DNA from: Podarcis tiliguerta
Taxonomy: Eukaryota
Length of the DNA: 64,000 nt
Assembly (NCBI GenBank): GCA_965153285.1
Contig: OZ229115.1
Strand: one strand, 5' to 3'
The position numbers and the translations under genes were made by a program. The notes under the pieces are model-generated. The model was not told the origin of the DNA, ran no database searches, and saw nothing but the letters and a program-made list of their open reading frames with translations. Position 1 is the first letter of the stretch. Every line of letters starts with the position of its first letter. Shown piece by piece: positions 1 to 64,000 of the stretch.

Positions 1-1890
1 ACGTAACTAGCACTTTCAGCCAGTTGCAGCGGGAATGTCCAAGAGCAGAGACGGGTTCTTCCCAGCCAGCCGCCCATTTGTTAGTCCTTCTGTGCAGATG
101 CTGCTGCTGTTGTTGCAGCATCAAGCCTCCCCATGACCAACCAGTTCTGACCACAGTATTTGGGTTCATTGCCACAGCGCCAAAGGTGGGACCAGCTTCT
201 AGCGTTTCCAATTTCCAGATGAATTTCTGTTAATGCCCCCACTCCTCCTTCTCCCCTTGACAGCATTTCATGGTGAGAGTCACTGGGTGGATGGAATGGG
301 ATCTTTTATATATGTAAAATAGTTAAACTTAGTCTTTTATATCTTTTCTTTTTTAAATTCTTTTGCAAGTCTTAATGTTTTGCTCAAGCAAAACAGGAGA
401 ATGGAGGTGGTGGGGTTTGAATTTCCTTTTGCTTCCCCCGCCCTTAACTCTTTTGTTGTCTCAATCAAGGTGGTGCTGCCCATTTTCGGGCAGCCCCAGG
501 TTAATATTAGTGGCTGGCTCACAGCTCTGGGACCCTTCCACTCCCTCTTCAGTCCTTTGTAGAATATTCAATTTCACAGAGCTGGAGCCAACTTAATGCT
601 TATTTCTAAAGCCTTTTATTCATAAGCCTGTCTGTCAGGTGGGACTCCAGCAGCTATTAGATGCTTGGTCCTATTGACATGTGTCCAGTGACCTCATATT
701 TGTCAGCAGATCCCTTATGAACTTTCCATTTGAGGGAGAGACCCACTGCTTGGGATTCTCTTGTTAAGATGGGGGGGAAATGTGGCATCCTTGCCGCACA
801 AAAACCACGTTCCCAAAAGGGACCTGACCGACACATTTATTTAGTTCTTTCTGTGCCAGTAGCATCCTGAGGTGCTGTTGCCTAGGCAACTGTGGCCAAC
901 CAAGTGCATTGGAGCACCTTCCAAGGTGAAAGAGCACAACTCTGGGAAGTCAAGCCTTCCTGCACAAACAACCCCGGCATGGGGGTGCCTTGGCTATTAG
1001 GGAGGGAGGGGTGGGATTCTTCAGGTAAGGAATTCAGTTCTCAGAGGCTGAGTGTAACTATAATTTCTGCTATCCTGTACCACATTTAAAAGTCATTAGA
1101 ATGCTGTATTTTTCACTATGACAGGATGGTCTAATTAACCAATGTGGCAAGGCTACTGGACTTAATTTAACGGTACTATATATTAATACTCCTTATTCTC
1201 TCTCACTTGCACTAAAGGCAGGGAGATTACAGCCTTCTCCCAGGTGCATAGTTCTATAAATAAAGGTGGTGGAAAGGTCTCTAACTATATTATCCAATGT
1301 ATTCAAATTACATTGAAATCAACAATCCTGGGTTGGTGATGTTGGAGAGAACATTCATTTTTACCTTGTGAAAGCATAGTGCTGTAGGGGTCACTGTTGT
1401 ATACAGTCTGTTTTCTATTTGTTAATAAAAATCTACAGCATCATTGCATAATTCTTGATGTTAATAAATTTGAATAATCGGGTTTCCTACATGTTCGCTT
1501 TGCTGTCTTGTTTTATTTGCCAGTTAGCGGATAAACCTGCAGTTACCCTGGCAGGAGCTCCAAAAGACCACAACACTGTGGGAGTGAATCCTACCTGTCC
1601 ATGTGTTAGAAAGCAGAACTCAAACAAAATTCTGTGAAAGCAAAATGCTCTTGCTTGGCCGCTCACACAGACAAGAAAAAGGAGGAACGGCTGGAACTGT
1701 TCACCTTTCAGCAGAAGAAGGGTGTGCCATGAATCATTTCCACATGGACAATTTGGCTGCTGAAACAATAGCACTTACATGATGTATCAATAGAATACGG
1801 CGTTCTTGATAGGATAGTATGGAAGTGCTGCTGTTTGTAATACACTACATGTGTCATATATGGGAATGTTGAGGGTGGCAGGAGAGGATA

Positions 1891-2087
1891 CAGTGGTACC
1901 TCGGGTTATATATGCTTCAGGTTACAGACTCCACTAACCCAGAAATAATTACCTCGGGATCAGAACAGAAATTGTGCAGCGGTTGCGGGAGGCCCCATTA
2001 GCTAAAGCAGTGCTTCAGGTTAAGAACAGTTTCAGGTTAAGAATGGACCTCCGGAACGAATTAAATACTTAACCCGAGGTACCACTG
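1891..2087. mobile_element. Non-autonomous Tc1/mariner-pogo-type MITE
   Basis: TIRs CAGTGGTACCTCGGGTTA...TAACCCGAGGTACCACTG with TA on both sides; near-identical copy at 3451. Confidence 0.9.
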
Positions 2088-3450
2088 TATATTGATTCCT
2101 TCCTAACTTGCGCTAGCAAGTTTCTTCACTTAGTAGAGTACATTCCCCCTTTATGCAGCAGAAAACTGGTTGCGGACTCGTGTGAGCCTCCTAAGACAAT
2201 AAACAATTCAATCTGGCTTGCCCTGGTAAGGCCTCTTTGGTCCCTTCTAAAAGAATAAAGGCACCATAGGCACCATATTCATAATTAACAAAAAGTAGTT
2301 TTACTCACGATCAGGCAGAGCACAGTGTGATCCCTGAAGGCAGGCTTTAGGCTTAAAGTTACAACTATGTACAAACAGGTTTACCCCATATGGGAGATAA
2401 CCTGGGGAGACTGCTGGCTGGCAGCCAGCTAGCAGTACAGTCCAGGTGAATCGGGAAATTTGCAGGATGAAAAAGAAGATCGAAGAGAGGGGAGGTGGCT
2501 GCATGACTTGGCCTTTTACCAGGTCTGGAAAGGTCACGCCCATCTACTAGTCACATACAAGGAAGGATGCTCCAGGCCAAGAGGGAACAGGAAGTTCGAC
2601 TGATTGGATCAACATCCCCTGCATGACCACTCTAGGCAAAGCAGGTAATGTACTTGACTGCTCCCAGTGGATTACATCCCACATCATACCACCAGTAGCA
2701 TGAGTTGTTGGCACCAGGGGCCAGCAAGCCACCAACACTGCCAGTGCACCCCTCCACCAAAGCCAAGCAGGGCTGTGCCACCTGCCCATCCACATAGTCA
2801 TCACCCAAGTGAGCCTCGCTCTTACCTCCCTGCTGCTGCTGCTGATACCACCATCTTCCCCCCTGCCCCCAGCTAAATTTACAAACCCTTTATTTAAAAA
2901 AGAAAATAGGGATTTACTGTCCAAAACATCACTTAACAGCTTGAAAAATCTGCATTTTGGCCCCATGTTTACATGCTAAACTTTATCCTAATATTGTTCT
3001 AGACATGCACACAACCCTATGCACATACTACATTTCTGCAAACAGGAGGTATTCTCAGAAAGTGGGTGGCAGTAGGAAAAGTTACTGCCGCTCCACACAG
3101 CAAGTTGTGTTTCCTTTGTAGTAAGGCAGCTACACAAAACTGCAGCTACAAAACCTGTGCAAAAGTTTTCAGGGCACAAAAGGGTTTGGATAGGGGAGGT
3201 CTCTTCTGCCTTCTCTCCCACAACACTATTACACTGCCTGCCTCTTGCTATCAGAGAGAAAGAGAATAGCATCCACGTTGAAAGAAAGGAAACAAACCTT
3301 ACTTAAATGTTGTTTTTTTGGAAACTATGCACCATGCTAAGTGCAAAATTATTCATGGGGTAATACAGGTGCCTGAGAAACAAACTTAACACTCCCTTTC
3401 CCTCCAGATTCCACTGCCAAAGATCTGGAAAGCTACTTTATGGGCATGTA

Positions 3451-3662
3451 CAGTGGTACCTCAGGTTAAAGACGCTTTAGGTTACAGACTCCGTTAACCC
3501 AGAAATAGTACCTCGGGTTAAGAACTTTGCTTCGGGAGAAGTACAGAAATTGTGCGGCAGCGGGAGGCCCCATTAGCTAAAGTGGTGCTTCAGGTTAAGA
3601 ACAGTTTCAGGTTAAGAACGGACCTCCAGAATGAATTAAGTTCTTAACCAGAGGTACCACTG
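3451..3662. mobile_element. Non-autonomous Tc1/mariner-pogo-type MITE, same family as 1891-2087
   Basis: TA-CAGTGGTACCTC...GAGGTACCACTG-TA. Confidence 0.9.
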
Positions 3663-4284
3663 TATGTAAATGCCATGGGTAGTGTTCAATGAAGTTTTAC
3701 TCAGAGCAGACCTACTGAAATTAATGGACCTAACTTAAGTCATGTTCAGAAATTTTCATGTGTCTTCTCCAAGTAAAACTTAGTTGAATTACTAAGTAAA
3801 GGCAGCTTAAGATGATCATCACCTCCCCTTAGTCAGGATCCTTCATACATGCATAAACCCACTTAAAAGATCTGGAAACAGCACAAGAGGCGGGGGCAAC
3901 AACGTGCTTTGCACAGTTTGGGAAGTTTCTAGTAAAGCCATGCGACTCTCAAGAAAATGAGCCAAGCCACACATAGCTTGACTGATGCTCCCTATAAAGC
4001 GGATACATTTTCCTGTATAAGCACTGTTTAGAAACACTTTTTTTTTTTGTACTTGCAAAAGTTGTAGGAAAGCTATGCTAGCATGTTGGAAGTTTTCTTG
4101 TTATGTATATTTACAGGCAAAATTCCTGTAGAGAGCGAGCAGATTTTCATTTTCTACTGTTGACCCCCCTCATGAAGGTCAACCACCTTCAATCTGGAAT
4201 CCTCACTACCTGTTTTCAGCCCTGAAATAAGTCTAATAGAGTGTGTTTAAGAATCTACAGACTATCGTTTCCTGAATAACCACA

Positions 4285-4575
4285 GTTAGCCACATCATAG
4301 CTCTCCGGTCTTAGCTCCCAGGTCTGTTTCTGGAGCCAATTTATGGTGCTGCTTTTAACTTCCAAATGCCTAAATGGCTTACAGGGCCTAGGTATCTCAA
4401 GGACTACCTGCTGCCAAACAAGCCTGCTCACCCTAAGATCTTCATGATGTGCTTTTTTGCACGATTATAAGGTGATCAGGGATATGATTTTTATTTTGTT
4501 TTGCAGCATCTTGCTTTTGGAATCTGCCTCCTGCTGCTATCTCTGTTATCTTTTCATTGCCAGGTAAAGGCTTTT
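4285..4575 (+). mobile_element. Degraded L2-clade LINE 3' fragment
   Basis: Decayed 'AQF.VLLLT.K.LNGL.GP.YLKD.L' C-terminal motif; a similar segment lies at 63430-63770. Confidence 0.55.
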
Positions 4576-6034
4576 TTTAAAAAATCTGTCTGGATTTGAC
4601 TTAGGATATGGGTTTATCTGGCTTAAGTGCTCTTTTGTTTTGCAGTCATCTTCTGTGTTGTTGTATTTTTATTGCTTCATACAACATTTCAAACTTTTGC
4701 AAACTGCTCTGGTAGGCTGTATATACCGGGGGGGGGGGGGTGTCTGTGTCCCCAAAGACGTTGAACTTCAGTTCCATCATCCCTGGCCACTGGCCATGCT
4801 GGCAGGAGCTAATGGGAACTAGAAGTTCAGCAACAGTTGGAGTATCACAAGGCTTCAGTCCTAGTACGGTTCATGTTAACTATTAATCAGTGCTTCTCAG
4901 ACTCCTACTTCATCAGCTAAACAGGCCCAACATTTCCAGCTTCTCATGTAACACAGAATGCATGCAGTTGAGAACTGTGGCTGCATATCGTCTAAATTTT
5001 GTTCCAATTTAAAAACCGTCTTTCTTAAATAGAGTGACCTATACTGGACACACTATTTCAGGGAAGGTCTCACCCATGTACCGTAATCTAAGAATTACAA
5101 TTTTCCTCCTTTGCTGATGCCTCAAATTGGAGACTGCAGCTAATATTTTAGATGCAAAGGGGGTAGGCAGTTCTGCAAGTAAATCTACTTCCTCTTCTGA
5201 AACTAAAAGGGGTGGAGGAATGGGAATGGAAGGTCAGTTTCAAGCTCTTGTTCCACCCAGTTGCCCATACAGATCATAATTTGAAATGGGAAAACCTAAT
5301 GTTCCTGACTTCGGAAGGTAAAAGTACAAGACCTGCAACTACTATTGTTTTTGACATGAGCACTAAGGTAGTTGCAGAGATGCCTATGGATAGTGCACAA
5401 GAGGATGAGAATTAAAAGGCAGCAGGTGATATTTTTTTTATGGTGATGCAGATTCAAAAAAGGACTTGGTAGAAGTTGTGCCCAATTTCCCACAATATAG
5501 GGGCAAAGGTGATTATCAAGTAAAGCTGATAATCACTACCCAAAAGTGATTATCAAGTAAAGCTGGAAATTCTCTTGCCTGGTTTTATCAGATGAAAAAT
5601 CAGCCTTTGTGTACTGATCAATCAGAATCTTCTAACCAAGTAAACTCATGAACATGCTTTATACTTAATACTGGATTTTTGCTCTGATGTTTGAAAAACA
5701 AAATTCTCTAGCCTTCCTACACACGGCTTCATTTTCAGTAAAATGTAGCGTAAGTCCCATAGTCATGATACAAGCAATGTGAACTAGCAAGAGCTATTTT
5801 ATGGTGCATATTGTTTCTTATATAACTGGGTGGGGAAGAAGGAATATCTTAATTAATACTTAATTTCTAAATAAAAGGTATGGAGTCAATCTTCTGAAAA
5901 TCATATTTAGGCCTTCTTACATGAAAGCTCTTTCCTTGTCCCTAGATGTGCAAAGAATACTTGACAGGGGGATGGGGCTAGAGATTATGAGACCGTGACA
6001 TTCTGCACATATGTAATGGCGCATGTTCCTAAAT

Positions 6035-6223
6035 AACACCCTTCAACTGTCCTGATTTAAGTGAGACATCCCATTTTGGGGGGCCGTGCTCTCATGAGAG
6101 TCACATGGCCCTAAAAAAACACCACATTTTGGGGGTGGGGTGCTTTTACTCAAGTCACCTGGCTCTCACAAGACCCTGAAATATGTGTGTTCCAGTTTTC
6201 CTCTGGGACATGTTGGAGGGTAT
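6035..6223. mobile_element. Short non-autonomous DNA element (CATACCCTCCAAC-type TIR family)
   Basis: Ends in GTTGGAGGGTATG, as do copies at ~14413, ~17160 and ~57237; the start ACACCCTTCAAC is its imperfect inverse. Confidence 0.55.
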
Positions 6224-7837
6224 GAAATAAGTGCTGTACAAGACCTATTGTGATGAAAACAGCAGGGTTAGAAATTGCAGCTCTACCAAGTCAAAATTTT
6301 ACCTGCCATCACTGCTATTTGAACAGGTAGACACAAAAATGAAGTCTCAGTAGCCTCTACCAGGCTTTAGTTCAAGATCACTTAGTGGCCACAGAACAAA
6401 GACATATTCAGCTTTCCTTTTTGGGAGTGTCTCTTAACTTACTAGTTCTAAACAATGCAAGAGAGAGGAGTTGTCTTTAGACCAGCAGTGCTGTGTTGCC
6501 TTGGCCGTCAGCTATTCATAGGCCTGTACCTGATGGGAGCTTATACATATTATTTTAAAACAGGCATGGGGAACCTGTAGCCCTTCAAATATCCAACACC
6601 CATGAGCCCAAAAAGCAAGACCAGGGATGATGGGAACAGTAGTCCAGAACAGTGGAGGACTTTGAGCTTTAAAACTGTGACATCAAAATTTGGTGTCCTC
6701 TCCCACCTCTCGGCTTCTGTTATTTGTCAGTGTTGAGGTGCCTTCTTGGCTTGACGCCCAATGCAGCCAAACCAGTTGCACTCCGCTAAATCTGCCTCTG
6801 TCCATAAACACCTGGAGGATGACAAGTCCCCCATCCCTGTATTAAAACTAAAAAGTAAAGGGGAAACAACAATGTTACTTGAAGGGATACAAGAAGACAT
6901 CAGCCAGCAGGAGCAGTATCTTCTAGTGGCTTTGGGTAATTAACCAGTCTTTAGCCTGCTCAAGAAAGGCAGGTCTTTCCTTCCACTATAATCTTTTCTG
7001 GCATTCAAACTCAGTTTAGCCCACATGTAAACTGATTTGCTGGATGGATTTGAGTTCTGCATGTGTTAGCTTTTCAGTTTGCAAACTGAAAACACACAAC
7101 CTTTCCTCTGTAGGACTATTCACCCACCTCTACCTATGCACCCTATGCACCAGTGATGTTGGAGGACATTTTGAGGAAATCAAAATTTAAAAAGGCTTGA
7201 CAGAGCCAGCAAGTGAAGATCAGTGATAAGGCTGCAGAATAAGGGGACAGTTTTAAATAAAAGCTCAGGTGGCCTTTATGTGAAATTCAGATCCATAACC
7301 CCAAGAAAATATGGAGGAAAGGGTGGGAACATTCTGATACTGTAGGTCATAATCAAGAATGGCTTTTAGATGATACACGCCAAAGTTTGTGGCACATGGG
7401 GAAGTGCTATAATGATTCATCAGGAATTGAGAATAGCAGTGTCCCCTCATTAACTATCAGGCATGGACTCAATTGCCTTTAGTTGCCAGAGCAACCAAAA
7501 GGAACAGAAGAAGTCAAGCTGCTCCAATTAAAGGCAATTTAATGTCCCTACTCAGTACACTCATTGTGTAATAATATGTGCAGTCAAGGCATCTCATCAA
7601 CAAAACTTAGCAAATAGCTGCTTAGGGCAACATCATCCACTCAAGCCAGGGACAAAGCTCCACTAAGACTGGAGGGAAACAGCATCTGGCTCAGGTTGTC
7701 AGGATCCAATTTCCAGCAAAAAATGCAAAATGAGCTGCATTTTGTGCATTTTAGCTGTTATTTATGTCACCTTAGTTTGCATTGCAGAAAGAGTAGGAAG
7801 GAAAAGAGACAGTAGTGAGGAACACTGCTCACTGTTT

Positions 7838-7990
7838 CATAAGAACCTAAGATCTCTGCAAGATTAGACCAAAAGTCTATCCAGTCCAGCACCCTGTATC
7901 TTCCAACAGATGCCAGCCAACAGTCTCCAGAAAGCCCACAAGCAAAGCACAAAGATTTAACCTGCTGTATGCTTCCAGCAACTTATACAA
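7838..7990 (-). mobile_element. SINE/CR1-type 3' tail fragment
   Basis: CATAAGAA...GACCAAAAGTCTATCCAGTCCAGCA; same motif family as 24000-24103, 26142-26215 and 61883-61975. Confidence 0.55.
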
Positions 7991-10081
7991 AGAGCTGGCA
8001 CGCTTCCAAACATGGATTAACATTTTGTTGTCCTAACTATTCATAGAGCTATTAAACTAGGACTATCTAATATCCATCCAAAATCATCTTAAGGCCAGAC
8101 TAAATGCAGTACCATTTACAATATTAGCAGATGTGTTTATATTTTTAAAGAATAAATAAAAGGCCACCTGCCAGGACAGTTCCAATCCAGATCATGGTCT
8201 TGATCTGCTATTTGTATTGGAATAAAGCCCCCATTTACACTTATCATTTCAGAAACCTGGCTCAATAAATCACAGGTGACAATAGTACAATTCCTTCTCT
8301 CTCTTCAGCACCAGTCTCTTAAATTAGAATCAGTACAGCCTCATGCTATCTCCTCCTCCACTGCCATCACTAACCTCTGACCTTTTTCCTTCCCTCTGTG
8401 CAACTTAAATGTTCAGTATAGCATTTAAAAAACATGCCTCTTGTGCTGTACATCTGTTATAGTAATAATTGTGTGGCAATTCAGAAGCTGAGAGTCTGCA
8501 TCCGCCCACTCTCCATCTCATTAAGTATGAGGGGTTTTTTATGCTTTCTCTAACCCAGGACCAGGATGGGGGACCATTGTCAATTGCCCTTCAGGTGTAG
8601 ATATGCTGCAGTCAAGTAGACTATTAAGACTGCACAGCCTGACCCATGATATTTGCCCATGATATACAAGGAGTCTTGCATGACTTGAGCTGTATGCCCC
8701 AGCTCATCCCTCTCTGCAGCCTGCTCACTACTGACTATTATGAGAACCCACATGGTATGCATTGCTTCAGATGGTTTCCTATAGGTGACTAAATTCAAAA
8801 GCCACAGGGAGCAGAACAAGGAAAAAGCAGCACTTACCTTGCAAACCTCAGCTTCAGATCTCCTGCTGTATCAAGCAAAGGTCTACTGTTGTGCCTTAGC
8901 TAATTTATACCAATTGGATACACCTGCTGGGGCTGCAGTGAAACAAGAAGCAATGTTATTGCAGGTGGAAAAGCAGCTGCCTTAGTCTCAGCAGGATTCT
9001 AGAAGACAGTGCTTTAGCTATTGCTCGTGTTATCAAAAGTCACCACCCAATCTTCAATAGGTTTCTCTCTATTTAGCAAACTTATTTTTATGACCACCCA
9101 TCAACATACATTCTCTGTACAGCTTACAGAATGAAGAATACAATATTAATATGCAATGTGATTAAAGTGAAACAATTAAAACAGTTAAATGCAGCCTTTG
9201 AAAAACCTATTAGCAGCCTTAAAAAAAACCTATTGTTTGCAGCTGCAGCAGCAAAGCCAGCAAGTGGAAGTGTGAGCAGGTTCAAACCCCTAGCTAAGCA
9301 TTATCAGTTCTCTCTTCCAGTTTAGCTCATCCACTGAGAGATTAGCTATTAGTGAGCATGATTTGTATATGCAAAGTGGCACTGTTCTGAAACTATTCCA
9401 AACCACCTCACTGAAAAACCACCTCCTGGTATGGAAAATAGGATGTGGTGCCTTTCTGTTTAGCTGTTCTACTGTTACATTTACACATAGATTTACTATT
9501 AGTTCCAAAAGCAAAACCTAATAACTGACAGTGCAATCATATGTTTATTCAATAGAGCTGATTCCTTGGTAAATGTGCAGAAGACTGCAGCTTGGATGAT
9601 TTTGTTAAGAGAGCAAGCATCTGAAAATTGTGAGTTTATTGGTACAGCTCACTCAGTTAAATAATTAATCATATGTTTTGTCAGCTCATCTATTATATTT
9701 GTATATGAGTAAAAACAATAGTTTTAAAGCAAACCCACCTACTTTTTTAGATGCATGACATCATTTTAGAAGAGACATTCTCTCCTGTCAGACTGAAAGC
9801 AGAAAATGTGCCCTAAGATTATGCTTGCCATCTACTGTTTTCAATAACTACACGTATGTGTTTTTGTGTATTAATTTAATTCTGTTTAATTAATCACCCA
9901 TTTCACCTAACTATTCCTTTGTCCTTTTCAAACTCTCCCTTGCACACAGACCACCTCACACCGCATTCTCCTCTCTCCTATTCCACAGCTCCCCTTGCAC
10001 ACACACCCAGTGATGATGTCTGTTACTTTATCTTTAATATTTATAGAATCTTAAGAGCAAGCCTGTCCATTAGCTTGTTCT

Positions 10082-10472
10082 GAGCTCATACAAGCATCCC
10101 AGAGCTGGTGTACTGAACAGGCCTTGCCCCCCAAGCAAGTCAGAGAGCTTAAGAGCTCGTTACACACAGGTTCCACCTGGGTTACCTGGCGCATAAAGAG
10201 CTTTTGAGCTCTCTGCCTTGCTTGTGAGGAAAGGCCAGCTGTGCAATGCTTGTGTGAGTTCGCGCGCGAACTCAGATGGCTCTAGGATACTCATGCAAGA
10301 TCTCACAGGCCCATCTGAATTCCTATGAGCTCTTGTAAGCACATCCCAAAGCAGGCACACTGAAAAGGCCTTGCCACCCAAGCAAGGCAGAGAGTTTAAA
10401 AACTCTTTATCCACCAAGTAACCTTAAGTGGACCTGGTGCAAAGAGAGCTTTTAAGTTCTCTAGCTTGCTTG
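10082..10472. repeat. Nested inverted-repeat (palindromic) element
   Basis: Arms CAAGCAAG(T/G)CAGAGAG occur four times in alternating orientation; perfect 20-bp palindrome TGAGTTCGCGCGCGAACTCA at 10255-10274. Confidence 0.85.
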
Positions 10473-13400
10473 AATTTAATTTGTGCAATTTCAACCAGCC
10501 TGCCTTTAACTGCATATAGCTGAAATTGCACAAAGTAAATGTGCCTAAGATGCAATTTTACTGTATTCTGCAGATTGAGATCAGGCAACCCTATTGAACA
10601 GAGTTGGCCATTTATTAGCTGCAGGCTGTCCAATGTGCATGGACAGACAAGGTTTTCCTACCAACTATGCACACTAGGTATCCTCCAACACTACATTTCT
10701 ACCCATCTGTAAAGCTAAGTTAACCATGACTTACTTCAAAGAACTGCTGTGAAGATATACGGGATAACTATTATAAATTATTTGCCAGACTAGACATGTG
10801 ATAATGTTTATCTACAGTTGGGACCTGCAACAAAACTGAAGTGGAGTGCATCTGTCTGGATTCTAGTCAGCCCCTCTCCAGTTTTCCATTTATTAAAAAT
10901 CTCAGGAAATTATCCTTCTGTGGCCCCTGAGCTCTCCCCCCTTCTTACAGGGGGATTTACTCATTTAAAAAATATATATCTGAAAACCTTGTGGTTTCTC
11001 TGAGCCTGCTGATACTTCCCTCCTGTGTGTGGATGGTGCTGTTCTGGCTACATAAGAGTCTACACTGAGTTTGACATTAGAATATACTAGGATACCAGAC
11101 TGCCTGTCTGGTAGAATTAAACTGAGGAAGATGAGATTTGGTGACAAAATAAGTAACTCTGAGCTCTTGATAACCAAGTTTAGCTTCCATATTTCATATG
11201 TCCACTTCTTATTTCTCAGGAGTTTAGATGTTCTCCATTTTTTGCTAATTCCCACTTTATGTCTGCTCAGGTAAGGCAAGCAGCTGTGAGAGGAGGCATT
11301 TTACCTCACCTGCAAATTGGTCCCAGTGGGGCTCAGTGGATGCTAGATTTTGTTCTGCCCAGATGCAGGGAGAATAATTAGAATAAGCTTATTACTCCCC
11401 AGGTCTGAACAATTTCCTTTCATTTTCATATTTTGCATACACCTGAAAGGAATGTAGATAAATAAGTAAATAAATTGAAATGTGTAGAGGAAATAATGGA
11501 CCTATTTTCAAAATGCTTGTTTTTAGTCCTGAAGTGTACTATGGTTCTCTGGATTCTTTATGCAGGGCAAGTCATCAATGCTTCCATAAAAGCTGTACAT
11601 ACATCCTTCTTCTGTTGCTTTAATGACTGGCTTAGTACAGCAGCAGAGTACTAACATGCTAATTATTTTTGGCAAGTAGAAAATTGCTTGGGGGTGGTGA
11701 AAATCCACTATCCAGCCATGAAACTGAAACTCTTCTATCTACCACTAGTCTTATCTATAAATGACTGTTCTTCAATCAGATAGCAATTCCAAACGAGATA
11801 GCAAAATGGTAAGAGAATAGCCCATCCTGGAGAGATCAGGTCAGAATGAGAAGATCCACTGCTGGCTAGCTGAATCCATTTCAAGCCTTCTCCTCTACTT
11901 ACTCAGTGCACAGTGACAGCCTGTCTAAAAAAACTATTGATGAGAGGAAGAGTGGGGCATACATTAATGTAATGAACAATAAATGGTGTGAACCACAAGA
12001 AAGTCTAATGAACATGCCAGATTTCAAGCTCACTACCACCATTTCGGATGCAGTGACCTAAAAGTGTTAGGAATACATTTTCTGAATTCAACACAGATGT
12101 TCTACTTGATCTGAAGTATTTAGCAGCTACCACCCCTGAATACCATTTCTGTGATGAATTCACTTGCCACCGGTCTGCAGTTCTGCTCTGACAGCAGCAA
12201 TAAATGAACCTCACAACACTAAATAATAAAGCACTATCCTATCCCATCCTTTCTTCAAAGATTGCCTTCACTTTATTCACTGGGGTCATGGCTAGAGCAA
12301 AGGCTCCATGAGTTAAGGCTTTTATATATATATAAAAAGTGAGGACAAATGTGTGGAATTTCAAGAGAAAGATGGGAGGGTAAAGTACTCCTTGGATTAC
12401 TAGGCCAGGGGAGGCTCATGTCTCTAAAAAGCAAGTCAGCAAATTGAAGCAAGTTCAAAGATGTTATCAGAAGTTTAGTTCAACTGGAGTTTTGCTCATG
12501 CCCCACAAATATGTGCTTATATCAACTTCACTCTGAGCGCACAGCACTAGTGCAGGTAATCAGAAACAAATCAAGCTAAATATACTCCCATCAGGGGAAG
12601 TTATGGTACTCCCACCCAGTATCCAGAGTTACTGCAGTATATGGGAATAATCCCACAATAATCAGTATGTGTAATGGATCACTTAAGTGGGCAAGATCAA
12701 AGTGCTCCGAATGAAAGTGCTCCCCCATTTTATGTATGTCTTGAGAGGAATTTCTCAGTACTTTTCACAACAATATTCTAAATGAATCAATATTTTGTAA
12801 GGTTCTCAATGGCTTCCTCCCCTCAGCTATCCCTCCAAATAATGCAGTTACCAACAGATGAAGCGGGGGTATTGGTGTTGTATTTCCTTATCTGGAACTG
12901 CACCATAGAGTACACCTGTTGGTGGGCACTCAATTGCTACAGGGATTTGCCATTTTTAATCTTTTTATGTGCTCTCTTACTAAGGTGTCCTCAGATCTAA
13001 GCACAGCCAGGGAGGGCTGGCACCCTACTGTTCATCTTAGCTGCATGAAAAGTCTTGGGACAGATTAACAATGACATTTTATGCACGCCCTGGGACAACC
13101 CTTGTTTAAAAATTGGAAGTTGTACATTTATCTGGGCAGGGGTGGAGCACTGGTCAAGTTAAACCAGTTAACTGATATTTTGTCCTCTTTTCAGATCTGA
13201 GGAAAAACTGTAGCTTACTGATAACCACAAATTGGCAAAGCATTCAGTTGCACAACCTCCTGATTTTTGTATTTGGCCCTGCGGTCCTTAAAACATCTGA
13301 ATCTTCTACTGCGTTGGGAACCAAAGTCCACCATTCTGCATCTGTAAAGTGGTCTCCAACAGAAATAGGAGTATGAGGCTTCTCTTCTGTCTGCCAGAAT

Positions 13401-13675
13401 ACCTGATACTGTTTTACTGATTGCATTACCTGGGCAGTCTGACCATTCTTTTGAGATGGTAAAGGGGCCCACCCTATTCATACATAAATATGCCCTTAAA
13501 GCATGATTTGAAAGCAAAAGAACTATTGGGGAAGGGTTCTCCAAGATATCTCCTTTTGTAGAGGAAATATTTGGAGTAATGAGGAGAGCCAGAGATGGCT
13601 TTTTGTGATTGTTCTGTGTGCTAAAATAATGTGTAATTTTCTCAGAGAATATTTCCTAAGTTTTGATGGATGAAG

Positions 13676-13829
13676 CATGGGCATAGCCAAGGGGGTGTGG
13701 GGGGGAGGGAGGGGCAGCTGCCCCCCTTAAATCAATAAAACTCAATAAAAATACATAGCAAACTGAGGTTCTGCCCCCCCCCCAACAAAAGGCATGTCCC
13801 CCCTAACAAAAATCCTAGCTACGCCCATA
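13676..13829. mobile_element. Short hAT-like MITE
   Basis: Imperfect TIRs CATGGGCATAGCCAAGG / CCTAGCTACGCCCATA with G/C-run subterminal sequence; the 8-bp flanks match only partly. Confidence 0.65.
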
Positions 13830-14874
13830 AGGTCAAGCTTCTGACTTGAAATTGGGTGTCCCAATTTCAAGGCTTTGTTCCCCTCTTACAGTGCTGCCCT
13901 GGCAGTGAGTGAGAGTGGCAACAGCAGATTGCAGAGGCCACGCAGGGTCTGAGACTTACCTGCCATCCACGCAGTGGATTGGACTCTCCAGGGTTGGTTC
14001 TTTGGATCAGATCTGCATGGATCTTGCCTCTCTTCCCCTCGCAATTTGGTGATCTGCAAGCTTGATGGTCCGGCCTGATGATGTCATTCACCAGGGCACC
14101 TTTGAGAGAGACGGGGGGGGGGAGGCAGGGATTAAAAGGGCTGCAGTGCAGATTGGAGCTGGCAACAGCAATGGTTGAGTCCTGAGCAACTAGCAAGATG
14201 GATGAGAGGGCAGGAGGAAAGGGAACGAGGGCTGATGCTAGGGTCTCATCCGGTTATGTGTGAGGTAATGAAGAGATGGCAGTAGTGCCTCTGAGCATGC
14301 ACTGAGTAAGTGTGCACCTATTTTCTCCACCACCCTTTCCCCCCAGTCAGAAACACCTTGCATTCCTCAGATGAAAATGTCCTGATTTTCATCTGAGTGA
14401 TGTTGGAAGGTATGAATTAGTGTTTTATTAGTTCCTTTTCTCTCCATCTCCTAGCTATCACTCTGCCCAAGCCTTTTGTATTCAAACATTTCCCTGATGC
14501 ATCTGGGCCTCCATTTCACCCTGCCATATCCCTAAAAACACTCTTATACAGCAACAGTAGTTCTCACCTCCTCCATCTAGCCCCGCCACTATAATGAAGT
14601 GTAAGCTACTGACCCAGGCCTCAGGCATTGGTTGCCATAGGGAGCATGTGTTTGTGAAACATGTGAATGGAGGAGACATGTGCACTAGGACACGTCAACA
14701 TGTGCAGGCTTGGTAACAATCTAAAAATATATTCCCAGCCCTTCCAAATGTTCTATTATTCTCATGCTGAATTGAGACCTGACCAAGGGTCAATTCTCAT
14801 ATAATGAGAGTGGCACCATTGCTGCTTCCCATACCCCTTTAACACAGGCAGGACATGCTAAAACAGGCTAATAC

Positions 14875-14958
14875 TGTCAGGTGTGTGTGCAGGAGCCAGG
14901 CCCTGTGACCAATAGGACTCTGCAGGACTGGAGCCTTCCTAAGTTTGTTCTGAAGAGG
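14875..14958 (+). repeat. Truncated 5' LTR
   Basis: Matches 16340-16418 with 4 substitutions and 2 small indels, then similarity stops abruptly. Confidence 0.92.
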
Positions 14959-16301
14959 CAAGGCGCGGCAGCAGGATCCGTTCACCAAAGCCTGGTTGGA
15001 TACTAGCCCAGTGCCTTCGGGACTGGGGGGTGCGCCGCTTGATGTCCGGGATGGGTGTGTGTATCATCGCAGCCGGCTCTACATTCCAGAGGGGCCGCTA
15101 CGGACCCAGGTCCTTGAGCAGTGCCATGATGCATGAACTGCCAGACATGGGGGATACGCGAAGACACTGCAGCTATTGGCCTGAGCTTTCTGGAAGCCAG
15201 GGATTCGGGCGGACATTAAGAAGTACTTGCAGACCTGTGAGACTTTTGATCGGACCAAGGTGCCACGGCAGAGACCCTTGGGGCTCCTCCAGCCATTACC
15301 CACCCCCACAGGCCATGGTCAACACTTTCTATGGACTTCATCGTGGACCTCCCTGTGTCCAAAGGACAGTTGGTCATTCTGGTGGTGGTGGAGTCACTCA
15401 CCAAGATGGCACACTTCATCCCAGCTCGAAGCCTCCCCACAGCGCAACAGACAGCCCACTTGTTTCTTGAACCCATGTTCTGGCTACATGGGCTCCCGGA
15501 TGCAGTGATCTCCGATAGGGGTCCCCAGTTCATGTCCCGGTTCTGGGCGGCCTTCCTCAAGAGACTGGGTATTGAGAGGCGCCTCTCTTCCGCATACCAC
15601 CCTCAAACACATGGCCAGAAGAGAGGGTTAATCAAGTCCTGGAGCAATGTCTCCACTAGTTCCTGAGCTACCATCAGGACAATTGGGTGGACCTTCTGCC
15701 ACTGGCTGAGTTTGCCTATAACAACACCTGCCATGCCTCCACGGGACAGAGCCCTTTCTACGCTAACTACCGGCGGCATCTCTCGTGCCTTCCGCCAATG
15801 ATCGGGTCTCCCACATCCAGGAAACACAAGCTGACCTGATACGGCACCTAGAGAGAGCCAAGACAGATTATAAGGCGCAAGCGGATCAACAGCGCCAGCA
15901 GGGGCCCGCGTTCCAGGTTGGGGATAAGGTCTGGCTGTCGTTGGAGCACCACCGCACTGGACGTCCGTCGGCTAAGGTGGACCAGGGACCACTCACCACC
16001 CTGCAGCAGATCAATCCGGTCTCCTACAAGTTGGAGCTTCCCCCCTCCCTGAAGATCCACCCAGTGTTTCACGTATCCCAGCTGAAGCATTGCCCCACTG
16101 CCAGTCCAGGTTGACGGCCATGATGAGTTCCAGGTCGCCCAGATTCTGGACTCGAAATGGCTCCGTGGCAAGCTCTACTGTCTAACTGACTGGGTGGGCT
16201 ACGGGCCAGAGGAACGATCGTGGGAGCCGGCCGACTTCGTGCACACGCCCACCAAAGTACGGGCCTTCCATCGGAGGTTCCCAGACAAGCCTGGGCCATG
16301 A
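14959..16301 (+). pseudogene. Gypsy pol remnant: integrase (Zn finger, DDE core, GPY/F region) plus chromodomain, frameshifted
   Basis: [68 protein letters not shown], then EFQVAQILDS...DWVGYGPEERSWEP; stops and frameshifts present. Confidence 0.95.
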
Positions 16302-16339
16302 CCGGGGATGGAACCCCATTTTCCTATGGGGGGGAGTAC

Positions 16340-16743
16340 TGTCAGGTGTGCGTGCAAGAGCCAGGCCCTGTGACAATAGGACTCTGCAGGATTGGGGCCT
16401 AAGTTTGTTCTGAAGAGGTGAGGCCAATTGGTAACTCACAGCACCTGGTGGCAAGAGCAGGGAAGGGATATAAGGTCAGCATTTTCCCTTCAGCTCTTTG
16501 GCATAACATGTTCCCTGCCTTTCTGCATTTGACTCCTTGACTCTCGGACCCTTGACTTCGTGACTCCTTGCTTCCTGACCGTCGGACCCTTGGCTTCTTG
16601 ACTCCCGGATCTCTAACCCTCAGAATCTAGGCTTTTTGACTCCTGTCTTCTGGACTCCCGTACCTGCTCCCACCCCGCTATCTTGCCCCTGGTCCCAACA
16701 TCCCCAGCCGGGACTTCGATTGCCCGTGAACCGGACCGTGACA
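16340..16743 (+). repeat. Complete 3' LTR (404 bp)
   Basis: TGTCAG...GTGACA; TATAA near 16468; internal short GACTCCTTG/GACCCTTG repeats. Confidence 0.92.
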
Positions 16744-17022
16744 AATACCATAAAATTGGCTTTTGGGTGTTCTGCCCCAGAGTCTTACCAGGTAATAACT
16801 CACAGAACCTCTCTACCTGCTTAGGAATTTTTCAGATGTAGCTTCTACATCCCTGCTCTTCACAAAATATTATCTTCCTCACACTTTCCATCTCCTATGG
16901 AACAGCACAAACATCCTGCTTGTTTAAGTAGGCAGGAGAGGAGAATGGGTGCAAGAGCCAGGGGAAGAATGGGATGGTGAATCTGCATTCCCCTTGTGGT
17001 TGAAGGAGAAAGAAGAGTATTC

Positions 17023-17632
17023 TAGACCCTCCAAGTGTCCCTATTTTCCAGGGACAGTCCCTCATTTACAGAAGTCATCCTGGTTTCTGATTTTATCCCA
17101 GAATGTTCCACTTTTCCTTAGGACGTCCCTATTTTAATCGGATAAATGTTGGCAGCTATGGAGTTATGCTACCCCCCCCCCAAGCCAAGAAGATAAGAAA
17201 CTATACAGCTTTTAGAAGATATTGGAAGGCAGCCATGTATAGGGAAGTTCTTAACCTGAGGTACCACTTTAGTTAATGGGGCCTCCTGCTACCGCCGCGT
17301 GATTTCTGTTCTCATCCTGAAGCAAAGTTCTTAACCCAAGGTACTATTTCTGGGTTAGAAGAGTCTGTAACCTGAAGCGTCTGTAACCCAATACCTCAGT
17401 TTAAGAACAGCCCTGTTTACAAACTATTCAGTTTACGAACTCCACAAAACCAGAAGTAGTGTCCCAGTTTGCAAACTTTACCTCGGTCTAAGAATGGAAG
17501 CCGAAGGGTGGAAGGGCACTGGTGGCGGGAGGCCACATTAGGGAAAGCGCACCTCGGTTTAAGAACGGGTTCGGTTTAAGAACAGACTTCTGGAACGGAT
17601 TAAGTTTGTAAACCAAGGTACTGTGCCACTGT
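17023..17632. mobile_element. Composite of DNA-transposon remnants: CCCTCCAAGTGTCCC element, inverted mariner-type MITE piece and second MITE
   Basis: 17023-17248 parallels 57102-57288; 17246-17389 is the reverse complement of part of 3451-3662; 17391-17632 is a related MITE ending ...CCACTG-TA. Confidence 0.8.
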
Positions 17633-18449
17633 AGTGAGAAGGAGCAAAGAGTGTTACAATATCACAGGTTTCTTTTGCTATGACATACCACATAATAAAG
17701 ATGCATGAGACCAAGAATAATGGCACAATCCAGCTCATTCTAACTTTAAATCTGTAAATGCCTGAGTCACATATACACTCCTTCTTATTCAAGCATTTTA
17801 ACAATTTTGCACTTAATGTACAAGGAAAAATACCATCAAATAATTCAGTCCACTACTTTAACATGTTCTTGAATAAAAGGCCCAGTTTAGTTGCATGTTT
17901 CCCAATATTCACATACCACTGAAACATCCTCTTCTCTCCCTTCCAGATCACCCTTTTTAGCATGCTTTAGCTGAATCTGTGCAGCCTCTTTTCAATCTTT
18001 CAATCTTTCAGTCTTTGTTTTCCTCACTTCTATAATGTTTCATTCCTTTCATATTTTTTTAGCTTTTTCTCACTCCCTCTTGATTCTCTTAATGTCTTCT
18101 GCATTTTATCTGTAGTTTGCCTTCTGCATTCATACCTAATGCAATCGCACTCTTAGAAATTCTCTCTAGCGGCATATCTGAGACACTTTGAAGGTAAATT
18201 ATATCTATAAAGCAAGGTCCCTGGAGACTTTAAAAGCCCATTTCTCTTCTATTAGACTGAATAGAAATACTCATGAGCAAGTAAAAGCGACCACTTCCTT
18301 TCACAAATAATTCAGCATTCTACCTCAAGGGCTGTGGGGCAAAGAGGGAACCAGAAATGGATGTACCCACAAATTTACATTGCTCTAATCATCACACAAG
18401 ACTGATAACACCCAATAATGGCTGTTTATGAAAGTACTTTGTACCTGCT

Positions 18450-18928
18450 CAGTGGCATAGCTAGCCGCTTGGGTGCCCGGGGGGCAGGGCGAGCTGCCCA
18501 TGGGGGCGGGGTGAGCCATCCATGGGGCAGGGCAAGCCGCCTATTGGGGGGCAAGCCAAGGCAGGGCGCGCTGCATGGAGCCTCTCCACAACCTCCCCCT
18601 CAACTGTAGGGTGGCTGAGGCGGTGGGCAGATGGAAGCCCCACGCTGCTGTTTCAGGCAGCGCCTGGAGCCTGCAGGCACCCAAGCAACCACGTCACTCC
18701 CAGGAGAGACGCACAGCTCGGGCATGCTGCAGGCCCCGTGGTAAGTGCCGGCCCCCGTGGTATGGCACCCAGTGCCAGCCGTGTTTCGTTGTGTTTGTTG
18801 ACTGAATTAAAAAGTTTAGTGAGCCCAATTTTTTAAAAACCCCTCACATTTTTGTCATTTTGTCACCCTCCTCAGTGATGACACCCGGAACAGCCCACAC
18901 CCATCACACACCCCTTCCTACGCCACTG
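18450..18928. mobile_element. Non-autonomous hAT DNA transposon
   Basis: TIRs CAGTGGCATAG / CTACGCCACTG; 8-bp TSD TACCTGCT / TACTTGCT; GC-rich interior with internal direct repeats. Confidence 0.88.
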
Positions 18929-20105
18929 TACTTGCTTATATGTCTGGCAGGCTGGGCAACAAATATCCCATGGCTTACATACAACACAAGCAACACTTAT
19001 GTATAGCCAGAGCTCCTGTTATTATCCCAAGAATGCCAAACTTCATTTTTCTAAAAGTCACATTCTAGTCCTCATGGTTAAAGAGAAAAGATGGAACATG
19101 TGATGTTAATAAAAAGTAAAGAATCTGAAACATTAAACAAAAAGGCTACAAGTCATTTGTACTTATGCTCTAGTGATTTTTAAATTCCTACATTTTTAAG
19201 ATCAGAGGATTTCACCACCACCACCACCACAGCCATTCTTTACAACCAGGCTCATTCACATAAAGAAGGCATCCTGCAGCATTTCCTCACTGAAGCTGTC
19301 ACATAAGCCACTGTTCCAGCACTGTAGTCTGGTATAATAGTAGCTCTTGCATTCTGCAAATGTTAGTGACCTGAAGCTACAATTGCAGTTCACCTGTGAG
19401 CTATTTCTCTGAAAGTGAGGTCTGGTTCGTCATTTGCCTCCCTCACTCTCCTTTGCTGTGGGAGTAGTTCTGTTTTCCCAAGGCAAATCCACAACTGATC
19501 TGTTCTTCCCAAATCAGAAGTAAATGTGCAAAGGTACAAAATGGCATAGTCTGTTAGCTAGATGTCCTTTAGGCATCATCGGGAGAAAATATTCTTGGTA
19601 TATTGTAGGCCATTTTTGTGGGGGCGTGGGGATGTTCATGAAAGTGAAAGAACACCACTTATAGCCTATAGTTTCCAGCTAAAACCACTCCAATGTCAAT
19701 CATTTAGGATTGACAACCTCTTAGAACCTGTCAGCACAATTGGAGATTTTGGCAAGAGTGACCTGGGCACCAACCATTCTGATGGCTCTTCCCCCTCCCG
19801 CAACTCCCCCCCCCCGAAAGACGAAATGTGTGTGCATGCACACAGACACACACATACACCTTAATCCAGATTGTTGCACCATGGCAGTGCTGAAAAGCAC
19901 TGAATATATAATTTTTACAATTAAGTAAATTAAGGCAAATGTGATTTGTGATTTGAAGCCAGAGGTCCATTTCCTTATCTGTGCTCGTAAAGCTAAAAAA
20001 AAATAGAAACTTGGGTTTGCACAAGAGCAGTTCAAGCCAGGAAAGGATTTGGAGTTGTTCCCATGCCAATTTGTTTCCTCCCCATTACCTTTCACACCTC
20101 TTGTA

Positions 20106-20452
20106 AGGTAAAGGTAAAGGGACCCCTGACCATTAGGTCCAGTCATGACCTACTCTGGGGTTGCAGCGCTCATCTCGCTTTATTGGCTGAGGGAGCCGGC
20201 GTACAGCTTCCGGATCATGTGGCCAGCATGACTAAGCCGCTTCTGCCAAAACAGAGCAGCGCACAGAAACACTGTTTACCTTCCCACCAGAGCAGAACCT
20301 ATTTATCTACTTGCACTTTGACGTGCTTTCGAACTGCTAGGTTGGCAGGAGCAGGGACCGAGCAACGGGAGCTCACCCCGTTGCGGGGATTCGAACCACC
20401 GACCTTCTGATCGGCAAGTCCTAGGTTTAACCTACAGCGCCACCCGCAACCC
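20106..20452 (-). mobile_element. Sauria SINE (full length)
   Basis: (ACCTTT)n tail on the - strand, tRNA-like head; 13-bp TSD CACACCTCTTGTA; homologous to 41095-41463. Confidence 0.92.
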
Positions 20453-20604
20453 CACACCTCTTGTACTGCAAGGCTAATTTTTATTTTTAAATGTTTTTGT
20501 GCAAGAGGAATTCTGTGAAAAGGAGCTGCTTAACAAAATTAAGATACACATAAAGGACAGTCTGCATCCTTTCCTTTGGGTTGACAGAAACAAAAAGTGG
20601 CTTC

Positions 20605-20735
20605 TTGTTGTTGTTTAGTCGTGTCTCACTCTTCGTGACTCCATGGACCAGAGCATGCCAGGCACTCCTGACTTCCACTGCCTCCCGCAGTTTGGTCAAA
20701 CTCAAGTTGGTAGCTTAAAGAACACTGTCCAACCA
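20605..20735 (-). mobile_element. RTE-BovB LINE 3' end
   Basis: Encodes MSLTKLREAVEVRSAWHALVHGVTKSETRL, BovB-like C-terminus, with (CAA)n tail. Confidence 0.88.
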
Positions 20736-20837
20736 TTCTAAGTAGATTCTAAGTAGAAGGCTTAGGGTAAAAAAACAGCTGGTGCCAGGAAGATATCTGG
20801 CTGGGAAAGAAAATTGGAGCTATCAAGTTTCTTCCTC

Positions 20838-21090
20838 CAGTGTGGTGTAGTGGTTAAGAGCGGTAGTCTTGTAATCTGGGGAACCAGGTTCGCGTCTCCG
20901 CTCCTCCACATGCAGCTGCTGGGTGACCTTGGGCCAGTCACACTTCTTTGAAGTCTCTCAGCCCCAACTCACCTCACAGAGTGTTTGTTGTGGGGGAGGA
21001 AGGGAAAGGAGAATGTTAGCCGCTTTGAGACTCCTTAAAGGGAGTGAAAGGCGGGATATCAAATCCAAACTCTTCTTCTTCTCTTCTTCA
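20838..21090 (+). mobile_element. tRNA-derived SINE with CORE-like body and (TTC)n tail
   Basis: Box A TGGTGTAGTGG, box B-like GGTTCGCGTC, GTGACCTTGGGCCAGTCAC core, CCGCTTTGAG 3' part. Confidence 0.85.
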
Positions 21091-23999
21091 GTACACGGTT
21101 CCCTTCCTCCTGCCTGACTGCTGGTTTGAATTTGAAGATTAGTTTGAAGATTCAAATTTTATTCTTTCTCTTTTGTGGTGTTAGTGTTTTCACCTTACTT
21201 TCTGATGTTTTAAGATGTGCCCCCTCACTTTTGGTATCAGAGCTGAGCTGAAGGGGAGGGGCATCATAAAACAGTGAGGTACATAGCTAAGGCAGGGGAT
21301 GGAGTATATTTTGCTCCCCAAACTTCTTTTAGAGTAAAAGGTTAATCTTCTCACCACCACTACCCTACTTTATATTCGAACTTTCACTGAGCATTTAATA
21401 CACATGTGTGCATTTGGTTAGGCCCTTAGTCTCTTCAACTTTCTGCCACCTGCTATTTCCTCAGCTCCTTTGAATGTGTACGCTCTTTCTGCGTATACTC
21501 AGGTGTGTACTCACTTTCTTTAGGCAACTTGACCAGTTTTGCACTCCTACCAAGAACACACAAGCTCTTTCCCCTTTCATTAGCTCATTTTTTATCTCAT
21601 TCTTCTAAACCATCTTTTTCTGTTCTTGTTTTCCTTAGACCCCTCTCTGCCTTATCCAACCTTCCCTCAGCTTTCCATTTCTGTAATACCTTCCTTTAGC
21701 CTCCATGTGTTCAGGCTGCTTACCTGTGAGTGCTGCTTCCTCCTGGGACCTCTTCCTGCTGAGCTTTCCAGTCCACATTCTCCATGTGAGAGATTATGTT
21801 TTGTTTTGTTTACTTCATCTGGCAAAGTTGGAGCAATATGAAGCCACAGCCTAATAATCTCCCTCAGTGGATGGAATGTTCACAGAAACTGTTAAACCTC
21901 ACAGTAGCTCAGCCAACTCAGGAGCCAGAGGCTTCATTGCCACTGCTTTCAAAATTGACACAAAACCTCTTAGAAATGCACCACAGAATTGATTGTCCAC
22001 ATTTAAAACTGGGATTAGAGAAGGCTGATAAACTAATGTAGCTTAGCCAAAAATAAAAATGCATAAATCCACAGAATAAAAAAGAGATATGGCTCATGTA
22101 GTTCAGCCCTGAAGTACAAACATAGCCAAAGAAAGAACACTTTGAATTAATTGGTTTAAAATATGCATTTGCTCAAATAAAGGTATTATTTCAAACAAGA
22201 AAACATTACTGTAAAATCAGATTGCAATCGATTCAATTTGTTCCACATAGAAGGTTCAGATATGATCCAAATCTAGGGGGTGGGGGAAAACTCTCCTACC
22301 CCTTGCCACTTAAAGTAATATTTTCATTTATTAGTTTCGCCGAAGGCAGAAAGTTCCTCTCACTCATTCTGGCTATGATTGTGTCTGAGAGCAGGAATAA
22401 TTCTGGTCCCTTCAAACAGCTGTCTACTGCTGCCCTCTTGCTGGTTTTTAATAAGTAATCTCCAGCCAGGAGCAGCCATGGTAACAATAAATGTGTCACC
22501 AGCCTTACATGCTTCCTTTGGTGGTGATTCTAGACCATTTATCATCATAAAAAATGGCTTGTGTCATCCTGAATGATATTAAAAGTTGCTCCAGGACTTT
22601 AGTAATGAAACAGCGTGCCTGCCAGACCTATGGAGAAGCTGAGAACACACAGCGTTTCCCTCACAGCTAGTCGTCAGTCATCTGCTTGCTCTCTCAGGAT
22701 AACCAAAGTTTTTTAGACCGTGTCTATGGAAGTCTTTGGAGACCAGCCAGCAACATTTTATTAACTTGTCTTTATTTCTTCTGATCCAAAATTTGCGGGT
22801 GCTACTGTCTCAAACCTTAGGAGTTCCCAAGAATAACTGACATTTCTCATCAGTGGCTGAGAGGTTTTCCGGAAAATTTCCCAGCAATTCTACTGGTTCA
22901 ATAGGACCATCCTAATTAAATGCTGGGAAAGGAGAATTTGACTCACATGGTCATTGGGGTCTGACCTGGGCAACCTTGCCAAACAAGTGGCTCACTAGGA
23001 CATACAGTTATTTTTGTTTTATAGCCCAAACCATCCATGTGACTCAGGATAGATTATAATTTTAAGTAAGTACATGGATCCCTGTCCTTCTAGGACTTGC
23101 ATCAGTGTCTATTGCTGGTGACAGCGCTGTTTCTGGTGGTTAATGCTTTTTTCAGCCATGGCATGCTAATGTGAGTAAAGAGTCTCTATAAATATGACAA
23201 GCATGCTTGGTTTTTCCTCAGGATTAGAGATACCCAACGTAGCCGGAGGGGTGTATTGGTCTTCCCTCAGAAGGTGATTTGGTATCACCCTAGAATCAGA
23301 TCTCTGCCCAGAATAAATCTTCAGTTCTAGGCAAGATTTTAAAAGACAACTGTATTGTTTCAAACAAAGGGGTCATTTTCAACATGTATTAATATTAAAA
23401 TAAGCCCAGTAAGAAAGGCATCAGTTCAGTTAGTGATGTGGGCTTACTGGCGGGGGGGGGGGGGATAAATTGTGAAAATTTCCATAAACATTTCTGGAAA
23501 GTTTTCCACAACCCTAAATCAGCTGGTGTTTGATTTTGCATGTAGATTTAAAGGTAGTAAACATATGAAAATTGTATGCTGCATTATTTTTATGAGCTGT
23601 CCACTCAGAAGTGAGTCCTATTAAATTACGTAGGGCTTATTACCAGATAAATAGGGTTAGGCTGTTTGTGGCAGAAAACTGAAGAACAATTGAACCCAAT
23701 AATAAACATGAAGATGAATGGCTGCAATACTGCCCATGCTTACATTGGAGCAAATTCAAATGAAACCCGTGAGATAAGTAAACATGGCTAGAACTGGGCT
23801 CTACATTTCCCTGCCTGTTAGTAGTACCCCTTTCTCGCCATGGGTCTGGTGCTGCCTTACCCTATGCCAAATGATATCTTGTTACTGGCAAACCAGAATT
23901 TATTCTGGAATGCATTATGCCTTAAATTCATGTTCCTCATAATCAACAGATGAGACTGCCTGGTAGATAACACAGTGAAAGGACAGTGCTCTTGTGCTT

Positions 24000-24103
24000 A
24001 AATCCTGCTTGCTGGCTTCCCACAGCCATCTGGATGGCCACTGTGAGAACAGGATGCTAGACTAGATGGACCGTTGGCCTGATCCAGCAGACTCTTCTTA
24101 TGT
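24000..24103 (+). mobile_element. SINE/CR1-type 3' tail fragment
   Basis: GGCCACTGTGAGAACAGGATGCTAGACTAGATGGACC...TTCTTATGT. Confidence 0.6.
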
Positions 24104-24534
24104 CTGTAAGGCCAGTCTACGGATATTAGTCTCTCTCTGGAAACCATTCAAAGATTAGATATCATATAATTAAAGATTAACAGTCCCAGCCTCTGCTAGG
24201 TTCACTTTTAAGAGTAATATAGAAAGAAACATTTGGGCAATTGTTGGTTTCTGTAACTCTATTGCCCCTGGTGTGATTCTGTCTGTCATGCATCTCTTAG
24301 AGGCGGCCAAAGTAGGGTCCTCCTGATGCTGGTGGAGCACAACTGGCATCACCCCTAACCATTGGCCACTCTGGCTGGGGATGATGGGATCGGTAATCCC
24401 ACAATATCTGGAGGGCTGTAGGTTCCCTATCTCTTATTTAGTCTGGACACCTGTGCAGAAAAAAGCCTTCTCCCTCCAGTAACCCCTGGCTAACTTCCAA
24501 ATTGTTACTAAATTATTACCGGTATGTACAACAT

Positions 24535-24670
24535 GCCTCTCCCTTCTTCATTGGATGTTTTTAAACAGAGGTGGCCATCTCTCTGGGATTCCTTAGTTGT
24601 GACTCCTGAGTCGCAGGTTGTTGGACTAGATGACCCTTGGAGTCCCTTCCAGCTTTACGATTCTACGATT
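24535..24670 (+). mobile_element. CR1 LINE 3' end
   Basis: GGACTAGATGACC...GTCCCTTCCAGC and (ATTCTACG) octamer tail. Confidence 0.8.
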
Positions 24671-24879
24671 GGTAAAACAATAAACAATACAGATTTGCCA
24701 TCTCGCCAGTTTAAAACCGAGCCGTGTTGGAATTGGGCTCCAGCGTCAGCGCTGAGAAGTAAATAAAGGAACGACAGTAATTTCTCCTTGCGTCGAGGAA
24801 ATTCAACCAACATGTTTTCGCTTTCAATGCTTAAGTAAAATGAAAAGCAGACGTACAAAATAATAACAGGGTATCGCGC

Positions 24880-26130
24880 ACGCTGCTGTCCCCTATATCA
24901 ACAAACCCTTATGCCGCTTCTCCTTTCAATATGAAAACGGTTATTAGATAACCCCCTCACCAACGGTGGAGACTCCCTCCCTCCCTCAGCGTCTCCCCAC
25001 AAACACAAAGTCTGCTTAACGACAAGACTCCCTTCCTCACTGATTGGCTATTCTATGGTCGAGCCGATTCACACACTTCTCCTTGCTGACTGGATCGGAA
25101 CTATAATTACAGTACGTGAATCTCGTTGTGGGCGGAGACCGCTTGGGAATATGGAGTAAGGGGCGGAAAAAAAGGGAGCGAGAGAAAGACGGAGCGGTTT
25201 CTTTACTAACTCGAGCGGAGGGGGCGGCCTATGGTCGAACAAACAAAGTCGCAATATCGCCTCGCGCAGCCGTAAAATAGCGTCGGAACTACTTTCACGG
25301 CAGGGGGCACTAATCCGACCAGTCGTCGCGGCGGCGAAGGGGGGGGCCTGACGGCGGACGAGACTTTTGTGATTGGCATTGCAGATAGCCTATGAGACGG
25401 TAACGCCGATCCAGGCGGTCGTGGGGATTGGACTGTGACTGGGAAGCGCCCCCGACGCAACCGGGAGGGGGCGGAGCATAGGACGGTTTCGGCCCCAGGC
25501 TAATACTCGAGCCTTGGGCCTTGGCAAAGACGGAGGTGGTGCTTGTATGCACGTAGGTGAGTACGAATTAAGGGGGCTTTCTTGGGGGAGCCGTGGCAGT
25601 GCCGGGGGCGGGCGGCGGACTGACTGACTGAGCCGCGAGGGTAGCGAGAACGGGGGAGTGGGAAGCGAGGCGGGTCCGGGTGGGGCCCCTCTCGGTTGGC
25701 CTGAAGTCGCGTTTGAGGAACGGGCACCGTCGAGAGCAGCGGAAGACCGTCCTTTCGGGTGGGAGTGGATGGAGGGTGGGCTCCCCTCTCCGCTGGATTG
25801 ATCTCTCTCGGGGCTCAGAGCCGCGCCGTGTGGTGCCAGGCCCTGGCTTCATGAGTGGAAGGGGTGAGGGACGGCCGGTCTCGCCGCCTCCGCGCACAAG
25901 CGAGCGAGCCGATTTTCCTCGCCTCCCCTAGGCCGGGTTTTGTAACCGCAGGCGCAGCCCGAGGCAGCCCTGGGCGCCCCTACAAAGATGAGTGCTGTTA
26001 AGCCCCTCACGTCTCGCAGCGACGGGCGCAGCTTCCTTTCTTCTCCTGGAGAGTCAGGCCTCCCTCCCGTGTGTACAAAACCAAACAGGCCCGGCCCATC
26101 AAACAGTGCCGCACGTGCCCCTGTCAAGGA
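24880..26130 (+). promoter_or_regulatory. CpG-island promoter of KDM4A
   Basis: Only extended CpG/GC-rich non-repeat segment in the window. Contains several GGGCGG boxes, reverse CCAAT boxes (GATTGG near 25042, 25371, 25426) and ZNF143-like GGAACTA(C/T)... motifs near 25097 and 25286. Lies directly upstream of the first coding exon. Confidence 0.9.
25300..25556 (+). other. KDM4A: Probable non-coding exon 1 of KDM4A (start approximate)
   Basis: Consensus donor TAG|GTGAGT at 25556/25557 inside the CpG island. The TSS cannot be fixed from sequence. Confidence 0.65.
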
Positions 26131-26881
26131 GACATCCTTCTCCTAAGAAGAGCCTTGCTGGCCGTAACACTGGGTCAGACCAAAGGCCTGTCTAGTCCAG
26201 CATCTTATTTCCCACCGAGAAGAACCAGGTACCCCCAAGAAGAAGAAGAACACGAGCGCAGTAACCCTTTCCTACTTGTGGGCCCCATCAACGATGAGAT
26301 TCATAGCCATACTGCTGCCTCTTTCCCCTAGGCTTCATGGCCTTTCAGGATTGATAAATGTCTTTGTTGGAGGGGGAAGTAACTCTTTGGTGAGAAATGT
26401 AACTCAAGCTTCCATGTCAGGAAATGCCCTAAATAAAACAAAAGCAAAAGCATCGTCATCCCGTATCCTCTGTAGCCAACCATCAGAGCACCTTCCAGTA
26501 TCCCAAGAGTGAGAATGGTGGGGTCTTTCGCAAACAGCAGTGTTGGCAGTACACCCTGGTACTTGTTCTCTGACAGGGGATTTTTACAGTGTGACGGATG
26601 TTTAGGAGGCACAAGCTGTTGAGTAAAACACGGTGAAAGTTAGAAGAATTTTTTTTTTTTTTTGAAATTGTCATTCCACTCCCAAGATAGTTGGGTTATT
26701 GATCTTAGGGAAATGGGAGGGGAAATGCCTTCATTTATGTTTAGCATTCTTTATATATTATGCTTAAACTATCCTGGAGAGGCCTGATTTGATTATTTAT
26801 TTGTGTTATTTGAATGGTTGTTTGTATTAGTGCACTTTTTTCCTGGTTCACATGTGACAAGGACAATTGTGAACAAGAACC

Positions 26882-27019
26882 ATGGCATCTGAATTTGAGA
26901 ACCCGAATCCAAGTGCGAGAATAATGACATTCCACCCAACTATGGAAGAGTTCAAAAACTTCAGCCGTTACATTGCGTATATAGAGTCGCAAGGAGCTCA
27001 TAGAGCTGGACTGGCAAAG
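26882..27019 (+). CDS. KDM4A: KDM4A exon 2 coding part (JmjN)
   Basis: ACCATGG Kozak; MASEFENP...RAGLAK; donor AAG|GTAAAA; 138 nt. Confidence 0.95.
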
Positions 27020-30000
27020 GTAAAACAGACCACAAAAGTATTCAAAATGTTCTCTAGTATGATTCAGAAAAATATAGTGTATAGTTAACTTACTTACATG
27101 GGGGTTACATTCCAGAGATCACACCTAAAGCCAAAATCATGTTTAGTCCAAACCCATTATGTTTAGTGACAGGTAGGATTGCCAGATTTTCCTGGAACGC
27201 CACTCCCTTTCTGCCTGTTTTATTTTTTTTACATAAAGCTGAATGAGCAAATGTGCCTAAGTTGCCTTACTGTAATTTGTTGAGAACCACAGCATAGTGC
27301 TAATGAGAAATGTATTTTGCAGTGAAGACGTGTCTTTGGAAAGTTTTGATACACAGCTGCATGCCGTTGATGCTAAGGAAATAGTTCTTATTTTCATTAC
27401 AAATAGGTCTTAATATTCCTCACTGATAAAAATTGAGTTGTTTAGATTTGCATAGTCAGACATAGAAATTTTGCACGTTGTCTAATACTATTTGCTTGAC
27501 AATATTTGAGATGAAGGGTGATTTCCCCCCATATTAAAAGTTGAGACATTTTAATGACTGTATAATTCTAACCATGTCTACTCAGAAGTATGAGCTATTT
27601 AATTCAATGAGGCTTAGTCCCTACTAATTATATCAAAGCATTATGCCAATGAAAACTATATTATAGAATCATAGAATTGTAGAGTTGGAAGGGATCCTGA
27701 GGATTATCTACTCCAACCCACTGCAATGCAGGAATATGCAGCCGTACCCTTGGAATAATATCTTATGAAATCATGTGCCTTACTGGGTTACTTCTACAGG
27801 TTTTATTTACTTGCTATTTTGAACCATTGTATCATTTGTCTTTTGAACTTTCTAGGTTGTTCCTCCAAAGGAATGGAAACCACGCAAATGGTATGATGAT
27901 ATTGATGATGTGAACATCCCAGCTCCTATTCAGCAAGTAGTCACAGGCCAGTCAGGCCTCTTCACACAATATAACATCCAGAAGAAAGCTATGACAGTTC
28001 GGGAGTTCAGGAGGATAGCAAATAGTGATAAGTATGAAAGTTTAAATACATTTCTATTCTGTAATTTTATTTATAACAGTGATAGCCAACATGGCACCTT
28101 CCAGATGATGTTGGATTACACCTACAATTCCTGCCCATTAATCATGCTGGGTGGGGCTAATGGGAGTTGTAGTCCAAAACACATGGAGGGCACTACATCA
28201 ACTACCTGCTCTAGTTTTTTTTTTAAATAACTGCCAAGCAATGCCATGTATGACCTGTCCTTTAGTTTTAACAAAAAGAATAGATCTTCATACACAAAGG
28301 CTTGAGTCAGCCCTAAGGAGCCCCTGCTGCACATTGCAGTTCTTGCACCCATAATAAACTGATGTTTCCTCCTGTTCTGTGGTTCATAGGAATTGTGTTT
28401 ATCGCTGCTGACCACCCAGGAACACTGGTGTTCTTTGTCAAAGATTATCACCAGAATAATTGAGATAAAATTATCCAGTCATGTACTGTATTTCTTAATG
28501 GTCTTTTTCTTCTCAAATTATGCAAATCAGTTTTTTGGCAAAGAACTTGAGCCTGATTGCATAGCGTATAAACGTTATTACTAAAAGTAGAAAAGAACAA
28601 GAATGGAACATTTGGCTTCTTAGTTCTGCATGTTTATACTTATACATATTCCCTCTATCCATAGTGCTTATCTAATCTGTTTTCTATAATACGTTTTTAT
28701 TAAGACTAATCTGTTTTTGGTTTTTTAAATGACTGCTACTTTTTCTGACATTTCTATGAGATATGCCTATGAAAAAGAAAGTGAAAAGCAACTGCCTTCT
28801 ATTTTAGATACTGCACCCCTCGATATACTGATTTTGAAGACCTTGAACGCAAATACTGGAAGAACCTCACATTCAATGCTCCAATATATGGTGCAGATGT
28901 TAATGGCACACTCTATGACAAGGTAAGAAGCAAACTTATGAATAGGTGTCTCTAACTTGTGTATGGTTTACCTTGCTTTCAGTAGTGATTACAAACTCTT
29001 AACCTTGATGCTGAGCTCGAACCATTGTATGGTGTCACTGAAGCAAGTGCAGACTTACCTGTCCCTGTTGCTGAAATTATCAATAGCAGTAATATAGGAC
29101 AAATAATATTAGTTATTACAGCTGATAAGATGTTAATTGCTTGTTTCTGTTTGGCTTCATTTAATTTCTTCAGCATGTAGATGACTGGAATATTGGCCAT
29201 CTGAATACAATTCTTGATGTAGTAGAGAATGAAAGTGGCATTACTATTGAGGGGGTGAATACACCATATCTCTACTTTGGAATGTGGAAAACATCATTTG
29301 CCTGGCACACAGAGGACATGGACCTCTACAGCATCAACTACTTGCATTTTGGGGAGCCCAAGTCATGGTGAGAGAATCTGTTACGGAAAAGCATTTTGTA
29401 TATAACTTATATTTACCATTCTGTATTTCTAGTAAGAGTCTCATGGGCAAGCAAACTTTCTGACTTCCTTAGTTTGGAAAAGAGCAAAATTGGCCTATAA
29501 ATGTTGGTAGCTTAGCAATTGAAATTATTTCTCCATTATTTCCTATTATTATTATTACTACTACTACTATTATTATGATATCTAAAGCTCTTCAACCCCA
29601 AGCTCCGCTATGCTTTTTGTTTACTTAATGTGTTTGTGACTACAGGTACTCCATTCCTCCAGAGCATGGGAAGCGGCTGGAACGCCTTGCTAAAGGTAAC
29701 CATCTCTTTCTGTCTCAGTGGATGTATGCAGTTGATTGTTTCTGAAGAGCCATAGGATCTACTTTCGCTTTAACGCTACCATGGCAATAACCCTAATCCA
29801 GCATTATAAACCTAACAGCAGGGAGGAAGAACTTTTTGCACGTGAGGGAAAAACCTTTTCTAGTGCAGCAACTTACCCTAGTTCCCATACAGTTCAACTG
29901 ACAGGTTAGTGGAGTGATGAAATTTATTAAATCACAGTCAGTTTCTGAATGTTGAAATGAGCAATGTTGGAAGACTATTACCCTTGCACGGCTCCCTTTT

Positions 30001-33000
30001 CTTTTTTAAGGACTACATAGGTGAAGATATGGACAAACATTCATCTTTTCATGTATCTTCAAAGAAAAGTTAGTTCCTCAATTGCTATGTCCTTGCAGCT
30101 GAAAGAGGAAGCATTACTCATCAGCACAATCCAGTAGATCACTGTAATAATCGTGCCAAAATGTATAAATATACAGTATATAATACAACAGTGATGGTTG
30201 TACTGCTGGGAGCTAGTTTTGGCTTCCTTGGAGAAATTGGAAAACCATTTCGAGAAGAGACCTTGGGCGTGGGGAAGGACTGTACCCCAGTGTGTAGTCA
30301 CATATCCTTCATAATGGAGCTCCAGGTTCAGTTCTCGGCATCTCCGGTTAAAGACCGAGCAGGGCTGGGAAATATCTCTGCTGAGAGACTTGGTCTCTGA
30401 ATGAGTGTGTGGGAAGGGAAATTTCTTTGTGGTGGTAACCATTCTTAGAATCTGGGAATGAAGTGTTTGTTTTTATTCCTGCACTCCTACTTGGAGGGGG
30501 GGAGGCATTGAAGTTAGGCTGATTGTCTTAATTGTAATCTGTTTAGGCTTTCAAAATGTTTTTTACTCAGCTTGATTAAAGGAAATCCACTAGTTAGCTT
30601 CACTTTCTTTGGAACCTACAAACAAGATGCAGCTTCTATTAAGAGTCTAAAAAACGGATATTAATCTCCACCTTAGTTCTTGGGGTTTTTATTGTGAGGT
30701 GTCGCCCTCCCCCATTTTCATTATTTTGGTCCTTATTCTGAGTCTGTGACATAATTCGTATTGTGCTATGAGATGAGATAAGGAAAGACTGTCCACCTTT
30801 CCATTAAAAACAAGTGGGTACAGTCACCTTTGAGAGAGCATGATAATGGTCTGGTTTTTTTGCAGTCTTGTCTCTCTCCTGCTTGAGTAGCAAGAGTCGA
30901 GAATAAAGTATTAAATAATGTAGCCAAAGGGTATTTATGTGAGCAGCCCTTTTCATCCAGGAACACATATAACATCTTTACTTAAACAGGGTTCTTTCCT
31001 GGAAGTGCCCAGAGCTGTGAAGCTTTCCTTCGTCACAAGATGACCCTAATATCTCCATCAATATTGAAGAAATATGGCATTCCATTTGACAAGGTGAGAA
31101 AGGAGCATTGGCATTACTGCAGTTTTAGAGTACATCTAAGGAAGCATCAGGGATCCTTGTAAGATGACAGGAATTGGATTTCTGAGAAGTTGATGAAAAC
31201 ACCAGAAAATACAAAATCTCTTATGAGATCCCTTAAACTTTGGCCTTCCTATTTCTAGAAAGGTCTGGTCTTAAACTTACTAGACAAGATAGTTTTCTTC
31301 TGCAAGTGAATTATAAGGTGCAGGGTTTGATGCTGTGCAGGGGGATGTATCAAATTATTATTTGTTTGATTTGTGCCTACTTAACATAACATGCCTTAAC
31401 ATAGGGGTTGGCCACATCTCTATTCTAATAACAGTTTCACAGTTCTAATTGAAATGGAAAAGGCACTACTATAGCATTGAAAGATAGTTTTAGTCACTCA
31501 GTCTTAGCTGATACATAATTTGTCTAAATATTTGTTTACAAATGTACATGTGGCCAAATAAAATTTTAACTAAAATGTATGTTGCACCTCATTTCTTCTT
31601 CTGTCGAGATTGAAATATGCCATATATAGTTCAATTTGCAGAAGTTCTCAGTCTCCTAGAAATTTGAGAATAGTGCAAGTAAATCAGCCTTTGACAATTT
31701 AATTATTTGAGCAAAAGGGTAATTGAGCCCTATGATTTTGGATTCATAGTATTAGAACTTACAAGTAAGAGATAATGTGAAATGCAGATAATCTTAAGTG
31801 GCCTTCCTGTCTTACAGGTGACCCAAGAAGCAGGTGAATTCATGATAACCTTTCCTTATGGATACCATGCTGGCTTTAATCATGGCTTCAACTGTGCTGA
31901 ATCTACTAATTTTGCTACACTTCGGTGGATTGAGTATGGAAAGCAGTCTGTACTAGTAGGTGTCAATTTGCTTGCTGCTTGAAAAAAAAATCCCTACTTA
32001 ACAGCTTGATTTTTTGAAAAGGATCTTGGAACTACTGTATTTTTATAACAAATATTTTTGTTGGTGATTCTGGGCTGCAAAGTCGAATCAGCCAGTTTAG
32101 TCTTTCTAAGATTGATTATGCTTAAAAATGTGCAGTGGGAGGACTTGATTAGAGAACTTTGGAGTCCTTTACACCTCTACCCCATTCTGGTAAGCAGCAG
32201 TGATTGTTGGTATAGGGAGAGCTCTGATCTTGCTTCCATCTTTCCCCACAGTGGCCAAGTAAGTAGCCACAAGTAGCATCAGGGCAGCTTTATGGCACCA
32301 CTGCTCTGGCTGCTCCTGCGTGAAATAACAATGTGGTAATGAGACTTGTTGAGTTTCCCAGTACTCTTTATATATGTTTTGAGAGAGAGAGAGATTTTAT
32401 TGAACCTCCCAGTGCTCTCCCATCCAAGGGTCTGATCAAAGCTGCACACTGATCAGAGCAGTGGGGCAGCTGCAAATGGTTCTAGGCCATTCACTGGGTC
32501 CTTTTTTATTTCATCATTAATCATTTGTTACACCAACTAACAAATGTGTTGATGTCAGAATACAGCTCACAACTTTTGATATTAAGAATATTAGACAGGA
32601 ATTGGATGTACACACTTATTACCCAGCACTCCCCAAATACATTTCCAATTAGTCAGTGGAGCCCCCTACCTCTGTTATCCACTCCCTTTTTGCACATTAT
32701 TATTTTCAATCTCAAGTCCTAGTACCTGCTTATTAGTTCTGACTGGGAATGGTATGTGAAATCATTGGAGGGAAAACATGGTGGCAGAGTAAAGTAACAT
32801 TGGACGGAAATAGAAATAGAAGTGGCCTCACTTGGTTTGTTATTCCATGCAGTGTTCATGCCGAAAGGACATGGTCAAAATCTCCATGGATGTCTTTGTG
32901 AGAAAATACCAGCCAGAACGCTACAAGCTTTGGAAAGCAGGGAAAGATGCAACTGTCATTGACCACACCCTTCCAACTCCAGAGGCAGCTGAGTTCCTTA

Positions 33001-36000
33001 AAGGAGAGCTCCTCCAGAAAGTTAAGAAGGAGAAGCAATGTCCTGAGGAAAGTGAACCTGAAGAAGGATGCAAAGCAGAGGAAGATATGGAGAAGAAGAG
33101 GTATGTTTGTTTTTTTATACCGTACACAGAAATTGTGAAGTGGCCAATTCAGGAGCTGGATATTACCTTCCTTTCCTATGAAAAAATTTGATCAAAAGTG
33201 ATGATCAACCTGCTTAAGGACATGGCCATCAGCAAATTCTTGTTTTGATGTTTTTCTGGCTCACAGAGGGGTGATGAATATTTAGATGAGCGCAGGAAAT
33301 AAAAAGCATATAGCTGAGAAGGCTACTTAGTGCTATTTGATCAGCATTTTCTTTAAATGTATTTTCACTGTAGGCTTGTGAGGGAGCATTTTACAGAAAA
33401 AGCTGAGTTGATTTAATATATTGCAAACATCTGAATAGATTACCCTGCCTTTTCACAGCCTTTTCACCTTAAGTCTGTATCCGTGATGGATACATTACAT
33501 TGAAGATGGCTACTCCATGGCTACATAATAGTCAAGTCTCTCAGGACCTTTATGTAAAACAGGGATCTTTTTAAAGCTGAGGAGGAAATGCTGTAAAATT
33601 TATTCCAAGCATTGATGTTAATGAATGTCCATTTACTCTGCGGAAGAGTGTGGTATGGTTTCTATCACCCTTCTCGGTTGTTGTCTCCATCGTGATACAT
33701 GCATTTATTTAGTTTTGCAGGGAGTCCATTAATCAACTAGTCCTGATAGATAGCAACTTGCTGTGCTGGGTTCAGTTGTGCTTAACTTGTAAGCCTTGTT
33801 TTTGCAGCATGCCCAAGCATCGCATTGGAACCAAACGGCACCGCGTCTGCTTAGAGGTTCCTCATGAGGTGAGCCAAAGTGAGGCCTTTCCCAAAGAAGA
33901 GCTGGGTTCAGTGCAGTTTGACATGGAAGTGGCAGAACCGCCTGTTGGACCTGCTAGAGAGCCTGTGCAACAAGGGGACCAAGGGCTTGCACCCCCAGGT
34001 AACTGCTTCAAGGTCTTGCTCCATTGCACTACTCCCATCAGCGTGTACCATGTTGCTGCGGTTTTATTCATACTGTCACTCTGGTGCCATGTACCAGGTG
34101 CAACACACATTAGATTGAAAAGGGCTACTGTTTCTGCATTACATGCAGAAATCTAGGCAGTAAATTAGCATGACCTTTAAATCTAACTACAAAATACGTG
34201 CTCAAAGAAGCTGGGGCAATCACAGAGAAAGTAGATGGGTTCTTTGCAGTAATGTTCACCTTAAGTTATTCAGAGTCATTTGACAAAAGAAGTCCAATAC
34301 TAACGTGTCATTAAAAGCTTTTAGAAAAAATTAATAAAGTGAATAGCGGTTAGCCCCCATATCAAGAGGTGTTCATCTGAAAGTTGTAAAGGAACTGATA
34401 CAGAATTGCCAAAGGGTTCATTGTGGTAACAATAAATTGCCTATCGTTAACTTCCTTAGAAGGTAGCTAATATGTAGTGTTTAAAAGATTTGAAATAGAT
34501 TTGGAATGTGCACTGGGACATGCAAGTAGGGATAATATGTGTCCCCTTCCTCTTCCCTTAATGTTGAGTTTTAACATTATACAGGTGGAGAAATCAAAAT
34601 GGACATTTTTTGAAAAAATGCTTATGAAATGTGCAAGCATGCATGCTGAGAAATGGTGGGGTGGTGATGACACTGAGCTAGAATGTTTTCTTGATGTTTG
34701 AAGTCTTGGAATAAAAAGGTTGCTGGGGCACTGCTGACATAGCCAGGATCACCTCTGGAAGCCTCACTTGGAATTTGTCTCATTGGGCAGTTACTAATGA
34801 GTGCTTTAAACCTTGCTTTGGTCCAGAATATGCAGATTCCTCGGAAGTAAAATTCGAAGAACTGAAAAATGTCAAACTAGAAGAGGAAGAGCCAGACGCA
34901 GCTGTTTTGGATCTTTCCATCTCTCATTCTGTGACTTCAGCCTTGACCCAGTCAGCCATGAAGCAAAGTTCAGCCTCCAGCTCTCAGTCTGGCTCTTCAA
35001 TGTGTTCAAGTTCTTCAGATTCTGAATCTCCTGACTTCCCCAGGCAGGCTCTTGAGCAAACTGAAGTTCTCACAGTGCACAGTTATGCTAAAGAAGAGGT
35101 CGGTGGCATGGACAGTGAGCAGCCCTCTGGAAAAAAAGCCGGTGCTACTACCCGTGTGGATGAACAGGAACTTGCAAAAGTAATTGGAATATTAGTATTG
35201 GGATTGCATTACAAGAGCAGTCTTGCTGTAGCATATGCTGCAAGCAGACTAATGATCAGTGATATCTAAATTGTATGAATTGTGTAATAGATCAGGCTTG
35301 ACCTTAAGACTGGTCTTCTTTTATGTAATGGGATGTCAGCTGTATCCTTGTAGTGTTTGCTAGTACAAGCATAAGCTAGATGTTAAATAGGTGTGCATTT
35401 GTGCTAGGACTGTGTTTTCTGCTTTGGGCACCAAGTAACTCTAGATGTCCAAAAGCTAAATATTTGCGCCTCAGGTTTTTAAGACATGAGTACTTTCTCC
35501 AAGTGAAAGTCTTGTATGTCATGGAACATAAGCCACAAAACAAACAAGCTGTTTTCACTTTCAGACTCTGTCCTGTAGCTTGGTACAGCAAAAGCATTTT
35601 GCAGATTTCGGCTTTTCTCTCTCTTCTTCCTGACTTCAGTTATGAAAATTCTCTCCCCCCCCCCCCCCCCCGGTGCCGCACAATCTGTTTATGTTGTGCT
35701 GCATCTGTTGTCTGTGAAGAGATGTCCACTGACCTACCTCTGTCTTTTCCAGATGGCAAAGGAGTACATCAGATCAGTAAAAGAACGTAAAAAATCAAAA
35801 GGGCGTCGCCAGCCCCTGAGCAAACTACCACGCCATCACCCACTTCTGGTTAAAGATGGCCTCAGTGATGATGGTAAGTTCAGTGTTGTTTCCTTACCGC
35901 AGTAGAGGTCTGTTGTGGATGCTAGTGAGGATTGGGGATTCCCAGATGTGTGCCCTTGTGCAGTTGCTGGGCAGACACAATTTTTTTGATTTTTTAAAGG

Positions 36001-39000
36001 TGTGCGTATTGCTCACTTGTTTCCTACAAGCATGCCACATTTGTGCAAAATGAACACATTTGAATGAATGAATTGGAAGGCAGGGACAAAGACAAAGGGG
36101 AATGCGTACTGGCATGGATGGAAGCAAGCAGATTTTGTCTCCAACTGCAATGTGTGTATATGTGGACTAATGAAGTAAAATTTGAACGGAGAAAATGTGG
36201 ATTCCAAACGAAATCCCTGCCCCCACGTTATTCCTTGAAATATGTCCTCTTACTCATTTCTGGAATATTTTGATTAATAATTCCTGAGAAGATGCAATGC
36301 GTGGCTAACTGAACTAGAATTACTCTGGCATTGAATTTTCAGCCAGCAGGTTAGGGGCAGGTACAGGGCTTTGATCTGTTTTTGTTCCTAAAATTCAACA
36401 CACTTTTTGTATCTATTTACATTTAGTGCGTACTGTGTTACTTCCAAGTTATTGATCCCATAAATTAAATAGGCTTGAGGATCATCATGCTAGAGCTTCC
36501 ACTATTGCACCACATGTGTGAGAACCATGCTTGTAATTGCTGCTGGTGAAGCAAACTTTCAGCAGGACTGGGCAGTTGTACACTTTTGGGGACAGTGAGA
36601 CCAGTGTCGTTTGGTAGTACTTGTGAAGTGGGTCAAATCGTTAAGGAATTTTCCAACAATCTATAAGTCCCTTGACTTGGCTATTTTGCAGCTCAGGTTT
36701 GTAAGCTTTGAAAGACCCCTGTGTATCTTATTGCAGAGATGTCAGAGCAGCTGGCACCAGATGAAGAAACTGAGGAGATAGAAACATGGGCAAAGCCACT
36801 CAGCCAACTATGGCAGAATCGCCCTCCAAACTTTGAGGCAGAAAAGGAGTACAACTCAGCCATGGCTCAGCAAGCCCCCTATTGTGCAGTCTGCATGCTG
36901 TTCCAAACCTACCAGGTAAGCAGACCAAATCTTTTAGAGGTCTTTGTAGTGCAACAGTGCTGAGAGAAAAGAGCCAAGGATATAATAAAAACTAGGTTGT
37001 GGACATTGAACACCAGGAACTAACAGCAGCAGCAGAGAAAACATGTTCCCCTCTTAACTTTCAACTTTCTTGGGCATACAAAATTAACCACAATTATATT
37101 GAATTTTTGCTTAATCCTCAAGAAAGAAGGGCATTTTCACTGGCCAGGTTTAATTCAAATCCTTCAAACCTCCTATGGGGAAGGTTCTCGGGAATGGTGG
37201 AAGGAGAAAGAATTTGGCCATGTGAAGACCATCAGGTGGAAACTCTTACACATATGGTTCTTAAATGTAAACTATATATTGATCTCCGCCAGCAGTTCCT
37301 AGATCAACTCTGCATCCCCAAATGGAAACCAGAGTTTCATACATTTTCTATTATTGGGGAATAATCAGGAGCTTACCAAGTTAGTGGCTAAATACCTTTA
37401 TCTGGTTTTTTGTCGTCGAAACACATTGCAGACATCTGATCTCTCTGGAGACCTAGAGATCTAATGTTAGACTGCTTTGCCGCTTTCATTTGACAAATGT
37501 TTTGTGTCACTGGAAAGGCGGGAATTCTGTATTGATTTGCTATGGATGTTTGTATGTGATGCCAATAAGAGGTTTGATGATGATTAGTGAAATATATATA
37601 AAGCACAGTTTTAATGGATACAGTTTTCAAGAATGCCCTTTTAAAAGTGCTTGAAATGTGTCTGAATAATTTGCATGCATCTTAAAAGGCATGTACCATT
37701 TTGTATCTGTTGTTTGATCTTAATTCTGTTGTACAGTAACATTTTATTGGTTGTGCAGTTTGTTTGGCGGTCTTTTTTCTTAAACAAGGAAGAGTTCACT
37801 AAGCCTTCCCTTCAATATTACCTTGCAGAGTTTGCTTCCATAGAGAGTTACTTGTGAAAATACTGCGGGGTATGGGTCTCTTTAAATCGTGTTGGATTGT
37901 TTCCAACAGCTGCTAGAGCCTACCCTTATCAACACCTTCCATTTAGCTTCTCTGAGCCAAATCTATTAGAAACCTCTGTAGCAGTTTGATGTGACCCAGG
38001 AAGCATTGAATATGGAGCAAGATAATAAAACAGAATGGGTACTATAATGGGATTACAGTATAAGATAACTGAGGTCTAATTTAGCCTGTCCTCGATCTTG
38101 GCATATGATTACTTGTTTAATTTTAAATTACTTGTTTAAATTGTTTAAATTATTTAAAATTATGCCCTCACATTTGTACTTTGGTCTGACAGCAAGTTGG
38201 CTTACTGGGTTGGGGGGGGGGTGTCAGTAATATTTAGTGTTTCTTTCTCACTAGGGAATTTTACTAAATCTATGTCTGATTTGTCACTAACCTTGTCATT
38301 GGCTGTGTTACTTGTCTGTTTAAGACTAGAGTATTGGTAGTTCTTGTGTTTGGACAGGACTGTACCTGATAGGTAGCGTACTGAATGAGTAGGTGGCCTT
38401 TGTTATTACCTACACTCTTAACTGTCTTCCCAAACTGGTGTCCTATTAAATTTCCTCCTCTCACAGGCAGATTGTGGAGGCCAGAGCTCGCAGGCAGCTC
38501 CAGATGCTGATGGAAAGATGAGAACTAAGCCCCTGATTCCTGAGATGTGCTTTACTACCACTGGCTGCAGCACAGATGTCAGCCTCTCCACTCCGTACTT
38601 GGAGGAAGATGGCACCAGTCTTCTGGTCACTTGCAAACAGTGTCAAGTTCGAGTACATGCCAGTGAGTACTAAATATCCTGGGTGTGATCCTGTGCTATG
38701 ATATTAAATGCTGTCCCTCCATTTTACTCTGTTTTAAAAAGGGAAAGATGGACCTGTGGTAACTCACAGGGAAGGATGCAGAAAAATATTATTGAGCTGC
38801 CTTCTGGGAACTACCTTGATTTGTACAGAGAATAAAATGAACAAGTGCATGGAATACCTTGCATTAGTGTGAATTAGCTAAGAAATGAACAGTAAATCTA
38901 ATCTGTGCACATAGTAGAACTAGAGCATGCCAAAGAAATTATGCAGCAGATTAAAAAAAGCATACAGAAAGCATTTGCACACCACACATAGTGGAACTGT

Positions 39001-39772
39001 GAAATTCTTCCACTTGAAAGTTTGTATAAGAGTTCATTAAAAAAAGACAGCAAATGATCAATAGGAATATCAGCTGCTATTAGGATTGCCACAATAAATT
39101 GTCTACATAAAGTTTTGGGTATTCTTAACACTTCCAGTCTCTAGCTATTTATAATGAGAAAACTAAATCTGGTTAGTTACCCAGTTTTAATAATTTAGCC
39201 CCTCATTCCTAACAGAGTCAGGATGTGAAAACCCACCTACCCCTACCCCCATGACTGTTCTTAGGTAAATCATGAAGAAATGTGGGTATTCCCATTTTGA
39301 AATAAAATATGAAAAGCATGTAAGAGGCTCAGTGCTATTGTTAGATATGTACTACTATGATTTGAATGGGTGATGGAATGGTTAGTCTAAAGTCCGCTCA
39401 TGTTCTGGTGTTGTCTATTTCTTCTCCCTCTGGTCTGAATGCCATACTGTTGTTTTCGGGGACGCAACTGCCGTATTCAGCTATGCAGTGATTAATTCTA
39501 TCAGTAAATAAAGTTACTGAAGCAGGAAGAGTAGAGTCTGAAAAAGCTTGCCAGTTTAGTTATATGTTGCTGCTTCACAGTGAGCTGTGCCCAAAGAAAT
39601 TTACAACATAAATCAATCTATCAAAGTACAAAAAAGAAAGGGGGAGAAATCAGTTTACAAACCTACCAATAAATCCAAATAGGATAAAATCAATAATTCA
39701 GAAAACATTGAAGAAATAAATAATCTAGATTTAACTTACATTTTGCTCCATATTTATGTATTAATGGACAAT

Positions 39773-39829
<57 letters not shown>

Positions 39830-42800
39830 AGAAAAAATGCTTCTCCTGTTGAAGTTGTATGTTCATTTGTGTTAGGTTGTTATGGAGTAGCCCCTGCAAA
39901 AGCAACTGAGGACTGGAAGTGCTCTAGATGCAAAGCTAATGCCTTAGAAGAGGTAAGAAAATCTTGAATGTCATACCTTTTGCTAAAAAACTCTTGTGTA
40001 TATGTGTGGGCCTTGACTCAATGCTACTGGGATAGCTTTTGGAATTCTATACATGAAAATGTTCTATTGAAATGTGAATAATATTGTGAGCTAGTTTCTG
40101 TTATGAAAATGCTTTATGGAATAGTATCAAAGGAAATTGGAAGGTTGACTTACTGAAATATATAGGCAATGACTGTTTTAGGCGTGTGCAATTGATGCAT
40201 GACTGTGCATGCACGTATCATGCTGTCCCCAAAAGTGGCTGGAAAAGGGAGTGGAGCGGAGCAGGTTGTGCTTACATTCACTCCGCTGCTGCCCACGGGG
40301 GGTCAAGAACGTAACACCCACACAAAGCAGTCAGTCCCTGTATTTGTGTCTGTATTTAATGGTAGCCCGTCCATTGAATGCCTCATACTGGAACTGTTAC
40401 AAAGTGCAAGATTCTTTGAAGTAGCTCTTTTGAAATTTCCCTAAAGCAGTATGTCAGGTTGCACATTGAGATTCCATGTTAAAATTAATATTTATGGTGC
40501 TCATTGAGAACTATTATCTGGTCTGCTGGTTTAGAGAATTGGGTCCTGTTTAGTATGTGGCTTATAGGTACTTGAGCTGATAATGGAACTGGTCTGTAAG
40601 AGCCACTACCTAACAATTTGGTTAGGATGCTGTGTATAGGCTTAGCATCCAGCTGAATAAGGCAGAGTTCCTGCTTCACCTCCACCTTCAATTTTCATTG
40701 GTGTAGGACTTCCTCTTCATTTGTTCTAGAACTCAACCCCATTGAGTGCATTCTGCCCAGCATGAGACATATGTTAAGCCCTTCATTTCTGCAGGTTTCT
40801 AGTAGAATTGGTTTGACTTCTCTTCCGCTTTAGTATGCTAGCTTGACAAAAGTGGTTAATGCAATAAAAATAGAGATAAGCTTGTACAGTCTGCAGGACT
40901 GAGCATTTTGTGTGTTTGAGAGAGATAGGAAGGTTCTGTCACAAGGATGAAAGTGAGAATTTCTTCATTTCTTCTGTTTTGGTAACGTGGCTTTTTTCCT
41001 TACCTGTCAGGATTGCTGTTTGTGCTCACTTCGGGGAGGTGCACTTCAAAAAGCCAATGATAACAAGTGAGTACTTGGGTAACTGAATATGGAAGGGATG
41101 CAGGTGGCGCTGTGGTCTAAACCACTGAGCCTAGGGCTCGCCGATCGGAAGATTGGCGGTTCGAATCCCCACGACAGGATGAGCTCCCGTTGCTCGGTCC
41201 CAGCTCCTGCCAACCTAGCAGTTCGAAAGCACACCAGTGCAAGTAGATAAATAGGTACCGCTGTGGCAGGAAGGTAAACGGCATTTCCGTGCACTGCTCT
41301 GGTTTCGCCAGAAGCGGTTTAGTCATCCTGGCCACATGACCCAGAAAAACTGTCTGTGGACCAATGCCGGCTCCCTCGGCCAGTAAAGCGAGATGAGCAC
41401 CGCAACCCCAGAGTCGTTTGCGACTGGACCTAACTGTCAGGGATTCCTTTACCTTTACCTTTTACTTGGGTAACCGAATATGGAAGGTCTTTTTTCCTAA
41501 AATGTGTCAATAATTCACTTAACTTGAAGCAACAGATCTGGGAATTACGAGTTCCTGTTTGGTGCAAAGTGGGTTGAGAGGAAGCACATTTGCTTACCTA
41601 ACCTTTGTACAAGGCAGGGGTGGGTGTAGGTTTGTTGGTTTCAGATGCATCATCGCCTGCAGTCCATCTTTTATAAGCATGTGCTAACACTCCATCTTCT
41701 GATGTTGTTCAGGTGGGTTCATGTTATGTGTGCTGTGGCAGTTCTGGAGGCTAAGTTTGTGAACATCGCAGAACGCAGTCCAGTGGATGTCAGTAAAATA
41801 CCACTGCAGCGCTTCCGTTTGGTAAGAAGGCAGATTGTTTTGTTCCTTTGAAGTGATCAATAATCCCAGCATATGCTTTTTGATTATTCTTCCATCAACA
41901 TTCTGATAAAGGATATAAAATAAGGTTGTTCAAATCAATAAGATAAATGAAGCTGGAGTGCGATTAGAAGCAGAAGCAATTATACAGGTGTAAAGTAGAA
42001 CACATAACCTGTATACTGTAACTTCTAAGCACTTCATATCCGTTGTTCCAGTGATCTGTACAGCAGCCCTATAAGTTAATTATGTTGTATTATGTTGCAG
42101 ATAGCAACTTAAAGCTGGAATTATAGCTTGCCAAAGGCCACTAAGTGAACTAATAGCTATAACTATTTGTTTTATGCATTTACATCCTGCTCTTTTCCCA
42201 TGAAACTACTAATTCCAAAGCCCTTCCCACCAACTTTTAGTCAATAGTATTCACCTTGCTCCTGCCTGCAAGATGGACACATCTTTCCTAGATGTGTGAT
42301 TATGAGGGGTTGAGAGACCCAAAAGCCTACTAGATACAAGAGATTAGAGGGCACTGAAATGCCAACAGCACTGGTCATACCAATGTCAGGTTGAACACAC
42401 CAGTTGCATTATAATGAGAGAGCAGACTGCTTATGCTGCAGAGAAAGATGGGGAAAGTAAACTATCCCAAGGAAATGGGCCATTATTCTCCTGCATCCTA
42501 TGTATGGTGTGCGGTTAACAGCCCTTTTCATCAGCAAGCAGTGTTGCATTACATTTTGTTCTAAATTACCTTGAGCATAGCAGGGGAAATTTACAAAGCA
42601 ATATGGCATAGACTACCTGCAGCCAACTAAACAGCATGAGTTCTCTATTATTCTTCACAGGGTTCTAGAGTAGCAGTGTTCATTTGTGGAAAGTGCAGTA
42701 CTGTATTTACTTGATGGAGATCAGTAAGTGCATTGACATTTTAAAAATGAAACATAAAGCCTATAATAAAACACAAATCAGAACTGACAGACCTATTGAA

Positions 42801-45800
42801 AATAGGAATTTATCACATCTGAACCCATACCCTCTCATCTACTTCTCACTTGAAAGAATGCAGATGACTTCTTTTTTTAAGAGCATAGGAAAATTCAGAG
42901 AACAAATTCTGAAGAGAAAAGATGTTCTTTTCCACTGAGATAGTAATTGTTATACCTCCTTTCTGTGAAAGGAGACCAGTAATTAATTAGGGAAAGGACA
43001 AGGGATAAGCATTCATTGCTCATTTTTATAGTAAAGATGAATGAATAAGCTATTCACTGGCAGTTGGCTAAGGACACAGCAAGTAAAACCCAGCTGTAGT
43101 TTTTTATGGAATACAATAGTCCCTGCCTAGCTCAAGAGTCTGTCATCATTATCATTTTATATATATAGAGAGAGAGAGAGAGAGCGCGCGCGCGCTATTC
43201 ATGAAACGATCTCCGGGCAGTTCACAAGATAAAAATACAAGATAAAAACCCATGGAAACTTGAGCCAGATAAATGACATACTGTCAGGTTAGGGCTGCAG
43301 GTCTTCTACACTTCCACAACTTTTGAGACTGGGTAAGCAGAGGCAAAGGTGGGGACAGCATTGATAATTTAGTCACACTTCACCTTAAGAGATTTTCCTG
43401 CTACCCTCTTGATATTACAGTAGCTCCCTCTCACTCAAAGCATGTCTCAAATTTAGTCTGCTGTTTTCAGGGTAGTGTGGTGATATGAACATAATTCATG
43501 ACTTGTTTTTATTTATGCTTTGGAAAAGCCTTTGTATTTTGTTCCCACCATGCCTTCATCTCAGTCTTTCATATTACTGTACAGTTAGAATGGGTATCAT
43601 AGTCCATTAACTGTTGCCCATTTATCTTATATTGTGAATAACCTGCTTCTGTTGTCAGGTATTTCATGGTTTTCAGCTGATGTTGTACAGCTAGGTTGGC
43701 ACTCTTGTTTATGTACTAGTTCAGAGCCCTGTGCTCTAAATGAGATGCTTGTTCTTTGTCATTTGGGTATTAGACTTTTGGGCATATCAGATGTGACATG
43801 AGAGCAGGGATATTGGAGGCACCATTCTTGATAATTTCTCAGCAATTATTTGAGGAAGGGAAAGCCCTGTAAGAATTGTGGGGAGACTGCCAGGGAGGGA
43901 CAGCTAATTGATAAGCCAATAAAAATGATTCATGAGGAGTTTAATGGTCCATCCATTTTTGTGACAAACCCTTGAACAAAAGTTGATGTACTACAAAGCT
44001 CACATACACAGGTAAGCATAAGATGCAAATGGTTAACATTTATATGGAATTTGGAGATATCCACAACATTTGAAAAACTATCTCAATATTTCTAAATCAG
44101 TCCTATATAAAGTGTGCTTATTTCAGTACCTAAACTTTAAAAATGTAGCATCCAAGCCAGATTTGAAGCTGATATGACTCACTGTCTTTTCTGGTTGTCA
44201 TGTTCCTTGAATCTGTTGACCCTAAACTGGTTTGTTCACAGAAATGTGTTTTTTGCAAGAAAAGACGGAAGAGAACTGCTGGCTGTTGCGTGCAGTGCTC
44301 TCATGGCCGCTGTCCTACATCCTTCCATGTCAGCTGTGCTCAGGCAGCTGGAGTCATGATGCAACCGGATGATTGGCCTTTTGTGGTCTTCATTACTTGT
44401 TTCAGGCACAAGATTCCATCCCAGGCAGAGGTAAGGTCATGGAGGCTGTTAGATTTAGTTTAACTGTTAAAATCATTTGCATATCCATACAGGGATGAAA
44501 ATAGTTAGGAATCCAAAGACATACAGCACCAGCAAAACACATAGCGCTTGGGAGGGGAAACAGTGATCTCCTTTGTTCAATGGAGGAGCATATCATTTTA
44601 GGGCACTGTGTTAATTGACAGCTTTGGGCAAGTTATCTTACCCTTCCTGGACATAAAATGCATTGGAAGTGCTTTGCTCCCTGACCAGTGGTCCATAAGC
44701 TTGGAAGTTTTATTTATCTTGACTATGGCTTTTCTTTTTTCTTCAGCGAGCCAAGGCTGCTCTTCAGGATCTTACCGTGGGGCAAGCAGTGATCAGCAAG
44801 CACAAGAACGGGCGTTTCTACCAATGTGAAGTGGTCAATCTGACCAAGGAAACCTTTTATGAGGTCAACTTTGACGATGGCTCCTTCAGTGACAACTTAT
44901 ACCCAGAAGACATTGTGGTATGCTATGTAATGAAAGATCCATTCCACTAGAGGGTGTATAGTTTAAGGAAATACCTTCCTGAATGCTCATATTGCATCTC
45001 AGTTCACATTGCTGAAGTATTAGTGTTCATTGAAGTGGGACAAATCTCTAAAGCACCTGAACAGGGCTCAGCGTATCACTTTGGGCTGTAGGATGTAGAC
45101 TCTGAATGGAGCACTTAAAATGCCTGACTGCTTTATTACAAATACTTTCCATTTCCTCATCCTCAGCGTTTTTGTACCTTTAGCATCATTTTTTTTAAAG
45201 GTTGCCAGATAACACCAGCTGTGGTAGGAGCACATATCTGAAACACCAAGGATAAAGTGTTCTTTGTTTTTTATTGTTAAACCTTTACATGTATTATTGA
45301 GAAAAAATAGGGAGAGGTACGGAGATGAATTAGCCACTACTGATTCCATACTGTAGAACAGCTGTGTAGTTGTAGCACCAGATTTGAAGTGTAAACAACT
45401 GCCTATTTAAGGCAGCAATGCTCTATGTGTAACACAAGTTTCATTCCTAACAGCAACTAAGAGAGAGCAGTAATTCCACTTAATGAAAGGTCTGATGCCT
45501 CTTCAACCCCCATTCATCCACTCAACCGGTAACTCTCTCCAGAGTGGGTTGGCTAGTCGGCAATATTTATTCTTCCCATTTGTAAATAGATAATGTTTAT
45601 CTTTTTCAAAAAATTATCCCACATGATAGAGTCAAGATTGTCTCCAAATGGGTCCTCCAGCTGGAGGTGAAGTTGTTCAAGTGAGATGGACAGACGGCCA
45701 AGTTTATGGAGCTACATTCGTGGCTTCGCATGTTATTCAGATGTACCAGGTAAGGACTGAGTGAGAAGGGATTATACCTCTATCTTCTGTCTCCCCTGTC

Positions 45801-46871
45801 TTTTTGTATGGGTTTTTTTCCCCCTGATGGCTTACTAACTTGGAGGTCTACTACTTCTGCTCAATTCACAAACTTATTTGTCAGTTGTACAAGTGGCAGA
45901 TGGCATCTAGGCTTGGCCATAGTCAAGGAGCACTGGTTGAGCTGAGCATTTGAAATTTGACTTGCTTTAATTGTGGTTGTGTGCTATGATTCAAAATATC
46001 TGTCCAAGTCCCTTTGCAGTCCCCTCTCTTGCTGTTAGCCTGTCTTTCACCATTCCCACCATGATGTCGCTTGAGGGCATATATGCAGATTCAGTGTTTG
46101 TTTCTCAGCATCAGTTCAACAAATGCAGAAGCCATGAGGGGACAGATGGTAAGATGGACATTATCCTGAACTCAGGAAGGCATGGGTTACTATGCTCACT
46201 TGACAGTTGCCTGATTTTTCTGGATGTAGGTGGAATTTGAGGATGGCTCCCAGCTGATGGCAAAGAGGGATGATGTGTACACTCTTAATGAAGAACTTCC
46301 TAAGAGGGTCAAGTCAAGGCTGGTGAGTCAAGGAGCAGGGGAGGCTGATCCATATAGTTCTTTTCACAGAGAAGTTTTAACTCAGACCTTTCTGTGCCTG
46401 AGATAGTTCATTTCATGTAGCTATGGGCATAGGTGAATTTTAATTATTAATTTACGATGAGGGGGGCACTATATCCCTGCAAGGCGCAATCCTTGATTTT
46501 AAACAGCGATCGTGGATCTTCTCGAAACATTGTAAAATCCCTTGTAACTAGCCCTAATTTTATTTTAATGACTGGCAAACTGAACTGATGCTTCAGAAGC
46601 TGCCATTTAAAAGTCCTGAAATTGAAAGCCCAATTGATCACCTGTTTGTGGGGATCAGCTGGGCCACCTCTAATGCAGAACATGAATGCCATTCTCATAG
46701 TAACTATTTTGGTTGATTTCTCTCCCACAGTCTGTTGCATCTGACATGCGCTTCACAGAGATCTTCACAGAGAAGGAGGTCAAACAAGAAAGAAAAAGAC
46801 AGAGGGTCATCAATTCACGCTACCGTGAAGATTACATTGAGCCTGCACTGTACCGGGCCATTATGGAGTAG
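26882..46871 (+). CDS. KDM4A: Lysine-specific demethylase 4A (JMJD2A), 21 coding exons, spliced CDS 3159 nt / 1052 aa
   Basis: Starts [24 protein letters not shown] (JmjN); Jmj[18 protein letters not shown] and [15 protein letters not shown]; PHD fingers; double Tudor; ends [16 protein letters not shown], typical of KDM4A rather than KDM4B/C. All introns are GT-AG and exon phases join in frame. Confidence 0.98.
27663..27742 (-). mobile_element. CR1 3'-end fragment in intron 2
   Basis: ATAGAATCATAGAATTGTAGAGTTGGAAGGG, the reverse of the CR1 tail. Confidence 0.75.
27856..28031 (+). CDS. KDM4A: KDM4A exon 3
   Basis: ttctag|[10 protein letters not shown]...IANSD-|gtatga; 176 nt. Confidence 0.95.
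28808..28922 (+). CDS. KDM4A: KDM4A exon 4
   Basis: ttttag|[38 protein letters not shown]|gtaaga; 115 nt. Confidence 0.95.
29174..29367 (+). CDS. KDM4A: KDM4A exon 5 (JmjC HxE iron ligands)
   Basis: cttcag|HVDDWNIG...[23 protein letters not shown]|gtgaga; 194 nt. Confidence 0.96.
29646..29695 (+). CDS. KDM4A: KDM4A exon 6
   Basis: tacag|[16 protein letters not shown]|gtaacc; 50 nt. Confidence 0.95.
30270..30395 (+). mobile_element. Degenerate tRNA-derived SINE in intron 6
   Basis: CCAGGTTCAGTTCTCGGCATCTCC box-B region, similar to 62602-62628. Confidence 0.5.
30990..31093 (+). CDS. KDM4A: KDM4A exon 7
   Basis: aacag|[34 protein letters not shown]|gtgaga; 104 nt. Confidence 0.95.
31818..31955 (+). 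CDS. KDM4A: KDM4A exon 8 (third iron ligand His)
   Basis: ttacag|[46 protein letters not shown]|gtaggt; 138 nt. Confidence 0.96.
32853..33100 (+). CDS. KDM4A: KDM4A exon 9
   Basis: atgcag|[24 protein letters not shown]...MEKK|gtatgt; 248 nt. Confidence 0.95.
33808..33998 (+). CDS. KDM4A: KDM4A exon 10
   Basis: ttgcag|[18 protein letters not shown]...GLAPP|gtaact; 191 nt. Confidence 0.9.
34827..35179 (+). CDS. KDM4A: KDM4A exon 11 (acidic/Ser-rich linker)
   Basis: gtccag|[22 protein letters not shown]...VLTVHSYAK...EQELAK|gtaatt; 353 nt; an alternative in-frame acceptor lies 9 nt downstream. Confidence 0.88.
35753..35873 (+). CDS. KDM4A: KDM4A exon 12
   Basis: ttccag|[40 protein letters not shown]|gtaagt; 121 nt. 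Confidence 0.94.
36737..36915 (+). CDS. KDM4A: KDM4A exon 13
   Basis: ttgcag|[10 protein letters not shown]...[16 protein letters not shown]...[11 protein letters not shown]|gtaagc; 179 nt. Confidence 0.95.
36962..37585 (+). mobile_element. Non-LTR retrotransposon 3' fragment (CCHC knuckle; RTE-X-like) in intron 13
   Basis: [10 protein letters not shown]...GRF...ERIWPC...[14 protein letters not shown], a degenerate C-C-H-C C-terminal domain; tail GCCAATAAGAGGTT(TGA)n. Confidence 0.75.
38467..38662 (+). CDS. KDM4A: KDM4A exon 14 (PHD1 start)
   Basis: tcacag|ADCGG...[17 protein letters not shown]...[14 protein letters not shown]|gtgagt; 196 nt. Confidence 0.94.
39772..39828. repeat. (CA)n(TA)n compound microsatellite
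   Basis: Directly visible, ~50 bp upstream of the exon 15 acceptor. Confidence 0.95.
39876..39952 (+). CDS. KDM4A: KDM4A exon 15
   Basis: gttag|[25 protein letters not shown]|gtaaga; 77 nt. Confidence 0.95.
41011..41066 (+). CDS. KDM4A: KDM4A exon 16
   Basis: tgtcag|[18 protein letters not shown]|gtgagt; 56 nt. Confidence 0.95.
41095..41463 (+). mobile_element. Sauria SINE (full length) in intron 16
   Basis: GGGATGCAGGTGGCGCTGTGG head, GGTTCGAATCC box B, (TTTACC)n tail, ~25-bp TSD. Confidence 0.93.
41713..41821 (+). CDS. KDM4A: KDM4A exon 17
   Basis: gttcag|[36 protein letters not shown]|gtaaga; 109 nt. Confidence 0.95.
43158..43195. repeat. (TA)n(GA)n(GC)n compound microsatellite
   Basis: Directly visible. 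Confidence 0.9.
44242..44430 (+). CDS. KDM4A: KDM4A exon 18 (PHD2)
   Basis: tcacag|[33 protein letters not shown]...[11 protein letters not shown]|gtaagg; 189 nt. Confidence 0.95.
44747..44917 (+). CDS. KDM4A: KDM4A exon 19 (Tudor 1)
   Basis: cttcag|[29 protein letters not shown]...[20 protein letters not shown]|gtatgc; 171 nt. Confidence 0.95.
45630..45749 (+). CDS. KDM4A: KDM4A exon 20 (Tudor 2)
   Basis: gatag|[40 protein letters not shown]|gtaagg; 120 nt. Confidence 0.95.
46230..46322 (+). CDS. KDM4A: KDM4A exon 21
   Basis: atgtag|[31 protein letters not shown]|gtgagt; 93 nt. Confidence 0.95.
46731..46871 (+). CDS. KDM4A: KDM4A terminal exon 22 coding part
   Basis: ccacag|[46 protein letters not shown]; TAG followed at once by a second TAG. 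Confidence 0.96.
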   Translation, partial: SVASDMRFTEIFTEKEVKQERKRQRVINSRYREDYIEPALYRAIME

Positions 46872-49800
46872 TAGTGGAGTAGTAGCTGGCAACAGAATTG
46901 CGGTGACCACCTCCAGGTGGATCCTAGCACTCCAGCACAGCAGAGGCCAAACAGACTGTCTTTACATCCAGGTTTTTTTAAAAAAATAATAATGAAACAA
47001 ACGTACCTGATTCTGCAGCACCTTGAAGGTGGTTGTCAAGTAATAAGATGGATTCGACTTTATTGGCAAACTCTAAGTCTAGAATTTGGGAGCACTAAAT
47101 TCTCTGACTTCCTGAACCATTTGGCTCACACCAGCTTGATGGCTTCACTTTTGGCAGTGAATTTCTTTTTGAAGTACAAACTCTTCTCTACCAGAGGAAA
47201 ATCTTCTTAATACAACCCCAGGGAGCAACAGACAGCTGCAGTGCTATGGATGAACCCCCTGCTTTTTCCTGGATTAACTGTCTGGTTCAGGGTGTGTTTC
47301 CCAGCTCACCATGCCTGCACAAAGCTGGCGATGTCACTGGTGCTTGACAATTAATTCCTTTTTATATTTATAACCCTGTTTTTGTCATGAGCACGTGTTT
47401 TTTCAGCATCACCTCTCTCAGACGGAGCCAAGTGGGATGAAGAAGGGAGAGTGAAACTGATTAGCTCCTTTTAGTCCCTACTTCTTGAACCTTTGATTTA
47501 AGTTTTTGTCCTATTTTATATTCAGAGACTTATTTACTCATGCGTTTAATTGTAATAGTATGTGCCTATGTAATAGGAAACTGTTTGGAGCCATTTAGCA
47601 CGTGCATTCCTTGGGCAAGAGAATCCTAGGAAGTACCCCTCATTAAGGCAATAAGGACCGCAGGCATTCCAGGGCCCTGGTTCTCCTGGGAAGACGAGAA
47701 GTCAGGCGCAGGCATGTAGCAAGGATGCCTTGGAAAATAATTGTAAGGGTATCTCACTGGCATTGGCTCCAGCTTGTGGGGTGTCTTGAGTATAAGTTGA
47801 GTATTTATAAAATAAGTACAAAGGTCAGCATTATTGGTATTTCTGTTTAGGAACTTTATGCTGGTTTTGCCCTAAACTAAGATGGTAAAAGTAGCAACAG
47901 AACTATGTGTATTTGGTCCTATCCAAGGTGTGGAAGTTCAAGGGGTATGATTTTGGGAGAGAGAAAGGGCTGCTTTGGTGCTTTACAACAATGGGGAAAA
48001 CTTTACGTACGTTCCAGAGAGAGTGCAAGCTACTTTTATAAATATGTTATTGTAGTGTATGTAGGGCCATATCATCGTGGACATGCCCTTATCTGACCTT
48101 GGAAGATAAAAGTACCCTCTTGTTCATTTGGCTGCTCTGGCAAAGGATGTGGTGCCACAACCCTCTGTTCAGCTATTTCTCTTGCTGTATAAAGATGTGC
48201 TGTATCGGAAATTTTAGGGATGGAGTGCCTTCTTACACAACAGACTATGTTGTGTGGTAGGCCACTGCTTCTGTATCAGCCTTGCAGTATATATTGCAAA
48301 TTCTTATAATGTAATTTGACCAAATTCTCCTTCAGCTTGCATACACAATCTTCAGGCATTTTTCTGACTCTTCTCTCCCTTTATTAATTGTAATTTTGGT
48401 GTGGCCTGAGGCAGCCCATAACGGGGGGGGGGGGGGGTTAATATAAATCTTGATACCCAGTATTAACTTGCTCTGTGTGTTATTTGAGAGAGTCTAGGAG
48501 TGGGGTGACTTCAGAAGCAGTGTATGTGGGATCCCTGAACGCACACACATGTACATACACACAGCAGACTGGAAGATTAGAAAAGTCATTGCATCTCATT
48601 GATTTCTGTGACTGTCCTTTGAAGAGTGGCAGCTCCCCAAATGTATAAATCTGCCTTTGGAGAAACACTTCAAATATCCTTGAATGCTTTTCACTCCCTC
48701 AGCTATCTGGGTGGGTGGGTGGGAATACTTTTTGGTGCTTTGGGTAACAGATTCCCTCTGGTCAGTATTCTTCTGGTTCCCCAGGTATGATATTGAAAAG
48801 CAGAGTCTTCTATCTTTCTTTTTCCCAGGAGCCTCTTCCTGTCCCAGCTGGCATTTTCTGCATCTTGATTCAGGAAGGATTGTGTTTATATACAGAAATC
48901 CTTATGTTGGCATATTTTTTAAAATATGGCTTATTTACTGTTATGCTTCAACTGAAATAATGGGCTTTTCTGTATCAGCTTTGAAACTGAATCATTACCT
49001 TAAATATTATCAACATACAAGGGGGATTTTTCCTTATGCTTTTGTTTCAAATTGTCTATGGGAAAAACTAGTCTAGAAGGCATTTAAATTCACCCGATAA
49101 AAATAGTCTTGAACTGTAGCTATACTGTGGCTCAGGGCCTTTTCTGAATATTTTTTAAAATGATATCGGGGTTGAATATGTGTGTCTCTGGAAATGGCTG
49201 TTCCTATTCTAGACTGTGGGTGAACCTGAAGATAGATTGCAACAGGTTAAAGTAAAACAAATTTATATTGTGTGGAGACAATATGTAAAGTACATTGTGG
49301 CTGAACCAGCACACTTTGTGAGAATTCTAAGGATTCTATCCAGAACTTACTATAAGTATTCTGCCCTACTACTATTATGGGTGTGTGTCTTGCTTCATTT
49401 AGATCAATTAAATGCATTTAATCTTAGTCAGCATAGGAGATCAGTGAAATAGCAAAGCAGGTGTCTGTCCCCCAAAATGCTAATTATTGATTAATTTTAT
49501 ATAATGACTGTGGGAACTCATTTGTACTGATATTTTAATAGGCTTTTGAGGAGTTAAACTCCTTGTTATTTGCTTCTCCCCTACTTTAAATACAAATTAA
49601 CTGATTAAGATGCATGAACAGCAAGGAGCAGGCTGAACAGAGTGTTATTATTATATACATGATGTCATTATTACCCTTCTCTAAATTGGACTCCAATAAT
49701 TTCTGACCTGTTTGAAGTTTTACTGGCTTTGGAATGGCAATGTGAGATGGAGACAAGATAGGCAGCTTTATGTATTGTTTTCAACCTGATCTAGTAATAT

Positions 49801-52783
49801 AATTTTGGACTAGACTCAACTGATTAAATCTGAAACACTTTAACATTGTAAGCCTCATGTATTTAATTACATCATGGAACCTCTATTGCTTATCCCAAGT
49901 TCTTCCTTTTGTATCTTTCCTAGTTACATGGTAGTTTGGTCACTGTTTACTCTTAATAACCCTGGATCATCTGATTTTTCTCCTCCCCCCCCCCCCCATC
50001 AACCTTCAAGGGTCATTCCAGATATTCTGAGAATAAATGTACTGCAGTAGGGGCATGCCTTATGCACACTTGAATATACTTTTGGAAGTTCATCCGGTTT
50101 TAAGCCCACAGCTCCTAATTCAGAAAATGATAGGCAGATAAAATGTGAACAGTAAGAGTGAGAATGAAAAATATAGGTAAAAGGATGGAACACTTTCTTC
50201 CTCTCTGTCCTCCTCCTTTTCTTGCGGGATGGGATGGGATAAATGTGATTTGCACAATGGTAATATTTCCAACTGTAAAGTGATAGGTGAACTCTCCTGA
50301 AAAAAATTGTAGTCCAACAATCTCTAGAGAATTTTGCCCTACAGAATGCTTTCAAACATACACACACATTGGGAAGGGGAAGGAACTTTACTACACCCTC
50401 CCCAAGAAAAGCAACAATACTTTCTGAAAAGGGGAAAGGACAGCAAGCCTTGGGGAGGCCTTGCTAAAGATGTAAGAGGCCCTGTTGGTTTCCTTAACAG
50501 GAAATTACAGTATTGAGCATTTGCCTTGAAAAGCAGAGGAAACTATGAATACATGTTGCCCAGCAGGAAATTATGTTTGTGAGCATACTTTGGTGCATCA
50601 TTTCCAGTGCAGAAACAGTTGGCCCTTTCTGCCACTAGTTACAACTTTAACTTTCTCAAAGATAAGATGGTTTGGTTGTGCTTTTGTGGCTTCTTTGGGA
50701 GAGAATTGGCAGGCAAATTCAGTTTCAAGCCAGACCTGAATTTGGCAAATCTCGTCCTTGGCTTCCAGGCCCGTGCAGAGCTTGTCTGAGGCCCAGGGCA
50801 GAAGTCTTGTTATATAATAAAAGTTACAAAGTAAAAAAAAAAGCAGCCAGTCCAGTTACATAAGATGGCAGAGCCACTCAGCTTACCCCTCTGAAGCCCA
50901 GGGCAAGTGTACTGAGCTGCCCACCCCCCACTCTGCACAGTCTTGCTGGCATGGACTGAGATGTGAGATGAGCTGTTTCAAAATCTGCCAAATTCATATT
51001 CACTCCCTTCGCTGCAAGTACCGGTAATTGAAATGTCTCAAAGGTGTGGGAGATGTAGCTGCTAACAATGCTGTTCTCTAGGGTTTACCCACATTATTCT
51101 CCTTTGAAATGATTCTGGGTAACTTTTCTGGCTGCTGGCTGCTTTTATTAGTGAAATGCAAGCCAGCAGACCTTTCTAAGTTTTGCATCTGTGCCTATAA
51201 CCATGGTTTGAATGGGGTACTAGAAAGGTAAGTGAAAGGGGAAGGAAAAGTACGTGCTGGAAGGTTCATTGAGTTGTGGAGGATTGTGCACTAGTTGTAG
51301 GGCTGGTTGTGGCTTTTTTGCTTCAGTTACACATGTGGACATAGAACTTAAGGAACTCTCACTTATTTTGAGCAGCTGTTGCATCACCAGTTGTCTTACT
51401 GTTCCATTTGCTAATCTTCTGAAAAAAGATTCCTATGGAAATATGTGAGAGAGTTGAACAGCCAAAATTTTTCTTTGTCTGGCTAGTTTTGCAACACTCC
51501 AGCTCATATTTTGAGGAAGATGCTCAAATGTTCTTCACATATTGAAGGTCATTGCAGAAAACCAAAATCCTCTAAAAACTAGCACAGGGAGAAAATGATT
51601 TAGGATTTAGGTGATTTAGGTGTGAGCAAGCGTTGTTTACACCTGAAGCCTTCTCCCAGTGACTTCCACTCTTTGGGATGAGTTTGTCACAGAAGCACTT
51701 GGCTGAAATACCATGGATCTAGCTACATTAAATTCAACCCATTTTTCAGAAAGGTTTAGGGGCGAAGCTTACCTGTTGCAGTACCTGCTGCTAATGCAGT
51801 CTAGATCTTCTGTATGTCCTAGAGAACTCATTTCTGGCACATGACTTATGTGGAAGATGTCTGTCAGTGACTTCCCTCTTCTAATTAAGAACTGGTGTAT
51901 GGTGTGTTAAATCTTTCTATGTATAAATCTTTCCTACACTTTGTTTTTATCCTCTCTGGCCTCATTCATGCCAAATCTCCACAGGGACTGGGCCGATGAC
52001 CAGACATTACTAGACATTATTAAAGAAACAGGAGGGCTGCAAGGATGGAAGGTTTTATCATCTTGCCCAGGGTATATTCCTGCTCTGGGCTGCCTTTTCT
52101 GCTCCTTGTAGAACACAGCAAGAACTGGCAGGAGGCCTAGGAGCTGTCACTACATAAAGACAGCATCTGCCTGCCACTTGCCCAGGGTATGAACATAAGG
52201 TCAGGCTTGTCCTCTCAGCTTGTGTGTGAGGCCCAGACAGGGCTGGATTGAGGCAAGCACAGTAGCTCTCTGTGCTTGTACTACGGAAGTATGAGGAAAA
52301 GCCAACAGGAGGTGCAAGGGGAGCTCAGGGCTGGGGAGGAGAGAACTCTGCTCGCTACAGTTGAGGTGAGATCTTTTAAAACTGCACTCATCTCTTTGGT
52401 GTTTCTTCTTAGTAGACACTCAGACATAGAACAGGATGTGGGGAGTGGTCTGGAGAAGCCCCAGCTCTTTCACTTCCATTGTTTTCAAATCTCTCCTTTA
52501 AATGTCCTCTATACTCTCAGAGCAGGCCAGGATAGAAATAAATAACCTGCCAGTTTGCAACAAAAGCAAATAAATAGTAAATTCCTCAAACTGGTGAGTG
52601 TGGACAGTTTGGGAAATTGGTCACTGGGCTGCTAGCAATTAACTGGAGGCAATGCAGCATGAGGAGCTGAAGTGCAAATATTTGGGGGCCAGATACAAAT
52701 ATCAAAGACAGATTCTGCTTTCCCAATCCTCCTTCCTGTCATGCATGCTCTCTATATTTTTGGCGACTGCTCTGTGGTGCTTT

Positions 52784-52838
52784 AATAAATTTATTAGCCT
52801 ACCTTTTTAGTTCAAATTGAAACACACAATGTAATAAA
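52784..52838 (+). terminator. Candidate distal polyadenylation signals of KDM4A
   Basis: AATAAA at 52784 and 52833 in AT-rich context, with GT/T-rich sequence downstream. Other AATAAA hexamers occur near 50031, 50816, 52537 and 52569. Confidence 0.4.
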
Positions 52839-52959
52839 TATCAACATTTTTAAAAAGCAAGAGTCTGTACTCAGGATTTGTTAATAGCTTCTAGCATAGC
52901 TAGACACAACTGCCCTGTGGTTTCATATGGGTCTTGGGGCTGAGGTGGGGGATGCAATT

Positions 52960-52962
<3 letters not shown>

Positions 52963-53025
<63 letters not shown>
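52963..53025. repeat. (CT)n(GT)n compound microsatellite
   Basis: Directly visible. Confidence 0.95.
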
Positions 53026-53027
<2 letters not shown>

Positions 53028-53981
53028 GTAGTCCTGAATAGGATCAGAGTTTTGCTTCTCCTAGATGGGTTACTTTCCCATGTTGACAAGCCCTACCTGC
53101 CTCTCATTTCCATCTACACAGCATGTGCAGAAACCACCTTTTTGACCGCTGGACCTACTATTGGTCTCATCCACTCAATCTGTTGCAGCCTGTCTTCACA
53201 TGCAGGGGAAGTCCAACACTGTGGGTTTGAGACCCATTGGCTACCCACGCCTGGTTCAGCCAGCCAGTCGAAGCTGTTCCTGGTGTGTGTGGCCGCTGTC
53301 AGCTTCTAGGAGGCACAGGTGAGGGCTGAGGGCAGGATGAGGACCAGAGCCAGACACACTGCCCCAGAAGGAGCACAGTGTGACTTTCATCAGAGGTATT
53401 ACCCCTCCTTTCTAATGAAAATAATATATGGATGGGGAAGCATGATGTTTTCATTGAACAAGGTTGAAGAAAGGGTAACCACTGTTTACCAAAATGCCGA
53501 TGTGATAAAACCAGTTGGGTGCTGTGTAGCATGAATAGCTACTGAATGATAAGGAATGGCAACACATATGGGAAGCAAGCCTGAGCAAGTTTTTGCAGTG
53601 CTCATATCACTCAGAAGAGAGTCAAGGAAGATGCTGTAGCTCTGTGGACTTGTAAAGAGTTTCAGTGTCTCCCTGTGTTGTTGACTCTTGCTTTGGCTTA
53701 TCGGAGCATAACAGGAGTATTGGGGAATGGGAAAAGCAGCTCTATGGAGACCAGGCTCACAGCAGCATTTTTCCTTCTCCCCACAACCATTTCCATCATG
53801 GAAGAAGGGAATTTTTATCTGTATACTATGCCTGGTTTTTTGTTTTGTTTTGTTTTTTACTTCTCTGAATGTCTTCATTTTAAGATTTCTCTTCTACCCT
53901 AGTAACTCTGGCCTCCCACTAAGATTCAGTACAGCTTGTGCTATGCTATTTGGATATATTCTTTACAATATTTATTAGTCA

Positions 53982-54190
53982 TTGCATTTGTAGCCCACCT
54001 TTTTCTCTAAAGATCTCAAGATGACGTACATGGTTCTCTCTCTCCTCACTTAATCCTCACAACAGTTCTGTGAGGTAGGATAAACTGAAGGCAGCGACTG
54101 GCCCAAGGTCACACAGTGAGTTTCATGGTTGAGTGGAGATTTGAACCCAGTTCCTAGCCCAACTCTTTAACCACAACACAATACTGGCTG
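53982..54190 (-). mobile_element. tRNA-derived CORE-type SINE (older copy)
   Basis: CCTCACAACA...GTGAGGTAGG...GACTGGCCCAAGGTCAC...GATTTGAACCC. Confidence 0.75.
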
Positions 54191-55928
54191 GTGTGGCAGC
54201 TACCTTGGGTTAAGCAGACTTATGAAACTGCATTTCCCTAAAGTGTGGATAGTAATGGATTCAGGAGCTATTTTGGCATGCAAGTGGTATATAAATAAAG
54301 GAAGTCACCCTGGGTATCTTCATATGTTGTGTGCTGATGAAAGAGTCCCAGAGCCCAGTGAGTCCCTCAGCAGCAAACAGTGTTTATGGGGAACTGTTAG
54401 CATTCATTTGCTTTCTAATCTATGCCATGAATGCTCTGCTGCTTGCAGACACTCTTGGGTTACCTGTCTGGCCTTAGCTCAGGGACGTAATAAGAAGTGG
54501 GCTTACTTGCAAGCTGTTCCTTGTGAATTGTGGTGATTCACAGGAGACCTCAGGGAAGGCTGCTTGCCAGCAATTAATGCCCTGAAGACTCGGAGGGCAT
54601 TGTCCCATAGCAACATTGCTCTGCCAGAGCTCTGTGCCTGTATGGGAGGGGGGAGTGGTGGAGCGTAGGCAGGCAGATTGGAGTACAAAGCAATTTAATT
54701 AGCTGTGAGCCTTCTTGTATGTCTCTTAGGGAAGGAGTACTTGGCAGATTGAATGCTCACTCCCACTACCCTTTTGTGAGGCCTTTTGCCAGGACTACTT
54801 CTCAAGATCGTTGTGGATGGAATAGTGAAACTGCTGAAGAAGAAGAAACCTTGCAAACCTTGCCTTCCTGTGCTGAGACAGAATTTGTATCAACTCCAAT
54901 ATCCTAAAAGAATGACTTTGATTGTGTAGGCTGCAAATATTCCATACCATTAAATTCTGCACCATAAGAACTAAAATGCTGGATAAATTATGGGCTGGGT
55001 GGATTTATAAATCAAGGTAGGGATGTTCATGATTTGCTGCCTGCATCAGTGGGGCATCATGTCACACTGCAGGGTGATTGGTAGGTCTGATGTGGTACCA
55101 TATAGTGCCACTTTTAATCTAGCAGGCACTCAGCATGAACTGACCTTAGCACTCCAGAGGCCCCTTGAACCCCTGTCCATGTAACACAGGGGAGAGGTGG
55201 TGGCCAGATGAAAGCAGAATGTCTGAGCTTACAGGCACAGTACTGGCCAGGCCAAAAGTTGTCCTGGTGTTATTCCTAGTTGACTAGCACACCTTCCAGT
55301 GCTAAATAGCAGGATGTCACAGAATCCTTTGCATTAGACATCCCTGCAGCATCCTGTGTCTTTTGTGTGAGATGTCAGAAGTCTTGTGTGCTGCTAAGCA
55401 CTTCAACACATGCCATTTCTGACCAAGCAGGTGCACTGCCCAAAATGAGATGTTCCTGTTGCTAGGCAACTGCCCAGTGTTGTCCCCTCCTCACTCTGTT
55501 TCCCTCCTCAAATATCCATGCAGCCAGGACTAAAATGTAATAGCAGTGGTGGACCAGCTAATTAGACATGGACGTAATGCTTGGCCCCCTGTGCTTTAAC
55601 ATTATGAAGCATGCGCCCAGGAGACACGGTGCTAAGTGAAGGGATGTGAAGACAAAGGCTTTCTTTTGCATGAGTCACCAGCTATCTACCAACAGTCTAT
55701 CCAGTACTATAGGCAAACACCTCCACCTGAAAGATACTCTTTCCTGCCAAGGGGCAATAACACAACACCACCAGGCGTTCTGCAGATAGCAATGTAAACA
55801 ATTCATATGCCTTGTACATGTTTTACTGTTGCTGACCTCCACACATTTATACATGCATTATACCATTGTACATGTGTACTCTAGGCAAAAACCTGCCTTT
55901 TGCAACATGTCTGAGTGACTTGCTCCAC

Positions 55929-55959
<31 letters not shown>

Positions 55960-56050
55960 GTAATTTATTATTCATACCCCGCTCATCTGGCTGGGTTTCC
56001 CCAGCCACTCTGGGCAGCTTCCAACTGAATATTAAAAACAATAAAACAAT
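55929..56050 (-). mobile_element. L2-type 3' terminal fragment with (AAT)n repeat
   Basis: ATACCCCGCTCATCTGGCTGGGTTTCCCCAGCCACTCTGGGCAGCTTCC; reverse-oriented copies at 57315-57370 and 59517-59571. Confidence 0.7.
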
Positions 56051-57101
56051 ACTGAAGGACAAATCTCTCCATAGACCCTTCCCTCCTGTAGCAGGTGCAT
56101 GCAGCCTATGCTGGAGTATTCGCCTGCCCTAGGGGTGGGAGAGAAAGGAGGTTCTTTTGGGGGCTGATTACTCTGTTTCAGATTGACAGTTCAGCTTTTA
56201 CTCTCTGAAGAGTTGCCAGGATAACAGATGCTGTTGCATGAATTCAGTCATCCTGCTCCCGGGGATATTTTTAGGTCCGCTAGTGAACAAGCATAGAATT
56301 TGGAACCTGAGCCATCAGCTCCTTTCAGAGTCAGCAGTTCAGAATGGCAAAGCAGTTTTGGCAGTCTGTCGCTAAGGAAGATGCTTCGGAATCCAGGTGA
56401 GGCCAGGGCTCAGCAATTCAAGGTAGGATTTGGGGATGGGGGAGCACTCTCATTTGAAAAGCAACTCTGACCGCAAAAGAGAGATTCCACTGCAGAACAG
56501 CATTGCCATTAATACATCTCTTGACTGTAGGGGATTTGGGGAGTGTCAAAAAGCCACTGTTCAAGTTCTGGTTGTGTTTTTATAATATTCAGAGCTGGAT
56601 ATGGTGCACTGTGGTGTGGGTGTATTGTACAGCTGGTAGCAAATGCAAAACAAACTGATTAGATGTGTATAGAAATAGATTTGCAGATATGAATCCGAAT
56701 GAATGCAGAAAATATGCCAGGGCTGCTGCTTGTGAGAGATCAGCACATGATATACTATTCAGATGGCTTATCTGTGAACATGTTTCAAATTCCTAAAAAT
56801 GTCACAGGTTCTATCACAAAGAGCACTGTGTGAAACAGTCCACCCTAGAAAGCGCTGGCACTCTTAAAATGCATGAATGCTTTTGGAAGAAGCTGGGGGT
56901 GGGGTGGGAAGAACTCGTGCAATCATACAGAGGAGAGACAATATCATGCCTAAATCTGGCCAATTGCATCCTGAAAGTTTCCAAGCAAACAGCCAATCAT
57001 AGAAGCAAGAGAGTTCTAATACATTCTTTTCAGGTAACTCTCTGATCTCCAACAGGCTCTAACAGTTATTCTCTAATCAGCTGATTTAAGTTAGATAATT
57101 T

Positions 57102-57290
57102 CAGACCCTCCAAGTGTCCCTATTTCCCAGGGATGTCCCTGATTTATAGAAGCCATCCTGGTTTCTGATTTGATCCCGGAATGTCCCACTTTTCTTAGGA
57201 TGTCCCTATTTTCATTGGAGAAATGTTGGAGGGTATGACATGATCTGACCCCCCAAGCTGTCTGAAGGCAATCCTCTATAGGGAAGTTTT
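57102..57290. mobile_element. CCCTCCAAGTGTCCC-family short element
   Basis: Parallels 17023-17248; CAGACCCTCCAA...TTGGAGGGTATG inverted ends. Confidence 0.7.
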
Positions 57291-57435
57291 TTTATGTTTA
57301 TATATACTGTATGTTAGAAGCTGCCCAGAGTGGCTGGGGAAACCAAGTAAGATGTGTGGGGGTATAAATATATTTTAACTTCAAAACAGCTGTGGGGGTT
57401 GGGGCTGAGTCAGATCAGAGATTTGGCACTGGCAG

Positions 57436-57670
57436 ATTGAAATACTTTATTGTCACTTGTACAACTTGTATACAGTGAGATTACACGAGCACCCCCCACT
57501 CAGCTCTCTTAGTCTTAATTCCCCTCGTTTACTGATGCACACCCACCAAACCCGAAAGTCAGTTGCCCTGTTGTTATCTTTTCATTCAGCAGCCTAACAA
57601 CCCACGGATTGAAGCTGTTCTTTACCCTGTTGGTGCGACTAATCATGCTTCTGTATCTTCTGCCTGAGGG
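57436..57670 (-). mobile_element. Rex1/Babar LINE 3' end
   Basis: The - strand encodes PSGRRYRSMISRTNRVKNSFNP, the characteristic Rex1 C-terminal motif, followed by GACAATAAAG. Confidence 0.8.
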
Positions 57671-59494
57671 CCTATTATTACTTTCTTTAAATTTCCATAT
57701 TGCCCTTCATCTGAAGATCACAGGGTGGTTTACAATATAAAAACACATGCATTTCTATTTATCTAAGTAATACATTTCCAAAAATGCTGTTATTTTTCCT
57801 GGGAGAGGGGAGAATACAGGCAACATGATACATGTACCTGCATGCTTTCCCTCATGAGGCAAATGGGGGAGGAAGGGTATGTAGATTTAGACTGGGCATG
57901 GGAAGATGTAAATGCTCCCTTTCTCAGCACTTCCTCACTGATTCAATTTGCACACACCCACACCCCAAAAAATCTGGTTTGAACAGCAACTCCGTGTTTC
58001 TAATCTAGCTTTCACCTACAGTAAATGCATGATGCATGCCAATTGCATTTGTTACATGTGTACAAATGTTTGCATTGTAAACACCACAAAGTATGAAGGA
58101 GGAACGTGTGAAGGAAGAGGTGAGTAATGGACTTCTGCCAGGCCACAGCTGCCATGCACTGTATGCATTATCTACAGGCTTTTTGCTTCACACTTTCCAG
58201 TGCTCATTGCCACAAAGACTGATGTATACACAACAAAGTGTTGGCCATGTGACGTAAGAACTGACTCACGTCAGAATCACTCAGGCAAGACTCCTTTCTC
58301 ATGGAATCATTATACATGGCTGGCTCAACTGCATAAACAACCCAGACAATTATTTAAGATACTGATATTTTTCTGGCTACTAAGGCTGCATATTAACTGA
58401 GAGGCATGTCCCAGGGTCCCCCTGCAGGGTCACAGTGGGTTCTAAAAAGCAAAGGTAGCTGTGTTGGTCCAAAAGAAAAAAAACCTCCAGAGCTGAGCGA
58501 TACCTTTCTTGGAACCCATCCAAATATCACTGAAGTGTGGCAAACTTCTATAAGTCTTAAACAAGCACACAAAGCAGAGGGTGATGGGGCAAGGAAAAAT
58601 CAACTAGTAAAAAATTAGACACATGAAAGCTGGAGTTAGTGAGAGGCTGACTAGAGGTAGGCTACAGCCACTCATTTAGCACAATAGATTCCTGAGGATG
58701 ATGGATGATGAATTATCGCTGCTGAAATCCTAGATCAGTGTCCCAAAGAGGTGCGAGTCCTGCATGCATTGTTCATTTATTGGCCTTTTTGTACATCTGG
58801 CCATAGTCTGAGTCAGAGAGTTGAGTATCAGCAGAACTTCCTCTTCCACTTAGTTCGCTGAGCTTAGTTAGTGAGGAGGATAGCTACTCCCTGGGGCTGC
58901 ACCTGAGCTCTCTAACATTTTGTTAACAATTACAACTATGGGACTCGGCTTATCACCCACAGAGCAGCCTCTGCTTACTTCCATTAAGTTAAAAGGCTCC
59001 TGCTGGGATGCTTTTCTGAGAGACACCTGGAATAGACTAAGTTAGCAACAAGATATGATGAGAAAATTAATGGAACCTATTTGCACATTGATTGATTCCT
59101 CACCGTGCCTTTATCTATTCTGTTGATCATAACTTCCTGGCTTTAAGAAACACAGGAATTTTGTCTCATTTAAAATAATTATTTGCTTAGTAGAATATAT
59201 ATAAGACATGGATTTAGAGGAGAGGGAAGAAGAAGAGAGCTGCTTAGGGAAGCAAAGTTCTCTGATAGCAGGAAAGTGTGTGTCCTTTTCACCATTGTAT
59301 GTGTTGTGAAGTACTAAGGATAACAAACACAGCACACCTAAGACCACTGGCTGCCCAAAGGACACGTCTGCACCTTCCCCACCCTCTTCAGTGCTGGTAA
59401 CAGGACATTGTCCTCCACTGGGCTTGAGGGCAGTAGGCTAGTTAGGGGATACAGGGCAGGATGCATGGTGCACTCTGCTTCCAACAGAGATAAT

Positions 59495-59610
59495 AGTATT
59501 TTATTTTAATCTTTTGTTGGAAGCCACCCAGAGTGACTGGGGAAACCCAGCCAGATGGGCAGGGTAGAAATGAAGAAGAAGAAGAAGAAGAAGAAGAAGA
59601 AGAAGAAGAA
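59495..59610 (+). mobile_element. L2-type 3' end with (GAA)n tail
   Basis: GGAAGCCACCCAGAGTGACTGGGGAAACCCAGCCAGATGGGCAGGG followed by 13 GAA units. Confidence 0.7.
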
Positions 59611-61050
59611 GCAGCAGCTGAGTGGCAGCCACACAAACACACACCTCTGCCACCTAACACAATCACTTCACTCTCTGGGTTGGTCCTGTGAGCAGCGCAT
59701 GAACCTTTGAATGTGCAAAGCTATTGTCTGACTATTGGCGAGGCAACCCACAAATTGACCAGTTTCAACAAGGAGAAATAGCAGGGATGGGTACAACTCA
59801 GAAGCAATCACCAGAAAACAAACACAACAGAGCTGTTTTCCAACTGCCACTTCTCCCCCACGTCACCCCCTCACAATTACAGCAATTGCAGCCTTTCAGA
59901 GAAAGAAGTACTAAATAAAAGAACAAGATCTTATAAGAGATCATAGTTTTTACACTTCACAATTTGAAAGAACAAAATATGTTCCTAGAACAGGGAGTAT
60001 AGACTCAAAAGATTAAGCAGAGTTGCAAATTATGACCAACTTAAGCCCATCTTTTATAAATAAAAGAGGTGAATTTAAATTTATAAACTTTAGATTTGCA
60101 AAAGGAAGGGATCAGATAATGGTGATTCCCCCGAGTTAAGTCCCTGTAATTCTATCCTACTTCTCCTCTTCTGCCCCATTTTCCTTTCCATCCCTATTTA
60201 GGCAGCCATTTCCTTCTCCCCTTTTATGCAGGATAATAATACGGCGATGATTCTTTTTCTTCTTGGTTCTGGACATTCCTGCTGAGAAAGGGGTGAAGTG
60301 GAGAGTTGCACATGCCAAATAAACCTTGGACTTTTTCTTATGTGCTCTCTTCTTGAAAGCATCAGTAAATCCCAGAGAAGCTGTACGACATTGTAACGTT
60401 GTTTAATCAAACTTAATTACTTCCTAGTTTTTATGTCCTCTTAGCGACATCCAGCTTGACATCTGTTTGAAAATACCATTTAATGTGAAACAACACATTA
60501 AAGCCCTAAACACCACCCAGTAATCATAGCCCTAATCTTCTAGGTGGCAGTTAGATGGTTGCCTGCAAAGACTGATCCTGAGTGAACAGTTTCAAGATTC
60601 AGTTGTCTCAAGATTCATTGTGGCAGGAAATCTGATTTTGTTGTGGAGGCTTTCCAGCAGGTAAGACACCTGAGAACATGGAGTTGTGTTTCCAGAGAGA
60701 CAAAACACAGGCTGAATAACAAATGAGAACCTTGTTGCTGTCTGTCTTAACTACCTAGATAATTGCTAATCTCACCTTTTCTCAGAAGCAGGTCATTGCC
60801 TATATCAGAGGTCATTTGGTTTGTGAGTGAACACTGGAGAAGAGGTGAGTGGTCGAACCCTCCAGCATCCAGCCATGACGAGGCCTTTTAGTTTTTTGTG
60901 CTCAGCGTGGGGTGTGATGAGGGATTGTTGTGATGAGCCATGACTGGATTCTTGTTGTTTCTGTACCTTGTACATAGTGATAGCTTGCCCCAACTGCTTA
61001 AAGTGGACTTCAGTTGAAGGTGCTGAATAATACTAATCCTTATCACATTC

Positions 61051-61254
61051 AGGTAGGTAGCCGTGTTGGTCTGAAATAAATAAAAAACTTTAAAAATTGT
61101 CCAGTAGCACCTTAGAGACCAACTAAGTTTGTTCTAGGTATAAGCTTTCGTGTGCATGCACACTTCTTCAGATCTGGACTACTTGACAATTTTTTGTAGT
61201 GCTGCTGGACAATTTTTTAATTTATTTCGACTGCATCAGACCAACATGGCTACT
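61051..61254 (-). mobile_element. Penelope-like element terminal remnant with inverted partial copy
   Basis: GTAGCCGTGTTGGTCTGA...AATTGTCCAGTAGCAC mirrored by GTGCTGCTGGACAATT...TCAGACCAACATGGCTAC; hammerhead core between them. Confidence 0.8.
61137..61173 (-). ncRNA. Minimal hammerhead ribozyme motif (PLE type), helix I truncated
   Basis: The - strand reads AU-CUGAAGA-A-GUGUGCAUGCACAC-GAAA-GC-UU-AUACC. Confidence 0.7.
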
Positions 61255-62596
61255 TTATCGCATTATTTCACAGGGACCAGGTCTCTCCTTAAGAATTGCT
61301 TTACGAACTATGTATCTTTGTTAAGGCGTTTAAGCTCTGTTAAGCCAACCCAGCAGCTGCCAGTATCTTATTTCATTAGTAATTAGGTTCAACAATACCT
61401 TTTGTCACTAAATCTTGTTTACTTTTATTAATTTCAATGTCCTGCACTTAGTTCTGTTGGACAGTACACCTATCCTCTCACAAATTTGGGCCTAGTTAGA
61501 CTTGGTAGCATGAAATGGGTCTAACCCCCACCCCACACCCCACAGGGCATTTCCAGTAGGTGACAGCCTATAACAAATCAGATAAAGAGTGAACAAATGA
61601 CACCTTGATGTTGTAACTGATATTATCATGGTCCTGGGATAGTATTGTTGCAGGGTCTGATTGACTATTGTTGCTCGTGAGAGTAGCTGTTTTAAATTAG
61701 GGAGCCATCTGTAAGCAAGGACAGACCTCCTACTCAAGCACTATGAGAAGGGTATCTCATTGTCTAAGATGAGCACTGATGATACATTGGAATGCTTTAG
61801 GTGGAGCTGTGAGTGAAAAGAAATTGTGTTATGTTGCTTCCTCTCTTGGGTATGTCCTGAAAAGGAAAAAAAAAGTGAATAGCATGAGAAGAGCCCTGAT
61901 CGTTCAGTCAGATGACCACTGTCAAGCATTCTGCTCCCACAGTGGCCAACCAGATGACTATGGGAAGCTGGCAGCAAAAGTCCTCTTCCATTTGTTGTAG
62001 TAGGAAATGTTGAAATGTTTCATTTAATCCAAACAGAGTTTAGTGGATTAAGTCTCTTTCCATATGTTATCTCAGGCAGCTTTAGAAACTAATGCAATTT
62101 CTAGAGCCAATTTCTTGGTTAGTTCTGTCGGCTTTGAGGACTGCCTTATATGCTGTTCATATTATCCTTGGAGGATTGAATTATTTCCTTGAGTGCAGGG
62201 TGGCAGAGCTAACACAGTTGAGAGGAAAATCCAAATCCCTTCATTTTCACCAGTTCTTCATATTGCTTAAGATTATGATTGGGGGGAGGGGATGGCACCT
62301 CTGTTGTGTCCTTATTTTTAAAATTCTGATAGGGAAACACAACACCTGACATTTTATCATCTAGTGAAGTAGTCTTCATATGCCAGGGATAGGAGGACAT
62401 GTTGAAGTGTTTATGAGAAATATGCAAATACCAAATACAATTGGTTTTTTAAATGGTGGCAATCAGTCCAAGCTGAACATAAGCTGAACAAAGTCCACTT
62501 GGTCTTCTTGTGTCATGTGCAAAATAATGACTGATCTGTAGTAAAAATATGACCTGTAGTTTTATGGATCAACGTTGCTACACAATAATAATGTGG

Positions 62597-62737
62597 AAAG
62601 TTCCAGGTTCAATCCCTGGCATCTCCAGTTAGGGTTGGAAAAGACTCTTACCTGAAACCTTGAAGAGCCATGTTGGGCAACACTGAGCTGGATAACGAAT
62701 GATCCGAATCAGTATAAGGCAGCTTTCCTTATTCCTA
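62597..62737 (+). mobile_element. tRNA-derived SINE (5' truncated)
   Basis: Box B GGTTCAATCCC, CTGAAACCTTGAAGAGCC, tail CAGTATAAGGCAGCTT. Confidence 0.7.
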
Positions 62738-63429
62738 ACGTTGTGTCATAAAAAGCTGATGTTATATTCATACGTATTAAAAGAGCAGCTGTTTCCAAGA
62801 CTCAAGAAGCAATAAGGACACATAGCATTCATGGGAGATTCAACTGCAAAAGTCGTTGAACTGACATTAGAAAGGATTTAGAAGTGAGAGACAAGAGAGA
62901 CAAAGAATCCAGAAGGCAAATTATCTGAGGAAATGTGGGAGAAATCATGCATTTTTTTAGTCCAGAAAAGAAAACTGAGGGAAACAGTATGAGTTTTCAG
63001 GCAGAGTTGTTCACTCCGAGAAAAGGGCAATATGTAAGGGTTAATTTATGTGAAGCATTAGGATCGACTTTCTAACTGTAAGAAACCTGATGAGGGAACA
63101 TTGGAGGTATCGGCTAAGTAATCTTCAGTTAATGCTTTAATGGTAATGCATTAGGTATAGAATATCCTGGTCTAGGGCAAAAGCTGGACCAGATGATTCA
63201 CTGGACCCCCTTCCTTTGGGAAGCAATCGGGAAGCATGATTTCTATGGGCACTTTCCAGCCTATGTTAAAGACTTTAATGCCTGATTTAAACAGCAGATT
63301 TCTCTCATTCTAATATCAAGTGAACTTTGTATATGCTTCTTTTAGGATGGATTGTGTTCCATTTATGTATTAAATTTCTTAGACACTTCTCCAGACACAT
63401 GCTGATGGTGCCCAGAAATTTGATTTTAT

Positions 63430-63770
63430 CATGTCAAGCATGTGTGATTTGCACTGACCGCTGATTAGTTTCCAGGTTCAATTCAGGATATTGGTATTAG
63501 CCACAAAGCTTTCAATGGATTGGGATGTAGGTATCTCATGGACTAGCTTTTTCAGCAGGCTTCTCTGCTCCACAAGTTGCAATCATCATCTGAGACTCTG
63601 CTGCAGGTCCTACAGCCTAATGAGGTGAAGGTAGTGTCAGCTAGGCTTAGGGCTTTTCCCCATGTAGCACCCACCCTATGGAATGTCCTGACAAAAGAGA
63701 AATGTTAAGCTCCTTCACTGTATTATTTCAAGTGTCTGGTGAAGTCATGATTTTGTTATAGGGATTTTGG
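63430..63770 (+). mobile_element. Degraded L2-clade LINE 3' fragment
   Basis: Decayed LH.PLISFQVQFRILVL..KAFNGLG.RYL and RAF..VAPTLWN.L motifs. Confidence 0.6.
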
Positions 63771-64000
63771 CTTATTAAAAAGCTTTTGTAACGGCTTAGG
63801 TTATGTCTATTTATTGACTGTTGGGATTTGTTGACTTGTGGTTTGCTGTATTGGATTTAGTTCAGAGTGTTCTTGTATTATTATTTAATATGTTGAATGG
63901 CCTTTCGTTTATTTGGAAAATAACATGTGGTGAATGCTACTAACAGTGACAATCTTTTAAAAACCAGTATAGAAGCAAAGTTGAAATATAATAAATATAC

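What the first reader, a model, noticed from the sequence alone, without database searches (positions are those of the whole stretch)
61051..61254. Hammerhead ribozyme core nested in a fold-back Penelope-type remnant
Seen: the - strand of 61137-61173 has the hammerhead catalytic boxes CUGANGA and GAAA around a fully palindromic helix II (GUGUGCAUGCACAC), a minimal AGCU helix III and a UH cleavage site followed by AUACC. The motif sits between inverted arms (61057-61110 vs 61198-61252), so either transcript would fold into a long hairpin. Established: Penelope-like retroelements carry minimal hammerheads that are thought to act as dimers, and often show inverted terminal copies. Inference: the 5' strand of helix I is cut here (CAGAU where GGUAU would be needed), so cis-cleavage is probably weak, but the copy could act in trans or mark a non-autonomous retrozyme-like family. 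A more decayed similar terminus lies near 58452-58560.
Basis: partly seen in the sequence, partly recalled or inferred. Interest (0 to 1): 0.7.

Follow-up and report, generated by a model that had tools for sequence, protein, structure and literature searches.

The report
Jumping-gene stub carrying a hammerhead ribozyme
This is one of thousands of short, decayed leftovers of a known kind of jumping gene that carries a tiny self-cutting RNA motif, predicted to be disabled in this copy; across the genome many leftovers stop at the motif's first letter rather than at its cut site, likely because the gene's transcript starts there.

Summary
The minimal type-I hammerhead core, the palindromic helix II and the inverted arms are present. 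The 205-bp insert (61050-61254) has a 10-bp target-site duplication. It is a head-to-head stub of a Penelope-like retroelement: the core has 1,236 exact copies, and longer copies run into GIY-YIG and RT coding sequence with a Neptune-type cysteine linker. Family helix I is GUAU/AUAC; this copy keeps 2 of 4 pairs. It is not a retrozyme: tandem units are rare, copies do not start at the cleavage site, and this hairpin has not been copied as a unit.

The family adds a clue. 27 of 94 arms stop within -2..+5 of the ribozyme's first base, which lies 31 nt after a TATA box. Only 6 stop at the cleavage site (background). 69 of 100 exact stops carry an extra G. Likely cause: reverse transcription starts in the 5' UTR and runs off the capped 5' end of uncleaved RNA. 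The scan noted the edge-stop pattern before in another genome (e1-9377603). RNA data neither confirm nor refute it. Ordinary locus, moderately interesting family signal.

The parts
61040..61049 (+). Left target-site duplication (10 bp); its last 3 bases (ATT) also match the element's tail end
   Evidence: Seen in sequence; differs from the right copy by one A/G change at a CpG
61047..61173 (-). Arm 1: family positions +3 to +138 (hammerhead, 5' UTR, tail), 91% identical to sibling L122, with a 9-nt deletion
   Evidence: blastn against L122
61137..61173 (-). Minimal type-I hammerhead: CUGAAGA 61171-61165, helix II 61163-61150, GAAA 61149-61146, palindromic AGCU helix III, predicted cut between 61142 and 61141; helix I reduced to 2 bp
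61174..61198 (+). Junction filler: two short restarts of the same family segment (about +69 to +85) plus 3 extra bases
   Evidence: (61179-61195 matches +69..+85, 16 of 17) and direct reading
61199..61253 (+). Arm 2: inverted (head-to-head) copy of family positions +66 to +128; keeps the 9 nt that arm 1 lacks; no ribozyme
61255..61264 (+). Right target-site duplication (10 bp)
58453..58469 (-). 17-nt resemblance to the family tail; weak, no ribozyme core; membership not established
   Evidence: E about 0.08 in the window; D3

Best explanation
The locus is a single 205-bp head-to-head insertion of a decayed Penelope-like retroelement (likely Neptune clade) whose hammerhead is predicted inactive here, and such short copies likely arise when the element's reverse transcriptase starts inside the 5' UTR of uncleaved RNA and runs off its capped 5' end at the ribozyme's first base. 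Shown: family identity, link to RT and GIY-YIG, target-site duplication, layout (TATA box at -31, ribozyme from +1, tail, ATG near +140), pile-up of 5' ends at +1 and none at the cleavage site, excess G before +1. Inferred: +1 is the transcription start; the G is copied from the cap; the two arms are separately primed cDNAs joined through short matches or filler; this copy lost +1/+2 during that join and has no function.
For: Identity: 1,236 exact core copies and 2,693 of a downstream 30-mer. Longer copies continue through a TATA-containing repeat into GIY-YIG (P0002, E 1.6e-5, above cut-off) and RVT_1 (P0001, E 1.1e-10); L171 holds RT, endonuclease and ribozyme in order. Architecture: 42 of 87 inserts have an upstream inverted arm, 1 a downstream one; 43 of 87 have a TSD of 10-17 bp against 0-3 in ten mismatched-flank controls. 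5' UTR: an ATG with a shared N-terminal reading frame follows the tail in the 27 loci, and in 11 of these 27 the ORF start is followed by a return to at or near +1. Stops: 27 of 94 arms in -2..+5 (10% per base) against 1.7% per base in +6..+33 (p 4e-13); 6 of 94 at the cleavage site (p 0.28). Genome-wide, 948 sites break from consensus exactly before +1 and 1,318 continue with T (the class with TT was not counted); at the cleavage site 5 of the first 100 break. G precedes +1 in 69 of the first 100 such sites (hand tally) against 20 of 56 at other stops (p 9e-5), in both subfamilies. Published parallels: internal initiation at the tail, extension of both target strands, and use of unprocessed RNA by an anole PLE in vitro (PMC11167929); an untemplated 5' G attributed to the cap in L1 (PMC9341517 passage).
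Against: No direct evidence for the start site: four RNA runs gave no pile-up of read starts or ends, and no intact full-length copy was found. The G has other possible sources. Of 38 G cases read, 13 are AG, which matches the start of an inverted tail, and 24 are TG, which matches the reverse complement of the helix I 3' strand. G is also common at other stops (36%). Only some ORF-to-+1 returns have the G (L281, L285, L299; not L295, L297, L302). A second, young PLE family in this genome shows no sharp pile-up and no clear G; its short arms end 17-39 nt before its core, in a sample I biased toward short pairs. The pyrimidine tract plus AG just before +1 could be a splice acceptor. The window copy itself starts at +3, so it fits the model but does not test it. 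The Neptune label rests on the linker motif, not on a tree.
Confidence: 0.7

Rival explanations
1. Same element, but reverse transcription stops or the join is made at +1 because of the ribozyme itself (a folded, dimeric or protein-bound hammerhead, or pairing of the cDNA end through helix I), and the extra G is templated from the element's own opposite strand.
For: GGUAU is the reverse complement of the helix I 3' strand. Some joins use helix I, helix II or the AGCU palindrome (L066, L079, L092, L106). An unchecked note reports edge stops in another genome.
Against: The 3' strand of helix I is copied before the enzyme reaches +1. The TATA box sits at the usual distance (-31). The young family has 1 of 62 arms stopping near its hammerhead edge. 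18 of 25 exact-stop copies without a detected inverted arm also carry the G.
Confidence: 0.2
2. A non-autonomous retrozyme- or SINE-like family processed by the hammerhead, or a copy that works in trans.
For: Very many short copies (median insert 168 bp); intact catalytic boxes; retrozymes are proposed to derive from PLE repeats (10.64898/2026.07.22.740005).
Against: Copies do not start at the cleavage site. Tandem units are rare (1 close same-strand pair in 100). Junctions differ from copy to copy. This hairpin has no sibling with the same junction among 40 scored candidates.
Confidence: 0.05
3. +1 marks a splice junction: an intron in the 5' UTR ends next to helix I, as in Drosophila virilis Penelope, and short copies come from spliced RNA.
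For: A pyrimidine tract ending in CAG lies at -4..-2. In D. virilis the intron end maps to the 5' end of helix I (PMC4209133).
Against: Splicing at that AG would leave T, not G, before +1, preceded by a fixed exon. Upstream letters are heterogeneous in the 53 loci read.
Confidence: 0.05

Closest known systems
Minimal hammerheads of metazoan Penelope-like elements (Cervera and De la Pena 2014, PMC4209133)
   Same: Type-I core in the terminal repeat; 4-bp helix I; unpaired base between positions 9 and 10.1; G10.1-C11.1 pair; tiny palindromic helix III; mostly dispersed single motifs from truncated copies; reported in reptiles.
   Different: Helix II here is 5 bp with a loop that makes the whole 14 nt palindromic. 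This copy has lost half of helix I. In the parts I read, the paper does not map copy 5' ends.
Neptune-clade EN+ PLEs (PMC8557442 passages)
   Same: RT then C-terminal GIY-YIG; C-x4-C-x2-C linker; inverted 5'-truncated copy; tail at one end; TSD.
   Different: No tree was built and no intact full-length copy was found. Nematis shares the linker.
Poseidon element PAc of the green anole (Frangieh et al. 2024, PMC11167929)
   Same: Internal initiation at tail sites, ATT at the target junction, uncleaved RNA as template, no RNA reads ending at the cleavage site.
   Different: PAc is Poseidon clade and its ORF starts inside the ribozyme; here the ATG lies about 140 nt after the ribozyme's first base.
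Non-LTR retrozymes (10.64898/2026.07.22.740005)
   Same: Non-coding, type-I hammerhead, related to PLE repeats.
   Different: Retrozymes are tandem arrays with a ribozyme in each unit; this is a solo inverted insertion.

Membership tests
EN+ Penelope-like element | RT domain linked to the repeat | tested here: met
   RVT_1 E 1.1e-10 in L171, upstream of the same ribozyme repeat; not in the window copy itself
EN+ Penelope-like element | C-terminal GIY-YIG endonuclease | tested here: met
   P0002 E 1.6e-5, above cut-off; weaker hits in L151 and L171
EN+ Penelope-like element | Terminal repeat with hammerhead, adjacent inverted truncated copy, tail, TSD | tested here: met
   42 of 87 inverted; 43 of 87 with TSD; 43 of 94 arms reach the tail; window copy has all of these
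EN+ Penelope-like element | Intact single ORF between two repeats | tested here: inconclusive
   Only broken pieces and the first 175 nt or so of the ORF were found; searches score only the best candidates
Neptune clade | CX2-5CxxC linker between RT and endonuclease | tested here: met
   C-x4-C-x2-C in P0002; feature as described in PMC8557442
Neptune clade | RT phylogeny groups with Neptune | not tested
   No reference Neptune sequences were at hand
Minimal type-I hammerhead | Catalytic core, helix II with G10.1-C11.1, A15.1-U16.1, H17 | tested here: met
   Sequence; helix II pair probability about 0.95 in context
Minimal type-I hammerhead | Helix I of 4-5 bp | tested here: not met
   2 bp in the window copy (pair probability 0.02); family has 4 bp, with 4 or more in 18 of 30 loci
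Minimal type-I hammerhead | Self-cleavage, as dimer or protein-assisted | not testable with these tools
   Needs a bench assay; the predicted lowest-energy dimer pairs through helix II, not helix III
Non-LTR retrozyme | Tandem units each with a hammerhead | tested here: not met
   1 close same-strand pair among the first 100 of 1,236 core sites
Non-LTR retrozyme | Unit boundaries at the cleavage site | tested here: not met
   6 of 94 arms (p 0.28); 95 of 100 keep consensus before the site
Non-LTR retrozyme | Circular RNA accumulates | tested here: inconclusive
   One back-joint with 4 reads in one run, which a genomic tandem join would also give

The most novel reading that the evidence does not exclude
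The dispersed solo hammerheads of this Penelope-like family are a fossil 5' RACE: the promoter fires at the ribozyme's first base, the enzyme primes internally in the 5' UTR, runs off the cap and jumps onward. The ribozyme is then not a unit-length processing tool but a switch at the very front of the mRNA that would remove the cap with a 34-nt leader, and the head-to-head inversions come from two separately primed cDNAs.
Probability: 0.45. Interest if true: 0.62.

Novelty: new member of a known kind. Interest (0 to 1): 0.38.

Why it matters
The locus itself is routine transposon debris. The family matters a little more because the job of the Penelope hammerhead is open: it cleaves poorly and was dispensable for insertion in vitro (PMC4209133, PMC11167929). 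Thousands of genomic copies show that the copied RNA was uncleaved and that its 5' end probably coincides with the ribozyme's first base. If so, this explains why such genomes are littered with solo minimal hammerheads, and it gives a direct test: capped against uncapped template in the existing in vitro assay.

Tried and rejected
Rfam scan of 54-64 kb: no hammerhead hit.
Loose pattern in the window: not above chance.
Apparent full-length element at C2:104.19 Mb: two separate truncated copies.
RNA: no listed holder is on record as RNA. Four raw RNA runs added by species label, not shown to be the species of G000, were laid on sibling L122; 92-95% of reads ran on into unrelated sequence and no start or end pile-up appeared. 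This is uninformative for start or cleavage sites. Expression of the window locus itself remains unexamined.
An apparent pile-up 119 nt before the young family's core was an artefact of a rare allele in my reference; dropped.
The first inverted-arm count (78 of 87) was inflated by internal palindromes; replaced by 42 of 87.
Gene context: exons of a KDM4-type gene lie at 38.4-45.8 kb on +. Among 76 frames of 75 aa or more beyond 30 kb, the only hit past 45.8 kb was one weak below-cut-off match at 46 kb, so intron or intergenic is unresolved.
The dimer-cleavage paper PMC5785218 was not held.
No earlier notes exist for this genome.

Full report
1. Observation. The minus strand of 61171-61137 carries the hammerhead core, a 5-bp helix II within a 14-nt palindrome, GAAA, a palindromic AGCU and a UU cleavage site. 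Rfam does not detect it, and a loose pattern is near chance in the window. The exact 27-nt core occurs 1,236 times in the 1.46-Gb genome and the reversed control 0 times.

2. What it is. Longer siblings continue upstream through a TATA-containing repeat into coding sequence. Pfam finds GIY-YIG in P0002 (E 1.6e-5) and RVT_1 in P0001 (E 1.1e-10); L171 has RT, endonuclease and ribozyme in that order. P0002 has a C-x4-C-x2-C linker, the mark of Neptune and Nematis elements in PMC8557442 (passages). Siblings are 88-94% identical to one query copy, fall into two subfamilies, and all coding pieces found are broken, so the family looks old and inactive. Numbering from the first base of helix I as +1, the TATA box (TATATAAG) starts at -31, the predicted cut is at +34/+35, and an ATG with a shared reading frame lies near +140. 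The ribozyme and tail therefore form the 5' UTR as well as the 3' end of the element.

3. The window copy. Arm 1 (minus, 61173-61047) is family +3..+138 at 91% identity. After two short restarts (61174-61198) comes arm 2 (plus, 61199-61253), family +66..+128. A 10-bp duplication (61040-61049, 61255-61264; one mismatch) flanks the whole. This layout is common: 42 of 87 sampled inserts have a head-to-head arm, and 43 of 87 have a 10-17-bp duplication against 0-3 in controls (sample = 90 loci taken from the first 100 of 2,693 anchor sites, all on contig C1). Helix I keeps 2 pairs here, against 4 or more in 18 of 30 siblings. No other scored locus shares its flanks or junction. The site near 58452 is a 17-nt match only.

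4. Family signal. Of 94 arms anchored downstream of the ribozyme, 27 end within -2..+5 (10% per base against 1.7% in +6..+33; p 4e-13), and 6 end at the cleavage site (p 0.28). Genome-wide, 948 sites leave the consensus exactly before +1 while 1,318 continue with T after A, C or G. At the cleavage site, 95 of the first 100 of 1,649 keep the consensus (subfamily B). Of the first 100 exact stops, 69 have G, 23 A and 8 C (hand tally); at other stops G is 20 of 56. In 11 of 27 loci that reach the ATG, the ORF start is followed by a return to at or near +1, three with an extra G.

5. Mechanism. Shown: the copied RNA was mostly uncleaved, and copying often ended at +1. Inferred: +1 is the capped transcription start. 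The enzyme primes internally at the tail, as shown in vitro for the anole element PAc (PMC11167929, parts 1-2 of 4 read). When the tail used is the one in the 5' UTR, only about 100-140 nt are left to copy, and the cap adds a base, as proposed for L1 (PMC9341517, passages). The second arm is likely a second cDNA primed from the other target strand. Support comes from a different, very young PLE family in the same genome: in all 17 inverted pairs one arm has a short and one a long tail, and in 14 of 17 (10 by 12 nt or more) the short-tail arm reaches further 5', so neither arm can be a copy of the other. This differs from the self-priming reading in PMC3846280 (passages), which also notes TATA plus initiator motifs in rotifer repeats. 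D. virilis Penelope has a TATA-less internal promoter (PMC2377424, passages).

6. Against. RNA reads gave no start or end signal. The G may be templated from the opposite arm (13 AG, 24 TG and 1 GG of 38). The young family shows no sharp stop and no clear G; its short arms end 17-39 nt before its core, near a TATA-like box 66 nt before it, in a sample biased to short pairs. The binomial tests treat arms as independent although some are pairs.

7. Known and new. Minimal hammerheads in PLE repeats, their dispersal as single motifs and their weak dimer activity are published (PMC4209133, parts 1-2 of 4 read; review PMC6765202, passages). Retrozymes are tandem (10.64898/2026.07.22.740005, part 1 of 5 and passages), and this is not. 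I found no paper reporting copies ending at a TATA-positioned +1 with an extra G in searches, but the library lacks most subscription papers, PMC5785218 was not held, and no supplements were read. An unchecked note of this scan reports the edge stop in a shark-type genome; I saw it after my own analysis and do not count it as evidence. The usual TATA-to-start distance of about 30 nt and the hammerhead numbering are recalled textbook knowledge.

8. Verdict. Real motif, ordinary locus, new member of a known kind. Interest 0.38, carried by the family-level 5'-end signal.

Noticed in passing
L225, L234, L236 (e.g. G000:C1:81290000-81299900): A second, very young PLE family: 3,387 exact copies of its 34-nt hammerhead core, 2,965-bp tandem units, a 991-aa open frame starting inside the ribozyme core, copies about 99.8% identical, inserted in (TA)n runs, with 3' ends at three fixed sites (90, 119, 124 nt from the core). 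Poseidon-like and probably active; a good candidate for mechanistic work.
   Followed up: partly
L305-L354: In the young family both arms of an inverted pair share private variants (e.g. L313/L314 share 6), and each pair has one short and one long tail.
   Followed up: partly
window 38422-45755 (+): Exons with PHD, zf-HC5HC2H and two Tudor_2 matches, typical of a KDM4/JMJD2 histone demethylase gene.
   Followed up: no
L015 and L017 (G000:C1:18.36 Mb and 19.22 Mb): Two distant inverted copies share the same unusual junction filler, which hints that a hairpin unit was occasionally copied again or duplicated.
   Followed up: no
L228-L230 (G000:C2:1.09-1.12 Mb): Three near-identical copies of an RT-bearing fragment of the old family at about 10-kb spacing, next to an 84-bp coding-like repeat: a local segmental array.
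   Followed up: no
L122:1778-1779: A cluster of RNA reads with one shared flank (67-104 reads per run in two bulk runs) points to one well-expressed host transcript that contains a longer copy of the repeat.
   Followed up: no
window 20109-20364 and 41094-41457: Copies of another common short repeat, unrelated to the hammerhead family.
   Followed up: no
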